Source: an uncultured Gemmatimonadales bacterium
GTDB taxonomy: Bacteria > Gemmatimonadota > Gemmatimonadetes > Longimicrobiales > RSA9
Length of the DNA: 64,000 nucleotides
NCBI GenBank assembly: GCA_963783305.1
Contig: CAWAMW010000015.1
Span: forward strand, 55,767-119,766
Reading direction: 5' to 3'
This document shows, piece by piece, positions 1-64,000 of the stretch (the stretch's first letter is position 1; every line of letters starts with the position of its first letter). The position numbers were made by a program, and so were the translations under genes. A model generated the notes under the pieces. It saw only the letters and a program-made list of their open reading frames with translations. It had not been told where the DNA came from and searched no databases.

Positions 1-1148
1 ACCAGGTCCTCGCCGTTCTCGATCCCGACCGAGTAGCGGATCAGCGATTCCGGGATCCCCGCCGCGGCCCGCTGCTGCGGCGTCAGCTCCACGTGGCTCG
101 TCGTGGCCGGCGGTCCCACGAGTGTCGCGACCGAGCCCAGGCTGGCGGCGCGGTGCGCAAGCTCCAGCCCGCCGAGCAGCGTCCGGACGTTGTCGAACCC
201 ACCCACGAGGGCGAAGGCCAGAACGCCACCGAACCCGCTCATCTGCCCGCGCGCCACATCGTGGCCCGGGTGGTCCGGAAGCCCCGGGTAGTGCACGGCG
301 GCCACCGCAGGGTGCGACGCGAGGAACTCCGCCACCCGCTGGGCATTCTCGTTCTGACGCCCGACCCGGAGCTCCAGTGTGCGAATCCCGCGCGCCAGCA
401 GCGACGCGGAATGGGGATCGAGCGAAGCGCCATTGATCTCGCGGAACCGGAAAATCTCCCGAACCCGGGCCACGTCGCCCACGACCACCCCGCCCATGGC
501 ATCCGAATGTCCGCCCAGGTACTTGGTGGCGCTGTGCAGGACCAGGTCGGCGCCCAGCTCGAGCGGCCGCTGGTTGATGGGCGTGGCGAATGTATTGTCG
601 ACGACGACGGTGGCGCCCGCCCGGTGGCCGGCGGCGCCGAGCCGTCGGATATCCAGAACCTTCAGCGTCGGGTTCGTCGGCGTCTCCAGGTAGAGCAGGT
701 CGCAGCCGCGGCCGATGGCCTCCTCTATGGCCGCGTGATCGCTCGTGTCGCACAGCTCCACGTCCACGCCCCAGCCCGGCAGGAAGTCGTTGAAGATCCG
801 GTTCGTACCGCCATACGTGTCCCGGATGCTCACCACCCTTCGGCCCGGCTCCAGCAGCGCAAAGAGCGTGTTGCTGATCGCGGCCATTCCGGTAGCAAAG
901 GAGGTCGCCGCCTCCGCCCCCTCCAGCAGCCGCACCTTCTCCTCGAACACGGCCACTGTGGGGTTGGTGTTCCGCGAGTAAATGTGACCCGCCTTCTCAC
1001 CGGCGCCCACCGCTCGCCACTCATCCAGATCGTCGTATGAGAAGGTCACGCCGTGGTAGATGGGCGTGACCGTCACCCCCTCGGGACCTCGCTTCGGCTC
1101 CCCGTCCCAGACGCAGCGGGTCGATTTCCCCCGTTCGTCAGCCGACAT
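1..1148 (-). CDS. Cys/Met-metabolism PLP-dependent enzyme (cystathionine gamma-synthase / beta-lyase / O-acylhomoserine sulfhydrylase family); C-terminus cut by window edge
   Basis: Reverse-complement translation from ATG at 1148 reads MSADERGKSTRCVWDGE..TPIYHGVTFSY..HIYSRNTNPTVAVFEEKV..DNTFATPINQRPLELGADLVLHSATKYLGGHSDAMGG..SLGSVATLV and stays open to position 1. SATKYLGGHSD is the PLP-lysine motif of this family. It is absent from the ORF track because it runs off the edge. The listed 93..1040 + ORF is its antisense shadow. Confidence 0.85.
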   Translation of the reverse strand, partial: MSADERGKSTRCVWDGEPKRGPEGVTVTPIYHGVTFSYDDLDEWRAVGAGEKAGHIYSRNTNPTVAVFEEKVRLLEGAEAATSFATGMAAISNTLFALLEPGRRVVSIRDTYGGTNRIFNDFLPGWGVDVELCDTSDHAAIEEAIGRGCDLLYLETPTNPTLKVLDIRRLGAAGHRAGATVVVDNTFATPINQRPLELGADLVLHSATKYLGGHSDAMGGVVVGDVARVREIFRFREINGASLDPHSASLLARGIRTLELRVGRQNENAQRVAEFLASHPAVAAVHYPGLPDHPGHDVARGQMSGFGGVLAFALVGGFDNVRTLLGGLELAHRAASLGSVATLVGPPATTSHVELTPQQRAAAGIPESLIRYSVGIENGEDL

Positions 1149-1395
1149 CAAACGACCGCGGCGCGCGCGGCTCCGCTGGCATGAGAAGCCACAGGATGAG
1201 GTACACGATCAGCCCCGGGAAGGCGGCAGAGAGCGCCGAGACGGCGACGAACGCGATCCGCACGTTCGTCGCGGACCAGCCGAAGTAGCGGGCGATCCCA
1301 CGGCAGACGCCGGCCACGAGCCGGCCCCTCCGCGGACGATAGAGGCCGCCCCGTGGCGCCTCGTCACGGAACTGCACCTGATCACGGTCCGCCAT
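1138..1395 (-). CDS. PspC domain-containing membrane protein
   Basis: Internal ATG at 1395 of the 1138..1695 ORF gives MADRDQVQFRDEAPRGGLYRPRRGRLVAGVCRGIARYFGWSATNVRIAFVAVSALSAAFPGLIVYLILWLLMP. This is the typical PspC-domain pattern (LYR, GVCxGxAxYFG, then a TM helix). The stop overlaps the start of the downstream PLP-enzyme gene by 11 nt. Confidence 0.75.
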   Translation of the reverse strand: MADRDQVQFRDEAPRGGLYRPRRGRLVAGVCRGIARYFGWSATNVRIAFVAVSALSAAFPGLIVYLILWLLMPAEPRAPRSFDVG

Positions 1396-1571
1396 CACGA
1401 CTGTCGCTCGGGCGTCGGCCCCGGGGGAGTGATGGCACCCGGCACACGCAGCAGGAGCCAGATCGGGATGGCGGCGGCCACCAGCGCCATGACCGCCGCT
1501 CCGGCGGCGAGAACGGTAAGGACGAGCCTCAGGATTCGCGTCATAGATCGTTTCACTTGGGGACGGAGCAT
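1395..1571 (-). CDS. small single-TM hypothetical protein upstream of PspC
   Basis: Last 58 codons of the 1395..1748 ORF read MLRPQVKRSMTRILRLVLTVLAAGAAVMALVAAAIPIWLLLRVPG.., with one TM helix. Its TGA shares a base with the PspC ATG (TGATG), suggesting translational coupling. The start (1571 or 1544) is uncertain and no family is recognised. Confidence 0.4.
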   Translation of the reverse strand: MLRPQVKRSMTRILRLVLTVLAAGAAVMALVAAAIPIWLLLRVPGAITPPGPTPERQS

Positions 1572-1704
1572 GGACCGCCCGGGGCGATCCCGTGGGGGCG
1601 CAGCCGCGGGGTTCCGGTCCTCTACCTTCCAATGTGGTCCAAGCCGGGTCGTGGGACCAGACGCCCCTGCACTTCGCGCGGAAAACCCGATACATTCCGC
1701 GGCC

Positions 1705-3786
1705 ATGATATCCGTATCGAACCTAGCCAAGGAATTCGGCGACCGCACGCTGTTCGAGAACGCTTCCTTCCAGCTGAACCCGGGGGAGCGCTACGGACTC
1801 GTGGGCGCCAACGGTTCCGGAAAGACGACGCTGCTCGGCATCCTGACCGGTGACGAGCCCGCCTCCGCCGGCCATATCTCCATCCCGTCCCGGATCGACA
1901 TGGGCGTGCTCCGGCAGGACCAGTTCCTGTACGAGGACGAAGAGATTCTCGGCGTCGCCATGCGCGGCAACCCGGAGCTCTGGAAGGCCATGGTCGAAAA
2001 GGAGAAGATCCTGGCCAATGCCGCCGAGCACTTCGACACGAAGCGCTACGGCATCGTCGAGGAGACCATCGAGCGTCACGACGGCTACGCCGCGGAGTCG
2101 AGGGCCGCCGAGATCCTCGAGGGCCTCGGCATCCCCACCGAGGTCCACCGCCGTCCCCTCAGCACGCTCTCCGGCGGCTTCAAGCTGCGCGTCCTCCTGG
2201 CCCAGGCCCTGGCCGGCAATCCCGACATCCTCCTCCTGGACGAGCCCACGAACCACCTGGACATTCTCAGCATCCGATGGCTCGAGAAGTTCCTCAGGGG
2301 CTTCGGCGGTCCGGTGGTCGTGATCAGTCACGACCACCGCTTCCTGGACAACGTCTCGACCCACATCCTCGACGTGGACTACCAGACCGTGACCCTCTAC
2401 CACGGGAACTACACCGCCTTCGTGGAGCAGAAGCGGGAGGAGCGGGAGCGACGGGAGAAGGAGATCGGGGCGCGGGAGAAGGAGATCGCGCATCACCGGG
2501 AGTTCGTCGACCGGTTCCGGGCCAAGGCGAGCAAGGCGCGCCAGGCCCAGAGCAAGCTGCGAATGATCGAGAAGAAGGCGGAGCAGCTTGAGCCGCTGGC
2601 GCCGAGCTCCCGCCGCTATCCCAGTTTCCGGTTCGACCCGTACCGGCCCAGTGGGCGGGATGTCCTGGAACTGGAGGGGGTTCGGAAGGCGTACGCAGAG
2701 AACGAGGTCCTCCACGGGGTCGATCTCGAGGTCCGGCGCGGCGACCGCCTGGCGATCATGGGACCCAACGGCATCGGGAAGTCGACTCTTCTCAAGATCG
2801 CCGTCGGAGACCTGGCCGCCGATGACGGAGAGGTGGAATGGGGCCACGCCGTGCGGGTCGGCTATTTCGCACAGGACCACCACGAACAGCTCGACGATCC
2901 GGGGGTCAGCGCCGAGCAGTGGGTCGCCCATCACCACCCGGCTCTCTCCACGACCTACCTCCGTGGCGCCATGGGCGCCGTCCTCTTTTCCGGCGATGAG
3001 GCCGAGAAGCGGCTGTCCGCCCTCTCCGGTGGTGAAGCCGCGCGCCTGGTCTTTTGCAAGCTCGCCCTCGAGAAGCCCAATGTGCTCGTCCTCGACGAGC
3101 CCACGAACCACCTCGACCTGGAGTCCATCGAGGCTCTCGTCGAGGGACTTCAGGAGTATGAGGGGACGCTGATCTTCGTCTCCCACGACCGCTGGTTCGT
3201 CAGCCGGCTCGCCAACCGGGTCGTGGAGATCTCGGCCACCGCGATCCGCGATTACCGCGGCACCTACGAGGAATACGTCCACTGGTGTGGCGACGACCAC
3301 CTCGATGTGGACACGGTGATGGAGAAGGAGCGGTCGCGGAAGTCGGACGGCGAGGCCCCGACAACCCTCCCGTCGAACCGCGCAGCCGCGAACGCGACCG
3401 ACCAGTCCAACAGCAAATCTGCTCCCACCGAACCCGATCGACCCAATGTGCAGGCGGGGCGGGGTGGCAGCGCACCGGTCGGCGGCGGCAGCGAGTCGGT
3501 CGGCGGCGACAGCCAGTCGCCCCCGGTCGGGACCGAGCGGGGGCGCCGCCGCGATCCTTACAAGGTCCGGAAGCTCGAGGAGCGGCGCGACGAGCTCACG
3601 CTGCGGATCGACCGGGCGGAAGCACGCCTCGGGGAGATCGAGCAGGCCTTTGCGGACCCCGGGCTCTACGCCCCCCAGCGCCAGGAGGAGGTCCGCTCTC
3701 TCGAAGAGGAGCGGACCCGGCTCGAGGGCAGCATCGAGAAGTGGATGGCCGAGTGGGAAAGCGCAGAGCGCCAGCTCGCCGGCTGA
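1705..3786 (+). CDS. ABC-F family ATPase (two ABC cassettes, no TM domain, charged C-terminal tail)
   Basis: In-frame ATG at 1705 (MISVSNLAKEFGDRTLF). Walker A motifs are GANGSGKTT and GPNGIGKST, signatures LSGGFKLR and LSGGEAAR, Walker B LLLDEPTNHLD and LVLDEPTNHLD. There is a long charged coiled-coil-like tail. The first 215 codons of the 1060..3786 ORF overlap the divergent PspC genes and look non-coding. Confidence 0.9.
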   Translation: MISVSNLAKEFGDRTLFENASFQLNPGERYGLVGANGSGKTTLLGILTGDEPASAGHISIPSRIDMGVLRQDQFLYEDEEILGVAMRGNPELWKAMVEKEKILANAAEHFDTKRYGIVEETIERHDGYAAESRAAEILEGLGIPTEVHRRPLSTLSGGFKLRVLLAQALAGNPDILLLDEPTNHLDILSIRWLEKFLRGFGGPVVVISHDHRFLDNVSTHILDVDYQTVTLYHGNYTAFVEQKREERERREKEIGAREKEIAHHREFVDRFRAKASKARQAQSKLRMIEKKAEQLEPLAPSSRRYPSFRFDPYRPSGRDVLELEGVRKAYAENEVLHGVDLEVRRGDRLAIMGPNGIGKSTLLKIAVGDLAADDGEVEWGHAVRVGYFAQDHHEQLDDPGVSAEQWVAHHHPALSTTYLRGAMGAVLFSGDEAEKRLSALSGGEAARLVFCKLALEKPNVLVLDEPTNHLDLESIEALVEGLQEYEGTLIFVSHDRWFVSRLANRVVEISATAIRDYRGTYEEYVHWCGDDHLDVDTVMEKERSRKSDGEAPTTLPSNRAAANATDQSNSKSAPTEPDRPNVQAGRGGSAPVGGGSESVGGDSQSPPVGTERGRRRDPYKVRKLEERRDELTLRIDRAEARLGEIEQAFADPGLYAPQRQEEVRSLEEERTRLEGSIEKWMAEWESAERQLAG

Positions 3787-4350
3787 CTACGCGCCCGGCC
3801 AGAGCCAGCCGAACACGCCGCCCGTCAGCAGGGCGTAAATGAGCCCGTCCAGTGTGTTCTTGCCCGCCGTCGTCCACTTCTGTCCGAACCAGATCGTCTC
3901 CTGCCACGTTCCGAGCGCATAGGCCGCAAAGGCCGTCGCCCCCGCGAACCGGAACGCTTCGCCGTAGTACGCCCCCGGGTTCAGGGCGCGCCCCGAAATG
4001 TAGGCGGCGAAGATGGAGACCACGAGGCAGTAGATGAACCAGGCGATCAACTCCCGGCTCATGTTGATCTGCCCGCTCGGGAGGATCGTGACCAGACCCA
4101 CGGGCCCCTTCTCTCGTTTCTCGACATAGGCCGGCGCCTTCATCGCATCGCGTGACGCCGCGTGCGGCATGACATAGGTGCCGGGCGGGATGTCGTGCGC
4201 TCGGAGGGACGCCATGATCGCGTCCTCCGCCGGAAGCGGTGCGAAATCGGTCGAGTGATACGTCATCACGGTGTGCAGGATCGCGCTCACGACGAAGATG
4301 AGGGCCGCGGCCACGAGGATGGGGAGCCACAGGGAGAGCACCGGCACCAT
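3787..4350 (-). CDS. conserved-looking polytopic membrane protein, function unknown
   Basis: ATG at 4350 is preceded by GGAGGTGGCA (SD). MVPVLSLWLPILVAAALIFVVSAILH.. has about 4 TM helices. The upstream part of the 3787..4689 ORF is Arg/Cys-rich junk. The stop abuts the ABC-F stop (convergent). Confidence 0.65.
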   Translation of the reverse strand: MVPVLSLWLPILVAAALIFVVSAILHTVMTYHSTDFAPLPAEDAIMASLRAHDIPPGTYVMPHAASRDAMKAPAYVEKREKGPVGLVTILPSGQINMSRELIAWFIYCLVVSIFAAYISGRALNPGAYYGEAFRFAGATAFAAYALGTWQETIWFGQKWTTAGKNTLDGLIYALLTGGVFGWLWPGA

Positions 4351-4442
4351 TGCCACCTCCAGGTTGGGATAGGGGATAGGCAAGGATGCAGCGGGGGAGG
4401 CGCCACCGAAAGACTTTTGTAGGAGACGCGAGGCCCCTCTGG

Positions 4443-4521
4443 GATTGTCAGCAGGAACTGTGGGCAGGGTGAACGGGCCCCCCGCATGTCCGCATGGGTC
4501 CAACATTTCCTGCTGACAATC
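4443..4521. repeat. perfect 15-bp inverted repeat GATTGTCAGCAGGAA / TTCCTGCTGACAATC with 49-nt spacer
   Basis: Read directly: arms at 4443..4457 and 4507..4521. It lies between the hemolysin-III stop (4577) and the start of the 3787..4350 gene (both minus strand). Confidence 0.9.
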
Positions 4522-4576
4522 TACGAGGATTCGGTGGGCCGACCGGGGCTGGCTTCTGCCCTCCCCTCTCCACCGA

Positions 4577-5203
4577 CTACAGCTGCGCGATGGCCACGAA
4601 GTGACAGGCGCTCCCCGCAAGCACGAACACGTGCCACGCCACATGAGCGTACCGAACCCGATCCATGTGGTACACGAGCGTGCCCACACTGTAGATCAGC
4701 CCTCCGGCGGCGACCCACGCGAGCGTCACGTAGCTCAGCCTCTCCACTAGCGGCACGAACGCCAGGAGGGCCAGCCAGCCCATGCCGAGATACAGCCCCG
4801 TCGACAGCCGGGGGAACCGGTCCAGGAGCGTCAGCTTGTACACCACACCGCCCACCGCGAGCGCCCACGCAAGGCCGAACATGAACCAGCCCCACGCCCC
4901 CCGAAGCGGCAGCAGGAGGAAGGGCGTGTAACTGCCGGCGATGAAGAGGAAGATCGCCGAATGGTCCATCACTCGGAGGCGCCACTTCAGGTCAAGCCTC
5001 GTGACACCGTGGTACAGCGTCGAAATTGTGTAGAGCGCCACCATTGTGATGCCGTAGATGGCCATGCTCAGAATGCGCCAGCCATCCCCAGCCCGCAGCG
5101 CGTCGAGGATCAGGTATCCAGCGCCCACAGCTGCCAGGGCCGCCCCGATACCGTGCGTGATGCTGTGGAAAAGCTCTTCGTGTCTCGTATAGAAATCGGT
5201 CAT
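4577..5203 (-). CDS. hemolysin III / PAQR family membrane protein
   Basis: ATG at 5203 gives MTDFYTRHEELFHSITHGIGAALAAVG .. YHMDRVRYAHVAWHVFVLAGSACHFVAIAQL. It has 7 TM segments and the conserved His residues typical of the HlyIII/YqfA family. Confidence 0.85.
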   Translation of the reverse strand: MTDFYTRHEELFHSITHGIGAALAAVGAGYLILDALRAGDGWRILSMAIYGITMVALYTISTLYHGVTRLDLKWRLRVMDHSAIFLFIAGSYTPFLLLPLRGAWGWFMFGLAWALAVGGVVYKLTLLDRFPRLSTGLYLGMGWLALLAFVPLVERLSYVTLAWVAAGGLIYSVGTLVYHMDRVRYAHVAWHVFVLAGSACHFVAIAQL

Positions 5204-5335
5204 CTCTATGTTCCCTGGTCCGCCATCCTCCCATGCAACCGCGGGGCCAGCCTTCCGTTTCGTCCGCTGAAACCCGCCCCCGCCCACCGCCGTACGGCCA
5301 ACCGATCACGATACCTGAACTGGAGCACCGCCCGC

Positions 5336-6544
5336 ATGTCCACCGGCCGTATATACGTCAAGCACGCTCTGACCCGCTCTCTGGCGCGGGTGCTCCTCAG
5401 CACGGCTTTCCTCGGACCGACCTTCCTCGGACCGACCTTCCTCGGACCGACGCTCCTGGGATCCGCACTGCTCATCACCGCGCCGGCGCGGGCGACCGCG
5501 CAGGGCGTAGAGGTGACCGTCGGGGACGTGGGCCTGGGGATCGGGCCGGTACCCCGGATCGACGGGCTCCGCGTGAACTTTCGCGACGACTATCGCCTGG
5601 AGAGAGTCCGTGGCGTCAACGCCACCATCTGGGCTCCCCATGATGACATCCAGGGGGACGTCTACGGGCTCGCGCTCGGCCTCCCCCTCACCGGCGCGCG
5701 TAACCTTGCAGGCCTCGGACTGGGCGCGGGCATCGCCGTTCACGGCGACTTTCGAGGCATCGCGGTTGCTCCCATCGGCATGGGTAGTGGCGGCGACCTC
5801 GGCGGCGTGGTCATAACCGGGATCGGTGTGGGCGCGGGAAACGACGCGCACGGGATCGTCGTGGGCGGGATCGGCGTCGGCGCGGGAAACCGCCTGTCGG
5901 GTATCGCCGTCGGAGGAGTGGGTGTCGGAGCCGGGAACAGCGCCACGGGAGTACTGGTGGGGGGCGTGGGAGCGGGCGTCGGCAACAGCATGCGCGGGAT
6001 CGCCCTGGGCGGCCTCGGCGCGGGTGTGGGCAACAGCATGACGGGCCTCCTCGTCGGCGGCCTCGGCGTGGGAACGGGCAGCGACCTCACGGGGATCGGA
6101 GTGGGCGGCCTCGGGGTCGGCGTCGGCAACCAAATCACCGGAATCGCGCTCGCCGGGGGGGGGATCGGCGCGGGCAACGGGATAAAGGGCATCGCTCTGG
6201 CCGGCCTTGGCATCGGGTCGGGCGGCCACCTCCGCGGCCTCTCGGTGGCAGGGCTGGGCATCGGCGCGCCCCGCATCACCGGCCTCGCCGCGGCGCTGGC
6301 CGTCGGTGGGCAGGACATTCACGGGCTGGTGCTCGCCCCCGCCTATTTCCGACTGGAGGAAGACGGGCAGCTTCGGGGAGCCGCAGTGAGCGCGTTCAAT
6401 GATTTACGGGGGGAGCAGCGCGGACTGGCGATCGGCCTCGTCAATATCGCCCACGAGCTTCATGGGCTGCAGATCGGCATCATCAACATCGCCCGGAACA
6501 AGGATTCGTTCCCCATCATGCCCATATTCAACTACCACCCGTAG
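5336..6544 (+). CDS. secreted glycine-rich tandem-repeat (solenoid-like) protein
   Basis: ATG at 5336. A long signal peptide ends ..APARATAQG. About 11 consecutive 16-residue repeats of the form xGIxVGGxGVGAGNxx span roughly aa 125-315 (nt 5708..6281). The C-terminal GLAIGLVNIAHELHGLQIGIINIARNKDSFPIMPIFNY resembles GxQxGxxN surface-repeat proteins (family assignment from memory, uncertain). Confidence 0.7.
   Translation: MSTGRIYVKHALTRSLARVLLSTAFLGPTFLGPTFLGPTLLGSALLITAPARATAQGVEVTVGDVGLGIGPVPRIDGLRVNFRDDYRLERVRGVNATIWAPHDDIQGDVYGLALGLPLTGARNLAGLGLGAGIAVHGDFRGIAVAPIGMGSGGDLGGVVITGIGVGAGNDAHGIVVGGIGVGAGNRLSGIAVGGVGVGAGNSATGVLVGGVGAGVGNSMRGIALGGLGAGVGNSMTGLLVGGLGVGTGSDLTGIGVGGLGVGVGNQITGIALAGGGIGAGNGIKGIALAGLGIGSGGHLRGLSVAGLGIGAPRITGLAAALAVGGQDIHGLVLAPAYFRLEEDGQLRGAAVSAFNDLRGEQRGLAIGLVNIAHELHGLQIGIINIARNKDSFPIMPIFNYHP
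5408..5452 (+). repeat. 15-bp tandem repeat x3 (TTCCTCGGACCGACC) inside the signal-peptide coding region
   Basis: Copies at 5408..5422, 5423..5437 and 5438..5452 (last base differs). They encode FLGPT-FLGPT-FLGPT(L). Confidence 0.9.
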
Positions 6545-6625
6545 CGTCGGCATGACCTTTCAGGAGGCATGGGTACGCGGCTTGCGAATAGCTCCACCAC
6601 CATGAACCCTCCCACGGAGAAAAAC

Positions 6626-6919
6626 ATGAGAACGCTAGCACCCCTGTTCCTGCTACTCGCACTCCCCACCTTTGCGGCGGCCCAGCAGGCGGATGTGACC
6701 GATGAGGCGCCGGTGGTCGAACTCCAGCAGAGCACCGCTGCGCCGACCGTCAGCCCCGCCTCGATGAACGCCGACGCACCGGCACCGGACGTTGAGATCC
6801 AGAGCCGAGACATCCCCGCTGAGAACCCCGCTGCGATGCAGGACGCCGGATCCCGCCAGTGGTGGTACCTCGTGGGGGCCATCGTGGTCGGCGGACTGAT
6901 CCTCGCCGTCCTGCTCTAG
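6626..6919 (+). CDS. small secreted protein with C-terminal TM anchor, function unknown
   Basis: ATG at 6626 follows ACGGAGAAAAAC (SD). MRTLAPLFLLLALPTFAAAQQ is a signal peptide. The middle is acidic and Ala/Pro-rich. The C-terminus is RQWWYLVGAIVVGGLILAVLL. It lies 81 bp downstream of the Gly-rich repeat gene on the same strand. Confidence 0.5.
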   Translation: MRTLAPLFLLLALPTFAAAQQADVTDEAPVVELQQSTAAPTVSPASMNADAPAPDVEIQSRDIPAENPAAMQDAGSRQWWYLVGAIVVGGLILAVLL

Positions 6920-6959
6920 CGGGACTACATCACACTCCACGCAAAGCAGGACACATGAA

Positions 6960-6992
6960 GGAAGCGCCCGTAGCTGCCGTGCGGGCGCTTCC
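6960..6992 (+). terminator. candidate stem-loop terminator (11-bp perfect stem, no U-tract)
   Basis: GGAAGCGCCCG (6960..6970), an 11-nt loop, then CGGGCGCTTCC (6982..6992), 41 nt after the 6919 stop. Confidence 0.4.
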
Positions 6993-7085
6993 CCATCCTG
7001 ACCCTCACGTCGGCCAGTGCTTGCCTGTCGACCTGGTTTCGACAATGAGTTCTGTGGCACCCCCCGGTGCAAGGAGGCTGTGCAC

Positions 7086-8075
7086 ATGAAGCCGATCCGC
7101 CACGTCCCGCGCTCATTACGTGCGACCACGCTCCTCGCTCTGGTCCTCGGTCTGACACCCGGGTGCGCAGCGTTCGGCGCCGGACCGCATGCAAACCGAA
7201 CCACGGACCCGATCAGCTCGCCCGTTCCGGGCGGCACTCTTCAAACCGTGAACGGCACTCGTCTCTACGTCCGCACCGAGGGCAGCGGCGCTCCGGTGCT
7301 CCTGGTGCACGGCGGACCTCTCCTCGACCATGGCTACCTGGTGGCGCCCTTCAGTCCGCTCCGCACCAAATACCAGCTGGTATTCTATGATCAGCGGCTC
7401 AGTGGGCGGTCTGAGGGCCAGGTGGACAGCGCCTCTGTCACCCTGGCGCAGTTTGTGGCGGATATCGAGGGGGTTCGGGAGGCACTCGATCTCGAGCGGA
7501 TTCACCTGGTGGGCCACTCCTGGGGCGGGCTGCTGGCGATGAAATACGCGCTCGCTCACCCGGAGCGACTGCGGTCGCTCGTGCTCGTGAGCCCCATGGC
7601 ACCGACGGCCGAGCTTTGGCGTGCGGAGGAGGCGGCGCTGCAAAGATCCCTCGAGCCCACGGACACGGCCGGGCTCGGTGAGCTCCGCGCGTCCCCCGCC
7701 GTCGCGGCCCGGCATCCTGCGGCGATCGAGCGGCTGCTCCAGCTCTCCTTTCGGGCCCAGCTGCATGACCCTGCCCTTGCGGACCGACTCCGGTTCGAGA
7801 TCCCCGAAGACTACGCGGCGCGCGGCCGTCAGTTCGCGCGGGTGACGCCGGAGCTGTCGAACTACGACCTGCTGGGCTCGCTCCGCGCGCTGCGGGTGCC
7901 GACGCTGCTCGTTTACGGCGGCTCCGAGGCGGGTGCGAGCATCGGCGCTGAGGCACTGCGCGCGGCGGTGCCGAACCTGGTCGTCGAAGTCATCCCCAAC
8001 GCCGGTCATTTTGCGTTCCTGGAACAGCCGGAGATCTTCCGCCGGATCCTGGAGCGGTTCCTCGAGGGCACCTGA
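7086..8075 (+). CDS. alpha/beta hydrolase lipoprotein (proline iminopeptidase-like)
   Basis: ATG at 7086 follows AAGGAGG. The lipobox is LGLTPGC. The oxyanion region is LLVHGGP, the nucleophile elbow is GHSWGG, and the C-terminal IPNAGHFAFLEQPE carries the catalytic His. Confidence 0.85.
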   Translation: MKPIRHVPRSLRATTLLALVLGLTPGCAAFGAGPHANRTTDPISSPVPGGTLQTVNGTRLYVRTEGSGAPVLLVHGGPLLDHGYLVAPFSPLRTKYQLVFYDQRLSGRSEGQVDSASVTLAQFVADIEGVREALDLERIHLVGHSWGGLLAMKYALAHPERLRSLVLVSPMAPTAELWRAEEAALQRSLEPTDTAGLGELRASPAVAARHPAAIERLLQLSFRAQLHDPALADRLRFEIPEDYAARGRQFARVTPELSNYDLLGSLRALRVPTLLVYGGSEAGASIGAEALRAAVPNLVVEVIPNAGHFAFLEQPEIFRRILERFLEGT

Positions 8076-8153
8076 CTTGCACTCTGCCGTACAGTGGACG
8101 GCCGGCACGGGCGATCGCTCCGGCCGTGTCATTTTGTCGAGCAAAGGAGCGAC

Positions 8154-8780
8154 ATGAGCGATCTGAAGCTGGCCATCGTGTACTACAGTACGTACGGGAC
8201 GAACCACGAGATGGCGGAGCTTGCGGCGGAGGCCGCGCGAGAGGCGGGGGCGGAGGTCCGGGTCCGGAAGGCACGGGAAACGGCACCGCGGGATGTCGTG
8301 GAGTCGCAGGACGCGTGGAAGGCCCAGGAGGCGCGCACGTCCAATGTGCAGGAGGCCTCGCCCGACGACCTGGTGTGGGCGGACGCATTCCTGTTCAGCG
8401 CTCCTACGCGCTACGGCGGCGCCGCCAGCCAGATGCGGGCGTTCATCGACACGCTCGGCCCGATCTGGAAGGAGGGCAAGCTGGTGGACAAGACATTCAG
8501 CGCCATGACGAGCGCCGAGAACGTCCACGGCGGTCATGAGACGACGCTGCAGACCCTCTACGTCTCAGCCATGCACTGGGGCGCGATCCTGGTTCCGCCG
8601 GGCTACACGGACGCGTCGATCTTCGAGGCGGGCGGCAATCCGTACGGCGCGAGCGTCGCTGCGGGCGCCGATGGGATCACCGAGGGCATCGAGAAAGCGA
8701 TCCAGCACCAGACGCGCCGGCTCCTGGACGTGACGGCGCGCCTTCAGCGCGGGTCCGAGGCGCACCAGGAAGCCAGCTGA
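8154..8780 (+). CDS. wrbA: NAD(P)H:quinone oxidoreductase, WrbA-type flavodoxin-like
   Basis: ATG at 8154 follows [25 protein letters not shown].., ..[20 protein letters not shown].. and ..[12 protein letters not shown] are typical WrbA motifs. Confidence 0.85.
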
Positions 8781-8784
8781 ATCG

Positions 8785-10338
8785 TCAGGCGTCCGGCGAC
8801 GCGGCCACCCTTCGGAAGGTCGCGAAGCCCGGGATCGTCAGCTCCCCGACCGTGCCGGCGGCGTCCAGCGCAAACGTCACGTCATCATGGCCGTATCCGG
8901 CCCGCCGCCAGGTGGCGCGGAACGTGTCGAAGTGCCAGTGCCCGAGGTCGGCCACGTAGTCGGCGGAATAATGCAGCACGAGCCCACCCTCCTCCATGGT
9001 GACGCGGACATCGCCGAAGAGGCGGTCGCGGTATGTGCCGGTGTATTCCTCCAGCGGCAGCGACGGCCGGGTGTCCAGCACACGCGCTGCGTCGTGTTCC
9101 GCCGACCGCTCCTCCGAGCGTTCCGCGGAGCGCGTGGAGAGGGCCAGGTACTCCGCGCTCCAGTCGGTTTCAGGGACGCCCAGAAGGGCATCGAACACGC
9201 GGAACATGAGGGCCGTCTGGAGTTGACTCGAGCTCAGATTCGCCAGCACCACGACCGCGATCCCCTCCTCCGGTATCATGGCCACCTGCGTCCGCATGAA
9301 GTTCACCGCGCCGGTGTGCTGGACGATCTTGTGGCCGTGGTAGTCCTGCATACGCCAGCCGAGCCCGTACGCGCGGAAGTGGGTGGACGGGAACATCCGA
9401 CGATCGACGCTGTCGCTTGACATGACCATCTGCGGCTCGTGCATTTCCGCGATGGCGGCTGAATCGAGAAGTCGGCGTCCTTCGAACTCGCCGTAGTTCA
9501 GCTGGAGCCGGAGCCACTGCGCCATCTCCCACGCGCTGGAGAAGACGGAGCCGGCGGGCCCGAGGGCATCGTAGTCGCGATGATCGATGGCTATGACTCG
9601 ACCATCGGAAAGCACGTGTGAGCCGGACACGTTGTCGCGCCGGGCGACCACAGCGGACCGGGGCGTGCTGCGCTCCATCCCCAGGGGCTCGAACAGGCGC
9701 GTCTCGATGAACGTGGCCCACGGCACGCCCGCCGCCGCCGCCAGCACCTCGCCCGCCACCATGTACATGATGTTGTTGTAGCCGTACCCGCCCCTGAACT
9801 CGCTCGACTGCGGGAGGTATCGCGCCCGCCGCACGATCTCCGCGCGATCGAAGGGCGCCGCGATCCACACGTTGTCGCTCCTGGAGACGCCCGTGCGGTG
9901 CGTCAGCAGATCGCGGATGGTCACGTGACGCGTGACGAACGGGTCCTCCAGCTGGAACTCGGGGAGGTAGCGGGTGACGGGGTCGTCCCAGTCGAGGACG
10001 TCTTCCGACACCAGCATCCCGAGGCCGGCCACGGTCATTGCCTTGGTGGTGGACGCGATGGCGAAGAGCGTGTGCTCGTCCACGGGAGCGCCGGAGCCAA
10101 GACGGCGCTCACCGAATCCCCGCGCATATACCACCCGGTCGTCCTGCACCACGGCAATGGCCAGTCCGGGGATCTCCCACTCCCGGACGGCCTGCTCGAT
10201 GTACGAGTCCAGCCCCGACAGGCGCTCGGGCACCGTGGGTGCGGCCGGGAGCGTGGCCACCTGCGCCGACACGGGCGAGCCCAGGAACAGCCCCAGGAGC
10301 AGCAGCAGAACAGGACGAACGCGATCTATGGCTTGCAT
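8785..10338 (-). CDS. secreted serine hydrolase, beta-lactamase/transpeptidase-like (class C / D-aminopeptidase-like fold)
   Basis: ATG at 10338 follows GGAGAA. The signal peptide is MQAIDRVRPVLLLLLGLFLGSPVSAQV. The SxxK motif is in FAIASTTKAMT, with YNN in YGYNNIMY. An extra C-terminal lipocalin-like domain is present. It is last in the SusC-SusD-M14 co-directional run. Confidence 0.85.
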   Translation of the reverse strand: MQAIDRVRPVLLLLLGLFLGSPVSAQVATLPAAPTVPERLSGLDSYIEQAVREWEIPGLAIAVVQDDRVVYARGFGERRLGSGAPVDEHTLFAIASTTKAMTVAGLGMLVSEDVLDWDDPVTRYLPEFQLEDPFVTRHVTIRDLLTHRTGVSRSDNVWIAAPFDRAEIVRRARYLPQSSEFRGGYGYNNIMYMVAGEVLAAAAGVPWATFIETRLFEPLGMERSTPRSAVVARRDNVSGSHVLSDGRVIAIDHRDYDALGPAGSVFSSAWEMAQWLRLQLNYGEFEGRRLLDSAAIAEMHEPQMVMSSDSVDRRMFPSTHFRAYGLGWRMQDYHGHKIVQHTGAVNFMRTQVAMIPEEGIAVVVLANLSSSQLQTALMFRVFDALLGVPETDWSAEYLALSTRSAERSEERSAEHDAARVLDTRPSLPLEEYTGTYRDRLFGDVRVTMEEGGLVLHYSADYVADLGHWHFDTFRATWRRAGYGHDDVTFALDAAGTVGELTIPGFATFRRVAASPDA

Positions 10339-10390
10339 GGTTCTCCAGTACCCTCGGTAGGTGAACAGTTCTCCGCAGGCGGCTCGCCGG

Positions 10391-11731
10391 CTACGGTCGC
10401 TCGGGTGCCCCGCCTTCCATGCGGTAGCGTACACGTTTGCCGAGCGGGTCCTCGGCAATGACGAAATGGGCGGGCGCGTTCAGCGCCAGCCCGCCGGCAG
10501 AGTCGAGCGCCTCCTGAAGAGGGACGAGAAAGAGCCCATCCACGCGCAGCGTGTCCTGGGCCAGGGTGCCCTCCAGATCGCCAATGTCGCGGATCGTCCC
10601 GCCGCGCCTCAGCAGCGACTCCTCGTAGCCGATGAGGACGTCCGCCTCCAGGAGCGGAAGCCCGGGCACCGCGATGGTGCCACCGGTGATGAGCAGCTCC
10701 TCGGGCTGGGGTCCGTTCTCCGGCAGGGCCTGGTAGTCGGCGATGTCGTACGCTCCGTAGGACCCGGTTGCTATGGCCTGGAGCCCGCTCAGGATGGCGA
10801 CGAAGTTGGCTCGCCGCAGATGCTGCTTCTGCGGGTCGTCACGCCAGCCGCCGGCCTCGATGAGCACGGTGCTGGCGCCCCAGGCGCCCACCAGGTCGCC
10901 GAAGGCCCGTGGATTGAACGTGTCGTCGTAGCGCGCCACATGGCCCCCGACCAGCGGCTCCAGCGCCCGCGCCATGACGGCGGCCACCTGCATCGCCCGG
11001 TGCCGCTTCCCATCAATGTCACGAGCCTCGTTGAACGCCGGAGCCAGGAGCGCGATCGCGACCTGCTTCCCCGTGTCGCCCACCCGCGTGGCCGGACTCT
11101 GATCGTGCAGGTTGAAACCGAAATCCGGCTGGACCACATCCCGGACCGCCTTCAGGATTCGACCCTCCGGAGTCTGGAGCCGCCGCGCGTCCCGGTTGAT
11201 GTCGATCCCCTGCGCGTTCCGCCGCTGGAATCGCGCGGCGCCATCGGGGTTCAGGATCGGCACGATATGGATCGTGGCGCCCTCCGCCAGCCGACGGGCC
11301 ATGGGGTGGTCCGGCTCCTCGTGGAGAAATCGGAGGAGGTCGGCGAGGGCCATGGTGGCCGTGCTCTCGTCCCCGTGCATCTGCGACCACAGGAGCACGC
11401 GAACGGGACCCGAGCCGTAGGTGATCCTGCGGATCTCCCGGCCTTCGGCGCTGGTCCCCGCCACCTCGACCTGGAACGACTCCAGGTACGGATCCACCGC
11501 GTCCCAGAACGCGGAGGGCTGGAAGCGGCGGTCCTCCAGACCCGGCACCCGCACGGTCTCATGGAGCCGGATGAGGTCTTCTGATTCGGTCGATATGGTC
11601 ATTTCGGAAGGGTTCGATGCGGGCGATGGGGCCCGCACTCCGGCGCAGCCGGAGGCAACGAGTGCGGTGGTCCCTGCCGCGGCCATTCTCGCGGCGAGTC
11701 GGACGGTGCGCGAGCGCATGGTATGGCGCAT
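10391..11731 (-). CDS. M14 family zinc carboxypeptidase lipoprotein
   Basis: ATG at 11731 follows AGGAGA. The lipobox is LVASGCAG. Zinc ligands are in SQMHGDES (HxxE) and NLHDQ. ILNPDGA and DINRD match M14 signatures. Confidence 0.85.
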   Translation of the reverse strand: MRHTMRSRTVRLAARMAAAGTTALVASGCAGVRAPSPASNPSEMTISTESEDLIRLHETVRVPGLEDRRFQPSAFWDAVDPYLESFQVEVAGTSAEGREIRRITYGSGPVRVLLWSQMHGDESTATMALADLLRFLHEEPDHPMARRLAEGATIHIVPILNPDGAARFQRRNAQGIDINRDARRLQTPEGRILKAVRDVVQPDFGFNLHDQSPATRVGDTGKQVAIALLAPAFNEARDIDGKRHRAMQVAAVMARALEPLVGGHVARYDDTFNPRAFGDLVGAWGASTVLIEAGGWRDDPQKQHLRRANFVAILSGLQAIATGSYGAYDIADYQALPENGPQPEELLITGGTIAVPGLPLLEADVLIGYEESLLRRGGTIRDIGDLEGTLAQDTLRVDGLFLVPLQEALDSAGGLALNAPAHFVIAEDPLGKRVRYRMEGGAPERP

Positions 11732-11825
11732 GGTCTCCTGACGTGCGAGGACGCGTGGGCAAAGCGAACGGCCCCGCCCCGTGGGGGCGGAGCCGTCGCG
11801 TTGCTGCCCCGGCCGGCGGAGGGGA

Positions 11826-13268
11826 TCAGCTCCCCATCCACCAGACCGGGCTGTTCAGTGTGGCGCCGCCCTGCCGCGCCTTCGCGGCTTCCACCGCGGT
11901 CCGGTTCAGCGACTCCTCGAGACCGGGGTAGAACAGACGCACCGGGATCCGGCCGTCGTTCAGCGCGTCCGGCCCCGCCACGAGCGCCGGGACACCCGTG
12001 CGCCGCCACTCGGCGTACGCCTCGGCACCATTGCCGAACAGGGCGATCCACTTCTGCAGCGCGATCTGGTCGAGGCCCTCGGCGTCACCCTGGTAGGCGA
12101 TCTCCGGCTGCGCCAGGTACGCCGTGATTTCGGCGTCATCGATCCCGTTGAACTCCATGGCCGCCCGGATGCCGGCGGCGTACAGCGTCGCGGCATCGCC
12201 ACCGATCCACTCGCGCTCCGCCGCCTCAGCCTGCAGGAGCAGAAGCTCGGCGTAGCTCATGAGCACGCCCGGTGAGTCGGCGCTGCTGTAGAAGGTGCCA
12301 ATGAGCGATACCTTGTCGAGCGGCGGGTCGACGATGACCCCGTTCGGGGCGCCCCAGTACTCGCCGTCGGAGTTGGTCTGGGCGTAGACCGCCAGCCGCG
12401 GGTCGTCCAGCCCTCGCAGCGTCTCGATCATGGTCTCACTGACCGAGTGGTCGTTCCGGCCGAGCATGTACTCGTGGATCGGATGCCGGTTCAGGCCGTT
12501 GTCTACGTACCAGAGGATCGCGTTGTCAGCGTTCGACTGGAACCCGCCGCCGGCGAACGCGTCAGCGAACTCCAGAGCGGCCACCCCCGGCTCCACCTCC
12601 GACATCCGCATGGCCACGCGCATGCGCAGGGAGTTGGCGAACCTCTCCCACCTCTCCATGTCGCCGTCGTAGATGAGATCGGCCGAGCCGATCGTGAGTC
12701 CGTCCGGATCGACCATGTCCGCGGCCGCCCCGAGCTCCTCGAGGAACGCGTGATACACGTCCTGCTGGGGATCGTAGCTGACCGTGAGGTCGCTGCCGAT
12801 CTCGCGGCCGTTGAGCGCCGCGGAATACCCGATGTCACCCCACAGGTCCGTGACCACCTGGGCGGTCCACACCTTCATCACCATCCCCATGGCCACGGTA
12901 TTCGGCCGATCGTCCTCCTGGCCCTTCCGGATCACCTCCTGGAAGTCCTCCAGCGGACCCGAGTAGAACCCGGACCACTGACCGTCCACCCGCGAGTCGG
13001 TGAGCTCGTACCGGTCCTCGATCGTGTACTCGTGCTCCACGTAGTGCTGCGCCCACAGACCCGCCAGGTCCAGGTTGACCGAGTTGCCGATCACCCGGCT
13101 CACGGACGCTTCCACCGCGTTCGCGAACAGGTACGAGGCGCTCACGTCCACCGGGTCGTTCGGGTTCTCGTTCAGCTCCGCGAGCCCCGAGTCACACCCT
13201 ACGGCGGTCAGCGCCACGAGTCCCGCAGCGCCCCACCCCTTCAGTCTCTTCATCGTATGTATCATCAT
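11826..13268 (-). CDS. SusD/RagB family nutrient-binding outer-membrane lipoprotein
   Basis: The lipobox is LTAVGCDSG. The C-terminal QKWIALFGNGAEAYAEWRRTGVPAL is the typical SusD-like signature. It sits 22 bp downstream of the SusC-like gene. Start is 13268 or 13253. Confidence 0.85.
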   Translation of the reverse strand: MMIHTMKRLKGWGAAGLVALTAVGCDSGLAELNENPNDPVDVSASYLFANAVEASVSRVIGNSVNLDLAGLWAQHYVEHEYTIEDRYELTDSRVDGQWSGFYSGPLEDFQEVIRKGQEDDRPNTVAMGMVMKVWTAQVVTDLWGDIGYSAALNGREIGSDLTVSYDPQQDVYHAFLEELGAAADMVDPDGLTIGSADLIYDGDMERWERFANSLRMRVAMRMSEVEPGVAALEFADAFAGGGFQSNADNAILWYVDNGLNRHPIHEYMLGRNDHSVSETMIETLRGLDDPRLAVYAQTNSDGEYWGAPNGVIVDPPLDKVSLIGTFYSSADSPGVLMSYAELLLLQAEAAEREWIGGDAATLYAAGIRAAMEFNGIDDAEITAYLAQPEIAYQGDAEGLDQIALQKWIALFGNGAEAYAEWRRTGVPALVAGPDALNDGRIPVRLFYPGLEESLNRTAVEAAKARQGGATLNSPVWWMGS

Positions 13269-13290
13269 GTCTGTACCGTGGATTCGGGGG

Positions 13291-16200
13291 TCAGGGCGTG
13301 AGAACGACGGAGAATCCGAACGTCCGGGCCGTGGGCATCTGGGCGTACTCGAAGCCCTGTACGTTGCCCGAGTTGAACGCGGTCTCGGGGTCGATATGCG
13401 GCACGTCCGACCACAGGGCCAGGTTCCGGCCGACGAAGGCCACCTCAGCCGCCGCCACCCGCAGCCGTTCCGTCCAGGCCGCCGGCAGTCTGAAGCCCAC
13501 GCGGACCTCGCGCAGCTTCATGTACGTGGCGTCGTACGTGTGCGCCTCGGTGATCCCACCCAGGCCGCGCCAGTAGTCCTGGGCGTCCACGACGATGTCG
13601 TTCGGGACCGTGTCGCCATCGACGACCATCACGCCCGGCACGACGAGCCCGCCGCCCTCTTCGGGCGTACGGCCGTTCTCGCGGCCCTGGAGCGTTTCGA
13701 TCAGCACGCCCGACCGCTGGCCATACCGGTTCGTCATCGAGTAGACCAGGCCGCCCTGCTGCCCGTCCAGAAGCACGTGGGCAGAGAACGGACCGTACTC
13801 GAACCGGTTGCGTAGCCCCCAGCTCCAGTCCGGGTTGTAGTTGCCCAGCAGTCCGTTCGGGTTCTCCGACGAGTTGAGTGGGCGGCCGTTGCTGCCGACC
13901 ACCACGTTGCCCTGGCTGTCGCGGACGTATTTGCGCCCGTACATCGCGCCGTAGGGCTCACCCACGCGGGCCTCGACGCTCACGCCGTAGTAGGTGTCCA
14001 GAACCAGCGTCTCCAGGCCCTTGGCCAGCTCCACCACTTCGTTGCTGTTCCGGCTGTACGTGGCGCTCGTCTCCCAGCGGAACCCGTTGTCGAGCCGGAC
14101 CGGGACCGCGTCCACCATGACCTCGATGCCCCGGTTCGAGATGGTCCCGGCGTTCATGACCCGGGAGGTGAAGCCGGTGAGCGGCGTGACCTCGACGGGC
14201 ACGATCTGGTTGCTGGTCTCGGCGTTGTAGTACGTCAGATCGAAGCCCAGCCGGTCCTGCAGGAATCGCATCTCACCGCCGATCTCCCACGACTCCGTTT
14301 GCTCCGGCTTCAGGTTGAAGTTGCGCAGGCGGTTGCTCGCGGTGAAGCGGGGCTGGCTGTTGAACGGCTGGTCCGCCAGGTACGGATCCACGAGCTGGTA
14401 CGCCGCAGCGTCGTTACCGACCTGCGCCCAGCCGACCCGCAGCTTGGCGTAGCCGGCGTACGGCAGGTCCACCAGATCGCTCACGATCAGGCTCGACGAA
14501 ATGGACGGATAGAAGTACGAGTTGTTGCTCTCCGGCAGCGTCGACGACCAGTCGTTGCGCGCCGTCGCCTCGACGAACCACACGTCACGGAACCCGAAGT
14601 TGGCCGCGCCGTACAGGCTGTTGACCCGCGTCTCCTCGCGGTAGTCGGACATGCTCGGCGTGACGGCCGCGTTGCCCAGGTCGTAGAGCCCTGGCACGAC
14701 CAGCTCGCTCGCGTATGCACCCAGCGAGTTGTAGTTGTTGTCCCGGCGGCTGCCGCCGAAGTTGCCGCTCAGCGACATCCCCTCGAGCCCCGGCATCTGT
14801 GCGCTCAGCAGGAAGTCCAGGTTGGTCTCCTGCCGGGAGATCGACGTCTCACCGAATGCCCCCGTGGGCGACGAAACCGACTTGGTCCCGGCGGCGAAGA
14901 CGTTCTTCCGATGCTCGCTGGACACGTCGGTCCCTCCCCGGAGCATCAGGTCGAGCCACGGCATGAAGCCGTAGGTCACCGAGCCGCTCCCGATGAAGCG
15001 GTTCCGGTCGTCCCAGTTGCGGTCCTCGAGCTGCGTCCAGTACGGGTTGTTGTTCCACCGCGTGTTCCAGTTGAACTGACTCCCGTCAGGGTTGTACCGA
15101 CGCGCACGCAGCAGGTCGGTGTCCACCTGGCGGCCGAACCACACGAACTGCCACATCACATTGTCCTCCCCGTATCCCTGCGCCGGCCGGTTCTCGGCCC
15201 CGGCGTTCAGGTACTGGAGTGACGCGTCCGCCCGCAGCCGGTCCGCGAGGTTGGCGCCACCGCTCACGGACACCGTGGTCCGCTCCTGCTTGAAGCCCGG
15301 CAGCATCCCGTCCTGGTTCAGGTTGGCCAGCGACAGTCGCACGCTCGCGTTCTGGTCGCCGGCGGCCAGGGAGACGCTGTTGTTCATCGTCAGCCCGGTC
15401 TCGAAGAAATCCTCGACGTTGCCCGGGTGCGAGTTGAACGGGGCCGGCTCATCCCCGTAGAGGGGCTGGACGATCATCTCGCCGGCATCGAGCTTCGGGC
15501 CCCAGCTCTCGTCCCACGTGGCGCCGTAGCTGCCCCGGGAGCCCTGGCCGTACATGTTCTGGTACTCGGGAAGCTTGAGCGGCGTCTCGAACGTGATGTC
15601 CGACCGCGCCGTGATCCCGGAGCCCGTCCCTTGCACGCCCTTCTTGGTGGTGATGATCACCGCACCGTTGGCGGCCCGCGAGCCGTAGAGCGCCGCCGCG
15701 TTCGGCCCCTTCAGGACCGAGATCGACTGGATGTCGTTCGGGTTCAGGTCCTGGACCAGGTTGCCGTAATCAATGGCGTTGTAGCCGCGCGTCCCGTCCG
15801 TGGACGCCGCGTTGCTCACTGGCACGCCGTCCAGCACGAACAGCGGCTGGTTGTTGCCGGTGAGGGAGTTCACGCCGCGGATCACCATCCGTGCCGATCC
15901 GCCCGGCGTGTTCGAGCTCCGGATGTGGACGCCGGAGATCTTGCCGGTGAGCGAGCTCACCAGGTTCGATTCGGGCGCGCGCGACAGCTCTTCACCACTC
16001 AGCGACTGCACCGCCGTGGTCAGCTCCCGGCGTGGCCGCTCGATCCCCAGCGCCGTCACCACGATCCCGTCCAGGGCCACGGCCTCCTCGGAGATCCGGA
16101 AGTCGACCCGGACCGTCTCGCCCGACCGCACGTCCGCCGTGTGCGTCAGGTCCGCGTAGCCGATGGACTGTGCCACTACCTCCACCGCGCCTGCCGGTAC

Positions 16201-16440
16201 GCCGGCGATGCGGTAGCGGCCGGCGCGGTCCGAAAGCGTGCCAAGCTCGGATCCCACCACGGAGATCTGCACGTTGCTCAGCGGCGCCCCGGTGGTGGCA
16301 TCGGTCACCTCACCCAGGATCATGCCGGTCTGCGCCTGCGCTTCAGCGGCACCGGCGGCAAAGGTGAGGATGCCGGCCAGCAGCATGCCGAGCACGGACG
16401 GCAGGCCTCCTGCTCTCCAGCTCGTACGGGATAGACTCAT
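13291..16440 (-). CDS. SusC/RagA family TonB-linked outer membrane protein
   Basis: ATG at 16440 follows AGGAGGAGCC. After the signal peptide comes a carboxypeptidase-regulatory-like domain (GMILGEVTDATTGAPLSNVQISVVG), then a plug domain with NNQPLFVLDGVPV, a roughly 1000-aa barrel, and the C-terminal TARTFGFSVVLTP. Confidence 0.9.
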   Translation of the reverse strand: MSLSRTSWRAGGLPSVLGMLLAGILTFAAGAAEAQAQTGMILGEVTDATTGAPLSNVQISVVGSELGTLSDRAGRYRIAGVPAGAVEVVAQSIGYADLTHTADVRSGETVRVDFRISEEAVALDGIVVTALGIERPRRELTTAVQSLSGEELSRAPESNLVSSLTGKISGVHIRSSNTPGGSARMVIRGVNSLTGNNQPLFVLDGVPVSNAASTDGTRGYNAIDYGNLVQDLNPNDIQSISVLKGPNAAALYGSRAANGAVIITTKKGVQGTGSGITARSDITFETPLKLPEYQNMYGQGSRGSYGATWDESWGPKLDAGEMIVQPLYGDEPAPFNSHPGNVEDFFETGLTMNNSVSLAAGDQNASVRLSLANLNQDGMLPGFKQERTTVSVSGGANLADRLRADASLQYLNAGAENRPAQGYGEDNVMWQFVWFGRQVDTDLLRARRYNPDGSQFNWNTRWNNNPYWTQLEDRNWDDRNRFIGSGSVTYGFMPWLDLMLRGGTDVSSEHRKNVFAAGTKSVSSPTGAFGETSISRQETNLDFLLSAQMPGLEGMSLSGNFGGSRRDNNYNSLGAYASELVVPGLYDLGNAAVTPSMSDYREETRVNSLYGAANFGFRDVWFVEATARNDWSSTLPESNNSYFYPSISSSLIVSDLVDLPYAGYAKLRVGWAQVGNDAAAYQLVDPYLADQPFNSQPRFTASNRLRNFNLKPEQTESWEIGGEMRFLQDRLGFDLTYYNAETSNQIVPVEVTPLTGFTSRVMNAGTISNRGIEVMVDAVPVRLDNGFRWETSATYSRNSNEVVELAKGLETLVLDTYYGVSVEARVGEPYGAMYGRKYVRDSQGNVVVGSNGRPLNSSENPNGLLGNYNPDWSWGLRNRFEYGPFSAHVLLDGQQGGLVYSMTNRYGQRSGVLIETLQGRENGRTPEEGGGLVVPGVMVVDGDTVPNDIVVDAQDYWRGLGGITEAHTYDATYMKLREVRVGFRLPAAWTERLRVAAAEVAFVGRNLALWSDVPHIDPETAFNSGNVQGFEYAQMPTARTFGFSVVLTP

Positions 16441-16779
16441 GGCTCCTCCTGGTGGGGGTGTCGGGTTTCCGGACCATACAGACGGCCGGGGGCGAGTGGC
16501 TCTGTGCCCAGTCTCGTCGGGGGATCGCATTGGTCGGTTTCTCACTGTTTAGGAGGCGGGTCTGACAGAGTGGAGCCCGCCGCAGGGTACCGCCGAGTGC
16601 GCAGCCTCTTAGTAGGAAGATTGGAGAGAAATTGGCCGCGCCTCGGACGTGAGACAGAATAATGAACTCCCGTCTATAAATGCAACAGCAGTCCGGGAGC
16701 GGAGCGCTCCCCCGCCGGCCACATGGCGTGCCTCGTGCATGCTGAGCCGCCACGCCATGACGACCCGAATCCCGGAACC

Positions 16780-17616
16780 ATGATCGACCTGCGCACTGCC
16801 GCAACGGCCACTCTCGTCCTCTCCACCCTGGTGGCCTGCACCGGGAAAGGCGATGCCGACCCGGACCCGGACACCGCTGTCTGCCTTCAGGGCGGCCCCT
16901 TCAACGTGGATGGAGAACTACCGGTCGACGGGACCGCAGCTCCGACCGAGGCTCCGCTCGAGATCTCGGGCCTGCGCTGGGATCGACACGTCGGCTGCGA
17001 GCGTTTCGTGGTCGACCTGGCCCGGGAGAACGGTGGGACCGCGGTGGCGGCGGGGCCGGTGGACGTGAAGCTACTGAGAGCGCTTGGCGTGGTGCGGATC
17101 CGGCTGGAGCGAGCGGAGACGGTGCGCAGTGATGCTACCGACTCCCGGTTCGACGGCCCGCTGGCCCGCGCGGCCTACGTGGTGCGTGCGCCGGGGGGAA
17201 GCGGCATGTTCGTGGACGTGCATCTGGCGGGGCCGACGGAAGCCCGGGCGCTGCTGCTCACGGACCCGGCACGCGTGGTGGTCGACCTGCGCCCGGGGGG
17301 AGGCGATCTGGCCGCGCCGGCGGCGGCCGGCCAGCGGGTCGTGATTCTGGAGCCGAGAGCGGGCACGGCGTCGTACCCGCTCACCGTACGGGGCTACGCG
17401 CGCACATTCGAGGCGAACGTCGTGGCGCGCCTCGAGGCCTCGGGAGAGACGGTCGCCCAGGAAGTGACCACGGCCACGGGCTGGGCCGACGCCTGGGGCT
17501 ACTACTCGCTCACCATCCCCGACGGACCCGTGGGTCTGATGCGACTGCGGGTGGGCGAGCACTCCGCGCGTGATGGCACCTGGGAAGGGGTTTCCGTCGA
17601 GCTGGACATGAGATGA
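16780..17616 (+). CDS. lipoprotein with C-terminal Gmad2-type immunoglobulin-like domain
   Basis: ATG at 16780. The lipobox is LSTLVACTG. The C-terminal YPLTVRGYARTFEANVVARLEASGETV..GWADAWGYYSLTI..LRVGEHSARDG resembles the Gmad2 Ig-like domain (assignment from memory). Confidence 0.6.
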   Translation: MIDLRTAATATLVLSTLVACTGKGDADPDPDTAVCLQGGPFNVDGELPVDGTAAPTEAPLEISGLRWDRHVGCERFVVDLARENGGTAVAAGPVDVKLLRALGVVRIRLERAETVRSDATDSRFDGPLARAAYVVRAPGGSGMFVDVHLAGPTEARALLLTDPARVVVDLRPGGGDLAAPAAAGQRVVILEPRAGTASYPLTVRGYARTFEANVVARLEASGETVAQEVTTATGWADAWGYYSLTIPDGPVGLMRLRVGEHSARDGTWEGVSVELDMR

Positions 17617-17633
17617 GTCGTCCCCGCCGCTGA

Positions 17634-20300
17634 CTACTCCTCGCGGAGCGACCGGCTGGGACTCACCCGCGCTGCCCGGAGGGCCGGGACCGCGCCCGCC
17701 AGTGCCCCGATGACCAGCACTATGACCGGCATGCCGACGAAGACCGCGGGATCCCGCGGGCTGATCTGGTACAGCTGACTCGACAGGACACGCACCGCTG
17801 CCAGCGAGGCCAGCGCCCCCAGGGTCACACCCACACCCACCAGCACCAGCGCTTCCCTGATGACCAGACCCGCCACGTCACGTGCGCGCGCGCCGAGCGC
17901 CTGCCGGATGCTGAGCTCGTGTGAGCGGAGCGACACCGCGTATGCCAGCACACCATAGATCCCGAGCGCGGCGAGAAGCGCGGCCAGCACGGCGAAGGAC
18001 GCGACCAGCAGCGAGACCAGCCGCGGTCTCGCCACCGCCTCCCCCACCACGTTTCGCATCGTGGTCAGATCGGCCACGGCCATGTCCGGGTCCAGCTCCT
18101 GGACGCGCGCGCGCACCTCCGGCGCGAGCGCTCCGCCGTTGGGAGACCGCACCACCAGGTTCAGGGAGGCGAACTCCGGCAGTTGACGGTACGGGACGAA
18201 CAGACCGGGCCGCCCCTCCGCCGCCACTTCCCGCTGCCGCACGTCGCCCACCACGCCCACCACCTCCAGCAGCAGCTCCTCCGCGCCCCACGGCAGCACC
18301 ACCCGGCGGCCCAGGGGGTCCCCGCCCGGCCAGTTCGCTTCGGCGAACGCTTCATTCACCAGAGCGACCCGTACACCGCCCGCCGCGTCGGCGCGCGTGA
18401 ACGTACGGCCCCGCAAAAGCGGGATCCCCAGAGCGTCGAGCACCTCGCCCGCCACCGCCTGCACCTCCGTCCCCGGCAGCTCCCCCGGGCCTGGACGCGG
18501 ACGATCGGGGAGGTAATAGCCGGTGGTGGTCCACGCACCGGTGAGCGGCAGCCAGGAGATCGCCCCGGCGGCGCGCACCTGGGGGAGCGCCCCCAGCGAT
18601 TCCACCGCCCGATCGACGAACGTCGCTCGCGCCTCTCCCTCGCGATACCCCGCGCCGCGGAGTGTGACTCTCGCCGTGAGCACGTCCTCCACCTGGATCC
18701 CCAGGTCGGCCCCACGCAGCTTCCCGAAGCTGCGCACCAGGAGTCCCGCGCCGATGAGCAGCATGAGGGAGAGCGCCACCTCGCCCACCACGATGGCCAC
18801 CCGTAGACGCCGCACCGAACGACCGCCGCCCCCGCTCCCACGCCCCTCCCGCAACAGCCCCAGCAGGTCGGAGCGGAAGGCGTGGAACGCAGGCGCGAGG
18901 CCGAAAATCGCGCCCGAAAGGATAGCGACGAGAGCGGCGAAGCCGAGCACATCCAGATCGACCGTGGCCTGGTCGAGGCGCGGCACTCGCAGCGACTCGG
19001 GCATCCCCACCACGAGCGCCCGCGTGGCGAGCCAGGCCAGGCCGGCCCCCAGGAGTCCGCCGGTCAGCGACAGCAGCAGGCTCTCCGTCAGCAGCTCTCG
19101 GAGGATCCGGCCGCGACCCGCGCCGAGCGACGCGCGCACCGCCAGCTCCGTGCGGCGGGACGCCGCCCGGACCAGCAGCAGGTTGGCGACGTTCACGACG
19201 GTGACCAGCAGAAGGACCCCCACAGCCGCGAGCACCACCAGCAGCGCCGGCCGCACATCGCCCTTCACCTGCTCATCCAGCGGGACCACACGCGCGCTCC
19301 ACTGGGCGTTGAACGCCGGGTACCCCTCCGCCAGCGAGCTGGAGATCGCCGCCATCTCCGCCTCCGCCGCCCCCATCGTCGCCCCCGGGGCCAGCCGTCC
19401 CACCACGCGGATGAACCGCCCCATGTCCGTACGGTTGCCCCAGGCAAAGTCCGTGGGCATCCAGAAGTCCACGTCCGGGGCGAAAAAGTCGAGATCGGGA
19501 CCCATCACCCCCACCACCTCCACGCGCCCTCCCACCAGGTCGATCTCGCGACCGAGGACGTCCCGATCGCCGCCGAAATGACGCATCCAGAAGCCGTGGC
19601 TCAGAACCACCACCGTCGCCCCGCCCGGAGGGGCGCGCCCTTCCTCGGGCGAGAACACCCGGCCCAGGCGCGGTTTCACCCCCAGGACCCGGAACAGCGC
19701 CGGGTCCGCAAGCTGCATCACGACTTCCCGCGCCTCTCCGTCCGCCAGCAACGTCACCGGCAGGTCGAAGATCGCCGCCAGCGACGAGAAGGTCTCGGAG
19801 CGCTCCCGCCAATCCCTGTAGTTTGCGGGGCTCACCAGGTTGTGCTCCGACCCCTCCTCCCCTTCGTGCGCCTCCCAGACCATGGCCACGCGCTCCGGCT
19901 CCGGCACCGGCAGCGGCTCCAGCAGAACGGCGTCCACGACCGAATAGATCGCGGTCGTCGCGCCGATCCCGAGCGCCAGCGTCACGAGCGCCAGAGCCGT
20001 GAAGGCCGGCGACCTCACCAGCGACCTCGCAGCGTATCGAATATCCCGTATCATGTCGCTCGCCCACTCCCGTCTCCGGGTGGCCCTCATCCGTCGGGTC
20101 GTTTCCTGAAGCATCTCGCGCCGTACCGCAGGCAGGTCGCCGAAGCGACGAAGCGCTTCCGCCCGCGCCTCCTCCGGCGACAGCCCCTCAGCCTCCAGCT
20201 CCGCAGCCCGAAGCGCCAGGTGCAGCTCGATCTCGGCATCCAGATCGGCGGCCGCCTGCTGCCCCGCGGGACGCGGCACACGCAGGATCCGACGACGCAC
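17634..20300 (-). CDS. ADOP-family duplicated MacB/FtsX-type permease with N-terminal prefix domain
   Basis: GTG at 20300 lies 6 nt after AGGAGG (an alternative GTG at 20315 overlaps the PadR stop as GTGA). The prefix domain is LDAEIELHLALRAAELEAEGLSPEEARAEALRRFGD. Then come IRDIRYAARSLVRSPAFTALALVTLALGIG, two MacB periplasmic domains and two FtsX 4-TM modules. Confidence 0.85.
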   Translation of the reverse strand: MRRRILRVPRPAGQQAAADLDAEIELHLALRAAELEAEGLSPEEARAEALRRFGDLPAVRREMLQETTRRMRATRRREWASDMIRDIRYAARSLVRSPAFTALALVTLALGIGATTAIYSVVDAVLLEPLPVPEPERVAMVWEAHEGEEGSEHNLVSPANYRDWRERSETFSSLAAIFDLPVTLLADGEAREVVMQLADPALFRVLGVKPRLGRVFSPEEGRAPPGGATVVVLSHGFWMRHFGGDRDVLGREIDLVGGRVEVVGVMGPDLDFFAPDVDFWMPTDFAWGNRTDMGRFIRVVGRLAPGATMGAAEAEMAAISSSLAEGYPAFNAQWSARVVPLDEQVKGDVRPALLVVLAAVGVLLLVTVVNVANLLLVRAASRRTELAVRASLGAGRGRILRELLTESLLLSLTGGLLGAGLAWLATRALVVGMPESLRVPRLDQATVDLDVLGFAALVAILSGAIFGLAPAFHAFRSDLLGLLREGRGSGGGGRSVRRLRVAIVVGEVALSLMLLIGAGLLVRSFGKLRGADLGIQVEDVLTARVTLRGAGYREGEARATFVDRAVESLGALPQVRAAGAISWLPLTGAWTTTGYYLPDRPRPGPGELPGTEVQAVAGEVLDALGIPLLRGRTFTRADAAGGVRVALVNEAFAEANWPGGDPLGRRVVLPWGAEELLLEVVGVVGDVRQREVAAEGRPGLFVPYRQLPEFASLNLVVRSPNGGALAPEVRARVQELDPDMAVADLTTMRNVVGEAVARPRLVSLLVASFAVLAALLAALGIYGVLAYAVSLRSHELSIRQALGARARDVAGLVIREALVLVGVGVTLGALASLAAVRVLSSQLYQISPRDPAVFVGMPVIVLVIGALAGAVPALRAARVSPSRSLREE

Positions 20301-20311
20301 GCCCGACCTCC

Positions 20312-20644
20312 TCACGCGGGCGTCAACACCAGCTGCACCGCCTTCGCGTACAGCCGCCAGTTCTCCACCTCCGCCACCAGCTGCTGCCGGCCTCGGGCCG
20401 TCAAGGTGTAGACCTTGGCCCGGCGGTTCGTTTCCGTGAGCCCCCACTCCGCCTCGACCAGACCCCGCCCCTCCAACCGGTGCAGCGCCTGGTACAACGC
20501 CGACTCCTCCACCCCTAACAGCCCGTCCGTTCGCTCCCGCAGCCACTTCGACACCGCGTACCCGTGCATCGGCTCCCACGCCAACGTCCGCAGTACCAGC
20601 AGGTCCAGGGTCCCGCGCAAGAGGTCCAGCGTCTCCGTACCCAT
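20312..20644 (-). CDS. PadR family transcriptional regulator
   Basis: MGTETLDLLRGTLDLLVLRTLAWEPMHGYAVSKWLRERTDG..ALYQALHRLEGRGLVEAEWG..RAKVYTLTARG is a canonical PadR winged HTH. It sits immediately upstream of, and coupled to, the ADOP permease. Confidence 0.85.
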   Translation of the reverse strand: MGTETLDLLRGTLDLLVLRTLAWEPMHGYAVSKWLRERTDGLLGVEESALYQALHRLEGRGLVEAEWGLTETNRRAKVYTLTARGRQQLVAEVENWRLYAKAVQLVLTPA

Positions 20645-20858
20645 GTCACCCCCCAGGTTCTGACCCATAAGCATCTATAGTATGACCGTGAGATCGCGCT
20701 CAGGCAATGGTCGTACAACGCCTGGACCCTTCAGCGGCCTGCGAGAACCTTCGGTGGGGCACCTCGACCGAGCGGGAGGAAATGGAGGAACGGCCCGCCC
20801 CGCCTACCGCGGAACGGGCCGTTCTCCCGTGGGGTCGCTGCTGCCCGGCGGTGGCGGC

Positions 20859-21089
20859 TCAGGCCCCCGGCTGGCGCGGCTCGCGCGGTGGGGGCGGCTC
20901 GCGCGGCGGGGGCGGCGGAGTGCGGGCCTCGGTGTCCCGCAGGTTCCCGGCGAGGCTGATGATGGCGATCCCCGCCACGACCACGACGCCGATGGTGATC
21001 CAGAGGGTGGGCACGCCCAGAATGGAAGCGGCCCAGGCCAGTCCTGCGATGAGAACGATGAATCCGAGTACGTAGAGTGCTGTCGCCAT
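20859..21089 (-). CDS. small two-TM protein with proline-rich tail
   Basis: ATG at 21089 follows AAAGGAGAGACGAAC. The product is MATALYVLGFIVLIAGLAWAASILGVPTLWITIGVVVVAGIAIISLAGN.. followed by the tail PPPPPREPPPPREPRQPGA, which is encoded by an 18-bp tandem duplication (20877..20912). Confidence 0.5.
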   Translation of the reverse strand: MATALYVLGFIVLIAGLAWAASILGVPTLWITIGVVVVAGIAIISLAGNLRDTEARTPPPPPREPPPPREPRQPGA

Positions 21090-21343
21090 GTTCGTCTCTC
21101 CTTTTGTCATGCGCAGGGGCAAGTAGCTTGCCACTCGAGCGGCCGGGGGGTTGACATGCGACGGTTTTCCCGCGAGGCTTGTGTCTGGCGAACAGTCCGG
21201 CCGAGTCCGGACACCAGCAACGTGAGGACCTGGGCGCTTACCGCTCGGGTCTTTTTTGTTGGCCGCCAGAAAGAGGTGAGTTCGAGAGGTACGGAAATAC
21301 CGTTACCCCGGGAGCACCACAAGAACACAGGGAGTACGGTATT

Positions 21344-21550
21344 ATGCGTACCAAGGGAACCGTGAAGTGGTTCAACGACGAGAAGGGCTTTGGCTTCATC
21401 ACGCCTGAGGACGGCAGCAAGGACTGCTTCGTCCATCACAGCGCGATCCAGGCCCAGGGCTTCAAGAGCCTGTCCGAGGGACAGGCCGTCGAGTTCGACG
21501 TCGTGCAGGGCCAGAAGGGCCCCGCCGCGGAGAACGTCCACGCGGTCTGA
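21344..21550 (+). CDS. cspA: cold-shock protein, CspA family
   Basis: [36 protein letters not shown].. contains the RNP1 (KGFGFI) and RNP2 (VFVHH-like) motifs. It is 68 aa, with a long leader of about 200 nt as usual for csp genes. Confidence 0.95.
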
Positions 21551-21599
21551 CCGTAGAGGACACCTCGTCGTGACGGCCTCGCCGTCATGATGTCGAGCG

Positions 21600-21632
21600 G
21601 CCGCCCCGGTGATCACCGGGGCGGCTGTTTCG
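21600..21632 (+). terminator. rho-independent-like terminator after cspA
   Basis: A perfect 24-nt palindrome CCGCCCCGGTGATCACCGGGGCGG (21601..21624) is followed by CTGTTTCG. Confidence 0.6.
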
Positions 21633-21733
21633 CGTTCGGGGAGGACCCACCGCCGCGCAGCGGGGTACGAGGAAACTCACCCTTTCGGACGCCCCCCGTG
21701 GTTCGATCTTCTCGATGGACTGGAGCGCCTCTC

Positions 21734-21907
21734 ATGGCCAAGGTCAGGATCAGCAAGAAAGATGGAACATCCACTCCCTACTTCTGGTCCGACAAGGATT
21801 CGGAGGACCGGACGAAGAAAACGGTCTACAAGCAGACCACCGATGGCGTGAAGCGGATGCGGGGCGTGCATTTCGACCCCGTGACGAACCGCATGCACAA
21901 GCACTGA
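21734..21907 (+). CDS. small basic hypothetical protein (57 aa)
   Basis: The product is MAKVRISKKDGTSTPYFWSDKDSEDRTKKTVYKQTTDGVKRMRGVHFDPVTNRMHKH. GGAG lies about 9 nt upstream. Codon usage is plausible but G+C is lower than in neighbouring genes. No family is recognised. Confidence 0.4.
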   Translation: MAKVRISKKDGTSTPYFWSDKDSEDRTKKTVYKQTTDGVKRMRGVHFDPVTNRMHKH

Positions 21908-22008
21908 CTTCTGGTAGGAACCGGCGCCCGCCTGAGAACGCAAACGGGGGGGGCGGCCGGCTCTTTGGTATCACCTCTGACGCTCTTGAGCGCCGCTTCC
22001 ACCGCGTT

Positions 22009-22467
22009 CTAACGGTCTCGCATGGCGGCGGTGAGCACCCGGTCGAGCGCGGCCGCGAACGCCTGCTTCTCCTTCTTGCCGTAAGGTTTCGCTCCACCGG
22101 TCTCCACCCCGGCCCCCCGAAGCGAGTCCATGAAGTCCCGGATGGAAAGCCGCTCCCGCACGTTCTCCGCGGTATAGAGATCGCCGCGAGGATCCAGCAC
22201 CATCACATCCTTCTCCACCAGGTCCGCGGCCAGCGGAATGTCCGCGGTGATGGCCAGGTCGCCGGCAGAGGCGTGGTCGACAATGTGACGATCGGCCACG
22301 TCAGGACCCCCGGGCACCCGGACCGCGCTCACATACGGATTGTGCCGTGGCGTCCCCATGGACTGGTTCGCCACGAGCACGGTCTCCAGCTCCAGCCGCT
22401 TCGCCGCGCGATACAGGATCTCCTTCACGTCCCGCGGCGCCGCGTCGGCATCGACCCAGATCTTCAT
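22009..22467 (-). CDS. yaiI: YaiI/YqxD family protein (UPF0178/DUF188)
   Basis: Internal ATG at 22467 gives MKIWVDADAAPRDVKEILYRAAKRLELETVLVAN..DVADRHIV..GDLAITADIPLAA, the typical DUF188 pattern. The start overlaps the upstream stop (ATGA). Confidence 0.8.
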   Translation of the reverse strand: MKIWVDADAAPRDVKEILYRAAKRLELETVLVANQSMGTPRHNPYVSAVRVPGGPDVADRHIVDHASAGDLAITADIPLAADLVEKDVMVLDPRGDLYTAENVRERLSIRDFMDSLRGAGVETGGAKPYGKKEKQAFAAALDRVLTAAMRDR

Positions 22468-23117
22468 ATCCGCTGCTCCAGCAGCCATTCCGCCACCCTC
22501 TCTTCCTGATACGCGCGGTCCCACGAGTTGTGTCCTATGCCCGGATAGAGCGTGAGCTTTGGATCGCCACCCGCGGCCCGGACAGCCTCCACCATGCTCT
22601 CGGAGTGCCGCGGCGGGACGACCGGATCGGCCTCGCCGTGGAACGCCCAGGTCGGCAGACCGGCAAGCTCGGGCGCGTCCGCGGGGTCGCCGCCGCCGCA
22701 GACGGGCGCGATGGCCGCGAAGAGATCTCGCCGACGCGCGCCCAGCAGCCATGAGCCGAAGCCGCCCAGGGACACACCGGTCAGGTAGATGCGGGCAGGA
22801 TCCACCGCCCACTCATCGCGGGTCTGCGCGAGGGCGCCCAGCGCCAGGCTGGCGTGCTCTACCCAGCCGTGCGGGTCTCGCGGCTTCTGCGGAAACACCG
22901 CAATGAAAGGCCAGCGGTCCGGCGCCAGCATGATGGCGGGGCCGAGCCCAACGGCCACCTGCGCCCACCCGTCGGTGCCCTCCTCGCCGCGGCCGTGGAG
23001 AAAGAGGAGGGCTGGGGTGAGCTCCACCGGATCGTAGGTATCGGGGACGTACACCACGTAACGGCGCTCTGCGCCGCCGTTGACCCAGTATCTCCGCAGG
23101 AATCCGCGCTCGCTCAT
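22464..23117 (-). CDS. alpha/beta hydrolase (carboxylesterase / PHB-depolymerase-like)
   Basis: LLFLHGRGE, the nucleophile elbow GVSLGG, and FHGEADPVVP plus GIGHNSW for the Asp and His of the triad. Confidence 0.8.
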   Translation of the reverse strand: MSERGFLRRYWVNGGAERRYVVYVPDTYDPVELTPALLFLHGRGEEGTDGWAQVAVGLGPAIMLAPDRWPFIAVFPQKPRDPHGWVEHASLALGALAQTRDEWAVDPARIYLTGVSLGGFGSWLLGARRRDLFAAIAPVCGGGDPADAPELAGLPTWAFHGEADPVVPPRHSESMVEAVRAAGGDPKLTLYPGIGHNSWDRAYQEERVAEWLLEQRI

Positions 23118-23171
23118 GTCACCAAGATACGGCCGGGAGACCGGGCGTGCCGGCGGCGGCCGACCGCTTCC

Positions 23172-24431
23172 CTAGGCCGCCGCCGCACGCCCGCGCGCCC
23201 GACGCAGCTGCACGTCGCGCCGAAGCGTCGGCAGCTGCCGACGGAACACCGCCGCTGCACCCAGCGCGATGACCCCGCCGATCATGACCGTGGTCGGTGC
23301 CCCCACGTGCTCGGCCATCCAGCCGGAATAGAGGCTGCCGAGCGGCAGCGTGCCGATGAAAGCCATGGTGTACAGGCTCATGATCCGGCCGCGCATGGCC
23401 TCGCCCACGATGGACTGGAGGAACGTGTTCGAGGCCGCGGACTGCACCATCAGCCCGAACCCCGCCACCGCCAGGACCGGAAGTGACAGCCAGACGGAAG
23501 GGGAGGCCCCGAAGAGGAGCAGCCCACCGCCGAAGAGGGACGCGGACCCGCCGATGAGGGACCCCAGCCCGGTCGTTTTCTCGCGCGCGGCGAGGAAGAG
23601 CGCCCCTGTGAGCGCTCCCACCCCCTGCGCTGTCATTAGGAGCCCCAGGGTACCGGGTCCTCCCCCCAGCACGTCGGAGGCGAATACGGGCATGAGCACC
23701 ACGAACGGCACTGCGAAGAAACTGATGACGGTGATGAGGAGGAGCACCGCCCGGATCGCCGGGAAGCGCCACGCGAACTCGAACCCCTCACGCAGGTTCC
23801 CGAGGACGCTGGTCGGGCTCCCCCGCTCCGCCACCGGCTTCACGCGCATGAGGAGGAGCGCCAGCAGCATCGAGAAGTAGGTGATGCCGTTGAGGGCGAA
23901 GACCCAACCCTCCCCTATCAGCGCAATGAGGATCCCCGCGATGGACGGGCCAATGAGCCGAGCCACGTTGAACACGCTCGAATTCAGCGCAATGGCGTTC
24001 CCGAGATCATCCGGATCATCGATGAGCTGGACGAAGAACGACTGGCGGGCGGGAATGTCGAACGAATCCAGAATGCCCAGGAACATGGCCAGTGCCAGGA
24101 CGTGCCACACCTGGATGACGCCCGAGAGGACGAGCGCCGCGAGCACCAGCGCCTGGAGCATGCTCAGGGACTGTGTGAAATAGAGGATCCGGCGGCGATC
24201 CCAGCGGTCGGCGGCCACACCGGCAAACGGCGCCAACAGGAGCGTCGGGATGCGGCCGGCGAACCCCACCAGCCCCAGGATGAGGGCGGAATCGGTGAGA
24301 CGATACACCAGCCAGCCCATGGCCACTCGCTGCATCCACGTGCCGATGAGCGAAAGTCCCTGGCCCGTGAAGTACAGCCGGAAGTCCCTCGCCCGGAGTG
24401 ACCTGGTCGCCCTCCGTGCGGCGCCCCGCAT
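23172..24431 (-). CDS. MFS transporter
   Basis: RDFRLYFTGQGLSLIGTWMQRVAMGWLVY.. with about 12 TM helices. The start is taken at internal ATG 24431. The track ORF begins at a GTG at 24521 with an Arg/Gly-rich extension. Confidence 0.8.
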   Translation of the reverse strand: MRGAARRATRSLRARDFRLYFTGQGLSLIGTWMQRVAMGWLVYRLTDSALILGLVGFAGRIPTLLLAPFAGVAADRWDRRRILYFTQSLSMLQALVLAALVLSGVIQVWHVLALAMFLGILDSFDIPARQSFFVQLIDDPDDLGNAIALNSSVFNVARLIGPSIAGILIALIGEGWVFALNGITYFSMLLALLLMRVKPVAERGSPTSVLGNLREGFEFAWRFPAIRAVLLLITVISFFAVPFVVLMPVFASDVLGGGPGTLGLLMTAQGVGALTGALFLAAREKTTGLGSLIGGSASLFGGGLLLFGASPSVWLSLPVLAVAGFGLMVQSAASNTFLQSIVGEAMRGRIMSLYTMAFIGTLPLGSLYSGWMAEHVGAPTTVMIGGVIALGAAAVFRRQLPTLRRDVQLRRARGRAAAA

Positions 24432-24671
24432 CCCGCGGCGCGCCGCCGTCACCCGTCCTGTCGTGCCTGTTCTCACCTGGTTCCAATCCCCGCCATTCCC
24501 GCGCCGCCCGACTGCCGCCACAGTTCCTCACATACCCTGCCCAATCAGGGTGTTCCCATCCGCTGCTGGGCATCAACGGGGTCGACCCCGCCGGGGTACG
24601 GTCCTATATTCGGCACGAGCGGCGACAACCGACGCCCCGGGACCTCCTCGGTACACTCTGGATCCGACTAG

Positions 24672-27380
24672 ATGGACAGGCATCGCGCCATGAAGCGCCT
24701 CCTCCCGGTGGGGATCGGACCGCTGAGACTCGGGGCCGCTGAGCGGTTCGCGCTTCGCGTTGCTCTGCTTTTCGGCGTGTTCGGGGTGGCCTGGATATTC
24801 CTGTCCGACCATCTGGTCAATGCTCGCCTGGTTCCGCTGGACGCCGCCGCGGTCCAGACCTTCAAGGGCCTCCTGTTCGTGGCGCTCTCCGCGTCCCTGA
24901 TCTTCGCCGTCTCCCGGCACGGCTATCGGAGCCTCGCGTTCGTGGCACAGCGGCTCGCGGACGTACAGCGCCTGTCCCACACCGGGGACTGGTCCCTGGA
25001 CACCGGGACGGGCGAGATCCGCGCCTCCGACGAGCTCCACCGCATCTACGGCCGCGAGCCGCAGGACGGTCCGCTCTCCAGTGAGGTGATGCACGACGCG
25101 ATTCACGCCGAGGACAGGGAGTGGGTCGTGGAGACGATTAGCGCTGGTATGGCCAGCGTCAGCGAGTACGAGGTGGAGCACCGGATCGTCCGACCGGATG
25201 GCAGTGTTCGATTCGTGCATTCGCGCGGGGAACCCTGGTGGCGTGCCGACGGCTCGGTGGGCGGTATCTGCGGAACCGTGCACGACATCACGGTACGGCA
25301 CGAAGCGGAAGCGGCTCTGCGCCGGAGGGTCGAAATCGAGGGAGCGCTGGCGCGAATCTCGTCGGTGCTGGCGTCGGGAGCCGCGGACGCCCTGGACCAG
25401 ACCCTTCAGGTGATTGGCCCCCTGCTCGCCACCAGTCGCGCCGGGATCTACCTGTTCAGCGACGATCGGCGATCCCTGGCCGCGGCGCACGAATGGTGCG
25501 CTCCGGGAGTGGCTTCCCTTCGGTCGAGGCTCCAGGGCGTGCCCGTGGAGAGGCTTCCGTGGTGGCTGGGCCAGGTCAACGCCGGCGATGCCATCCGCTA
25601 CGCCGATGTGGACGAGCTGCCGGACTCCGCCCAGAAGGAGAAGGCCTTTTTCGTGGCCCACGGGGTCCGCAGTGTGGTCGCGCTGCCGCTCGAGGGGCGC
25701 GATCCCGTCTCCGGTTTTCTGGGCCTTCACAGCCACGCGCCCCGGCGGTGGACCGATCCGGAAATCGAGTTGCTGAGGCTGGTGGCGCGTACGGTCGCCA
25801 CGGAGCTCGAACGGCGGCGAGCGGAGGAGCGCTTGCGGTTCCTTTCCAGGGCCGTGGAGCAGAGCCCTGCCTCCATCATGATCACCGACCTCACCGGCGC
25901 CATCGTCTACGTCAACCCGAAGTTCTGTGCGGTCACGGGCTACCGCTCGGACGAGGTGCTGGGCAGGAACCCGCGCCTCCTCCAGTCCGGCGTCCACCCG
26001 CCCTCATTCTACGAGGAGCTGTGGCGCACCATTACCGCCGGGCAGGAGTGGCGGGGCGAGCTGCGGAACCGGCGGAAGAGCGGCGAGACCTTCCTCGAGG
26101 TCGTGGCGATCTCACCGGTGGTGGGCATGGACGGCGAGGTGACCCACTTCGTGGCGGTGAAGGAGGACGTGACGGAGAGCCGTGTGCTCCAGAAGAAGTT
26201 CGAGGAATCGCAGAAGATGGAAGCGGTGGGACGGCTTGCGGGAGGGATCGCCCACGACTTCAACAATGTCCTCACGGCCATTGGCGGGCACGCGCGCCTG
26301 ATGCTCGACGAGGTCACTCCGACCCACCCGCTGCGCGACGATGTGGAGGAGATCGTCTCGGCGTCCGACCGGGCCGCTGGTGTGATCCGTCAGCTTCTAC
26401 TCTTCAGCCGCCGCGCCAGCAGCAACCCGACTGTGGTGGACCTGAAGCATGCGGTGGACGGCATACGCCGGATGCTGAAGCGTCTGCTGGGCGAGGACGT
26501 GCGGCTGCTGGTGGAGGCGGTCGGGGAAGCGAGCGCGGTCCGCGCCGACCGGTCGCAGATCGACCAGATCCTGATGAACCTGGTGATCAACGCCAGGGAT
26601 GCCATGCCCGCCGGCGGCACGCTGCAGATCCAGCTGGAGCGGGTGGAGCTTCGTCCCGAAGACGTCGAGGAGCGGGAGGCGCTGCGACCCGGCCCGCACG
26701 TCCGGCTCAGCGTCGCCGACACCGGGACCGGGATTGAGCCGGAAGTGCAGGAGCACCTGTTCGAGCCGTTCTTCACCACGAAGGATCCGGGCAAGGGGAC
26801 GGGTCTCGGTCTGGCGACGGTCTTCGGGATGGTCCGGGAGAACGACGGCCACATCGAGGTGCAGAGTGATCTCGGTCGGGGCAGCACGTTCACCATCTAC
26901 TTTCCCGAGGTCCCGCTCCTGAGCACTGGTCCGGTGACGGGGCCACCGGGAGAGGCCGGCGCGCCCGGCGGAAGCGAGCCGGAATCGACCGACCGAGCCC
27001 CCGTGGTTCTCGTGGCGGAGGACGAATCGGCCGTTCGCGCGCTGGTGCGGCGCGTGCTCATTCGTCAGGGATACGAGGTTCTCGAGGCATGCGATGGCGC
27101 GGAGGCCGAGTACGTCTCCGACACCTATAACGGTCGGATCGACCTGCTCCTGACCGATACCGTCATGCCCGGGTTGCGGGGCCCGGAGGTGGCTCGGCGG
27201 CTGAACATGAGCCGACCCGAGCTCAGCATCCTCTTCATGAGCGGCTACACCTTCGACGAAGCGACCGTCCACACCATTCCGGACGGTGCCCCATTCCTCG
27301 CCAAGCCGTTCACGCCCGAAGCGCTGCACCGTGCGGTACAGGATGCGCTCGTAGCGGGAAAGACCTCGTCCAGCGGCTGA
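24672..27380 (+). CDS. hybrid sensor histidine kinase/response regulator (2 TM, PAS-GAF-PAS, HisKA-HATPase, REC)
   Basis: The H-box is GGIAHDFNNVLTAIGGHARL and the N box is DQILMNLVINARDAM. G boxes are DTGTGI and GKGTGLGLATV. The C-terminal receiver has VLVAEDES..DLLLTDTVMPGLRG..SGY..LAKPF. A GAF-like region is present, and PAS repeats include ..SIMITDLTGAIVYVNPKFCAVTGY... Confidence 0.9.
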   Translation: MDRHRAMKRLLPVGIGPLRLGAAERFALRVALLFGVFGVAWIFLSDHLVNARLVPLDAAAVQTFKGLLFVALSASLIFAVSRHGYRSLAFVAQRLADVQRLSHTGDWSLDTGTGEIRASDELHRIYGREPQDGPLSSEVMHDAIHAEDREWVVETISAGMASVSEYEVEHRIVRPDGSVRFVHSRGEPWWRADGSVGGICGTVHDITVRHEAEAALRRRVEIEGALARISSVLASGAADALDQTLQVIGPLLATSRAGIYLFSDDRRSLAAAHEWCAPGVASLRSRLQGVPVERLPWWLGQVNAGDAIRYADVDELPDSAQKEKAFFVAHGVRSVVALPLEGRDPVSGFLGLHSHAPRRWTDPEIELLRLVARTVATELERRRAEERLRFLSRAVEQSPASIMITDLTGAIVYVNPKFCAVTGYRSDEVLGRNPRLLQSGVHPPSFYEELWRTITAGQEWRGELRNRRKSGETFLEVVAISPVVGMDGEVTHFVAVKEDVTESRVLQKKFEESQKMEAVGRLAGGIAHDFNNVLTAIGGHARLMLDEVTPTHPLRDDVEEIVSASDRAAGVIRQLLLFSRRASSNPTVVDLKHAVDGIRRMLKRLLGEDVRLLVEAVGEASAVRADRSQIDQILMNLVINARDAMPAGGTLQIQLERVELRPEDVEEREALRPGPHVRLSVADTGTGIEPEVQEHLFEPFFTTKDPGKGTGLGLATVFGMVRENDGHIEVQSDLGRGSTFTIYFPEVPLLSTGPVTGPPGEAGAPGGSEPESTDRAPVVLVAEDESAVRALVRRVLIRQGYEVLEACDGAEAEYVSDTYNGRIDLLLTDTVMPGLRGPEVARRLNMSRPELSILFMSGYTFDEATVHTIPDGAPFLAKPFTPEALHRAVQDALVAGKTSSSG

Positions 27381-27386
27381 GCCCGT

Positions 27387-29252
27387 TCAGGGCAGCTCGG
27401 GCTCTACGTCCAGACCGCCGTCCGCCGCCCCCATCGCCGCCCCCATCGCCGCCGCCATGTACACAAGGTTGGCGCTGCCATCCATGATCGGCTCGTTGGT
27501 GGAGTAGTCGCCGAAGTCGTCGTGGTAGACGATAGGGCCGGTATTGAGGGCCTCGTAGCGGTCGGGCCGGTAGAGTTGGATGTACATGAGGTTCTCGTAG
27601 ATCGACCGATAGACGGGGCCGTCGACGAGGCCGCCGAGCTGAGTGGCCGGCCCCATCTCCCGAGCGATCACCGAATGCGGGTCGTCGGTGCTGTTCCCGT
27701 TGCCCGGGTAGCCGATGACCATGGATGCGCCCCACGGATTCGCCCCGAAGATCCAGTCGATCGCGGCCTGCTCATACGTCCGGAACGTGGTGTCACCGGT
27801 CATCCGCCGGTACAGGTAGGCCTGTGTGGCGAAAGAAGCCATCAGGTCGTTGGAGCACCAGATGAACGGAATGCCGATCCGAAAGCCGTTGTCGGCCCGC
27901 TCCGCCACCCGCTCCAGACCCTCGCGGTAGAAGTCGGACATGAGGCGCCGCACCTCCGGATCGCCCTCTCTCCACACCTGGTAGTGGCCGTAATTGTGCC
28001 AAGGGTACCACTGGTAGTGCCGCGCCGTGTCCTGCCCCATCCAGGGGGTGACGGGCTCCTCGCGGGCGTACTCCACGGCCTCCCGCAGATAGCGCTCCTC
28101 GCCGGTCAGGTCGTGGAGCTGAGCGGCCGCAAGCTCCATGTCATCGACCCAATTGTCCTCCTCATAGAAATACGGAGCGCGAGCCGGGGCGGTCTGGCAC
28201 ACGCCCGGGTGGCGCCGACCCAGCTCGTAGGCGGAGAGCGCCCGGGAGCGCAGCGTGTCCGCGAGCGTCGGGTCCCGATCGGCGATGAGGACGGCGCCGA
28301 GAGCCATGGCCGATGTGAATTTGCCGGCCGTGGACGCGAGCCCATCCGAGCGGTTCTGGTGCTCGAAGAGGCCCTGCGGCCGGCCGGTGCACGGGTACAC
28401 GGGCCGGTACCCGCCCTTGCCCCAGCCGTAATCGGCGGAGTCGGTGGTGGGTAGAGACCAGGTGAGGTGGTCTCGGTCGTCGGCGATCTGGTTCAGCAGA
28501 AGGTCAGGCTCGGGATGCATGGCCACCAGCCACTCCAGTCCGTGGCGGGCCTCGTCCAGCACGTCCGGAATCCCGTTCGAGCCTGGCGTTCCATCCGCAC
28601 GGTGGAGGTCACCGAACGCGTCGGGGTGATCGCGGTAGGCGGCGAGAAGCGAATAGGTGGCGGTGGCGGAGGTGGCAACGTACTGGAGGTAGTCGGCGGC
28701 GTCGTGCCAGCCGCCCGCGACCGGAATGAACTCCCCCGCCCTGGGATGATCCACGAGGATCCCGTCGGTCCGGTGGTGGACGGAATCCATGAAGAGCGGG
28801 TTGTATCCCGACCGCTGCTGCCGCATGTACATGAGGAGCGTATCGGCCGCGCCGGCGTACGCGTCCGCCGCGACCCGGACCCGCCGGGAGGTCACACCAC
28901 CCGCGGACAGCCGGTAGGTTCCCGGGCGTCGCAGCGACGAGAAGTCCAGCCGATGGGTCACGGCGCAGGGGCCGAACCCCGGCGCCCGCTCCGCGGGACC
29001 CTCGAGTGCCACGCTCCCGTCCTCGTCGACAACCGAGAACGAGTCGACCTCCTCCTCCTCGATCGAGCAGACCACGGCCACCTTCGGACCGTCCGGGAGG
29101 TAGCCGACCTGGTTGACCCTGATGAAGCTCGTTACGGCCGTATGGGCGCCCGCGTCAACGGGAGCCGCGGTCGCGGGATCCGCCGGTGGTGCGCACGCGC
29201 TCATGGCCAGGAGCGCCATGAGGCAGGTGCGTGAGACAGAGCGCTGCTTCAC
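27387..29252 (-). CDS. glycoside hydrolase family 9 (endoglucanase-like) lipoprotein with N-terminal Ig-like domain
   Basis: GTG at 29252 overlaps the upstream stop (GTGA). The lipobox is LLAMSAC. GGWHDAADYLQY matches the GH9 GGWYDAGD motif. DELAAAQLHDLTG and the C-terminal NEPIMDGSANLVY also fit GH9. Confidence 0.8.
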   Translation of the reverse strand: MKQRSVSRTCLMALLAMSACAPPADPATAAPVDAGAHTAVTSFIRVNQVGYLPDGPKVAVVCSIEEEEVDSFSVVDEDGSVALEGPAERAPGFGPCAVTHRLDFSSLRRPGTYRLSAGGVTSRRVRVAADAYAGAADTLLMYMRQQRSGYNPLFMDSVHHRTDGILVDHPRAGEFIPVAGGWHDAADYLQYVATSATATYSLLAAYRDHPDAFGDLHRADGTPGSNGIPDVLDEARHGLEWLVAMHPEPDLLLNQIADDRDHLTWSLPTTDSADYGWGKGGYRPVYPCTGRPQGLFEHQNRSDGLASTAGKFTSAMALGAVLIADRDPTLADTLRSRALSAYELGRRHPGVCQTAPARAPYFYEEDNWVDDMELAAAQLHDLTGEERYLREAVEYAREEPVTPWMGQDTARHYQWYPWHNYGHYQVWREGDPEVRRLMSDFYREGLERVAERADNGFRIGIPFIWCSNDLMASFATQAYLYRRMTGDTTFRTYEQAAIDWIFGANPWGASMVIGYPGNGNSTDDPHSVIAREMGPATQLGGLVDGPVYRSIYENLMYIQLYRPDRYEALNTGPIVYHDDFGDYSTNEPIMDGSANLVYMAAAMGAAMGAADGGLDVEPELP

Positions 29253-30121
29253 TCCGGTCGGGCCTTCCGCATCAGCTCGCGGGTCTCACGCTCCAGCAGG
29301 CTCGGGTAGGTGTATTCCAGGTCCCGGCCGACCATGCGGGCGGCGTGGCTGAACAGGTCGGCCATGGCGTCCAGCGCGTCGGCGTGGCTGCGGAGGGTCT
29401 GGCTGGCATAGGTGGTATCGAGTGCCTCGCGTTGGTCCGGCTCCAGGAGCCAGCGCAGCCCGCTGCCCCGCACACCCACGCTCTGCTCCCACTGTCGGTT
29501 CACCTGGACGTACCACTCCAGCATGGGGAGCAGGCAGCGGTAGCGGAGGACGGTCTCGAGACTGTAGCGCGCGGGCAGAAGCTCACCGCGGCCGACCCAC
29601 TTGGCCACGTACAGCGATTCCCACCAGAACTCTTCCACCACCGCCCGGTACTCCGCTTCACTGGGTGGGCGCGGCACGTAGGCGGCGGCTGAAGGGGGGC
29701 GGAGCCGCTCGGCGATCCCGTCGCGGTCGAGCAGCACCCGGTAGCCGGCGGCGAGCCAGTCGGGCAGGCTTTCCTGCTCGGCGATCCGGCGGAGTAGCTC
29801 GATCCGGGACAGGGTGAAATCGATCCGATGACCGCCTCGGTACTGGACCAGACGCACCGGCACCGGCTCGCCACGGTGCTCACCGGTCTCCCGGAAAATG
29901 AGGAGCGGCCGACCGAATGCCTCGAGCCAGTCATCCCGTTCGGGGAGGCGGCTCCCCTGCTCCAGGAAGAGGACGAAATCGTGATCGGAGAGCCCGTCCC
30001 GCGCCCCCTGCGGCGACCCCCTCGATCCCACCAGCAGGGCCGCGCGCACGTCCAGCGCGCCGGCGGCCCACTCCACGACCTTCGCCTCGACCGCGTCGAG
30101 GGATGATTCCTCGTGTTTCAT
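29249..30121 (-). CDS. aminoglycoside 6-adenylyltransferase-like nucleotidyltransferase (ANT(6)/AadK family fold)
   Basis: ATG at 30121 follows GGGAG. ALLVGSRGS..SDHDFVLFL is the NTase core. EFWWESLYVAKWVGRGELLPARYSLE..LLPMLEW parallels the AadK C-terminal helical domain. Confidence 0.7.
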   Translation of the reverse strand: MKHEESSLDAVEAKVVEWAAGALDVRAALLVGSRGSPQGARDGLSDHDFVLFLEQGSRLPERDDWLEAFGRPLLIFRETGEHRGEPVPVRLVQYRGGHRIDFTLSRIELLRRIAEQESLPDWLAAGYRVLLDRDGIAERLRPPSAAAYVPRPPSEAEYRAVVEEFWWESLYVAKWVGRGELLPARYSLETVLRYRCLLPMLEWYVQVNRQWEQSVGVRGSGLRWLLEPDQREALDTTYASQTLRSHADALDAMADLFSHAARMVGRDLEYTYPSLLERETRELMRKARPE

Positions 30122-30193
30122 GGCTGCACTCCCTGGGCAATGGCCATCGCACCGGCCAACATAGCCGGTCGATGGGGGCCGGTCACGGGCACA

Positions 30194-32443
30194 CTACCGC
30201 CGGCCCGGCCGGTACTCGCGGATGGTGGCGGACCGGACCTCCTCCGGGGTGAACGCCACGGGCTTCATGTGGTTCTCCGTGAAGAGTCGAAGCTGATCGT
30301 TGAAGTGCGGCGAGTCCGCGCGGTTGCTCTGCCCGTAGGCAAGGACGGAGTACGCCCGCGGGACCTCGCCGAACTCCACGGCGAGCACCCAGCCATCGCC
30401 GCCGCGGACCTGGAGCCGCCGCGGATCCTCGTCGTGGTCCACGAACCAGAGGACGCGGAAACACCCCAGTGCGCCCGCACAGCCGCCCACCGGGAGGTCC
30501 AGCTCGCCGATCCGGGCGCGGTGCACCGCGCCCCAGGGGAGGTCCCATCCCCCGTAGCGACGCGTCGCCTCGCTCACCGCCCACCGGAACGCCTCCACCG
30601 CGCGATCGGGGTCCGCGAGGCCGCGGGGCGTGTCCAGCGGCCGCTCCGGGGACCACGGCACCTCGAAGAGGGATCCCGCCGTGGCGTCGAACCCGGACGA
30701 CGCCGGCGACCCGGGCGCCGCCTCTCCACCTTCCACGTAGCGCCACCACCACGTCTTGAACAGCACGCCGCCGCGGCTCTCGCGCGCCACCGTGCCGTCC
30801 CACGTGTCGATGAGGGCGATCGCGTCGGCCACCTCCCCGGCGGGAGCGGCGGCGCGGACGGCGGCCACCAGGTCATCCTTCACCCGGTCGGCGAGCAGCA
30901 TCCGCATGCTGTGCTTCCGCTCCACCACGTCCTCGAGGGAGAGGATCTCCTCGGTTCCGATCAGCTGGAGCGAGAGCTGGCTCCGCAAACGCAGCCGGGG
31001 TGCGGGGTAGTGGGCGGGGAAGTCGTCGGCATCCAGGAGTGCGGCGAGGTTCGTGTAGTGGAACTCGTCGTTCTCGTTGTGCAGGTATCCGCCGGGGGGG
31101 TTCAGCAGCTGGGGAAGTGAGTCCCACGGCACGAGGCGGGTTCCGATCTCAGCCCGGCTGGTGACCGCCACCGCCGCGGTGTCCCCCCCGGACACATGGG
31201 GAAGCACCGGTATGGTGGCGTTCCAGACGTAGAAGATGTTCCCGTCCGCGTCGGCGTATGTGAAGTTCGAGGAGGTGTGGCCCCGGAGCCGCATGGCCTG
31301 CTTCCACTCGTTCAGCGAGGTGGCCTGCAGCATCCGGAGGAACTGCTCGCCGGCACGGAAGCCCCCCTCGTAGGCGGTGCTGAGGACGTGGATCATTCCG
31401 CCGCCCTGATGGATCACGGGGCCGAACGGGGTGGTGAGGAACTCCCTCGACTCGACCCCGACCTCGTCCCCGTCCCTGAACTCCACCAGGACCGTTTCGC
31501 GCTCGATGGGGCTCGAGACGCCGTCCAGGATGTAGTGGTCCGGACGGTGGGGATCGAGGGCCAGGGCGTAGATCTCGTCCAGGTCCGGGGCGTTGTTCGT
31601 GGTGCTCCAGCCCAGGTGACGATTGAACCCGCCGATGGTACCAAAGGGCCCGCCCACCCGGAAGTCGCCGTAGAAGTCCAACGATCCCGGCACGGTCACG
31701 TGGGCCTCGTAGTAGCCGGCGCCCCAGGAGAGGTGCGGGTTGCGGACCAGGATGGCGCGCCCGGAGGTGGTACGCTCCGGCGCCAGCGCCCAGGTGTTCG
31801 ATCCGGCATCCGGGTGCGGCTCGGGGGCGGCCGCGGCCAGACGCCGCCACATCTCGGTCGCGTTCGACGAGCCGTCCCCGGTCCGTTCCTGGGCCCCGCT
31901 CCGCTCCCGCTCCAACCGCTCCAGGAACCGACGCGCGCTCCGGGGGCTCGCTCCGGTGATGCTGAGCGCGTGGATGTCGCGCCCGTCGAACGTCGGTCGG
32001 ACCCAGGATGGGAAGAACGACGGGTTCAGCTCGATGTAACGGTTCACGCCGGCCGCGAACCCCTCGAGGACGTCGCGGGTGTCGGCGCTTATGAGCGGGT
32101 AGGTCTCCACCGCCCGGTCGTGGCGGCGACGGCTGAGCGCGTCCCCATCGATGGCCTCGGGGCCGGTGTACCGCGACCATTCGCCCCGGGCCCGGATCAG
32201 CCCTTCCACGACGTCCATGCCGTAGTCCTCGAGCTGCACCCAGCCCATGCCGTACCCGGCGGCCCTCAGATTCTCCGCCTCGATGTGGGGCACACCGTAG
32301 GCCGTGCGCCGAATCACCACCTGCTCGGAAAGGTCTACGGTGGCGCCCTGCGCGGGCATCTCCCGGCCGGGGGAGCCCGTCGCGCACGCGGCGGTCAGGA
32401 CGGAAAGAGCAAGGGCGAGAGCCCGCACCGGGCGATAGGACAT
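30194..32443 (-). CDS. penicillin/AHL acylase family Ntn-hydrolase lipoprotein
   Basis: ATG at 32443 lies 6 nt after GAGGAG (the track start at 32446 is TTG). The lipobox is LTAACATG. The Ntn nucleophile context is GSNTWALAPERTTSGRAILVRNPHL. Size and the two-chain layout are typical of this family. Confidence 0.85.
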   Translation of the reverse strand: MSYRPVRALALALSVLTAACATGSPGREMPAQGATVDLSEQVVIRRTAYGVPHIEAENLRAAGYGMGWVQLEDYGMDVVEGLIRARGEWSRYTGPEAIDGDALSRRRHDRAVETYPLISADTRDVLEGFAAGVNRYIELNPSFFPSWVRPTFDGRDIHALSITGASPRSARRFLERLERERSGAQERTGDGSSNATEMWRRLAAAAPEPHPDAGSNTWALAPERTTSGRAILVRNPHLSWGAGYYEAHVTVPGSLDFYGDFRVGGPFGTIGGFNRHLGWSTTNNAPDLDEIYALALDPHRPDHYILDGVSSPIERETVLVEFRDGDEVGVESREFLTTPFGPVIHQGGGMIHVLSTAYEGGFRAGEQFLRMLQATSLNEWKQAMRLRGHTSSNFTYADADGNIFYVWNATIPVLPHVSGGDTAAVAVTSRAEIGTRLVPWDSLPQLLNPPGGYLHNENDEFHYTNLAALLDADDFPAHYPAPRLRLRSQLSLQLIGTEEILSLEDVVERKHSMRMLLADRVKDDLVAAVRAAAPAGEVADAIALIDTWDGTVARESRGGVLFKTWWWRYVEGGEAAPGSPASSGFDATAGSLFEVPWSPERPLDTPRGLADPDRAVEAFRWAVSEATRRYGGWDLPWGAVHRARIGELDLPVGGCAGALGCFRVLWFVDHDEDPRRLQVRGGDGWVLAVEFGEVPRAYSVLAYGQSNRADSPHFNDQLRLFTENHMKPVAFTPEEVRSATIREYRPGRR

Positions 32444-32560
32444 CAAGAACTCCTCGTGGACGCTGCGTCGCGTGGGACCCGATCACTACTCGGTCCCCGC
32501 AATTGGCCGCCTCGAGGCGGCCGCGTCAACGGTGCGGCGCCGGGCCGGTGCGCCGGCCGG

Positions 32561-33013
32561 TCAGCTTTCGGTCAGCTCGTCGATGGCCGCGCGCACCGGG
32601 CCCGGGATGGAGGCCCGACGCCGGGCGCCATAGTCGTACGACACGACTACGCCCACGCCTTCCGCGACGATTTCGCCCGTTGACTGGCTCAGCACCCGAT
32701 AGGTCTGGGTGAAGCGGTCGTCCGCCACCGCCGTCGTCCGGACGGCCACGGTCACGGTGTCGGGAAACTCGACGGGGCGCCGGAAACGACAGCCGGTGGA
32801 GGCGAGGATGGGGCCGACGCCGCCGGCATGGCCGCCCGCGGTGAAGCCGATCGCCTCCAGGAAAGCGATACGACCGGTCTCGAACCAGCGGAAGAAGACG
32901 GTGTTGTTCACGTGGGCGAAGGCGTCCATGTCGCCCCACGCCACGGGAATGTCTACGCGAATGGGGTACCCGGCGATCGCGTCGGTCCCCTGACGACCCT
33001 CAGGTGGCGCCAC
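32561..33013 (-). CDS. acyl-CoA thioesterase (4HBT/YbgC-like hotdog fold)
   Basis: YPIRVDIPVAWGDMDAFAHVNNTVFFRWFETGRIAFLE is the typical 4HBT N-terminus. The GTG start at 33013 overlaps the MscS stop by 14 nt. Confidence 0.7.
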   Translation of the reverse strand: MAPPEGRQGTDAIAGYPIRVDIPVAWGDMDAFAHVNNTVFFRWFETGRIAFLEAIGFTAGGHAGGVGPILASTGCRFRRPVEFPDTVTVAVRTTAVADDRFTQTYRVLSQSTGEIVAEGVGVVVSYDYGARRRASIPGPVRAAIDELTES

Positions 33014-33995
33014 GTCCGGACTCCCTCAGGGCCTGCGAGAGCCCCTGCCCACCCACGACGTGGCCGCCGAAGTCCAGTGTGCGGATCGGGAACGGGATGG
33101 TGATGTCGGCGCGATCGAACGCCGCCTTGATCGACATGATGGCCTCGCTCCGCGCGCTGAGGAAATCCACCTGGCGGCTGAAGCGGATCCAGAACCGGAT
33201 CTGGAAGTTGATGGAGCTGTCGCCGAACTCCTCGTAGAAGAGGTCCACGGGCTGGTTCGGATCGCGCAACTCCAGCGCTTCCAGCGCCTCGATGGCGACT
33301 CGACGGGCCTTTTCCAGGTCGTCCCCGTACGCCACTCCCACCGCGATGTCCACCCGCCGGCGGCCGGACTGTGAGTAGTTGATCAGCGGGTTCTTGAACA
33401 CCATGGCGTTCGGGATGAGCACCCGCTGCCCCTGGAAGGTGCGGATCGTCGTCGCCCGCAGCTGAACGCGCTCGACGATCCCCTCGTAATCGTTGCTCGA
33501 GACGATGTCACCCTCGGTGAACTGGTCCTGTACGTTCAGAACCACGCCGGCGATGAAGTTCTCTGCGATGTCCTGGAACGCGAAGCCCAGCGCCAATCCC
33601 AGGATCCCGGCACCGGCCAGCAGCGAGGTGACGGTGCGGTCGAGGTTCAGGGCGCCCAGCGCCAGGACCAGGCCGATGCCGATCACGACCACGTACGCCG
33701 CGCCCGCGGCCAGGCGGCTGACCTCCGGCTGGTGCGCCAGACGGTCCACCACCCGCGACACGATTCCGCGCGCGAGCCGCGCCAGCCCCCAGAAGGCGAC
33801 CAGTACGAGGATCGCCGCGAGGATGTTCGGCAGGCTCTCGATCAGGCCATACGTCCAGACGGTGACCTTGTCCCACGCGTCGGTGAGCGCCGCGTTGACG
33901 TCCACCACCGCGCTGGTGGTGTCCGGGGCGGCGCCGTTCGACGAAGCTGCTTCCTGCAATCTGTACATGGGGATCGACTGGCTCCACTCGTTCAT
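33000..33995 (-). CDS. mechanosensitive ion channel (MscS family)
   Basis: N-terminal TM helices include the pore helix LAGAGILGLALGFAFQDIAENFIAGV. This is followed by the beta domain GDIV..GIVERVQLRATTIRTFQGQRVLIPNAMV. Confidence 0.85.
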   Translation of the reverse strand: MNEWSQSIPMYRLQEAASSNGAAPDTTSAVVDVNAALTDAWDKVTVWTYGLIESLPNILAAILVLVAFWGLARLARGIVSRVVDRLAHQPEVSRLAAGAAYVVVIGIGLVLALGALNLDRTVTSLLAGAGILGLALGFAFQDIAENFIAGVVLNVQDQFTEGDIVSSNDYEGIVERVQLRATTIRTFQGQRVLIPNAMVFKNPLINYSQSGRRRVDIAVGVAYGDDLEKARRVAIEALEALELRDPNQPVDLFYEEFGDSSINFQIRFWIRFSRQVDFLSARSEAIMSIKAAFDRADITIPFPIRTLDFGGHVVGGQGLSQALRESGRGAT

Positions 33996-34204
33996 TCGGT
34001 TCGCACGCTAACCTAGAACGGTGGCCGCGGAGCCACAAACCCGGCGACTGAAACGATTGCGCCAACCCGCTGGGGCGTCTAGTCATTCGAGGCGGGCGCC
34101 ACTCCGACCCCGAACCCGACCGCCGACGCCCGAGGAGCAGCCGTGGCCATCCGGATCGTCCGCCTGGTGACAATGGCGAGGGCGAGGGGCACTGGGGAGA
34201 TCAC

Positions 34205-34552
34205 ATGACGAGCCTGGCTGGAAAGCTGCAGATGACGGAGGCGCCGATCCGCATCGTGGACGCGCCTCCGGAGTTGGATCTGGGGATCCCCACCGCGGTT
34301 GACGCCGCCGGGCTCCTTGTCTTCGTCCGGAACCGCCTGGAGCTGCTCGCCCGGCGCGGCGAGGTCCTGCAGACGGCCCGCAGCGGCCACCTTTGCTGGA
34401 TCGCGTACCCCAAGGGCGGACAGCTCGGCACGGACCTCAACCGCGACACGCTCTGGAAGGAGCTGCACAGCAAGGGGGTCCGCCCGGTCCGGCAGGTTTC
34501 CATCGACAGCATCTGGAGCGCGCTGCGGTTCCGGCCCACGCCAGACGCCTGA
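34205..34552 (+). CDS. hypothetical cytoplasmic protein (DUF3052-like pattern, uncertain)
   Basis: ATG at 34205 follows GGGGAG. MTSLAGKLQMTEAPIRIVDAPPELDL..LCWIAYPKGGQLGTDLNRDTLWKELHSKGVRPVRQVSIDSIWSALRFRP has coding-like composition. The family call is tentative. Confidence 0.55.
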   Translation: MTSLAGKLQMTEAPIRIVDAPPELDLGIPTAVDAAGLLVFVRNRLELLARRGEVLQTARSGHLCWIAYPKGGQLGTDLNRDTLWKELHSKGVRPVRQVSIDSIWSALRFRPTPDA

Positions 34553-35051
34553 GCCCCCCGGCCGACGCCCGGGCCCAGCCGCGGCCGAACTGGACCGGGC
34601 CGTCGTAGCTCTCGCCGGCCTCGGGAACGGACGCGCAGCAGGCGACGCCAACCACTGTGAGCAGAAGCAGTGCGCGCATGAGCTCGGCCCGAGACCCCAC
34701 GTTCGTCATCATAACGTTCGAGCTCCTGACCCTGTGGGTTCAAGAGTGGCCCCTCGGGAAAACGGCTGAAGCGCAGCCGGATCCGCACCCGCGCGGCGCA
34801 CCCGGGCCTGGTCGATCACGCCTTTCAGGGTGACGCCGCCTCCAACGCCGCCGAACAGGACCGTCAGGACCAGCGCGTCACTCGCCACCGCGAAAGTGGA
34901 GCCGCCGCCGTGACCGCCACGAACAGCGATGCCATGGCACCAATCACCGGACCTAACCGCTTCCACTCGCTCATGATCGCTCCGGATTAGGGGGCTGACC
35001 CGGTTCCCGGCCCGGGGTCACGGAAACATGTCCCCGGGGCGGCCCGACCTG

Positions 35052-35384
35052 TCAAAGCAGGCGCGCCCCGGGCGGCACATCCCCATCCGGAACGCACAGC
35101 GACACCCGCCCCTGCTCGTCGTGGAAGCCCGTCACCAGGCACTCCGACTCGACGGGGCCGATCTGCTTCGGCGGGAAGTTCACCACGCCCACCACCATCC
35201 GCCCGACGAGCTGATCCGGCTCGTACAGCTCCGTGATCTGTGCGCTCGACGTGAGCACGCCGATCTCCGGCCCGAAATCCACTCGCAGCACGTACGCCGG
35301 CTTCCGCGCTTCCGGGAACTGGCGCGCCTCGATGATCCGGCCCGCCCGCAGATCGACGCGCTCGAAATCCTCCCAGGTGATCAT
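35052..35384 (-). CDS. csaA: tRNA-binding domain protein / chaperone CsaA
   Basis: [67 protein letters not shown] is the canonical CsaA/Trbp111-type OB-fold sequence. Confidence 0.85.
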
Positions 35385-35393
35385 GTCGTGACG

Positions 35394-35882
35394 CTACCGC
35401 TCGTCGGCCGTGGGGCCGTAAATCGACGGCAGCGGCACGTCCAGGAGCCGGAGGTAGACCGTCAGCTGACCGCGATGGTGGATCAGATGGCTCAGGTGTT
35501 GTCTGGCCGCCGTGCGCCGGGGAGCCGCGAACATGACCCTGTCGCCGTGGCGGAGCGTCCACTCCACGTCCAGCGCCTCACCGGTGACGTCCCGAAGCGC
35601 TTCCCGTGACGTGGCCGCCCCGTCCTCGAACACCTCGAGCAGCGCTTCCGTCGGCTCGAAGCTGTACTTCAGGTCGGATTTCGCGAAGTCGAGCTCCGTC
35701 GCCGTGAGCGTGGAGCCGATCCACGCCGGCATCCACGCCACCAGCTGCGCCAGGTGCCCCAGTGGGAACGACTTCTCGTGCGGCTTCCACTCGCCGTGCT
35801 CGGTGGGCACCCGCGCCAGCAGCCGCCGCGTGGCGTCCATCTCGTAGTCGAACTCGTCCAGCGGGATCAGTGGCTCACTCAT
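35394..35882 (-). CDS. DinB family (DinB_2-like four-helix bundle) protein
   Basis: It is 162 aa and has the His triad pattern (..HLAQLV.., ..HLSHLIHHRGQLTVYLR..) typical of the DinB/YfiT superfamily. Confidence 0.7.
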   Translation of the reverse strand: MSEPLIPLDEFDYEMDATRRLLARVPTEHGEWKPHEKSFPLGHLAQLVAWMPAWIGSTLTATELDFAKSDLKYSFEPTEALLEVFEDGAATSREALRDVTGEALDVEWTLRHGDRVMFAAPRRTAARQHLSHLIHHRGQLTVYLRLLDVPLPSIYGPTADER

Positions 35883-36885
35883 CGGGTTCCTCCGCAGTGG
35901 ATGGGGCGCGACCGCCCCAGTGCTCGAAGACCGCTCCGGACACGGCGCGGATCAGCGCCTCGCCTTCATTGTCCCGTTCCCAGCGCGCGTCCTCCTGCTC
36001 GCGGGTCATGATGCACAGTACGTAATCGCCGGCGGGCGCATTGACCAGAAGCACCTCCGACCGCGCGCGGCTCACCGCGCCGGGCTTCGCCGCCACGTTC
36101 ACGTCCGCGGGCAGGACCGAGGTCGCACCGTCGGGCCACCAGCTCCTGCTCAGCAGCCGGTACATCTCGTTCGAGGCCTCCTCGCTCACGACCGCGCCGT
36201 TCCGGATCATGGTCAGCAGCCGCGCCATCTCTCTCGGTGTGCTCTGGCCCCAGCCGTAGACCTCCCAGTCACCGTTCCGGCCGTCGACCCGCGAGTTGAC
36301 CCGCGTGTGCTCGAAACCCCGCTCGGTCAGCCACTCGTTCACCTCGCCACCGCCCACGAGACCCTGGATCCACAGGCTCGCCGTGTTGTCGCTCAGCACG
36401 ATCATCTGGACCGCGAGCTGCCAGAGCGACAGCTCCGACCCCGCACTCAGCTTGTTCACCAGATCCTCCTCGCTCTCGTAGTACAGCGAGTCCGCATACT
36501 CCAGGCGCGCATCCAGATCCAGCCGCCCCTCCGCCGCCGCCTCGTACAGCCCGATCAGCAGCGGCACCTTCACCATGCTCGCCGTCGGATAGATCTCGTC
36601 CGCGGCAATGCTCACTTCCGCGCCGGTCCCGAGCCGCCGGGCGTACACCCCCACGTGTCCGCCGAACCCGTCGAGCAGCCCCTGCAGCTCGGCCTCCAGC
36701 TCCCGGTCGGTCGCGTCCGCACCGGGGTCGGCGGCGGCGGCGGTCCGTGCCGTTGCGCCCGATGAGCACGCAAGCGCGGGCAGGATGACCAGGGGCAGGA
36801 ACATCAGCGGACGAGTCCATGGGGGCCGGCGGCGGAAGGGTCGGGCCGCGGACGGTGACGCTGACGGTGGAGTCGGGAGGCGCAT
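35875..36885 (-). CDS. class A beta-lactamase-related serine hydrolase lipoprotein
   Basis: Internal ATG at 36885. The lipobox is LPALACSSG. The SxxK motif is in PTASMVKV, SDN is in VLSDNTAS, and KPG (a KTG variant) is in VAAKPGAV. The stop overlaps the DinB start by 8 nt. Confidence 0.8.
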   Translation of the reverse strand: MRLPTPPSASPSAARPFRRRPPWTRPLMFLPLVILPALACSSGATARTAAAADPGADATDRELEAELQGLLDGFGGHVGVYARRLGTGAEVSIAADEIYPTASMVKVPLLIGLYEAAAEGRLDLDARLEYADSLYYESEEDLVNKLSAGSELSLWQLAVQMIVLSDNTASLWIQGLVGGGEVNEWLTERGFEHTRVNSRVDGRNGDWEVYGWGQSTPREMARLLTMIRNGAVVSEEASNEMYRLLSRSWWPDGATSVLPADVNVAAKPGAVSRARSEVLLVNAPAGDYVLCIMTREQEDARWERDNEGEALIRAVSGAVFEHWGGRAPSTAEEPDE

Positions 36886-36976
36886 GGCTAGCTCGGGGTG
36901 ATGTGTGAAGGCTGCGGGATCGGAGCGTATCTTGCACGCCGCGAAGTCGACGCGCCATTCCCTCCGAGGAGAGTTC

Positions 36977-37354
36977 ATGTCCATCCGCACACTCTCGACC
37001 GTTGCTCTGGCACTCGGACTCGCCACGGCCTGTGCCCCCGGCACGGGCGGCCAGGCGCCCTCCCCGTCGGACGGGGTCACGACGATCAGCGTGATCCACG
37101 ATGTCCGTTCGGCGACATCGCTCACGGTCTTCCTCGTCACGCCGACCCGCGCGGAGCGGCGGCTCGGCGTGGTGCGGCCCGGGAGCGTGGAGCGGTTCGA
37201 GTTCACGGACCCGCCGATCTCGGGTCAGTACCGGCTGATCGCTCGCCTGTCCAACGGCCGCACGTACACGTCGCGGGAGTTCATCCTCCTGGGGCGCGAC
37301 GGAGTGGAGTGGAGCCCGGGCGACAACATCGTGTCACCGATCTCGCGGAACTGA
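36977..37354 (+). CDS. hypothetical lipoprotein
   Basis: ATG at 36977 follows GAGGAG. The lipobox is LALGLATACAP. The rest is beta-rich sequence and no family is recognised. Confidence 0.55.
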   Translation: MSIRTLSTVALALGLATACAPGTGGQAPSPSDGVTTISVIHDVRSATSLTVFLVTPTRAERRLGVVRPGSVERFEFTDPPISGQYRLIARLSNGRTYTSREFILLGRDGVEWSPGDNIVSPISRN

Positions 37355-37388
37355 CCCGTGCCCGTGGCCCCTCCTCGAGACTCAGCGC

Positions 37389-37709
37389 ATGGGTAAGCGT
37401 CGCGAAACCCGCCACTCCGATTCCGTCCCCCGGACGCTCCACACGGAGCGCGTGGTGGATACCCTCGACCTGCACGGCTTCACCGGGGACCAGGCGGAGC
37501 GTCGTCTGGAGATGTTCCTCGACCGCGTGGCGGCCGCCTCGCCGAACACCGTGGTGAGGATCATCACGGGGCGCGGCTCCGGATCGGCCGGCCCGCCGGT
37601 ACTCCAGGGGCTCGTGCGCGACGCGCTCACCGGGTGGCTCGAGCACCGGGTAGCGGAATGGGCGGTGGACCTGGGCGGTGGTGCCTATCTGGTGCGGGTC
37701 AGGCGCTGA
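37389..37709 (+). CDS. Smr domain-containing protein
   Basis: TLDLHGFTGDQAERRLEMFLD..VVRIITGRGSGS..VLQGLVRDAL contains the LDLHG and TGxG motifs of Smr/MutS2 C-terminal domains. Confidence 0.8.
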   Translation: MGKRRETRHSDSVPRTLHTERVVDTLDLHGFTGDQAERRLEMFLDRVAAASPNTVVRIITGRGSGSAGPPVLQGLVRDALTGWLEHRVAEWAVDLGGGAYLVRVRR

Positions 37710-37771
37710 CGGCCGGGGCGACGTACCTTCCCGGGGACCCGTCCACACACCGACAACGAGAGGTGCGCACC

Positions 37772-38905
37772 ATGGCCGCCGCGACTCCGGTCGACCCCGA
37801 TGGCCTGCTCGAGTACTCCGTGGTCTTCACCGACCGCTCGCTCAACCACATGTCCGCGCGGTTCCAGCGCGTCATGCGGGACATCTCCGAGACGCTCCGG
37901 AACACATACGCCGCGGCCGCCGTCGTGGTGGTCCCCGGCGGGGGCACCTACGGCATGGAGGCCATCGCCCGCCAGTTCGCCCACGACCGCAGCTGCCTCG
38001 TGGTCCGAAACGGCTACTTCAGCTATCGCTGGAGCCAGATCTTCGACACGGGCAGGATCACGGACAGCGTCGTCGTGCTGAAGGCGAAGCCGGCGGCTGC
38101 GGGGCCCCGAGCGGCGTGGGCGCCGCCGCCACTGGCGGCGACGCTCGCGGCGATCCGGGAGCACGAGCCCGACCTGGTCTTCGCGCCCCATGTGGACACG
38201 TCCTCCGGGATCATCCTCCCGCCCGACTACCTGCGTGCCCTCGCGGACGCCGTCCACGCCCACGGCGGCCTCTTCGTCCTGGACTGCGTGGCGTCCGGCG
38301 CGGTGTGGGTCGACATGCGCGAGAGCGCCGTGGATATCCTGCTCTCGGCGCCGCAGAAGGGGTGGAGCGCGCCGCCGTCCTCGGCTCTCATCATGCTCGG
38401 CGAGGAGGCCGCCGCTCGGTTGGAGCAGACGCACAGCAGCAGCTTCGCCTGCGATCTGCGACGGTGGCGGGAGATCATGCGCGCCTACGAGGAGGGCGGA
38501 CACGCCTACCACGCCACCCTCCCCACCGACGCACTCACCCGCTTCCGCGACGCCATGCTCGAGACCGTCGAGATGGGCCTGAACGAGGCGGAACGGCGGC
38601 AGTGGGAGCTCGGAAACCGTGTCCGCGACCTCCTGGCGCAGCACGGGTTCCCCAGCGTCGCCGCACCTGGCTTCGAGGCGCCCGGCGTGGTGGTCAGCTA
38701 CACCGACGATCCGCTCATCCAGAACGGAAAGAAGTTCGCCGAGGCCGGCCTCCAGATCGCCGGCGGCGTGCCGCTAATGTGCGGCGAGCCCGACGACTTC
38801 CGCACCTTCCGACTGGGCCTCTTCGGCCTGGACAAGTGGGAGGACGTGGACGGCAGCGTCCGGAAGGTGGAGGCGGCGCTCGAGGAGGTGGGCCGGACGG
38901 GATAG
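37772..38905 (+). CDS. class V aminotransferase (alanine-glyoxylate / serine-pyruvate / AEP transaminase-like)
   Basis: ATG at 37772 follows GAGAGG. ..FTDRSLNHMS.., GGGTYGMEA, FVLDCVASG and SAPQKGWSAPP (PLP lysine) fit the family. The 5' extension of the track ORF overlaps the Smr gene. Confidence 0.8.
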   Translation: MAAATPVDPDGLLEYSVVFTDRSLNHMSARFQRVMRDISETLRNTYAAAAVVVVPGGGTYGMEAIARQFAHDRSCLVVRNGYFSYRWSQIFDTGRITDSVVVLKAKPAAAGPRAAWAPPPLAATLAAIREHEPDLVFAPHVDTSSGIILPPDYLRALADAVHAHGGLFVLDCVASGAVWVDMRESAVDILLSAPQKGWSAPPSSALIMLGEEAAARLEQTHSSSFACDLRRWREIMRAYEEGGHAYHATLPTDALTRFRDAMLETVEMGLNEAERRQWELGNRVRDLLAQHGFPSVAAPGFEAPGVVVSYTDDPLIQNGKKFAEAGLQIAGGVPLMCGEPDDFRTFRLGLFGLDKWEDVDGSVRKVEAALEEVGRTG

Positions 38906-38935
38906 CAGAGCCGGATCGCAGCCCAGCACAGCTGC

Positions 38936-39076
38936 GGACCAGGTTCCATATTCCACTTTACGCAGTTCGGGCCCCCAAGCACGGGCAGCGCCGCGGACCG
39001 CGGCAGGGAAGGATCAAGGTCGGGCCGGCCATCAGCATAGCTGAATGGGTCGAAAGTGGAATATGGAACCTGGTCC
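38936..39076. repeat. 141-bp element with perfect 24-bp terminal inverted repeats (MITE-like or long-hairpin RNA/terminator)
   Basis: GGACCAGGTTCCATATTCCACTTT (38936..38959) and its exact reverse complement AAAGTGGAATATGGAACCTGGTCC (39053..39076) flank a 93-nt GC-rich spacer. The spacer contains the palindromes GCCGCGG-A-CCGCGGC (38990..39004) and GGCCGGCC (39023..39030). It lies between two convergent genes. Confidence 0.9.
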
Positions 39077-39100
39077 GGTACGTTATGGTCCGGTACGTTA
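39071..39100. repeat. 15-bp tandem duplication TGGTCCGGTACGTTA x2
   Basis: Copies at 39071..39085 and 39086..39100. The first copy overlaps the outer 6 nt of the right inverted-repeat arm, and the second ends inside the stop region of the 39098 gene. Confidence 0.9.
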
Positions 39101-39676
39101 CACCGACCCCACCACCGCTTCCCCCTCCCCCGCGGTGAAATACACCGTCTCCTGCGACCGCTCGGGGAACCGGACGAACTTCATGACGTTGCGCTGATCG
39201 TCGAACAGCTCGAAGAGGAGTGTGTTGCGGACGGTGAATCGCGCGATCGGGGCGTCGGCCTGATACCGCACGACCACCCACCAGGCGGGGTGCCGGTCCA
39301 GCTGGTCCTCGCCGCTCTCCACGATCGAGGGCGTCAGCAGAGCGCCGTCCAGCTCGACCCGCAGGTGGTCGCGCAGGTAGCGGAGGACCAGCGCGTCGGC
39401 CTCGGCGCCCCGCGTCAACGTAACCATGTCCGCTCCCAGGAGGGGACCCAGCGCCTGCTCCAGCTCGTGCTTGAAGAAGCGCAGCCGTCCCGCCATGACG
39501 CTCCCCTCGATGGCTATGTCGGCCGTAACGGTGTGGAGGTCGTGAACGGGCAGCAGCTCCGACGGGCCCGCGTCCGCCGGCGCCCCTCCTGCTCCCGACG
39601 TGGAGAGCAGGAGGAGCAGCGGCGGAAGGAGCCGCCGGACCCCGGCGTGTCCGGGGCTACGGGGTCGCGCTCGCAT
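39098..39676 (-). CDS. DUF6702-like protein (commonly paired with M1 peptidases)
   Basis: After a signal peptide, HDLHTVTADIAIEGSVMAGRLRFFKHELEQAL and ..RNTLLFELFDDQRNVMKFV parallel the HxFHxS..IE and ..LFDEQKNVV patterns of DUF6702 proteins (from memory). It is immediately downstream of the M1 peptidase. The start at ATG 39676 is uncertain. Confidence 0.65.
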   Translation of the reverse strand: MRARPRSPGHAGVRRLLPPLLLLLSTSGAGGAPADAGPSELLPVHDLHTVTADIAIEGSVMAGRLRFFKHELEQALGPLLGADMVTLTRGAEADALVLRYLRDHLRVELDGALLTPSIVESGEDQLDRHPAWWVVVRYQADAPIARFTVRNTLLFELFDDQRNVMKFVRFPERSQETVYFTAGEGEAVVGSV

Positions 39677-41783
39677 TGCTTTCGACGCCCGCCGCGACCC
39701 AGGTGTTGTTGTCGCGATCGATGTCGGCAAAGGACTCGTCGGGGTCGATCGTGACGCTCACCAGGTCGCGGTCGCTGAAGAAGCCCTTGGTGAAGGAGAG
39801 CTCGTTGTTGCGCCAGACGTCCACGGGGAGGTCGAAGCGCTCGGTGGTGCCGTCGGTGTAGACCGCTTCGATCTCCAGGGGCATGACCAGACCGCCCCGG
39901 TTCTCGACGGTGACGCGGTAGTAGTGGCTTCCATTCTCCGCGGTACCCAGCAGCTCCGTGGCGTCCTGCGCGGAGACGTCCGCGATGGCCTGGTCGTTGG
40001 CGTGCGTGGTGTAGAACCAGCCGCGCCAGAACCAGTTCATGTTCTCCCCGGCGCCCTCCTCCATGGAGCGGAAGAAGTCGGCGGGCTGCGGGTGCTTGAA
40101 CGCCCACGTCTTCGAGTAGCCGCCGAAGGCGTCATCGAAGGCCTCGTTGCCGAGCACGTCCTCGCGGAGCATGTGGAGCCCGGTGGCGGGCTTGGCGTAG
40201 CCGTTGTTCCCGAAGTCCTTGTGAATGAGGTCGGACTCGGTCATGATCGGGACCTGGTCCGGGTCGCGCATGTACCCGACGATCTCGGGCGCCGGCCCGC
40301 GCCGGCTCGGGAACGTGCAGTCCGCGGTCTGCGTCCACTGCTCCCCGCAGTAGGTGCCCGCGTAGTCCTGCTCGCCGTAGTACTGCAGGAAGGTGTTCAG
40401 CCCCTCATCCATCCAGGTCCACTTCCGCTCATCACTGGCGACGATCATGGGGAACCAGTTGTGCCCCACCTCGTGGACCGTGACGGCGATCAGGCCCTGC
40501 TCGGTGCGATCGGAGTAGCTGCCATCGGGCTGGGGGCGCGCACCGCAGAAGGCGATCATGGGGTACTCCATGCCGCCGGCGGGCCCGTTGACGTTCACGA
40601 CCTTCGGGTACGGGTACTCGAACGCCATCCGGCCGTACGTCTTGAGGGTCTGGAGGGTCGCCCGGGTCGAGACCTTGTCCCAGAGCGGCATGGCCTCCCG
40701 CGGGTAGAGCGAGTGCACCTGGATGACCCGCGGGTCCCCGGGGTAGCGGAACCCGGCGGCGTCCCAGACGAAGGTCCGGGAGCTCACCCAGGCGAAGTCG
40801 CGGACGTTCTCCGCCCGGAAGTGCCAGGTCAGCGTACCGCTCCGGGACGGGCGGCTGGCGGGGTCGTCGACCTCGCTGGCGGTCCGGATGAAGACCGGCT
40901 CCTCACTGGTGTACGCCCGCTCGAGTCGCGCCCGCTGTTCCCCGGTCAGCACCTCGCCGGGGTTCTGGAGCACGCCGGTGGCATCGACCATGTGGTCCCA
41001 CGGGACGGTCAGCTTCACGTCGTAGTCGCCGAAGTTCAGGTAGAACTCGCCGCGACCGAGGAACTGCTCCGTCTGCCAGCCGTTCACGTCGTCGTAGACG
41101 CTCATGCGCGGGAACCACTGCGCCATCTCGTAGAGCCAGCCGCCGTCCATGAGCTCCTTGCCGCCGCGGCCGCGGTCAGGCACCGGATACGACCAGTCGA
41201 TCTCGAGCGCCACGCTGGAGCCCGCCTCCAGCGGCTGCGGCAGGTCCACCCGCATGATGGTGGCATTGATCCGGTGACGCGCGTCCACCAGTCGGCCATC
41301 ACGGACGACCTGGACCCGCCGGATCCGGTGCCCGCCGTCGAACGGTTCCACGCCCACGAACCGGCGGAAGGCCTCGCTCACCTGCTCGGGCAGCGCGCCC
41401 TGGGTCCGGTAGCTCCGGCTGTTCTCCGGCGACCGCACGTTCTGATCGAGCTGGAGCCAGAGGAATCCCAGACGGTCGGGCGAGTTGTTGTGGTAGGTGA
41501 TCCGCTCCGTCCCGGTGAGGACATGCGTCACCGTATCGAGCGACGCCTCGATGACGTAGTCGGCGCGCTGCTGCCAGTAGGCGTGCCCCGGCGCCCCCGC
41601 GGCGTTCCGGTACTCGTTCGGGTCCGGCCACTCGTCCATGGGCCGGAAGATCGACCGATTGGTCTCGGAGCCATCGTCGTGGAGCCAGTTCTGGGCCGCG
41701 GCGGGCGATGCGAGCGTGAGCAGCAGGAGCGCCACGGCCATGGAGGCGGGGCGCAGCGGCGCGTGAGGACGTGCGTATGTCAT
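39657..41783 (-). CDS. M1 family metallopeptidase (aminopeptidase N-like), secreted
   Basis: The signal peptide is ..LLTLASPAAAQN. The zinc motif is VTVHEVGHNWFPMIVASDERKWTWMDEGLNTF (HExxH-x18-E). The GAMEN-like region is GGMEYPM. Confidence 0.9.
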   Translation of the reverse strand: MTYARPHAPLRPASMAVALLLLTLASPAAAQNWLHDDGSETNRSIFRPMDEWPDPNEYRNAAGAPGHAYWQQRADYVIEASLDTVTHVLTGTERITYHNNSPDRLGFLWLQLDQNVRSPENSRSYRTQGALPEQVSEAFRRFVGVEPFDGGHRIRRVQVVRDGRLVDARHRINATIMRVDLPQPLEAGSSVALEIDWSYPVPDRGRGGKELMDGGWLYEMAQWFPRMSVYDDVNGWQTEQFLGRGEFYLNFGDYDVKLTVPWDHMVDATGVLQNPGEVLTGEQRARLERAYTSEEPVFIRTASEVDDPASRPSRSGTLTWHFRAENVRDFAWVSSRTFVWDAAGFRYPGDPRVIQVHSLYPREAMPLWDKVSTRATLQTLKTYGRMAFEYPYPKVVNVNGPAGGMEYPMIAFCGARPQPDGSYSDRTEQGLIAVTVHEVGHNWFPMIVASDERKWTWMDEGLNTFLQYYGEQDYAGTYCGEQWTQTADCTFPSRRGPAPEIVGYMRDPDQVPIMTESDLIHKDFGNNGYAKPATGLHMLREDVLGNEAFDDAFGGYSKTWAFKHPQPADFFRSMEEGAGENMNWFWRGWFYTTHANDQAIADVSAQDATELLGTAENGSHYYRVTVENRGGLVMPLEIEAVYTDGTTERFDLPVDVWRNNELSFTKGFFSDRDLVSVTIDPDESFADIDRDNNTWVAAGVESNASATP

Positions 41784-41947
41784 TGGATCTGTCCGAGGTG
41801 CTGCGGGCGGGGCCAGTCGCCGAGGTTAACTATAGCAGGGGACGCGTGAATCGGCGAAAGCGTTGCGCGTCAGCGTGGGTGGCGGCACGAGCGCTGCGGA
41901 CCGCGCAGGGGCTCGACGCGCGGCCGGTGGCCTCGTACCATTCCGCC

Positions 41948-42583
41948 ATGGATGAATCGACGCTGGACATCGATGCGCTGGAAGGGCTCGCGAACGTCGA
42001 GCTGGCGCGGGCGCTGGAGGCCACCCTCCAGGCGCTGGAAAAAGACACGGAGATCCTGCTCTTCATGGGCGCCGGGTGCGCGGTCTGTCCGCACCAACTG
42101 CGGTCGCTGGCGACGGTCGCCCTGGCGAGCCCGCGGGTCGTGCTGGACGTGGTGGACGCGGCCAGCGAGCCGGAGCTCGCGGCCCACTACGAGGTGCGGA
42201 GCGTGCCCACCACCGTGGTGGACGACGAGCTGATCATGGTGGGCGTCGTTCCGCCGGACGAGATGGCGCTCCGGCTGGTCGAGCGGCAGGGGCCCGAGCC
42301 GGCGAAACGGGTGTTCGCGGCCCTGGTCGCCTCAGACCGCGTGGCGGACGCCGCCGAGCGGCTGGCGGACGGACGCGGGGCGGAGGCGTTCCTGGAGATG
42401 TGGGCGGCGGCCGACGGCGCGGAACGGATCCGGCTGATGCAGGTCGCGGAGGATTCGCTCCTGTACGATCCGCAGGGGATGGATCCCCTCATGCCACGCC
42501 TCCGGCAGGGATTGGAGAGTGCGGATGAGGATCGGCGCGCCGACACGGCGGAGCTGCTGGAACGGATCGAGGCCGGGGAGTAA
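41948..42583 (+). CDS. thioredoxin-fold CxxC protein with C-terminal helical (HEAT-like) region
   Basis: Internal ATG at 41948. ILLFMGAGCAVCPHQLRSLA..YEVRSVPTTVVDDELIMVG resembles a glutaredoxin/thioredoxin_3-like fold with CAVC. The C-terminal half is alpha-helical and acidic. Confidence 0.6.
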   Translation: MDESTLDIDALEGLANVELARALEATLQALEKDTEILLFMGAGCAVCPHQLRSLATVALASPRVVLDVVDAASEPELAAHYEVRSVPTTVVDDELIMVGVVPPDEMALRLVERQGPEPAKRVFAALVASDRVADAAERLADGRGAEAFLEMWAAADGAERIRLMQVAEDSLLYDPQGMDPLMPRLRQGLESADEDRRADTAELLERIEAGE

Positions 42584-42625
42584 CGGGCTGTAGATCGCAC
42601 GAAGACCCCCCACCGTCACCGCAGA

Positions 42626-43015
42626 TCAGGCGAGCCGGTGGCCGCCGCCGTGCGCGTGCTCGTGACCCGCGCAGGCCGACGCCGGATCCAGCCGCGGCAG
42701 AGATCCGGCGCGGTATGCCTCCAGCGCTCCCGCCACCGTCCACTCCTCCGTCACCAGAACCTGCATTCCCTGCCCTTCCAGGTTCATCAACGCCCGCCGA
42801 CCCAGCCCGCGGCACACCACCACTCCGATCCCTTTTCCTTCCAGGCTCCGCGTCGGAGCGCACTGCCCGTGCTCGTGGCGCGCGTGCTCGTTCTCGATCG
42901 CACTCGTCGCCCCCGTCTCGCTATCCACCACCGTGAACCACGGGGCGCTCCCGAAGTGCGGCGACAGCCGCGCGCTCAACCCAGCCTCACTCACCGTCGG
43001 AATGCACAGCCTCAT
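42626..43015 (-). CDS. NifB/NifX-family (dinitrogenase FeMo-cofactor-binding domain-like) protein with His-rich segments
   Basis: ATG at 43015 follows GAGGAG. MRLCIPTVSEAGLSARLSPHFGSAPWFTVVD..VVVCRGLGRRALMNLEGQGMQV is typical of this domain. His-rich inserts are ENEHARHEHGQC and the C-terminal CAGHEHAHGGGH. Confidence 0.8.
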   Translation of the reverse strand: MRLCIPTVSEAGLSARLSPHFGSAPWFTVVDSETGATSAIENEHARHEHGQCAPTRSLEGKGIGVVVCRGLGRRALMNLEGQGMQVLVTEEWTVAGALEAYRAGSLPRLDPASACAGHEHAHGGGHRLA

Positions 43016-43298
43016 GACCTGCTCCTCTCTCTATGATCAGCGCCTTCGATTCCACCAGCGACCGGATCACCTTCGCCCGACCCGATACCAGCAGCCGCTG
43101 CACCGTCCCGCGCGACACCCCCATGCGCTCCCCCGCACCCTCCTGGTCGTGCCCCTCCAGATCGCACAGGCGCATGGCCTCCAGCTCATCCAGCCCCATG
43201 ACCACGCGCTCCAGCTCCGACATGGGGATGCTGCGGGGCTTGAAGACCGCGTCGCCGTCGAACGCCCGGCAGGTGCGTCGCTTGTGAGGTCGGGGCAT
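42987..43298 (-). CDS. DUF134 (UPF0251) putative DNA-binding protein
   Basis: ATG at 43298 follows ACGGAGAG. MPRPHKRRTCRAFDGDAVFKPRSIPMSELERVVMGLDELEAMRLCDLEGHDQEGAGERMGVSRGTVQRLL is the canonical DUF134 sequence with an HTH. It overlaps the NifX-like start by 29 nt. Confidence 0.8.
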   Translation of the reverse strand: MPRPHKRRTCRAFDGDAVFKPRSIPMSELERVVMGLDELEAMRLCDLEGHDQEGAGERMGVSRGTVQRLLVSGRAKVIRSLVESKALIIERGAGHEAVHSDGE

Positions 43299-43310
43299 GG
43301 CTCTCCGTTT

Positions 43311-43324
43311 TGTGCATATGCACA
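43311..43324. promoter_or_regulatory. AT-rich perfect 14-bp palindrome TGTGCATATGCACA just upstream of the DUF134 gene (candidate operator)
   Basis: Read directly. It lies 13 nt upstream of the DUF134 ATG, next to its SD. Caveat: several 14-bp palindromes are expected by chance in 64 kb, so only position and AT-richness make it notable. Confidence 0.25.
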
Positions 43325-43428
43325 TTACCCGCTCGCGTGCCACACCGCAAGGCCGCGCTGCACGCACACGAAAACGCCGGGGCGGTCCCTCGACCGCCCC
43401 GGCGTCTTCGACTCTCCGCATGCAGCGG

Positions 43429-45432
43429 CTACGACGTGGAGTCCGCCAGCTCCAGGACGGTCCCGGCGAGCATCCGGATCTTGTCCGTATCGCCGGCACC
43501 CGCGGTCTGGTTCTGCAGCCGGACGGCCAGGCCCCGCAGGGTGTTCCGGCGCTGGGCCCCGGAGGCGCCCTCGGCGTTGGCGAGGGCCTGACGCGCCTCC
43601 TGGATGAGGGCGGCGTCCATCCCCGCGCCTCTCTGGAGCTGGTCGAGGTAGGCTCGTGCCAGCGCGAAGGAGGCGGGCCAGACGAACTGTGGCTGAGTTT
43701 GCGCGTTCAGGTAGTCGAGCTTGGCGGTGTTGGCGGCGTCGATCTCGTTCTGGGTGACGAGTCCGTTCGGGGTGAGCTCGAGGATGTCGAGCCCGCGTGC
43801 GATTTCGGAGCTGACGATCGCGCCGTTGTACCAGTACACCGACCAGGGTCCGGCACTGGTGAACCGATTCGGATCGAGCGGCCCGCGGTCGAAGAAAGCG
43901 ATCTCGACGGGGTTGGCGGGATCGGTCCAGTCGAAGACGGAGATGCCGCCCTGGTACCAGGCCTGGACCATGACATTGCGGCCCGGAATGGGGATGAGAG
44001 AGCCGTTGTGGGCGACGCAGTTCTCGAGCTCCGTCTGGGCCGCCGGGAGCTTGTAGTAGCTCTGGAAGACCATCTCGCCATCCTCGATGGTGAAGATCGC
44101 GTTGGCGCCCCATTCGGCGGGGTCCGCGGCGCGGCACTTCGCGGCGCCGCCCCCGCCCCATTCGTCGGTGAACAGGACCTTGCTGCCGTCATTGCTGAAC
44201 GTGGCCGAGTGCCAGTACGCGAAGTTGGAGTCGGCTACGGCGTCGATCCGGACCGGGGCGGTGGGGTTGCTGATGTCCAGCAGCATGCCGTACCCCTCGC
44301 ACGCGCCACCCGCCAGGCCAATGGCCGGATACACCGTAATGTCGTGGCACTGGGTGGGGCCCGTCCGCTCGCGCTCGCCCGAGCCGAACATGGCGGTCAT
44401 CATCGCCGGAAGCGCTTCCCGGAGGGCGGCGCTGTCCGCGGCCGTGGGCGTCTCGACGCCTCGCTCGGCGGCGATGCTGTCGATCACGGGGTCCACGAAG
44501 CGGGACGGCAGCACCCGCTCGGTTCCGCGGATCTCCGCGGTGAACGCCCCGGTCCGCTTGGCCTCGGCCAGATCCGCCTCACGGGCGGCGATGTCCGCGG
44601 GCGTGTCGCCGTGGCGTGGCGGCGCGTCGAGGTCCTCGAAGATGCGCGGCGAGGAGACGATGGCCGCGGCCGCCGGGTTCGCCAGCGGTACCTTGATCAC
44701 CTCGATACGGAACAGGGCCGTGTTCGGGTTCTCATCCGTGAGCCCCGACTCGCACCCCGCCAGCTCCTCCTCGGGCCGGATTCCGGCCGATCCGGAGATG
44801 TAGACGTACACATTCTCGGGGTCATCGGGGTCCACCAGCAGCGAGTGGGTGTGCGAGCCCCGGCAGGTCTGGACGTTGCCGACGTTGACCGGATTGTCGA
44901 GGTCGCTGATGTCGAAGATCCGCAGACCCCGCAGCCGCTCCTCGCTCACCGGATCGGGGACGCCCCCGCCGCCGCAGTCGATCCGGCCGCTGAGCCCTTC
45001 ACCGGAGACGAACAGCAGGTCGCCGTACACCGAGACATCACTCTGCGACGCGGGGCAGAAGTATCCCTGACGCAGGATGGGGTGATCCGGGCGCGAGATA
45101 TCCCATACCTGGAACCCGTTGTAGTTCCCCTGGATGGCGTAATTGCCCGTGAAGGCGAGGTCCGAGTTCGTCACGCCGGCGAACGGCTCCTGTGCCGGTG
45201 TGGCCGACACCAGCCGCATGTTCCAGATGGCCTCACCGGCGTCCGTGACGCCCGCGCGGAGGCCCACCCGAGGATCCGGATTCGGCGCGGCGGCGGCCGT
45301 GATGGGCGTGAGCGTGATGCCGGGCTGTGGCGCGGGCGCCGGCGCTGCCATCGGACCGGAGGCGCAGGCCGAGACCGAGGCCACGCCGAGGGCGAGGGCA
45401 GCGCTACGCAGCGCTGTCGTGATGTGGTTCAT
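43429..45432 (-). CDS. LVIVD-repeat beta-propeller lipoprotein
   Basis: ATG at 45432 follows AAGAGGAAG. The lipobox is VASVSACASG. Recurring strands GFQVWDISRPDHP, LRIFDISDLDNPV, GMLLDISNPTAPV, ISVFDWTDPANPV and GLDILELTP match the LVIVD repeat pattern. The 229-codon extension in the track ORF overlaps the DUF305 gene. Confidence 0.75.
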   Translation of the reverse strand: MNHITTALRSAALALGVASVSACASGPMAAPAPAPQPGITLTPITAAAAPNPDPRVGLRAGVTDAGEAIWNMRLVSATPAQEPFAGVTNSDLAFTGNYAIQGNYNGFQVWDISRPDHPILRQGYFCPASQSDVSVYGDLLFVSGEGLSGRIDCGGGGVPDPVSEERLRGLRIFDISDLDNPVNVGNVQTCRGSHTHSLLVDPDDPENVYVYISGSAGIRPEEELAGCESGLTDENPNTALFRIEVIKVPLANPAAAAIVSSPRIFEDLDAPPRHGDTPADIAAREADLAEAKRTGAFTAEIRGTERVLPSRFVDPVIDSIAAERGVETPTAADSAALREALPAMMTAMFGSGERERTGPTQCHDITVYPAIGLAGGACEGYGMLLDISNPTAPVRIDAVADSNFAYWHSATFSNDGSKVLFTDEWGGGGAAKCRAADPAEWGANAIFTIEDGEMVFQSYYKLPAAQTELENCVAHNGSLIPIPGRNVMVQAWYQGGISVFDWTDPANPVEIAFFDRGPLDPNRFTSAGPWSVYWYNGAIVSSEIARGLDILELTPNGLVTQNEIDAANTAKLDYLNAQTQPQFVWPASFALARAYLDQLQRGAGMDAALIQEARQALANAEGASGAQRRNTLRGLAVRLQNQTAGAGDTDKIRMLAGTVLELADSTS

Positions 45433-45479
45433 TGGGGCTTCCTCTTTGGAGTTGGAGACAACGGTGCTACGGGGCTGTG

Positions 45480-46175
45480 TCAGGATGTGTTCCCTGGTTC
45501 GAATACGAGATCCCGGAGCATGCGCTGCATCCGGTCGATCTCGCTGTTCTGGTCTGCCGCGATATCGGACGCGAGCTTGTATATGGAATCGCTCTGGCCG
45601 GACCCGGGGGTGCCGAACAGCTCCTCCACCATGACCAGCGCCCCCTTGTGGTGCTGGATCATGTAGGTGAGGAAGAGCCGGTCCCACTGGGGGCCGCGGG
45701 CCGCGTCCAGGCGCTCGAGCTGGGGGGGTGTCAGCATGCCCGGCATGCGGCTCGCCCCGTGCGCGCCGTTCCCGTGGCCCATATCTCTCCCGGCCATGGG
45801 CATCCGACCCGACTCGAGGACCTCCGGCGCCGGCTGTCCGTGATCGCGGAGCCAGCGCTGCATGAGCTGGATCTCGTCCCGCTGGCTGTTGAGGATCCGG
45901 CTGGTGAGCGTCAGGAGCTGCGGACTTGCGTCGTGTGTGGGCGCCATGTGCGCCATGACCAGCGCCTGCGCGTGGTGGTGGATCATGCCGCGCATGAACT
46001 CGACGTCGGCCTCGGTGAAGGAGCGCCGCACACTGTCCGCGCGCGCCGCCGCGTCGAGTACTTCGGGGGACGGCTGCGGCGCGCTTGCAGCCGCACTGGG
46101 CCCGCCCGCCGTGCCGCACGCGGCGACGAGCGTCAGCAGACCGCCGACCACGAGGGTGGTGGTGAGATTCCGCAT
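45480..46175 (-). CDS. DUF305 family lipoprotein (CopM-like) with Met/His-rich loop
   Basis: ATG at 46175. The lipobox is LTLVAACGT. Two DUF305 half-motifs are present (FMRGMIHHHAQALVMA and FLTYMIQHHKGALVMV). They are separated by GRMPMAGRDMGHGNGAHGASRMPGM. Confidence 0.85.
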   Translation of the reverse strand: MRNLTTTLVVGGLLTLVAACGTAGGPSAAASAPQPSPEVLDAAARADSVRRSFTEADVEFMRGMIHHHAQALVMAHMAPTHDASPQLLTLTSRILNSQRDEIQLMQRWLRDHGQPAPEVLESGRMPMAGRDMGHGNGAHGASRMPGMLTPPQLERLDAARGPQWDRLFLTYMIQHHKGALVMVEELFGTPGSGQSDSIYKLASDIAADQNSEIDRMQRMLRDLVFEPGNTS

Positions 46176-46302
46176 TCGTATGGGGTTCCGGGGATCGAGG
46201 GTTGGAAACCTACGATGCAATGAACCGGCCGCGCCACCCGCGGGGCTGGTGCTCGTGCGGATCCTCAGCGTAAGCGTCTCTCGCGCCGTGCGGGCGCGAT
46301 GC

Positions 46303-46338
46303 GGTGAGGCCGGCCTGACGAATCAGACCGGCCTCACC
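46303..46338 (-). terminator. candidate stem-loop terminator after the MCP gene (no U-tract)
   Basis: GGTGAGGCCGG (46303..46313), a 14-nt loop, then CCGGCCTCACC (46328..46338), about 40 nt downstream of the 46378 stop. Confidence 0.4.
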
Positions 46339-46377
46339 CCTCCACCTCCCCGAGCCGCCGACGGCCCCCTGGACGGA

Positions 46378-48486
46378 CTAGAACCGCCGCAGCACCTCGT
46401 CCTCCTCGAACGGGATCAACGCGGCCGGCTCCGACGCACCGTGGCCGTTACCCACCGGCCGCACCGACACTTTTGCGCCCCGCTTCCCACCGTTCCCACC
46501 GTTCCCACCGTTCCCACCGTTGCCACCGTTCGGCCGGTGTCGCGCGACGGGTTCACCGCTCGCCAGCCGGAATTGCCCGACGAGGCCCGTCATCCGCTGC
46601 GCCTGCCCGCTCAGCTCCTCCGCGGCGCTGGCGCTCTCTTCCGCGCTGGCCGCCGACCGCTGGGTCACGGCGTTCATCTCCTCGACCGCGTTGTTGATCT
46701 GACCGACGCCTTCGGTCTGCTGCTCGCTCGCGGCGGCGATCTCGGCCATGACTTCCGTCACCCGCGCCACGCCCTTCTGGATCTCGTCCAGCTGCGAAAC
46801 GACCTCGGCCTGGACCACCACGCCCTCCTCGGAGCGCTCCACGCTCTGCTCGATGAGCCGCGACGTCTCCTTGGCCGCCTCGGCCGACCGCATGGCCAGG
46901 TTCCGGACCTCTTCCGCCACCACCGCGAACCCCTTCCCCGCCTCACCCGCTCGCGCCGCTTCCACCGCAGCGTTCAGCGCCAGCAGGTTGGTCTGGAACG
47001 CGATCTCGTCGATGGTCTTCACGATCCGCGCTGTGGCGTCGCTCGACTCCTTGATCCGGTTCACCGTGAGCGACAGGCGCTGCATTGCCTCGGCACCCTT
47101 CTCCGTGCTGTTCGACGCCGCCTGTGAGAGGCCCCGCGCCTCGTTGGCGTTGCCGGAGTTCTGGGTGGCCATGGACGCCAACTCCTGCAGCGAGCTCGAG
47201 ATCTCCTCCAGGCTCGACGCCTGCTCGCTCGCGCCCTCCGCCAGGTTCTGGCTGCCGCCTGCGATCTCGTCCGACGCGCTCGAGACCTGCTCGCTCGCGG
47301 CGGACACCTCGCCCAGCGCCTCCTGGAGGTTGTCCACGGCCTGGTTCAGCGAACGCTTGATCTTGAGGTAATCACCACGATAGTCGCCCTTCATCCGGGC
47401 GGTCAGGTCGCGCTCCGCCAGCGCCTCCAGCGTGCTCGACGCCTCATCGAGCGGCGTGACCACGGCCTCCAGCAGACCGTTCAGCCCCGCCACCATTTCG
47501 CCGTACGCCCCCTCGATACCCGTCCCGTCCGCGCGCTTCGACAGGTCGCCGTTGCCCGCCGCCTTCACCAGCTCCCGCGCCTCGCCCACCACGCGCTTCA
47601 GCACCTGCTGCGCTTCCTCGAACCGACGCGCTGTGCCCCCCGTGCTCTCGATGATGCCGTCCACCGCCCGCGCCAGCGAGCCGATCTCCTCCGTCAGGTC
47701 GAGCTCCAGCGGCTCCGTGCCATAATCGACCCGGTTCTCCAGGTCGCCCCGCACGATGGCCGCGGCGCCCGCGCCCAGGTTCGTAATGTCCCGCTGCTGG
47801 AGCGCCTGCACCCGCTCCACCACGAGCTGGATCCGCCGGGTCACCCACCCCGAGATGAACAGTGCGATCCCGGCGGCGATCAGTATGCCCAGGACCAGGA
47901 TCCCGATCATGATGGCGCGGATCCGAAGATAGAGCGCGGTGTTAGCCTCGGCCATCTGCTTCGCGCCCTCCAGCCGCGCTTCCGCAATGGCGTCTAGCGC
48001 CGCCGAGTACACGTCACCAGTACGACCTGCCTCGCCGAGCATCAGCGCGATCGCCTCCTCCCGGCGCTCCTGGCGCACCAGGTCCGCCACTTCGCGGGCG
48101 GGGGCGAGGTACGCCTGGCGCGCCTCCAGCAGGTCGCCGAACAGCGCCCGATCCCTATCCGTGCTGAGGGTCGCCTCGTACTGGTCCTGGAACGCGGAGG
48201 CCCGCTCGGAGAGCGCTGTCAGCTCCTGGGAGTAGGCCGCCCGCTGAGCCGAATCCTCCGCGAGGGCGAGGTCGCGCAGCACCACGCGGTAGCCCTCCAA
48301 CGTGACGTTCCACTCACCTACCAGGCCCAGTCGAACGGTCTCGTCCTCGTAGAGCGCGGTGTCCGCCGAGCCCAGCGTCCGCAGGCTCCAGATCGTCAAC
48401 GTCCCCGTGAGGACCAGGAGGCCCGTGACCAGACCGAAGCCCGAGAGGAGCTTGGCCCGCAATGACAGATTGTCGAACGACTTCAT
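46378..48486 (-). CDS. methyl-accepting chemotaxis protein (4HB-type sensor, HAMP, MA domain)
   Basis: ATG at 48486 follows GGAGGG. After an N-terminal TM and a four-helix-bundle periplasmic region comes a second TM. The conserved signalling hairpin is [40 protein letters not shown]. The C-terminal tail has NGGNGGNGGNGGNGG and ends ..EEDEVLRRF. Confidence 0.9.
46484..46528. repeat. 9-bp tandem repeat x5 (TTCCCACCG; last copy TTGCCACCG) encoding (GGN)n in the MCP tail
   Basis: Copies at 46484, 46493, 46502, 46511 and 46520, read directly. Confidence 0.9.
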
Positions 48487-48600
48487 GATACTCGTCCCTC
48501 CCCGTTCCGATTCGTGCCCCGGAAGCTCCGGGACTACGTGCTGGAGTTTCCAGAGAGGTTCGGCAGAGGGTCCCGAAGCTTTAACGTGCGGGGAGCGTGG

Positions 48601-49362
48601 TCAGGGGAGCTGCGCCACGGGCGCCAGGCCGAGGGTCTGCAGCGCGACGACCACGACGACGAGGACCGCCACCGTGATCCCCACCCTCCCCCAGATCCGA
48701 CGCCGCGACATCCCGGCGAGTCCTGCCCCGATCACCGCGCCCGCGAGCCCCAGCTCCAGTCCCTGCCCCACCCACCAGCCCACCAGGAGGTCCACGGGCG
48801 CCGTGGTGATCGACCACAAGCCCAGCAGGAGAGCGCCCCAGGCCGTCAGTCCGGCCGCCAGCCCCATGCGGAAGCCAGGGAGCGCTCCCCGGATCCCCGT
48901 GCAATGGAGCAGCCAGTAGAGGCCGGCGGTCAGGAGAAGGAACGACAGGTAGCCCGCGGGGATTCGGCGGAAGGCGGTCGCGGGGTCGAGCAGGAAGGGG
49001 CTGTTTCGCGTGTAGAACTCCGCCAGCACGCCCGCGTGAAGGAACAGGTCCACACCCAGCGTCAAGACCCACGCGGCCAGGATCAGCGATCCATCCCTCC
49101 GCCGGCCACCCTCCCGCGTCGCCGGTGGAGAGCCGCGGTCCTCCATCGCGCTCACCGGCGCGCTGGATCGGTCGGGATCCGACCGGTGGTGGAGCTGACC
49201 GTGAGGAGCAGCGCGACCAGCGTCGACAGAACGCTCGCCACCAGCGGGACCCAGCCAGCTCCCGCCGTGCCAGCGATCCAGAGGCTCGTCCAGCGCCAGC
49301 AGCACGAACACGGCACTTACCCACCGGGGCAGCCACACCAGCGCCTCATCGTAGAGCTCCAC
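48601..49362 (-). CDS. hypothetical polytopic membrane protein
   Basis: The C-terminal 180 aa have 5-6 TM helices (LILAAWVLTLGVDLFLHAGV.., ..ITVAVLVVVVVALQTLG). The GTG at 49362 is preceded by AAAGGGGA. An alternative ATG at 49146 would drop a low-complexity N-terminal part. No family is recognised. Confidence 0.45.
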   Translation of the reverse strand: MELYDEALVWLPRWVSAVFVLLALDEPLDRWHGGSWLGPAGGERSVDAGRAAPHGQLHHRSDPDRSSAPVSAMEDRGSPPATREGGRRRDGSLILAAWVLTLGVDLFLHAGVLAEFYTRNSPFLLDPATAFRRIPAGYLSFLLLTAGLYWLLHCTGIRGALPGFRMGLAAGLTAWGALLLGLWSITTAPVDLLVGWWVGQGLELGLAGAVIGAGLAGMSRRRIWGRVGITVAVLVVVVVALQTLGLAPVAQLP

Positions 49363-49571
49363 GATCCCCCTTTATTCCGGTATCACCAGCGAATAGTACG
49401 CCCAGTGATACCACCGCGAACAGGATCGAGCTTTAGCCGTAGACTCCGTCGGGCGAGCGTCGTGGGGTGGGCAGGTGCGACGCGGTCGCCGTGGGCTGAC
49501 CGCTATCCGGCGAACGCCGGAGCGCCCTCATCACCGCGCCCCGGCGTCTTCTCGCGGACCCTCGGGCCTCG

Positions 49572-50132
49572 TTACTTCGGCCTGGGCGAGGTCGGGATCA
49601 TGACGTGGGCGTAGGGCGTGCCCTTCCACATGACGAACGGGCCGCCGTTGTCGGGATCCGTGGGTATCCCCTCGAGCATGGCGGGGTCGGAGAACACCAC
49701 CATGATGTGCGGCCCACCGGACTGGATCCACTGGTTGTCGGGGGTGGGCCCCGTGGCGAACGGGTCCGTGTTGCTGACCGGCATGTCGCCCTGGAGCATG
49801 TAGCTGAAGCCGGTCCCGGAGAACACCGGGTCGCGTCGGTTCATGAGCGCGTCCATGACCTCGCGCCAGTTGCTGTCGAGGCACATGGGGGCGTTCCCCG
49901 GCATGTCCTGCATGTCGGGCATGCAGACCCAGTCGCTGGTGCCCTCCCGGAGGATGGTCCCGTCGGCCAGCGCGACGGTGGCGTGCTCCGCCACTTCGGG
50001 GGGCGCCGCGCTGAGGGCGCTCTGGATCTGCTCATCGGGCGTGCGTGTGTCCTGCGCCTGGGCCTCGGCCGGGGCGCGGCTCACGGCGAAAACCGCCACG
50101 AGCGCGAACGTGAGAAGGGTGGAGAGTCGCAT
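49572..50132 (-). CDS. secreted hypothetical protein with Cys/Met-rich motif
   Basis: ATG at 50132 lies 4 nt after AAGGAG. The signal peptide is MRLSTLLTFALVAVFAVSRAPAEAQA. The motif is DWVCMPDMQDMPGNAPMCLDSNW. No family is recognised. Confidence 0.6.
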   Translation of the reverse strand: MRLSTLLTFALVAVFAVSRAPAEAQAQDTRTPDEQIQSALSAAPPEVAEHATVALADGTILREGTSDWVCMPDMQDMPGNAPMCLDSNWREVMDALMNRRDPVFSGTGFSYMLQGDMPVSNTDPFATGPTPDNQWIQSGGPHIMVVFSDPAMLEGIPTDPDNGGPFVMWKGTPYAHVMIPTSPRPK

Positions 50133-50302
50133 GGGGCTCCTTCGCATGGGGGGCTGGCCGGAGTCGTTCCGCCAGTGATCGGCAGGATCGGCCGCCGCCG
50201 TCCTCACCGGGATCCGATCCGGAATGCGTCTGGGGGGATGATTCCGGGGGAATGACCTAGGTACCCCCGGACGGCGGAGAAGTCAATCAGCGCGTACAGC
50301 GT

Positions 50303-50335
50303 CCCGGGGACGGCCCGGGGACGGCCCGGGGACGG
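50303..50335. repeat. 11-bp perfect tandem repeat x3 (CCCGGGGACGG) plus a degenerate 4th copy, in a divergent intergenic region
   Basis: Copies at 50303..50313, 50314..50324 and 50325..50335, then CCCGGGCGTCGG. They lie between the divergent starts at 50132 (-) and 50469 (+). Confidence 0.9.
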
Positions 50336-50393
50336 CCCGGGCGTCGGTCCGGCGCGGCGGCCGGAGGGGATGCGAGCCGTCCGCAAGCGCTTC

Positions 50394-50421
50394 TTGACGG
50401 CCCCACAGGCGCAGGTACATT
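50394..50421 (+). promoter_or_regulatory. candidate sigma70-like promoter for the Bor-like gene
   Basis: TTGACG (50394..50399), a 16-nt spacer, then TACATT (50416..50421), about 48 nt upstream of ATG 50469. This is a pattern match only. Confidence 0.3.
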
Positions 50422-50468
50422 GATCCCTGCCCCCTGCCTCATCCTCCTACATCCGAAGGGCGGTCGCG

Positions 50469-50903
50469 ATGAAGCGTACGAGTGCAGTAGTCCTGTTGCT
50501 GTCGGCTGTCGTCCTGACCGGCTGCTACCACGCCACGGTAGACACGGGTCTGCGGCCGAGCGGTGAAGTAGTCGAGAAGCTTTGGGCGCATGGCTTCGTG
50601 TACGGTCTGGTCCCCCCCTCCGAGATCGACGTCGCCGCCGAATGCCCGGATGGGGTGGCCCGTGTCGAAACGCAGCTGTCGTTCCTGAATCAGCTCGCCA
50701 GTGCGTTGACATTCGGCCTTTACACCCCGATGACCATTAGCGTCGCATGCGCTGCGGGACCGGACCGCGCGGCGATGAACGCGGGGAATACCTTCAATGT
50801 GATCGGCTCGCGACCCAGCCCCGAGACCATCGACCGGGCGATCCGCCTGGCCATCGAGACGCGTCAGAACACGTACCTCAATTTCGTGGACGCCACGGAA
50901 TAG
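50469..50903 (+). CDS. Bor/Iss family lipoprotein
   Basis: The lipobox is LSAVVLTGCYHATVDTG. ..HGFVYGLVPPSEIDVAAECPDGVARVETQLSFLNQLASALTFGLYTPMTISVAC follows the Bor-family pattern (GL.P....D....C..G...V.T..S.......LT.GIY.P....V.C). Confidence 0.75.
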   Translation: MKRTSAVVLLLSAVVLTGCYHATVDTGLRPSGEVVEKLWAHGFVYGLVPPSEIDVAAECPDGVARVETQLSFLNQLASALTFGLYTPMTISVACAAGPDRAAMNAGNTFNVIGSRPSPETIDRAIRLAIETRQNTYLNFVDATE

Positions 50904-50927
50904 CAGCGCGGCGGCGGTTGCTCGAAA

Positions 50928-50967
50928 GTGACCCGTCCCCCTCCTTGCGGGGCGGGTCACCTTCGTT
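50928..50967 (+). terminator. candidate terminator after the Bor-like gene
   Basis: GTGACCCGTCCCC pairs with GGGGCGGGTCAC (one bulge) and is followed by CTTCGTT. Confidence 0.45.
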
Positions 50968-51221
50968 GGCTGCGAGCCCGGACGAAGTCGTCTGAAGCGG
51001 CGCCGGCCCACCAGGTCCAAACACTGCTCCGTTTCCTGGAAGCGGCGGTCGTTTTCCGCCTTTGCTCTCCACAGGACCGCGATGCCCGCAGCGAGCTCTT
51101 CGAACACGATCCCCCCGATGTCCATCCGCTGAACCGGAGCCGCGCCTCCCGGTTCGATCCGCCGCCGGGCTGCCGGAACGACGAACGCCGGGGCGGCCTC
51201 GTCACCGCGCCCGGCGTCGTC

Positions 51222-51298
51222 AGATCTTAGATCCTAGATCTTAGGTCTTAGCTCTCAGATCTCCGATCCCAGATCCCAGTTCTCGGATCCCAGCTCAC
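51222..51298. repeat. heptanucleotide tandem array, 11 units, consensus AGATCYY, with 7 GATC sites
   Basis: The units are agatctt agatcct agatctt aggtctt agctctc agatctc cgatccc agatccc agttctc ggatccc agctcac. GATC sites are at 51223, 51230, 51237, 51258, 51265, 51272 and 51286, so all spacings are multiples of 7. The last unit contains the nrdJ stop codon (51295..51297). Confidence 0.9.
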
Positions 51299-53844
51299 CC
51301 ACACTCGCTGTATCCGCAGCTCAGGCACTTCACGCACCCTTCCGCGAACTGGAGCCCGCTGGAGCACTCGGGGCAGGTGCCGATGAAGGCGTCTCCCGGG
51401 TCGTAGTAGTCGGCCTGTGGCTTCGGCTGCGCGGCGTGCTTGGGCTGCGCGATGGGCGCGGGGGTGGCGGCGGGCGCGGCGGCGGCGCCGCCGAGGCCGA
51501 GCTCCTCCTGGATCCCTTCCTTCTCGTCCAGGTGCAGCTGGAGCACCTGTGCGATGGCGTCGGGCATGGAGAGGACCTTGTTGGGTCCGAACCCGACCGC
51601 GCGGTCGCAGGAGATGCCGCGGAGCTGCGTGACCACGTCGGGCATGGGGATGCCGCTCCGGAGGGCGAGGGATAGGAGGCGACCGATGGCCTCGGCGTGG
51701 GCCATGGCGGCGCCGCCGGCCTTGCCGAGGGTGGCGAAGACCTCGAACGGCTGGCCCTCCTCGTCCTCGTTGACGGTGATGTAGAGCTCACCGAGGGGGC
51801 TCCGGATCTTGCGGGTGGTGCCGTGGAGCGCCTGGGGGCGGGTCCGCTTGTGGAGCCGCCGCTGGTGCTTGACCTCGAGCTCCCGGAGCGTCTTCTCCGT
51901 CTCGTCCAGCTCGTGGACCAGGCGGTGGTTCTCCTCGCGGGCGTCGGCCAGGGCGGCCTCGAGGTCGGCGGTCCTGGCGGACTTCTCGGTGGTAGCGGCG
52001 TCCTTGCCGGTCTTGCCGGTGCTGAGCACCTGCATGGGGCGGCAGCCGTCACGGTAGACGGTGACGCCCTTGCAACGGAGCTCGTGGGCCTTGAGGTAGA
52101 TCTCGCGGACGTCGTCCTCGGTGGCCTCGTTGGAGAAGTTGCACGTCTTGCTGATGGCGCTGTCGGTGTGCTCCTGGAAGGCGGCCTGCATGCGGATGTG
52201 CCAGTCGGGGGCCACGTCGTGGGACGTGACGAACACGCGCTGGACGGCCTCGGGCACCTCGTCGAAGTGGATATGGCCCTCGGCGGCGATGCGCTCCATC
52301 AGGTCCTCGGAGTACCAGCCCTGCTCGGCGGCGATCCGGACGAAGTCCTTGTTCACGTCCGCCATCATGGAGCCCGCCTGGTTGCGCATGAACGCCACGG
52401 CGAAGAGGGGCTCGATCCCGCCGGAGCAGTCGGCGAAGATGGAGATGGTGCCGGTGGGCGCTACGGTCGTGATGTTGGAGTTCCGGAGCTTCCGCATGGG
52501 GCGGACGCGCTTGCCGTCGACCTTCGCGGCGGTCCTGTCCGGCCCCCAGATGGAGTGCTTCCAGGCGGGGAAGGTGCCGCGGGTCTCCGCCAGCTTCTCG
52601 CTGGCCACGCGGGACTCCTCGCTGATGAAGCCCATGACCTGCCGGGCGATGTCGATGGCCTCGTCGCTGTCGTACGGGACGCCCACGCGGACCAGCAGGT
52701 CGGCCCAGCCCATGATGCCCAGGCCGATGCGGCGGATCGTCTGCGCCAGCTTCGTGATCTCGTCCAGCGGGTAGTTGTTGGCGTCGATGACGTTGTCGAG
52801 GAAGTGCGTGGCGAGGTGGACGGTGTTGCGGAACTCGTCCCAGTCGATCTTCTCGTCGAAGGGCGCGTCGGCATTCACATCGTCCTTTACGAACATGCCG
52901 ACGTTCACGCTGCCGAGGTTGCACACGTCGTAGGGCAGGAGCGGCTGCTCGCCGCACGGGTTGGTCGCCTCGTAGCTGCCCAGCTTCGGGACCGGGTTGT
53001 AGCGGTTGGCCTCGTCGATGAAGAAGACGCCCGGCTCGCCCGTGGCCCACGCGCCCTCGATGATCAGGTCGAAGATCTCGTTCGCGTCATCCGTCCCCAC
53101 CACCTCGCCGTTGCGCGGCGTCTTCAGCTCGTACTTCTCGCCCTTCTTCACCGCCTCCATGAACGCGTCCGTGATGGCCACGCTGATGTTGAAGTTGGTG
53201 ATCTGCGTCACATCGCTCTTGCACGTGATGAAGTCCCGGATGTCCGGGTGGTCCACGCGCAGGATCCCCATGTTCGCGCCCCGGCGCGTGCCACCCTGCT
53301 TCACCACCTCCGTGGAGCCGTCGTAGAGCTTCATGAAGCTGACGGGTCCGCTGGCCACGCCCATGGTGCTCTTCACCACATCGTTCACCGGACGCAGACG
53401 GCTGAAGCTGAACCCCGTGCCGCCGCCCGACTGGTGCACCAGCGCCATGCTCCGCAGCGTGTCGTAGATGCCGTCCTTGCCGTTCGACAGCGCGTCCTCC
53501 ACCGGCAGCACGAAGCACGCGCTCAGCTGGCCCAGCGGACGCCCGGCGTTCATGAGCGTGGGGCTGTTCGGCTCGAACAGCCGGTGCGTCATCAGCCGGT
53601 AGAACTCACGCGCCAGCTGATCGACCCCGCCCTCGCTCGCCCCGTAGCTGGTGTCCACGTCCGCTATGGTACGCGCCACGCGCCAGAACATCTCCTCCGG
53701 CTCCTCGATGGCCTCGCCAGCCTCGTTCTTCTTGAGGTAGCGCTTGCCCATGATGATGCGGGCGTTCTCACTCATGTCCGCCCGAGGGAGGTCCTCGGGG
53801 AGCACGTCGGCCGGAGCTGGAGCGTCGGCGGGCTTCGGGGTCAT
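51295..53844 (-). CDS. nrdJ: class II (adenosylcobalamin-dependent) ribonucleotide reductase
   Basis: ATG at 53844 follows AGGAAGAGGA. MGKRYLKK..EMFWRVARTIA, ..PNSPTLMNAG..LSACFVLPVEDA.., ..GGGTGFSFSRLRP.. and ..GGTRRGANMGIL fit the family. It is a single-chain protein of about 850 aa. The C-terminal Cys-rich tail is CPECSSGLQFAEGCVKCLSCGYSECG. Confidence 0.9.
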   Translation of the reverse strand: MTPKPADAPAPADVLPEDLPRADMSENARIIMGKRYLKKNEAGEAIEEPEEMFWRVARTIADVDTSYGASEGGVDQLAREFYRLMTHRLFEPNSPTLMNAGRPLGQLSACFVLPVEDALSNGKDGIYDTLRSMALVHQSGGGTGFSFSRLRPVNDVVKSTMGVASGPVSFMKLYDGSTEVVKQGGTRRGANMGILRVDHPDIRDFITCKSDVTQITNFNISVAITDAFMEAVKKGEKYELKTPRNGEVVGTDDANEIFDLIIEGAWATGEPGVFFIDEANRYNPVPKLGSYEATNPCGEQPLLPYDVCNLGSVNVGMFVKDDVNADAPFDEKIDWDEFRNTVHLATHFLDNVIDANNYPLDEITKLAQTIRRIGLGIMGWADLLVRVGVPYDSDEAIDIARQVMGFISEESRVASEKLAETRGTFPAWKHSIWGPDRTAAKVDGKRVRPMRKLRNSNITTVAPTGTISIFADCSGGIEPLFAVAFMRNQAGSMMADVNKDFVRIAAEQGWYSEDLMERIAAEGHIHFDEVPEAVQRVFVTSHDVAPDWHIRMQAAFQEHTDSAISKTCNFSNEATEDDVREIYLKAHELRCKGVTVYRDGCRPMQVLSTGKTGKDAATTEKSARTADLEAALADAREENHRLVHELDETEKTLRELEVKHQRRLHKRTRPQALHGTTRKIRSPLGELYITVNEDEEGQPFEVFATLGKAGGAAMAHAEAIGRLLSLALRSGIPMPDVVTQLRGISCDRAVGFGPNKVLSMPDAIAQVLQLHLDEKEGIQEELGLGGAAAAPAATPAPIAQPKHAAQPKPQADYYDPGDAFIGTCPECSSGLQFAEGCVKCLSCGYSECG

Positions 53845-53976
53845 AACTCTGTCCTCTTCCTGGGGCTGATGGTACGAGCCGCTACGTGGATAACTTCCGC
53901 TGTCGCGCTGAGATCGACAGGATCGCGCAGGCCGCTCCATGCAGCGGACGCCCCTTGGGGTCGGGCCGCCTGAAAT

Positions 53977-54030
53977 GCGCTACATGTTGTGCGGGGTAAG
54001 GAACATGCCACCATATGTTGTGGGTGTCAA
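53977..54030 (-). promoter_or_regulatory. two NrdR-box-like sites phased 31 bp apart, overlapping a TTGACA -35 element upstream of nrdJ
   Basis: On the gene strand, box 2 (54008..54023) is CCACAACATATGGTGG and box 1 (53977..53992) is GCACAACATGTAGCGC. By my own alignment they match the remembered NrdR consensus acaCwAtATaTwgtgt at about 12/16 and 10/16 positions. The shared core ATGTTGTG recurs exactly 31 bp apart. TTGACA (reverse complement of 54025..54030) abuts box 2. Confidence 0.45.
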
Positions 54031-54205
54031 GGCTCCCTTTCTGCACACTGTTATACACTTCAGAAGGCGTTGGTTTCCCTGCGGTTTCGGCGGTTTTCCA
54101 CACTCTCCACAGTCGCGGTTTCAACGATGCGGGGACGCGGGCATACCGCGATCGGGGCCCCCGCCCCACATTGTGGACCATGGCTTTCCCCGATCCCGGA
54201 TTCCG

Positions 54206-55033
54206 ATGACACCGAAGATCCTCGGACGCGTGCTCCACGCGTCCTTCAGGCCCGTGCTGCTGCTTCCCGCGGTGCTCCTGGCGCCGTCGTCCGCGAGCGC
54301 CCAGTTCGGGGCGGTGGAGGCGTTGGCGAGTCGCGTGTCCGACCTCGGTTTCTTTTACAGCCTGGGCGGGATCCAGAGCTCTCCCACGCTGCAGGGGGAT
54401 GCGCTGGGGGTGAAGTCGTTCGGCGTCGAGCTGCTGTTCGAGGTGGCGGAGATCCCGTCGTCAGCGGCCCGCCGCCGGGTGGCGGAAACGGGGTCGTCGG
54501 AGAGCTGGGTCCTGCGGGAGACGCGGGTGCGGGTGGGGGGAGATGGCGTGGACACCACGTACCATTATGATGTGGTGCATGAGCGGGGCGGCTACGGCCC
54601 GGACGACATCGAGTGGACGCTGGAGCTGGGAATCGGGTACGGCCAGGTGCAGGGTCTGGAGCTGCGGGATGCGGAGCTCGACCTGAACGCGACGATCCGG
54701 ACGCTCCCATCGCTGACCCTCTACCTCACGTACGAGCCGCTGGGCGCGTACCTGGGTCTGCGCACGGGGTTCATCCGGACGCACGCGATGCAGGTAAGGG
54801 ACGCGGCGGGCACGTTGTTCGACGGCGAGGCCGAGGCGTTCATGATGGGTGGCCTGGGCGGGTATGCGCTGTCGCTCGGGCCGACGTGGCTGTTCCTGGA
54901 ACTGGGCTATACCGAGCGCACGTTCCCCAGCGTGGAGTGGTCGGCGCCCGATGGACTGCCCGCCGGCGTGCCACGGGAGCTGGACGTGAGCGGCTGGGGC
55001 ATCACGGCCGGGCTCCAGTTCCCGATCAAGTAG
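54206..55033 (+). CDS. secreted hypothetical protein, possibly outer-membrane beta-barrel
   Basis: Internal ATG at 54206. The signal peptide ends ..LLAPSSASAQF. Alternating amphipathic beta-strand-like segments occur (FGVELLFEV, WTLELGIGYG, LTLYLTYEP, WLFLELGYTE, GITAGLQFPIK). No family is recognised. Confidence 0.5.
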   Translation: MTPKILGRVLHASFRPVLLLPAVLLAPSSASAQFGAVEALASRVSDLGFFYSLGGIQSSPTLQGDALGVKSFGVELLFEVAEIPSSAARRRVAETGSSESWVLRETRVRVGGDGVDTTYHYDVVHERGGYGPDDIEWTLELGIGYGQVQGLELRDAELDLNATIRTLPSLTLYLTYEPLGAYLGLRTGFIRTHAMQVRDAAGTLFDGEAEAFMMGGLGGYALSLGPTWLFLELGYTERTFPSVEWSAPDGLPAGVPRELDVSGWGITAGLQFPIK

Positions 55034-55071
55034 GAGGCGCGGCTAGCGCGGGTGCGTCGCGATCTCTTCCT

Positions 55072-55338
55072 TCATTCGGACCCTCCCTCGCTCCCGGTGC
55101 GGTCGGCGTCCTCGCGTGCGTCGCGGGCTCGCGCCAACTCGTCCTCGCGGCCCTCTTCGGAGGCCTGCCGTGACGTCTCCATGGCCTCGTTGGGCGTCTG
55201 ACTGGTGGCCTGGTTCGCCGGCAGGTCTTCCGAGTCCGTCTCCCTGTCGACGCCCTCCTCGGACTTCCGCCGCCACTTGTAGTCGCTCGCACCCGAATCG
55301 TCCTGGTCGATCTGATACTGGTCGGGGCGCTTCGTCAT
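55072..55338 (-). CDS. small acidic, disordered hydrophilin-like hypothetical protein
   Basis: ATG at 55338 follows GGGAGGAACAC. MTKRPDQYQIDQDDSGASDYKWRRKSEEGVDRETDSEDLP.. is 88 aa with no hydrophobic core. Confidence 0.5.
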   Translation of the reverse strand: MTKRPDQYQIDQDDSGASDYKWRRKSEEGVDRETDSEDLPANQATSQTPNEAMETSRQASEEGREDELARARDAREDADRTGSEGGSE

Positions 55339-55440
55339 GTGTTCCTCCCTGGAGGTGGAAATCGTTGGCGTGCACACCTTTACGGTTCAGGAATCATGCC
55401 GTGGGCGACCGTGCGTGAAAGTTGCACAGGGGTCACCGCC

Positions 55441-56634
55441 ATGAGAGAGCGAGCGGGTGCAGGAACGGGAGAGCGGCGCGTTGAAGTGGGCCGGGCACCA
55501 TGGTGGATGGCCGCCCGGGCGGCCGTTCGGATGGCGGCGCTGGCGCTGCCACTGGCGGCGTGTCAGGGCCGTGCGGCGATGCTGGAGGAGCTGGTGGCGA
55601 CCGACGACTGTCGGCGAACCGTGCTCCTGGGGCAGCCCGCCGAGGCGGCGGACACGCTGGAGTCGGACTCGGCGCGGCAGGCGCTGGCACGTGATCGGGC
55701 GGTGGACTGGCGGCTCCCCGCCGAGAGTCTGCAGGTAGTGCGACTGAACGCGTGGTGTGCGGCGGTGGGGCCGGCGGTGGTGGGCGGCTGGAGCGACACG
55801 GTCGGGGCGGCGGGGACGCTCCCGGTGGCGGACACGGTGCGGCTGGTCAGCTGGAACGTGCATGTGGGCGGCGGTGACCTTCGGGGCCTGGTGAAGGACC
55901 TGCGGGAAGGCCGCCTCACCGGCGGCCGGCCGGTCGAGCACTTCGTCCTGCTGCTCCAGGAGGCGTACCGCGGGGGCGATCTGGTTCCGGCGCACGACCC
56001 GCTCGAGCCCAGCGGCTCGGGGGTAACGGAGGGCCCGCCCGGCGGCCAGCGGGAGGACATCGTCGCGCTTGCGAAGCGGCTGAATCTGTGGCTCGTCTAC
56101 GTCCCATCGATGCGGAACGGCGAGGAGGAGGACCGGGGCAACGCGATCCTCTCCACGCTCCCGCTGGAGTCCCCGGTGGCCGTGGAGCTGCCTGTGGCGC
56201 GGCAGCGGCGGGTGGCGGTGGCGGCCCAGCTCTCCGGTCGCACCCGGGCCGGTCGGCCGTGGCGGCTGCAGGTGGCGAGCGTGCACCTGGAGAGCAGCCC
56301 ATCGGGCTGGTCGAGCGACGAGGGCCAGCGGCTGGAGCAGGCGAAGGCGCTGCTGGAGCTGCTGCCGGGGGCGGAGTCGGCGGTCGCGGCGGGCGACTTC
56401 AACACGAAGACCCGGGGTACGGCGGAGGCGCTCATCCGGCCCATGCTCCGGGCGTATCCCGACACCCCGTCCTTCCCGCCGGGCCCCACGTACCGCAGGG
56501 CGTACGGCCTGTACCGCGAGTACCTGGACTACATCTTCTTCCGGCTCCCAGCGGACGCCGAGGGCGGGTACGATCGGGTGGCGCTGCCCTATGCGTCGGA
56601 CCACTACCCGCTGGTGGGCTGGGTCGGCTGGTAG
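55441..56634 (+). CDS. endonuclease/exonuclease/phosphatase (EEP) family lipoprotein
   Basis: The lipobox is LALPLAACQG. VRLVSWNVHVGGGD, ..LLLQEA.., GNAILS, ..VASVHLES.., GDFNT and the C-terminal SDHYPLVG are the EEP catalytic motifs. The start (55441 or a downstream ATG) is uncertain. Confidence 0.75.
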   Translation: MRERAGAGTGERRVEVGRAPWWMAARAAVRMAALALPLAACQGRAAMLEELVATDDCRRTVLLGQPAEAADTLESDSARQALARDRAVDWRLPAESLQVVRLNAWCAAVGPAVVGGWSDTVGAAGTLPVADTVRLVSWNVHVGGGDLRGLVKDLREGRLTGGRPVEHFVLLLQEAYRGGDLVPAHDPLEPSGSGVTEGPPGGQREDIVALAKRLNLWLVYVPSMRNGEEEDRGNAILSTLPLESPVAVELPVARQRRVAVAAQLSGRTRAGRPWRLQVASVHLESSPSGWSSDEGQRLEQAKALLELLPGAESAVAAGDFNTKTRGTAEALIRPMLRAYPDTPSFPPGPTYRRAYGLYREYLDYIFFRLPADAEGGYDRVALPYASDHYPLVGWVGW

Positions 56635-56662
56635 GCGGCGCGTGCCGGGCCAGCGGCACCGC

Positions 56663-59600
56663 TCAGAACGCCGAGCCGAACGCCGCGTAGACCGAGGGGG
56701 TCCCGCCGTCCCGGGTCTCGGCCACCCCGAGGCGGAAGATCCCGCTCGCATTGTGGAACGCGCCGAAGTCCAGCACGAGCTCGGCGCCGGCCGACGCAAG
56801 CGGGCTCAGCGATCCGTCCGCACAGGCGTGGAAGCTCTCCTCGCGCTGCGTCTCGGAGCACCACGCGTCGCCGGCGTCGGCGAAGAGCGTGCCGGCAACG
56901 GACGTGAGGGAGAACCCCAGGATCCCGCCGGGAGCCGGCCGCAACTGGATCGGGAAGCGCCACTCGGCGCTGGCGGCCCACGCGCGGGTCCCGCGGCGCA
57001 CGCCGGAGGCGTAGCCCCGGACCGGGAGGAAGCTCCCGTCCGGGGGGGTGAACGCGAAGAGGGGCGTCGAGCCGGTGGGCACCCCGCCCACGGACCGGGT
57101 GAACGCCTCATCGCCTTCCCGGAGCACGCCGGCGACCCGCCCAGCGAGCACGTGGTCCGCGAAGCCCCACCCTCGGAAATCCAGGTAGGTCGCGAAGCGT
57201 CCGACCAGCTCATCGTACGCCCGTCCACCGGTCGTCGTGTTCCACCAGCGCCCCGCCGAGAACGACCCCGACACCCCGTCCTCGCCGCTGATGGAGTACG
57301 GGTAGCGGCGCGCGTTGGAGAAGCCGGGTCCCCCCGAGACGCCCACGGTGGGGTCGAACTGCCGGAGCTCCCAGCCGGCCGACAGCAGCTCCGCCGGGGT
57401 CATGTCGTGGGGCACGTTCTCGAGCCACTCCGCCTCGACGCCCATCCGGAGCCACCCCGTGCCGCGCCAGCGAGGCCGGACCAGGAACGCATCCAGCGAC
57501 AGCTCGTCGGTCCGGCGATAGATCGCCTCCGCGCTGCCGTCGGTGACCTCGACGCTGCCCAGGTAGCTCCAGTCACGGCGCGCCTGCGCGGTCAGCTCCA
57601 GCGGCGCGAGCCGGCGGTAGGTCCACGACCCGCGCCCCTGGAAGCGGCCGCTGCCGAGCTCCAGCGCGGCGGCCAGCGACCAGGCGTGCCTCCCCACGAG
57701 ATCCGCACCGGCCGTGCTCAGCCCCAGAAAGTGGTGCGAGCCGCCGGTCGTCGAGAACGACTGCCATTCGGGAAGCCAGAAGTACGGCCGCGCGGTCGGC
57801 CACGGCGAGTAGGGAGCGGCGGATCCCCCCGCCGCGGGTCCCGCCGCGGCCTCGCCCCCGGTCCGCGGAAGCATTCCGTCGGCGAAACCGAGCACGGCGT
57901 CCTCCGCCGCCGGCCACTCCCGCGGTTGCAGGGGCATGGCCTCGATCCGCCACCCGTCGTGGTGGTACACGGACGTGTAGAGGGTGCGTCCGTCCGGCGA
58001 CACCTCGGGGTCGAACGCCCCCGTGAGCACGTTGGTGACCTGCCGGATGTCGCCGTCTCCGTCCATGGGCGCGGCGAGGATGTTGGGTATGCCCGAGCGG
58101 TCCGACCACCAGAGCAGCCAGCGGCCGTCCGGGGACCACGCCGGCGACAGGTCGAGGGCGTCGTCGTCGGTGAGGGTCCGGACCGCGCCGGTCGCGACGT
58201 CCACCACCACCATGTCCACGCGTCCGCCGACATAGCGCCCGGCGGCGATGGTGCGGCCGTCCGGGCCCCAGCGCGGCCCGTCGAAGGCGTCGCCCGGCGC
58301 GGCGTCGGCGAGGACGCGTGTCTCGTGGGTCTCGAGGTCGTGGACGACCAGGCGGATCCCGCCCTCGTGGCTCTGAACCGCGGCCACCCGCGACCGTCGG
58401 GAGCCACGTCGGGCTGCGCGAGGCGAAGCCCGTCGGTGAGCCGGCGCTCGCGGCCGTCCAGGTCGAGTCGCCAGAGGTCGCTGTAGATCCGGTACGGCCC
58501 CTGCCGCTCGAGCTGCGCCACGATCATCCCCGAGCCGTCCGGGAGCCACGCGGCAGGCCCGAGGTAGGCGCCGAACTGGTTCCGCTCGGCCACGGTGACG
58601 GTGCGGCGCGACGAGAGGTCGGTCACGCGCGTGGCCGGGGGGAGCGGTAGTCGTCGCTGGCGAAGGAGAGGGCGCGGCCGTCGGGCGACACCCGCGGGGC
58701 GGCGGCGTACGGCCCGTCCCCCGCCACGGGCTCGGTGGTGGTGAGCCCCCGCGCGGTGAGGCGTTCCGCGACGGCACGGGCATCGGCGGTGGCCTGCCGC
58801 CGCCAGTCGTCGTAGATGGCGTCGAAAGGTCGCCCGAGGGCGTTGTCGGCCACGTGGTCGAAGAAGAGGAACGTGGGGCGGATCGATCCGCCGGTGGCCT
58901 CGATGAGGGCGCGGTGGGCATCGGGGCCATAGTGGTCGGCGATGTACGCCATGAGCCGTGAGCCGTAGCCGTAGCTCCGCTGTCCGCCCGGCCACGCGGG
59001 GTGCGGATCACTGAGGTGATCCAGGTCGGGGATGCGGGCTTCGAGCGCCGCCGTCCGAATGATCATCTCGTGGAAGCTGCCGGGGATCCGGCCGCCACCG
59101 GTGATCCGGGACTCGTAGTAGGTGGCCAGCCCCTCCACGTTCCACGCGGGCGACCCGGCCACGGGGAACACCGGCCAGAGCGCCGGCACGCGGCCTAGCA
59201 CCGCGCGCACCGCCCCGCCCACCTCTCCCGTCTCCTCCAGGTGGAAGATGTGGACGAGCTCGTGGACCACCACCAGCTCCAGCCAGTCCCGGGAAAACGC
59301 CAGCTGCGGCACGCCCGCGGGCGGCCTGGCGTATACGGTGATCCGGCTGGAGGGGAAGTACGTGGCCATCCCGTTCGAGTAGTCCACGTGGTCGGTGATG
59401 AGCAGGTCGATACGGTGTGCCGGCGCGTTCCCGATCTCCTCCCGGAGAAGGTCGTACGCCCGCTCCGCCGTGACGGCCGCCCTGCGCGCCAGCGGCTCCA
59501 GCTCCGGGGTGTAGGTGACGCGGAATCGCTCCGTGGAGAACGTGCGCCAGTCCGCGCCAGGGGGCGGGCTCTGCGCAGCGGCGGCCGCGGGGAGGAGGGT

Positions 59601-59729
59601 GAGGGCCACGGCGCACGCCACCAGCAAGAGCCCGTAGAACGTCCGTCGTCGCGCCAGCGGGCGCCGCGCGCTCAGCCGCCAAGGTCGGCCGCACGTCCAG
59701 GGGCCGGACGCCGCTCCAGCCCTACTCAC
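56663..59729 (-). pseudogene. HExxH peptidase-like domain + TolB-like PD40 beta-propeller + C-terminal Omp85-like beta-barrel, interrupted by two -1 frameshifts
   Basis: There are three consecutive coding-like segments in three frames. Frame A (59729 to about 58640) has a signal peptide, VVVHELVHIFHLEE and ..PRVSPDGRALSFASDDYRS. Frame B (about 58640 to 58390) reads TRVTDLSSRRTVTVAERNQFG..WLPDGSGMIV..QPDVAPDG. Frame C (about 58390 to 56663) reads RVAAVQSHEGGIRLVVHDL.., further xPDGR repeats, then a beta-barrel ending ..VYAAFGSAF. The first shift is at a G6 run (58637..58642) and the second near 58385..58400. Each needs one extra base to restore the frame. Confidence 0.6.
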
Positions 59730-61833
59730 GGATCGCGCGCAGCCACGCCTCGATCCCCCGCACGTGGGCCTCCGCGATCCGTCGCTGCCCCTCCGGGCTG
59801 CCCAGGAAGGCCTCCTGTGCGGGGATCATCATGAACGCGTTCTCGGTCAGGATCGAGGGGGCCCACGTGAAGCGGGCCTGGTGGAGGTCGGCGCGGCCGA
59901 CCCCCAGGTCCCGGAGCCCCATCTCGGCCAGCAGCTCGCGCTGGACCGCCCACGCCAGCCCGGCGGCGCGCGGGTGGTTGAAATAGACGCTGGTGCCGTT
60001 GTTCTCCCACGGATTCACGCCGTCGGGGAAGGCGTTGTTGTGCACGCTGACCCACAGGTCCACGTTCCGCTCCCGCGCGAGCGTCGTGCGCTCCACGAGG
60101 GACGCGGTCTCGTCGTCGCGGCGGGTCATGACCACCGTGGCCCCGCGCGCTTCGAGAAGCGCCTCGAGTGCCAGCGCGATGCCGAGGTTGGCGTCGGCCT
60201 CGGTCAGGCCGGTGGGCCCCATGGTATAGCGGTCCGCGCCGCCGTGGCCCGCGTCGACGCCCACGACGAGGCCCCGGAGCGGGTCGGACGCGTCGATGGC
60301 GGGCGGGCGCTTCACCCGCAGGACCAGGTCGTCGCCATCCGTCCAGAACGTTTCGTAGCCCCACGGCAGACCCGTGAGGTGGAGGTCCAGTCGGAAGAGC
60401 CGGTCCGATGGCTGTCTCCATTCCGACCGGTAGATGTACGGGTCGACACGCCCGTGCTGGAGGAAGTTGGCCCGACTGGTGGCGCCGTAGACGAGGAGGG
60501 AGAGCGACCGTTCGTCCTCCTCCACGGCGTACGGGAGCCGCCGGTCGAGCGCGACGTGCACGTCGATCCACTCCGGCTGTGGGTCCAGCCTCACCGTGGC
60601 GACCCGCGAGGTGGGCGGCTGGGTCCCGGGCGGCTGGAGCCGGGTGTCCCCGGCCGGGGTCCAGGCGTGGAGGTCATCGGTCAGCCGAACGCGGTAGGCG
60701 CCGTTCCGCTCGCCCGTCAGCTCCAGTTCCACCCCGTTCCGCCACGTGTAGTGGTACGGACCGCCGCCCGGTCCCGGGCGCGCGATCACGTGCTGATCCC
60801 CATTCTCGTCCGGCGCGTCCGGGTCCCAGCCGGTGCCCACCCGCGGACGCTGGGGGTCGGCGAGCAGGAGGTTGAGCGGCAGGGGCACGACCGCCGTATC
60901 GCCTCGCACGGCGAGGACCAGGGCGGCGCCCGTCCCCTGGGGCCGAGCGACCGCGCGGCGGATCCTGGCCGCCGTGCTGTTCCCGGCCTCCTCGGCGCTC
61001 GCCGCACCCCGCGGTGCCCCCGCGGCGCGCTCGCGCTCCCGGAACTCGGACTCCCGCGGCAGCGACGGCCGGGGCTCGCCTGTGAGCGCCGGCCACGCCG
61101 TGGTGGTGTCACCGCTGAGGATGCGCCGCGCGGTGAAGAACCCACCGTACGCGGCCAGGCCTCCGGGGGCGGAGGGGTCGGCCGCACCGGGCTGTACCTC
61201 GAAGTCCGTCGCGCTCGGCGCCGCCGTCAGGGCGCGCTCCACCAGCGGGACCCGCTCTCCGTCCGCCAGCTCCAGCCACGCCCGTCCACCGGCGGTCCCG
61301 GTGAACGACACGTCGATCCTCTCGCCGGGAAGCACGACCCACGCTCCCGCGGGGCTCGCTGAGGCGGGGACGATCCGGGCGTCGGCAGCGGCGGCCATCG
61401 GAGCCGTGGCGGGCGGCAGCTTCACCGGGACTTCCAGCGTCTGCTCCTGCCCGCCGAGCGTCGCCCGCAGCCGGTAGACACCGTCACCGGGGACGGGAAT
61501 GAAGGCGAGGAATCCGCCGTTCGGCTGTACGTCCACCGGCTCCCCATTGATCCAGACGCGGGCACCGCCATGGCCGGTCGAGCCGAAGATGAAGTTGCGG
61601 TTGCGCGTGCTGATGGCCGCGGAGTCCCGCGGATAGCTTACCCGGAGGTCCAACGGGCCCTCGACGGCCGGGATCGGGGCCAGCGAAGGCGCGGGTGGCT
61701 GCGGCCCCACCTCTTCCCACCCCGCCGGCTGATCGGGGGTTCGTCCGGGGGCGGTGGCGCATGAGGCGGTGAGGGCCAGGAGGGCGGAGACCGCGAGGGC
61801 GGAGGGTGCGGATCGGAGCATGGGGCTATTCAT
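59722..61833 (-). CDS. N-acetylmuramoyl-L-alanine amidase (Amidase_3) lipoprotein with large N-terminal beta-rich region
   Basis: ATG at 61833 (or 61821). The lipobox is LALTASCAT. The C-terminal VVGVDAGHGGADRYTMGPTGLTEADANL..DLWVSVHNNA..GTSVYF.. is the AmiA/B/C-type zinc amidase domain. The stop overlaps the start of the downstream frameshifted gene by 8 nt. Confidence 0.85.
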   Translation of the reverse strand: MNSPMLRSAPSALAVSALLALTASCATAPGRTPDQPAGWEEVGPQPPAPSLAPIPAVEGPLDLRVSYPRDSAAISTRNRNFIFGSTGHGGARVWINGEPVDVQPNGGFLAFIPVPGDGVYRLRATLGGQEQTLEVPVKLPPATAPMAAAADARIVPASASPAGAWVVLPGERIDVSFTGTAGGRAWLELADGERVPLVERALTAAPSATDFEVQPGAADPSAPGGLAAYGGFFTARRILSGDTTTAWPALTGEPRPSLPRESEFRERERAAGAPRGAASAEEAGNSTAARIRRAVARPQGTGAALVLAVRGDTAVVPLPLNLLLADPQRPRVGTGWDPDAPDENGDQHVIARPGPGGGPYHYTWRNGVELELTGERNGAYRVRLTDDLHAWTPAGDTRLQPPGTQPPTSRVATVRLDPQPEWIDVHVALDRRLPYAVEEDERSLSLLVYGATSRANFLQHGRVDPYIYRSEWRQPSDRLFRLDLHLTGLPWGYETFWTDGDDLVLRVKRPPAIDASDPLRGLVVGVDAGHGGADRYTMGPTGLTEADANLGIALALEALLEARGATVVMTRRDDETASLVERTTLARERNVDLWVSVHNNAFPDGVNPWENNGTSVYFNHPRAAGLAWAVQRELLAEMGLRDLGVGRADLHQARFTWAPSILTENAFMMIPAQEAFLGSPEGQRRIAEAHVRGIEAWLRAIRE

Positions 61834-62026
61834 GATCGCTGGACAATGGTCGGAAAAGGTCGCGTACGCTCGACAGGCGACTGCGAAGTTCGCGCCAGAG
61901 CACTCGCCGGTCCCCGAGGAAGGCGCCGCGGCGGGTGAACCGCCAGTACATGGTTCGGATGTTGCTTCGGCTCGGGTCGTTCGAGGCCGCTCACCGGGAG
62001 CATAACCCCCAGGGAACAGGAACCTC

Positions 62027-63571
62027 ATGCACTTTGCGGACTGGATCGTCCTCGGTCTCTACATCGTCGTCATCGTGGGGATTGGCTTCTGGGCCAATCG
62101 GCAACAGACAGACACCGAGGCCTATTTCGTCGGCAACCGGAGCGTCCGCTGGTGGGCGGCCGGGATCTCCATCATCGCCACCTCCTTCTCGGCCGCATCC
62201 ATCCTGGGCGTGCCCGGCTACGCTTTCAGCGACGACATGTGGTACCTGCAGTACCAGATCGGGGACATCCTGGCCGCCGTGATCGTCGTGGTACTCTTCA
62301 TCCCCTTCTTCCACAGCGTCCGCGGGCTCACCACGGCCTACGAGTACCTGGAAACCCGGTTCGACCTCAAGACGCGGCTGCTCGGCTCCTCCCTCTTCAG
62401 CCTCACGGTTCTGCTGCGGGCGGGAACGCTCCTCTACGGCGCGGCACTGCTGTTCTCCGCCGTCGTGCCCACGACGCTGATCCCCGGGCTGAACGGCGTG
62501 GAAGAGGCGGTGGTCATCTTCGGCGTCATCGCCATCATCTACACGGTGATGGGCGGGATCTCCGCGGTGATCTGGACCGACGTGGTCCAGTTCTCGATCA
62601 TGAGCATCGGGATCTTCGCGTGCATGGCCGTGGTCGTGGCTGGCACACCGGGCGGCTGGCAGACGGCCTTTGCCCAGGCGGATGCTCTCGGGAAGCTGGA
62701 CGTGGTGCACATCGCGGAGCCCTTGGGCGGGAAGGGGCTGCTCACGGCCATCTTCGGCTACGGTCTGCTGGCGCTGTCGCTGTTCGGGACCAACCAGCAG
62801 CCGGTGCAGCGGTACATGACCGTAAAGGAGCCGCGGGAAGCGCAGAAGGCGCTGCTCCTCGGTGTGGCCACCGGCGCGCTGGGCGTGCTGCTGTCGCTGC
62901 TCCTGGGCGTGTTCCTGTTCATCTTCTACGAGCACTTCCCCACGCTGCTGCCCGCCGATCTCACGGCCGATCAGGTGATGCCGCACTTCGTCCGCACCGA
63001 AGTCCCGCCCATCCTCACGGGCGCACTGGTTGCGGCCGTCTTCGCGGCGGCCATGTCCAGCCTCGACTCAGCGCTGAACTCGCTCTCCGCGGCCCTGACC
63101 GTCGACTTCCTCGCCCGGTTCAGGCCTCAGGTCACCGAGCAGAAGCGCCTGCTCTTCGCCAAGGTCGTGGTGGTCACCGCCGGCATCCTCGGCATCGTCG
63201 TGGGGATCTACGCCTCCCGTACGGAGGCGCTTCTCATCGACATGATCCTGTCCTTCATGGGCTACTTCGCGGGTGGCCTGCTGGGCCTGTTCCTGCTCGG
63301 CATGCTCACACGGCGGGCCAACGGTACCGGCGCCTTCACCGGCGCCATCATCGGCACACTGGTGGTCCTGATGGTGACGGAGAACGACTTCCGGCTGCCG
63401 CGCCTCTACGAGCTGCTCGGGTTCGAGGCGGTTCCCTTCATCTGGTCCACCGCAATCGGTCTCGCCGTGACCCTGGTGGTGGGCTACCTTCTCTCCCTCC
63501 CTGGAGGCCGCGTCCCGGCGCATCGGCTGGAGACCACCACCATGCGCGGGAGCCCCGGGCCGAACGGTTGA
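62027..63571 (+). CDS. sodium:solute symporter (SSS) family transporter
   Basis: MHFADWIVLGLYIVVIVGIGFWANRQQTDTEAYFVGNRSVRWWAAGISIIATSFSAASILGVPG.. is the typical SSS N-terminus, with about 13 TM helices. Confidence 0.9.
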   Translation: MHFADWIVLGLYIVVIVGIGFWANRQQTDTEAYFVGNRSVRWWAAGISIIATSFSAASILGVPGYAFSDDMWYLQYQIGDILAAVIVVVLFIPFFHSVRGLTTAYEYLETRFDLKTRLLGSSLFSLTVLLRAGTLLYGAALLFSAVVPTTLIPGLNGVEEAVVIFGVIAIIYTVMGGISAVIWTDVVQFSIMSIGIFACMAVVVAGTPGGWQTAFAQADALGKLDVVHIAEPLGGKGLLTAIFGYGLLALSLFGTNQQPVQRYMTVKEPREAQKALLLGVATGALGVLLSLLLGVFLFIFYEHFPTLLPADLTADQVMPHFVRTEVPPILTGALVAAVFAAAMSSLDSALNSLSAALTVDFLARFRPQVTEQKRLLFAKVVVVTAGILGIVVGIYASRTEALLIDMILSFMGYFAGGLLGLFLLGMLTRRANGTGAFTGAIIGTLVVLMVTENDFRLPRLYELLGFEAVPFIWSTAIGLAVTLVVGYLLSLPGGRVPAHRLETTTMRGSPGPNG

Positions 63572-63659
63572 CCGCCGGGGCTGATGGCCACCCCGGCAGG
63601 CATGGGCGTTGCACGGGGCGGGGGACGAACCACTACGGCGTATCCAGCAGGAGGAACCG

Positions 63660-64000
63660 TTGCTAGGCGATCTGTTCGAACGACTCGGCGCCACCCTTGG
63701 CACGCTCGACGCCAACCTTCGGGGGATGAGCGGCGCCAGCGCGAGACATCGGCCCCGTCAGGTCGCGGTCTATGACCCGGACTCCGGGGATGTCCACGAC
63801 CTGGAGGACGATGCCACGGAGACGGTCCAGAACGCCGCGATGGCCGCCGGCGCCGCCTGGCTCCTCTCGCGGGTGTTCCGCCCCCGCGATGTCAGCTGGC
63901 CACGGGTCGTGATCGCCGGCATTGCGGCCACCGCCCTGGCCGACATGGTCGGACGCTACCGGGAGGACGCGCCCGCCGCGGGCCGCCTGCCCTATGCCGA
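63660..64000 (+). CDS. hypothetical protein, N-terminal part (runs off window end)
   Basis: TTG at 63660 lies 5 nt after AGGAGG. LLGDLFERLGATLGTLDANLRGMSGAS..AAMAAGAAWLLSRVF..RVVIAGIAATALADMVGRY stays open to position 64000. It is not in the ORF track (edge effect) and no family is recognised. Confidence 0.4.
   Translation, partial: MLGDLFERLGATLGTLDANLRGMSGASARHRPRQVAVYDPDSGDVHDLEDDATETVQNAAMAAGAAWLLSRVFRPRDVSWPRVVIAGIAATALADMVGRYREDAPAAGRLPYA

Follow-up and report, generated by a model that had tools for sequence, protein, structure and literature searches.

A single-copy 143-bp foldback between two convergent genes of an uncultured Gemmatimonadota genome, most probably the young relic of an insertion or an accident of replication

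A perfect inverted repeat lies between two convergent genes in a 64-kb stretch of DNA (64,000 nucleotides, hereafter the window) from a metagenome-assembled, Longimicrobiales-like Gemmatimonadota genome, and we asked whether it is a mobile element, a signal at the 3' ends of the two genes or an accident of replication. The arms are complementary at 25 of 25 positions and have 93 nt between them, giving a unit of 143 bp. The initial annotation of this DNA had described perfect 24-bp arms and a 141-bp element; the perfection and the 93 nt between the arms were borne out by our measurements, while the lengths had to be corrected to 25 nt per arm and 143 bp. It had also placed the element between two convergent genes, and the intergenic spacer (38906-39097) does separate the stop of an aminotransferase gene on the plus strand from the stop of a DUF6702 gene on the minus strand. 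Without settling on any of them, it had offered several readings, namely a MITE, a bidirectional terminator or RNA-stabilising hairpin, a site for protein binding, and a small RNA with structure. The features of the locus are as follows, with coordinates counted from the start of the window.

37772-38905, plus strand: gene for a class V aminotransferase of the alanine-glyoxylate type, with its stop 29 nt upstream of the left arm
38906-38934, no strand: left part of the intergenic spacer, upstream of the left arm
38935-38959, no strand: left arm, CGGACCAGGTTCCATATTCCACTTT, 25/25 complementary to 39053-39077
38960-39052, no strand: interior spacer of 93 nt, G+C 0.70, with the palindromes GCCGCGGACCGCGGC and CAGCATAGCTG
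39053-39077, no strand: right arm, AAAGTGGAATATGGAACCTGGTCCG, the exact reverse complement of the left arm
39071-39100, no strand: tandem duplication, TGGTCCGGTACGTTA x 2.0, perfect
39098-39676, minus strand: DUF6702 gene; stop codon at 39098-39100; the recorded protein has 132 aa (39098-39496)

The foldback is genuine, far above chance, non-coding and unlike the genome in the composition of its ends. Among perfect inverted repeats with ≤ 500 nt between the arms, the longest in the window measured 25 nt, compared to 12-15 nt in 30 dinucleotide shuffles of it, and a 24-mer of the arm was found at these two sites only when ≤ 3 mismatches were allowed (0.00 expected, from 100 shuffles). The early estimate that such a match is far beyond chance therefore holds, as does the remark that the core of the arm is AT-rich for this genome: G+C is 0.48 in the arm and 0.39 in its 18-nt core, versus 0.70 in the spacer and 0.69 in the window. 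Each arm contains a periodic TTCCA repeat, which in the left arm has a period of 7 nt (TTCCA..TTCCA). The unit is short (under about 500 bp), and its reading frames are open merely as G+C-rich DNA predicts. A search of its six-frame translation against 5.8 billion protein clusters, which was meant to catch copies of the element overlapped by spurious gene calls, gave no match at E ≤ 10.

Perfect inverted repeats of at least 16 nt were otherwise absent from the window and from ten related loci, with the exception of a 26-bp palindrome (GCCGCCCCGGTGATCACCGGGGCGGC, 21600-21625). A cold-shock protein gene (21155-21550, plus strand) ends about 50 nt before this palindrome, which is probably its terminator hairpin. 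A second long intergenic inverted repeat, which is imperfect, was found at 4436-4528, with 29-nt arms of 83% complementarity, a 35-nt loop and a near-perfect 15-nt core (GATTGTCAGCAGGAA / TTCCTGCTGACAATC); its G+C is below that of its surroundings, and it adjoins a HlyIII-family gene (4577-5305, minus strand), for which it could be an operator or an RNA hairpin. Another stretch of lower G+C (0.66) holds an ORF at 50424-50903 which matches the Lambda_Bor lipoprotein family PF06291 (E 5e-19).

We then considered the two flanking genes. The closest named homologues of the aminotransferase come from Longimicrobiales/Gemmatimonadota MAGs, and an identical protein is already on record from contig_54970 of ENA ERZ25039549 (279.5 kb) and from a contig of 475.9 kb. 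A local Pfam scan of this protein yielded no family at E ≤ 0.001; among its homologues at 70-79% identity many have a precomputed match to PF00266 (Aminotran_5) and others have none, so this subfamily sits at the edge of the Pfam model. For the DUF6702 gene, an upstream ATG at 39676 extends the protein to 192 aa, which agrees with the N-terminus of a relative. Between the right arm and its stop are 20 nt, which shrink to 5 nt when the tandem duplication is left out of the count.

The duplication itself had been reported as a 15-bp tandem repeat overlapping the right arm, and TGGTCCGGTACGTTA is indeed present exactly twice at 39071-39100. The final 7 nt of the right arm are shared with the first copy, and the second copy ends in TTA, the TAA stop of DUF6702; the result is a second in-frame TAA 15 nt beyond the DUF6702 stop, and no other effect of the duplication is predictable. 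Perfect short tandem repeats are common in the window, including 15 nt x 2.9 at 5408-5451 and 11 nt x 3.5 at 50303-50341, and we therefore regard the doublet as ordinary slippage. Because it includes 7 nt of the arm, the duplication must be younger than the arm if the foldback arrived as a whole unit.

Some of the other repeats in the window deserve a record of their own. The array at 5408-5451 (TTCCTCGGACCGACC x 2.9) is inside a long ORF (4751-6544, plus strand) which has no Pfam match, and a repeat of 9 nt x 5.3 is found at 46484-46531; together with the repeat at 50303-50341 these show that recent slippage duplications are frequent in this genome. A 7-nt array, TCAGATC x 10.6 (76% matches), occupies 51220-51293, directly past the stop end of a ribonucleotide reductase gene (51295-53979, minus strand).

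The same organism has been assembled a second time (ENA ERZ25039549, contig_54970): over 21 kb that contig matches the window at 99.92% identity, and it includes an identical 166-nt stretch of the locus in the same orientation. Between positions 27775 and 48902 of the window the two assemblies differ at 18 positions, of which roughly 12 are at or beside CATC/GATG, often in the form CATCG/CGATG. This pattern suggests long-read consensus noise at a modified or methylated motif, and it hints in addition at an active methyltransferase of that specificity. The two assemblies are probably not fully independent; an artefact is unlikely nonetheless.

To place the foldback in time we compared the orthologous intergenic regions of the closest relatives available, as had been recommended, and found the element to be missing from all three. 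The closest relative (L036, JGI 3300039533) has 89.9% and 89.1% nucleotide identity on the two flanks and the same gene order as the window (Peptidase_M1, then DUF6702, convergent with the aminotransferase). Its DUF6702 stop is at the homologous position (CTA on the plus strand, that is TAG on the strand of the gene), and its intergenic spacer is only 61 nt long, without arms and without a notable hairpin (z -0.5). The second relative (L005, 85-87% nucleotide identity) also lacks the element and has 876 bp in place of 215 bp of the window; the 876 bp encode a Polysacc_deac_1 domain fused to DUF6702 and are followed by a 16-nt spacer. The third (L037, 79%) lacks the element and has a different neighbour gene. 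Three close relatives thus show three different states at this site, which marks it as variable, and by parsimony the foldback is a recent, lineage-specific gain in the lineage of the window. There are no mismatches in the 50 arm positions or in the 30-nt duplication, whereas the flanking genes have diverged by 10% from the nearest relative, so the foldback is much younger than the split from L036.

The spacer of L036 has no significant similarity to that of the window (z about 0 against dinucleotide shuffles), and the only stretch common to the two is CAGCTGCGGA (38929-38938). With a low gap cost the 61 nt can be aligned as if collinear with the interior of the element, but we dropped this alignment since dinucleotide shuffles score equally well (z -0.2 to +0.5); its gaps probably coincide with the arms simply because these are richer in A+T.

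The fusion in L005 is worth describing separately. At L005:4473-5897 (minus strand, 86% amino acid identity) DUF6702 runs in frame into a NodB-type Polysacc_deac_1 domain, giving a protein of 474 aa, and the fused part begins exactly at the position of the stop codon of the window and of L036. No such DUF6702-deacetylase fusion was present among the 59 homologues listed. The idea that DUF6702 in the window is truncated, with the element marking a lost deacetylase domain, was rejected, because standalone proteins of 160-220 aa are normal among these 59 homologues and the stop position is common to the window and L036.

We searched for further copies at several scales. Neither the window nor about 70 kb of loci from related Gemmatimonadota contained a second copy of the arm (≤ 6 mismatches) or of its core (≤ 2 mismatches). 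A 20-mer of the arm had two matches in 185,579 GTDB species-representative genomes, both attributable to chance and both in coding sequence of unrelated low-G+C MAGs (an uncultured Desulfobacula and a Saprospiraceae bacterium). In JGI metagenomes the paired-core pattern had no matches, while an 18-mer of the arm had 8 single-arm matches barely longer than the seed, one of them inside an ORF on a contig of 66% G+C; a 16-mer had 12 chance matches in IMG/VR. The chance matches were mostly on low-G+C contigs, and those which we inspected were within coding sequence. Searches with blastn against plasmids and phages returned sub-significant fragments only. It should be noted that exact-seed searches of this kind overlook copies below about 90% identity. 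Dispersed copies, part of the evidence by which the initial annotation would have recognised a MITE, were thus not found in any of these sets. Since the foldback is single-copy in the DNA searched and absent from the relatives, what remains is a local orphan hairpin, which is also where the reasoning of that annotation leads.

Genes and target sites gave no sign of mobility either. Pfam scans and the recorded gene calls for about 46 ORFs of the window included no transposase, recombinase or reverse transcriptase, in agreement with the earlier statement that the window has no transposase. Single-arm searches for a parent insertion sequence with matching ends gave chance matches only, and diverged ends would escape such searches. 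An exhaustive scan over all element boundaries found no flanking direct repeat of at least 5 nt. The only way for a target-site duplication to be concealed would be as a palindromic TA or ATAT in the centre of the arm, which the sequence permits and does not prove; on that reading a 30-bp palindrome, CGGACCAGGTTCC-ATAT-GGAACCTGGTCCG, would have been present beforehand and would supply the outer 13-14 nt of the arms, and the insert would be 113 bp long with 9-nt terminal repeats in an ancestral spacer of 64 nt (compared to 61 nt in L036). We also considered and dropped a retron, an integron attC site, a dif/Xer site and a guide RNA of the IS200/IS605 or IS110 type, as the window contains no reverse transcriptase, integrase or transposase gene.

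The predicted fold of the whole unit is very stable and is closed by the 25-bp stem. As RNA it has a minimum free energy (MFE) of -85.2 kcal/mol on the plus strand (z -5.4) and -85.4 kcal/mol on the minus strand (z -5.3), and as single-stranded DNA one of -49 kcal/mol (z -8.6). For the 93-nt interior alone the RNA values are -33.9 and -31.7 kcal/mol on the plus and minus strands (z +0.5 and +0.8). As the interior folds no better than shuffles, all of the structural signal comes from the arms, and the two palindromes which had been pointed out inside the spacer, although present, are unremarkable. A small structured RNA, one of the possibilities first raised, is not supported by these values or by Rfam: a scan of the whole window at gathering thresholds gave 0 matches, and a permissive scan of the locus gave best scores of 21.8 and 20.1 bits at E above 1 (the plant microRNA precursor MIR1151 and the lncRNA GNAS-AS1). 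A search for tRNA and tmRNA genes found none.

The explanation that accounts best for these observations, and which we put forward tentatively, is an orphan MITE-like or IS-relic foldback which passively forms a 25-bp stem in both 3' UTRs. Under it a non-autonomous element, either a MITE-like unit or an internally deleted insertion sequence, would have inserted in the short spacer between the aminotransferase and DUF6702 genes, and a later 15-bp replication slippage at its right edge would have copied 7 nt of the arm together with the DUF6702 stop. Transposition as the route of arrival is what we infer from the form, the site and the age of the unit: 143 bp with 25/25 terminal repeats of low G+C and no credible ORF, a site without the element in L036, further variation at this site among the three relatives, a gain of 131 nt in length compared to L036, a strong hairpin on either RNA strand and as DNA, and the youth implied by arms and duplication without mismatches. 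A MITE in the strict sense, as initially suggested, is thus favoured by a small, non-coding unit with perfect terminal repeats, by the low G+C of its ends and by the L036 site without the element, and disfavoured by the failure to find a target-site duplication or, in the sets searched, dispersed copies. The same points weigh against an insertion relic in general: no flanking direct repeat of at least 5 nt for any boundaries, no second copy in the window or the 70 kb of related loci, single chance matches only for exact 18- to 20-mers of the arm in public collections and nothing in plasmids or phages, no counterpart of the six-frame translation among the protein clusters, and no transposase in the window. 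The copy number of MITEs has been reported to go down to 1 per genome (PMC10969869).

Among described elements, the Correia (CREE/NEMIS) MITEs of Neisseria are similar in being about 100-160 bp long, non-coding and bounded by terminal repeats of roughly 25-26 bp, in their intergenic or 3'-UTR position and in a presence which varies between related genomes. They differ in having > 100 copies, compared to the one seen here in a different phylum, Gemmatimonadota. As further differences, no target-site duplication, whether TA or another, is visible around the foldback, it contains neither an IHF-like nor a promoter-like site that we could find, and it showed no sequence similarity to any plasmid, phage, genome or metagenome record searched.

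The present activity of an insertion relic would probably be passive. Read-through of either convergent gene would allow the arms to pair into a 25-bp perfect RNA stem, which would act as an RNase III substrate or as a block to 3' exonucleases and not as a canonical terminator. This prediction is made by analogy with Correia, REP and ERIC elements (PMC10969869; PMC2649163). When transcribed, the terminal repeats of Correia elements pair into a long duplex which is cleaved by RNase III (PMC10969869, PMC2649163), and according to a review MITEs in the 3' regions of genes undergo RNase III cleavage at their terminal repeats or change mRNA decay (PMC10969869). By the same analogy, the predicted function would be identical if the foldback had arisen by template switching.

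Such an origin is the strongest alternative to an insertion relic, and we consider it possible though somewhat unlikely. A local template switch would have copied a pre-existing arm as its reverse complement about 93 nt away, and slippage would then have added the duplication. Template switching is documented to produce perfect stems of tens of bases by one mutation (PMC8794818; PMC10710096), and the hairpins that it leaves resemble the foldback in being perfect reverse complements of tens of nucleotides near their source, single-copy, lineage-specific and without a target-site duplication (PMC8794818, PMC10710096). Perfect arms, a single copy and the lack of both a target-site duplication and a transposase are all to be expected from such an event. 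A second replication-type event, the perfect 15-nt duplication, overlaps the end of an arm; each arm carries the 7-nt periodic TTCCA repeat; the G+C of the spacer (0.70, versus 0.69 for the genome) is what native DNA would have; and the first 4 nt of the left arm are inside the 10-mer common to the spacer of the closest relative. However, template-switch hairpins are defined by an ancestor with one arm, whereas the L036 spacer is not alignable here and its collinearity with the interior is not significant (z about 0). The source arm has to be postulated, in that the low-G+C core (0.39) has no counterpart in the spacer of the relative or in the rest of the window, and the composition of the arms looks foreign to the genome. 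A 25-nt copy and a 15-nt duplication would moreover account for only 40 of the 131 extra nucleotides compared to L036.

A further proposal concerns function and is compatible with either origin, namely that the foldback is a selected RNA 3'-end element of both transcription units, acting as a bidirectional terminator that needs no U tract, as a stabiliser of mRNA or as a processing site for RNase III. It lies precisely between the two convergent genes, with one stop 29 nt before it and the other 20 (or 5) nt after it, which is suggestive, as is the extremely stable stem predicted on both strands. RNase III needs a duplex of roughly 20 bp, and the 25-bp perfect stem exceeds this. Parallels exist in Correia and REP elements (PMC10969869; PMC2649163; bioRxiv 10.64898/2026.03.23.713779). 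Against selection, the structure is not conserved: the hairpin of L036 is unremarkable at z -0.5 and the two other relatives lack the element, which suggests that it is not, or not yet, a selected feature. The initial suggestion of a long hairpin in both 3' UTRs thus survives as a physical prediction and fails as a conserved structure. The interior is unstructured and Rfam is empty for this locus. That the foldback is a canonical intrinsic terminator finds no support in its ends, as no T tract follows the stem on either strand and a scan of 38400-39600 gave 0 terminator-like sites. Intrinsic bidirectional terminators share its convergent position and a stem on both strands, but they have a G+C-rich stem of 5-20 bp and a loop of 3-8 nt, whereas the foldback has a 25-bp stem, a multibranched interior of 93 nt and no U tract. 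It is also unlike the terminator-like hairpins elsewhere in the window (43369-43410 and 46303-46338), which have G+C-rich stems of 16-19 bp and 4-nt loops. Taken together, we consider a selected 3'-end element improbable.

We attach a similarly low probability to a more novel identity, in which the foldback would be the first copy seen of an undescribed family of foldback mobile elements in Longimicrobiales-type Gemmatimonadota, REPIN-like without target-site duplication, mobilised by an enzyme encoded elsewhere and seeding RNase III-sensitive stems in 3' UTRs, or would be a newborn template-switch hairpin. REPINs, the RAYT-mobilised REP doublets, are comparable in consisting of two inverted units of 20-25 nt with a spacer of tens of nucleotides which form a long hairpin, and in being extragenic, often between convergent genes, and without a target-site duplication (PMC3116915, PMC3337134). 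The arms of the foldback are nevertheless not palindromic REP units and have no internal palindrome beyond ACC.GGT, the window contains no RAYT, and no population of copies was found, compared to tens to hundreds of REPINs per genome.

It is very improbable that the foldback is an inverton, in which a site-specific recombinase from another locus would invert the 93 bp between the 25-bp repeats. Inverted repeats of similar length around about 100 bp, and perfect repeats around a short segment in general, are the defining geometry of invertons, and continued recombination would keep the arms identical. However, there is no recombinase in the 64 kb and no promoter-like site inside the element, a switchable promoter between two 3' ends would drive antisense RNA only, both assemblies have the same orientation, and the relatives have no related site. 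Weakest of all is an artefact of long-read assembly or consensus calling, which is scarcely credible: the 18 differences in 21 kb between the assemblies, mostly linked to CATC/GATG, do suggest consensus noise from modified bases, but the 166-nt stretch is identical in two assemblies whose contigs are of different lengths, the flanking reading frames are intact, and we know of no consensus-error pattern that combines a 25-bp inverted repeat, a 93-bp unique spacer and an exact 15-bp duplication.

The single-copy foldback is therefore most likely a young insertion relic or a replication accident. It is of a known kind, a short MITE-like foldback or a template-switch hairpin, and can be assigned to no described family; at present it is known from one orphan copy, for which we found neither a family nor a conserved structure, nor any evidence of function or mobility. 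In practice it is chiefly useful for marking the strain and as a warning against taking every perfect inverted repeat for a MITE. Were it the product of template switching, bacteria would provide in it a clear case of a perfect 25-bp stem made in one step. Were it mobile, it would show how a mobile element in nature adds a long double-stranded RNA stem to two converging mRNAs, and would give early access to the mobilome of uncultured Gemmatimonadota, which has hardly been studied.

Follow-up and report, generated by a model that had tools for sequence, protein, structure and literature searches.

In the MelC1-MelC2 tyrosinase, NosL-NosZ and SCO1/MauG-methanethiol oxidase (MTO) operons, a small metal-binding helper is encoded next to a secreted metalloenzyme, and both NosZ and MTO are beta-propellers lined with His. 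Sb-PTE, the haloalkylphosphorus hydrolase of Sphingobium sp. TCM1 (5HRM, 5IOJ), has seven propeller blades and a binuclear Mn centre. CopM is a periplasmic copper-binding protein that acts by binding and exporting copper (PMC4335983), and domains of the Nitro_FeMo-Co family bind Fe-S, thioferrate or Mo-Cu-S species (PMC6345978; PMC5524996). For the DUF134 family (UPF0251, COG1342), we found no operator or function in the searchable literature.

Here we compare with these systems a locus of seven consecutive minus-strand genes in the window, by which we mean the whole 64,000-nucleotide stretch of DNA that was analyzed. An earlier note on this DNA had proposed that the seven genes form a single metal-handling module. 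We consider it moderately probable that they are instead a genome-specific juxtaposition of separate units, two of which are conserved and undescribed. At least four independent transcription units would be present (g1; g2 with the chemoreceptor gene, MCP; DUF305-LVIVD; and DUF134-NifX-like), together with a convergent thioredoxin gene (Trx_3), and only two of them, DUF305-LVIVD and DUF134-NifX-like, would be conserved functional pairs.

Results

All seven minus-strand open reading frames and the convergent thioredoxin frame exist (Table 1). Pfam profile searches upheld the domain calls of the earlier note (4HB-MCP, DUF305, LVIVD, DUF134, Nitro_FeMo-Co and Thioredoxin_3), and the peptides it had quoted, WVC-MPDMQDMPGNAPM-C, GRMPMAGRDMGHGNGAHGASRMPGM, ENEHARHEHGQC, CAGHEHAHGGGH and GCAVCP, are all present. 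It had also reported that no P-type ATPase, multicopper oxidase, CopC/D or CusCBA is encoded here, and this held for the cluster genes and for 18 other large window ORFs that were scanned.

Table 1. Coordinates of the genes and regulatory features of the locus
Feature	Position	Strand	Description and basis
g1, secreted protein	49572-50132	-	186 aa, Sec-secreted, unnamed family; outside both conserved pairs
g2, polytopic membrane protein	48601-49146	-	~181 aa; start refined by GC3; 114 nt upstream of MCP
MCP: 4HB sensor, HAMP domains, signalling domain	46378-48486	-	Pfam
16-bp G+C-rich hairpin 3' of the MCP stop, terminator-like boundary	46303-46338	-	Inverted-repeat search, folding
DUF305/CopM-like lipoprotein, Met/His-rich linker	45480-46175	-	Pfam
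LVIVD beta-propeller lipoprotein, 667 aa	43429-45432	-	Pfam, AlphaFold model
Intrinsic terminator 3' of the LVIVD gene: 19-bp stem then UUUUCGUGUG	43360-43410	-	Inverted-repeat search, folding
DUF134 operon promoter and candidate operator	43311-43350	-	Sequence, recurrence across loci
DUF134 HTH protein, 103 aa	42987-43298	-	Pfam
NifX/MTH1175-family (Nitro_FeMo-Co) protein, 129 aa	42626-43015	-	Pfam; 29-nt overlap with DUF134
Trx_3 CxxC protein	41948-42583	+	Pfam; start uncertain (41771 or 41948)

Across 80 LVIVD-centred genome loci, DUF305 was the only gene of the cluster to co-occur with LVIVD. In 75–76 of the 80 it was the next gene upstream, on the same strand (median gap 55 nt), the exceptions to this order being truncated contigs; in two actinomycete records, from Streptomyces and Nonomuraea, the pairing is divergent and all His/Asp motifs are kept. 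The spacer at the present locus is 47 nt long, unstructured, and contains a Shine-Dalgarno sequence. Besides DUF305, no gene family was found in more than 9 of the 80 loci, and the 10 recurrent neighbour families that were annotated are generic (kinases, beta-lactamases, MacB and the like). Among these annotated neighbours the pair never stood beside copper efflux, sensor or oxidase genes, and neither they nor the window ORFs scanned included copRS, copBAC or ATPase genes near DUF305.

The DUF305 protein scored 143.2 bits against PF03713 (cut-off 27) and covered 151 of 151 profile positions. It has a signal peptide with a VAAC lipobox, and each half-domain contains an HH motif (MIHHHAQA and MIQHHKGA). 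The statement in the earlier note that the family includes copper-binding CopM (PMC4335983) agrees with a sequence match to the CopM structure 5FEJ (E 2.8e-12) in which both halves align; on the NCBIfam CopM model the protein scored 89.0 bits, just short of the cut-off of 90. The Met/His composition of the linker, whose conservation that note had wanted checked, is retained across 73 orthologues: 70 of them have at least 3 Met, the number of Met reaches 19, and MPGML is the usual ending. Met-rich linkers of this kind usually mark Cu(I)/Ag(I) sites, whereas Mn, Zn or Fe sites do not typically have them.

The LVIVD protein scored 35.5 bits against PF08309 (cut-off 20.2) and 59 bits, below the NCBIfam cut-off of 100, against Choice-of-anchor B (TIGR04312). 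Its AlphaFold model (pLDDT 79) has seven four-stranded blades, so that the protein is predicted to combine a seven-bladed propeller with a 90-residue helical insert and a C-terminal helical domain. Close homologues, at 65–81% identity, number more than 8,000 and are spread across phyla, and 1,240 clusters (50% identity) were found at E<=1e-30. In a set of 93 homologues that includes tandem paralogues, 5 His, 6–7 Asp/Glu and 8 Cys never vary; D91, D132, E145, D152, H194, H196, H363, D364, H408, D423, E424, H475 and N476 are present throughout, and N89 in 90 of the 93. The invariant His, Asp and Glu sit where the inner strands of successive blades begin, and solely from these strand-start positions in the model we deduce that the invariant His may be clustered in a ring.

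A Foldseek search with the model returned Sb-PTE as the top PDB match (5HRM, E 1.7e-12, probability 1.00; the next matches were at ~1e-8), with a TM score of 0.57 normalised to the target and ~12% identity. The LVIVD sequence also matches Sb-PTE, A474-H475 being aligned to S474-H475 of 5IOJ, so that one His is aligned; H475 of 5IOJ is presumably a metal ligand. The cues to the metal diverge, Sb-PTE using Mn and the Met-rich linkers pointing to Cu(I).

We infer from these sequence and model features that LVIVD works in the periplasm as a metalloenzyme and has a CopM-like chaperone of its own. DUF305 and LVIVD would form a two-gene operon for two lipoproteins, in which the DUF305 protein, through its Met/His linker, would serve as the metal chaperone of the extracytoplasmic propeller or, alternatively, would guard it against mis-metallation. 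The metal carried by the pair is most likely copper. Given the match to Sb-PTE in both structure and sequence, the alignment of His475 and the lack of copper genes nearby, LVIVD might instead be an Sb-PTE-like Mn/Zn/Fe hydrolase, and DUF305, whose four-helix bundle with HH motifs could take other metals, a ferritin-like accessory or redox partner that delivers no copper and, for example, supplies or buffers another metal; we think this unlikely, as identity to Sb-PTE is just ~12% and the linkers have a conserved, Met-rich composition of the Cu(I)/Ag(I) type. Rather unlikely, too, is a non-catalytic copper-tolerance pair in which DUF305 sequesters Cu(I) like CopM and the propeller is a surface scaffold or second metal sponge. 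The CopM homology, the Met/His linker and the way in which CopM itself works (PMC4335983) would fit such a pair, as would the usual description of LVIVD proteins as lying on the cell surface (PMC2447325); however, among the neighbour families annotated the pair never adjoins copper efflux, sensor or oxidase genes, the nearest fold is that of an enzyme, and 65–81% identity over 667 aa across phyla with invariant blade residues suits a precise active site better.

The second conserved pair begins with the DUF134 gene, which lay immediately upstream of the NifX-like gene in 17 of 32 non-source loci and close by in two more; the same arrangement was also seen in L116, L119, L123 and L125, and the overlap of the two genes is conserved across relatives. 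The DUF134 protein scored 65.3 bits against PF02001 (cut-off 27), shows similarity to sigma-70 region 4, and reached 68 bits, below the cut-off of 115, with the NCBIfam equivalog PRK04217. The N-terminal motif PRPRKxRxCRxFxGDxVFKPRSIPM is conserved. In the NifX-like protein (74.9 bits against PF02579, cut-off 26.3), H20, H47, C52, C68 and C115 are invariant within the subfamily and C4 nearly so; the HFG motif H20-F21-G22-S23 is likewise invariant, and a His-rich C-terminal tail is near-universal. Its closest solved structures are TM1816 (E 3e-20), TM1290, PH0822, MTH1175 and ORP. No nif genes were found among the window genes examined or the annotated genes at the loci of relatives.

The DUF134 promoter consists of a -35 box TTGCGG (43350-43345), a 17-nt spacer and a -10 box TAATGT (43327-43322), and a perfect palindrome, TGTGCATATGCACA (43324-43311), overlaps the -10 box and stands 12 nt ahead of the DUF134 ATG. 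This palindrome recurs 23–47 nt upstream of the DUF134 or NifX-like gene at ~20 independent loci, and distant loci carry symmetric variants of it. It had no match in 1.26 Mb of control DNA (the LVIVD loci). There is only one copy in the window, so the other genes here are not under its control. The region 43299..43428, singled out in the earlier note for EMSA, contains this highly conserved candidate operator.

The recognition helix of DUF134 covaries with the half-site, SRGTVQR occurring with GTGCA, and SRxTFxR with GAGCA or GGACA. At L099, L102, L107, L115 and L117/118, which have no adjacent DUF134 gene, the palindrome stands straight before the NifX-like gene. No DUF134 gene was found near the palindrome at L117/118, and a regulator other than DUF134 could bind it.

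We infer, on the basis of these sequence patterns, that DUF134-NifX-like is a translationally coupled, autoregulated operon for a Cys4/His metal-sulfur binder. A DUF134 dimer would bind TGTGCATATGCACA over its own -10 box as a proposed autorepressor and would thereby control both itself and the translationally coupled NifX-like protein. From its four conserved Cys, its pair of conserved His and its His-rich tail, the NifX-like protein is suggested to hold inorganic metal-sulfur species, and it may be the partner through which the regulator senses a ligand. We regard it as improbable that the two genes belong to, or are left over from, an ORP/Mrp-type Fe-S maturation complex and that another regulator binds the palindrome. 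In some relatives a ParA/Mrp-like ATPase, a CGGC-domain protein or DUF1847 does come after the genes, and the MrpORP Di-Nase domain binds Fe-S clusters (PMC6345978), but the present locus has neither an Mrp/MinD ATPase gene nor ferredoxin-type Orp genes, the NCBIfam MrpORP model reached 28 bits (cut-off 450) with the Di-Nase part alone matching, and the clear DUF134 HTH with its covarying recognition helix, like the overlap of the palindrome with the operon's own -10 box, speaks against such a complex.

Neither g1 nor g2 belongs to a Pfam or NCBIfam family. For g1, 2,242 homologues were found, and homologues occur in unrelated genomic contexts. The earlier note had pointed to a Met-rich loop in g1; the family consensus of the C70..C84 loop is C-M-P-D-M-P-D-V-P-N-N-S-P-M-C, in which Pro, Asp, Asn and Cys are conserved and the inner Met are not, and the Met-rich loop is instead a Pro-rich disulfide loop. 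The g1 model (pLDDT 85) had no PDB fold match. Within the 253-aa g2 ORF, GC3 reaches the coding level only from ~49180, and the 5' third is probably non-coding. In ~125 fetched loci outside the source contig, g2 gave a single weak partial match (36% over 74 aa, E 9e-5), which lies 2 kb from the Streptomyces DUF305-LVIVD pair on the opposite strand. The chemoreceptor scored above the gathering score in each of its domains (MCPsignal 147 bits, 4HB_MCP_1 82, HAMP_2 61), and its sensor region was not found beside LVIVD or NifX-like genes in the loci of other genomes; the MCP and g2 are unlinked to the conserved pairs. The thioredoxin (PF13192, 47 bits) has a 65% identical orthologue, placed convergently in the same way, in the independent Gemmatimonadota MAG L125. 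None of the other NifX-like loci contains it, and it may be a lineage-specific partner for the DUF134 operon.

The terminator 3' of the LVIVD gene folds at -51.4 kcal/mol (z = -7.6) and has a U-tract. The hairpin 3' of the MCP gene, with a folding z of -4.5, was matched in stability by 0 of 200 shuffles and has no U-tract. With strong hairpins behind both genes, co-directionality does not equal one operon. Behind g1 lie a moderate hairpin and a gap of 425 nt. Because the hairpins 3' of g1 and the MCP lack U-tracts, transcription may read through them.

Within 10 kb of LVIVD, g1, g2, the MCP sensor, DUF134, the NifX-like gene and Trx_3 were found at 0 of the 80 loci. In the closest relative found (RNR 93% identical), the order is RNR-DUF305-LVIVD-PAS kinase; no MCP lies between RNR and DUF305, and g1, g2, DUF134 and the NifX-like gene are missing from the locus as well. 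Together with the hairpins, these results point to a mosaic structure. DUF305 and LVIVD were, in turn, never seen in ~40 loci around NifX-like homologues, many of which are short or duplicate contigs. The neighbourhood comparison called for in the earlier note thus revealed no co-location beyond DUF305-LVIVD, and the note had itself held that genes never co-located in related genomes would not be a module. That all seven genes and the thioredoxin make up a single uncharacterised module for periplasmic metal handling that has its own chemoreceptor and regulator, as their adjacency, shared direction and the Met-, His- or Cys-rich features of several products might suggest, is very improbable and already largely refuted by this lack of co-occurrence in both sets of loci, the relative's gene order, the terminator hairpins between units, the confinement of the operator to the DUF134 promoter and the unconserved Met motif of g1. 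What stands of the metal-handling reading is the conservation of metal-type features in DUF305, LVIVD and the NifX-like protein; the single seven-gene module does not.

Discussion

The DUF305 protein resembles CopM (Synechocystis sll0788) in its DUF305 fold signature, its two HH half-domains, its secretion and its Met/His-richness. It differs in being a lipoprotein and in being invariably paired with an LVIVD propeller, with no link to copRS, copBAC or any copper gene. The chaperone and enzyme operons (MelC1-MelC2 tyrosinase, NosL-NosZ and SCO1/MauG-methanethiol oxidase) would be analogous in function only; they have no sequence relationship to DUF305-LVIVD.

Sb-PTE shares with the LVIVD protein the LVIVD-like blade motif GG(I/V)xxxDxxDPxxP and a His where the equivalent blade begins (H475 with H475), whereas the 90-residue helical insert, the C-terminal helical domain, the 8 invariant Cys and the DUF305 partner are features of the protein described here.

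The NifX-like protein has the same domain as the MTH1175/TM1816/IssA/ORP group (IPR003731), whose members bind metal-sulfur species outside nitrogen fixation (PMC6345978; PMC5524996), and TM1816 also has a His-rich C-terminus. In contrast to that group, the subfamily described here, in Gemmatimonadota, has four conserved Cys with H20 and H47 and is coupled to DUF134 and a specific operator, at a locus without nif, orp or Mrp ATPase genes. DUF134 itself resembles other members of the DUF134/UPF0251 family (COG1342) in its Pfam membership, its sigma-70 region 4-like HTH and its linkage to COG1433 NifX-like genes, and for this family a precise candidate operator is now given.

The seven-gene region is very probably a mosaic with two independent conserved gene pairs

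The window sequence contains every ORF, peptide and overlap described in the earlier note for the seven minus-strand genes, and profile searches bore out its domain calls (see the table). Flanking genes specify an M1 peptidase, a Bor lipoprotein, a class II ribonucleotide reductase and comparable housekeeping products, and a scan of 18 other large window ORFs returned no classical copper-resistance genes.

Features of the region and of related loci (positions are those of the window unless a locus is named)
Feature	Position	Strand	Profile match or remark
Secreted protein gene (g1)	49572-50132	minus	
Membrane protein gene (g2)	48601-49146	minus	real start ~49146 (GC3 profiling)
Chemoreceptor (MCP) gene	46378-48486	minus	MCPsignal, 4HB_MCP_1, HAMP
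DUF305 lipoprotein gene	45480-46175	minus	DUF305, 143 bits; lipobox VAAC in the signal peptide
LVIVD beta-propeller lipoprotein gene	43429-45432	minus	LVIVD, 35.5 bits; lipobox VSAC in the signal peptide
DUF134 HTH gene	42987-43298	minus	DUF134, 65 bits; ATG at 43298 (sequence)
NifX-like gene	42626-43015	minus	Nitro_FeMo-Co, 75 bits
Thioredoxin_3 gene	41948-42583	plus	Thioredoxin_3, 47 bits; convergent
Palindrome TGTGCATATGCACA	43311–43324	minus	perfect; 12 nt upstream of the DUF134 ATG
Chance-level match to TGTGCATATGCACA	36978		
Repeated 11-mer cccgggccgtc	50300-50345		between g1 and the Bor gene
MCP linker repeat	46440-46500		C-terminus of the MCP
MCP frameshift, L001	5568-5572		gene split at ~codon 347
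Operator, L117/L118	5969-5980		second NifX-like locus
Propeller/DUF305 neighbors, L126	4980-7311		Streptomyces sp. NBC_00184 plasmid
Tandem LVIVD paralogues			L022, L026, L028, L038, L040, L048, L059, L062, L076, L077, L083

The note had also read the seven genes as a single metal-handling module, a reading to be given up if the genes were never co-located in related genomes. One genome was scanned for each GTDB species, which gave at least 595 confirmed LVIVD homologues, and we examined 80 loci with flanks of up to 10 kb. With every window protein as a tblastn query, DUF305 was present in 76 of these 80 LVIVD loci, and g1, g2, the MCP sensor, DUF134, the NifX-like protein and Thioredoxin_3 were present in none. 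All-against-all clustering of the flank ORFs placed no other family in more than 9 of the 80 loci, and the 10 recurrent families that were annotated are generic Gemmatimonadota families. In the closest relative (ribonucleotide reductase 93%, LVIVD 81%, and DUF305 77% identical), the order is Exo_endo_phos … ribonucleotide reductase – DUF305 – LVIVD – PAS kinase, without g1, g2, MCP and Bor on one side and without DUF134, NifX-like and Thioredoxin_3 genes on the other; a second relative likewise has only the DUF305–LVIVD pair. Neither DUF305 nor LVIVD ever occurred in the loci fetched around NifX-like homologues. The module genes outside the DUF305–LVIVD pair are absent from related loci, which refutes the single-module reading on the note's own terms.

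Within the region, the LVIVD stop codon is followed by a 19-bp stem and then UUUUCGUGUG (−51 kcal/mol, z −7.6), the MCP gene by a 16-bp stem (z −4.5), and g1 by a weaker hairpin and a 425-nt gap. The 47 nt between DUF305 and LVIVD show no structure and include a Shine-Dalgarno sequence. Because of these transcription boundaries, the synteny of the LVIVD loci, and the gene order of the closest relative, the seven genes are not one cluster. We conclude that the region is, with high confidence, a mosaic containing two independent conserved gene pairs (DUF305–LVIVD and DUF134–NifX-like). The semblance of a seven-gene "metal island" comes from chance gene order, and recognizing this avoids a misleading annotation.

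The secreted protein, membrane protein and chemoreceptor

Neither g1 nor g2 matched a family in Pfam or NCBIfam. The g1 family comprises 2,242 secreted proteins of ~180 aa from Gemmatimonadota and Rhodothermales, without a Pfam domain, and the genomic contexts of its members are unrelated. The g1 loop that had been called Met-rich proved to be a Pro-rich disulfide loop (consensus C-M-P-D-M-P-D-V-P-N-N-S-P-M-C) whose inner Met positions vary within the family, and a role for g1 as a Met-motif copper protein was rejected on that ground. Its confident AlphaFold model (pLDDT 85) has no fold match in the PDB (best E 0.96). Some family members carry the domain in two tandem copies. About three copies of the 11-mer lie ~160-210 nt upstream of the g1 start, and an inverted-repeat scan scored this repeat as the overlapping palindromes I5, I9, I17, and I18.

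No conserved linkage of g2 or the MCP to other cluster genes was found in the 80 LVIVD loci, the NifX-like loci or the closest relative; the idea of a dedicated metal chemoreceptor was dropped because the 80 LVIVD loci and the closest relative lack such linkage. A hexanucleotide tandem repeat encodes a (GGN)5 Gly/Asn linker just before the C-terminal tail of the MCP. In L001, a near-identical contig from another assembly, a frameshift interrupts the MCP gene.

DUF134 probably binds an operator upstream of its own gene

The 29-nt overlap of the DUF134 and NifX-like genes is seen again in relatives. Of 32 non-source loci, 17 have DUF134 directly before the NifX-like gene, and two more have it ~120–250 nt upstream. 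The palindrome TGTGCATATGCACA extends into a −10 box (TAATGT), and a 17-nt spacer separates this box from the upstream −35 box (TTGCGG). Essentially every related locus has the same palindrome 23–47 nt upstream of DUF134, and where DUF134 is not adjacent, the palindrome stands directly upstream of the NifX-like gene (L099, L102, L107, L115, L117/118); in L119, a second copy precedes a CGGC-domain gene by ~275 nt. No copy occurs in 1.26 Mb of LVIVD loci, and when the window was searched for a second one with up to 3 mismatches allowed, the only match was at chance level. Distant DUF134 proteins have the recognition helix SRxTFxR, compared to SRGTVQR here, and are accompanied by the symmetric operator variants GAGCATATGCTC, GGACATATGTCC, GAGCATTCGCTC, and GAGCATAGGCTC. 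Operator and recognition helix thus covary, which indicates DUF134 as the binding protein. On these sequence comparisons, we consider DUF134 a probable operator-binding autoregulator. Searches of the literature for DUF134, UPF0251, COG1342, COG1433, and the operator sequence found nothing relevant, and within the searchable literature the palindrome is the first operator to be proposed for DUF134. The DUF134 regulon, and the signal sensed via NifX-like proteins outside nitrogen fixation, can be approached through it.

Within the NifX-like subfamily, no variation is seen at H20, H47, C52, C68, and C115 and almost none at C4, and nearly all members have a His-rich tail, the length of which varies. 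Among solved structures, TM1816, TM1290, PH0822, MTH1175, and the Mo-Cu orange protein come closest, and TM1816 likewise has a His tail. Outside nitrogen fixation, domains of this family have Fe–S, thioferrate or Mo–Cu–S species as ligands (PMC6345978; PMC5524996). A nif or ORP context was rejected on NCBIfam scores and relatives' gene contexts. Neighbors were taken from pre-called genes because greedy longest-ORF picking proved unreliable in the high-GC DNA of the NifX-like loci. Elsewhere, the recurrent neighbors are Cys-rich or thiol-related (CGGC, DUF1847, VKOR, ArsP_2, a Cys/Met PLP enzyme, and a ParA/Mrp-like ATPase), with efflux systems and an Nramp transporter in addition, and the convergent Thioredoxin_3 gene was found again in one independent MAG (65% identity). 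We infer that the pair would form an autoregulated operon with a product binding metal–sulfur species.

A second NifX-like locus occurs in L117 and L118, the latter sampled together with the source contig. Here the NifX-like gene is directly preceded by this operator, and no DUF134 gene is adjacent. The genes on its flanks are ArsP_2, DUF1847, CGGC, VKOR, and hemerythrin, a combination that suggests a DUF134 regulon spread over several loci, with thiols or metalloids as its theme.

DUF305 and LVIVD form a near-obligatory pair

In 75–76 of the 80 loci, DUF305 directly precedes LVIVD in the same orientation (estimated median gap 55 nt), and the loci without it are contigs truncated upstream. Eleven of the 80 loci have two or three tandem LVIVD paralogues beside the DUF305 gene; these are ~57-66% identical to the window protein, and all keep its invariant His, Asp, Glu, and Cys set. 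Divergent propeller/DUF305 neighbors occur in two actinomycete records, the Streptomyces plasmid (L126) and Nonomuraea gerenzanensis (L127; PLSDB entry "plasmid I", at 11.85 Mb most likely the chromosome). These propellers are shorter (495 aa in Streptomyces), without the helical insert and the C-terminal helical domain, and keep every His/Asp motif.

The LVIVD family is very large and closely conserved: more than 8,000 proteins match, with identities of 65–81% among the best 120 listed, and at E≤1e-30 it comprises 1,240 clusters (50% identity), from Gemmatimonadota, Rhodothermota, Balneolota, Bacteroidota, and Actinomycetota. Culturable carriers of the pair or close homologues are Roseisolibacter agri, Fodinibius halophilus, Rubrivirga, and Streptomyces; the Gemmatimonas aurantiaca locus in this data set is MAG-derived. 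By eye, no palindromic operator was seen upstream of 69 DUF305 genes. A TACTATCG-like element (TAnTAT) lies 10-45 nt upstream of several DUF305 starts (L008, L010, L021, L024, L031, L045, L047) and may be a Gemmatimonadota −10-type promoter element. The searchable literature holds no mention of DUF305 and LVIVD together, and both gene pairs are, to that extent, undescribed; each offers a concrete, testable mechanism.

A possible propeller metalloenzyme and its metallochaperone

All 93 LVIVD homologues examined keep D91, D132, E145, D152, H194, H196, H363, D364, H408, D423, E424, H475, and N476, as well as eight Cys, and 90 of the 93 keep N89. In the AlphaFold model (pLDDT 79), these residues appear to sit where the first strands of successive blades start. 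Propeller enzymes have their center-channel active sites at the inner-strand starts of the blades.

The DUF305 partner matches CopM structures, and against the NCBIfam CopM model it scored 89 bits (cut-off 90). CopM is a cyanobacterial copper-binding protein, both periplasmic and secreted (PMC4335983). The linker between the two HH half-domains of DUF305 ranges from 26 to 113 residues in 73 orthologues, and the Met/His loop noted earlier held up, being Met/His-rich (≥3 Met) in 70 of the 73 and usually ending MPGML.

The pairing holds at practically all loci where it could be tested, across several phyla, and leads to a concrete hypothesis, to which we give an even chance, that the two genes encode a periplasmic metalloenzyme and its dedicated metallochaperone. 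A joint reading of both pairs is more tentative and, we think, rather unlikely as a whole: the LVIVD family would be an unrecognized class of extracytoplasmic propeller metalloenzymes, with a His-lined center that receives its metal from a co-encoded, obligatory CopM-like DUF305 chaperone, and DUF134 would, independently, be a dimeric repressor that acts on TGTGCATATGCACA and answers the metal-sulfur load of its NifX-like partner. If it is true, DUF305 proteins would generally be dedicated enzyme metallochaperones and not copper sponges. Functional knowledge of DUF305, LVIVD, and DUF134, all of them large families, is close to nil.

The Met-rich putative chaperone suggests Cu as the metal, and analogy with a phosphotriesterase from Sphingobium (Sb-PTE; PDB 5HRM, 5IOJ) would suggest Mn or Zn. 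Sb-PTE is the best PDB match of the LVIVD model by four orders of magnitude (Foldseek E 1.7e-12) and also the sole family matched at the sequence level (HMMER E 0.002–0.0075). It is a seven-bladed propeller with a binuclear Mn center, and its S474-H475 align with A474-H475 of the LVIVD protein.
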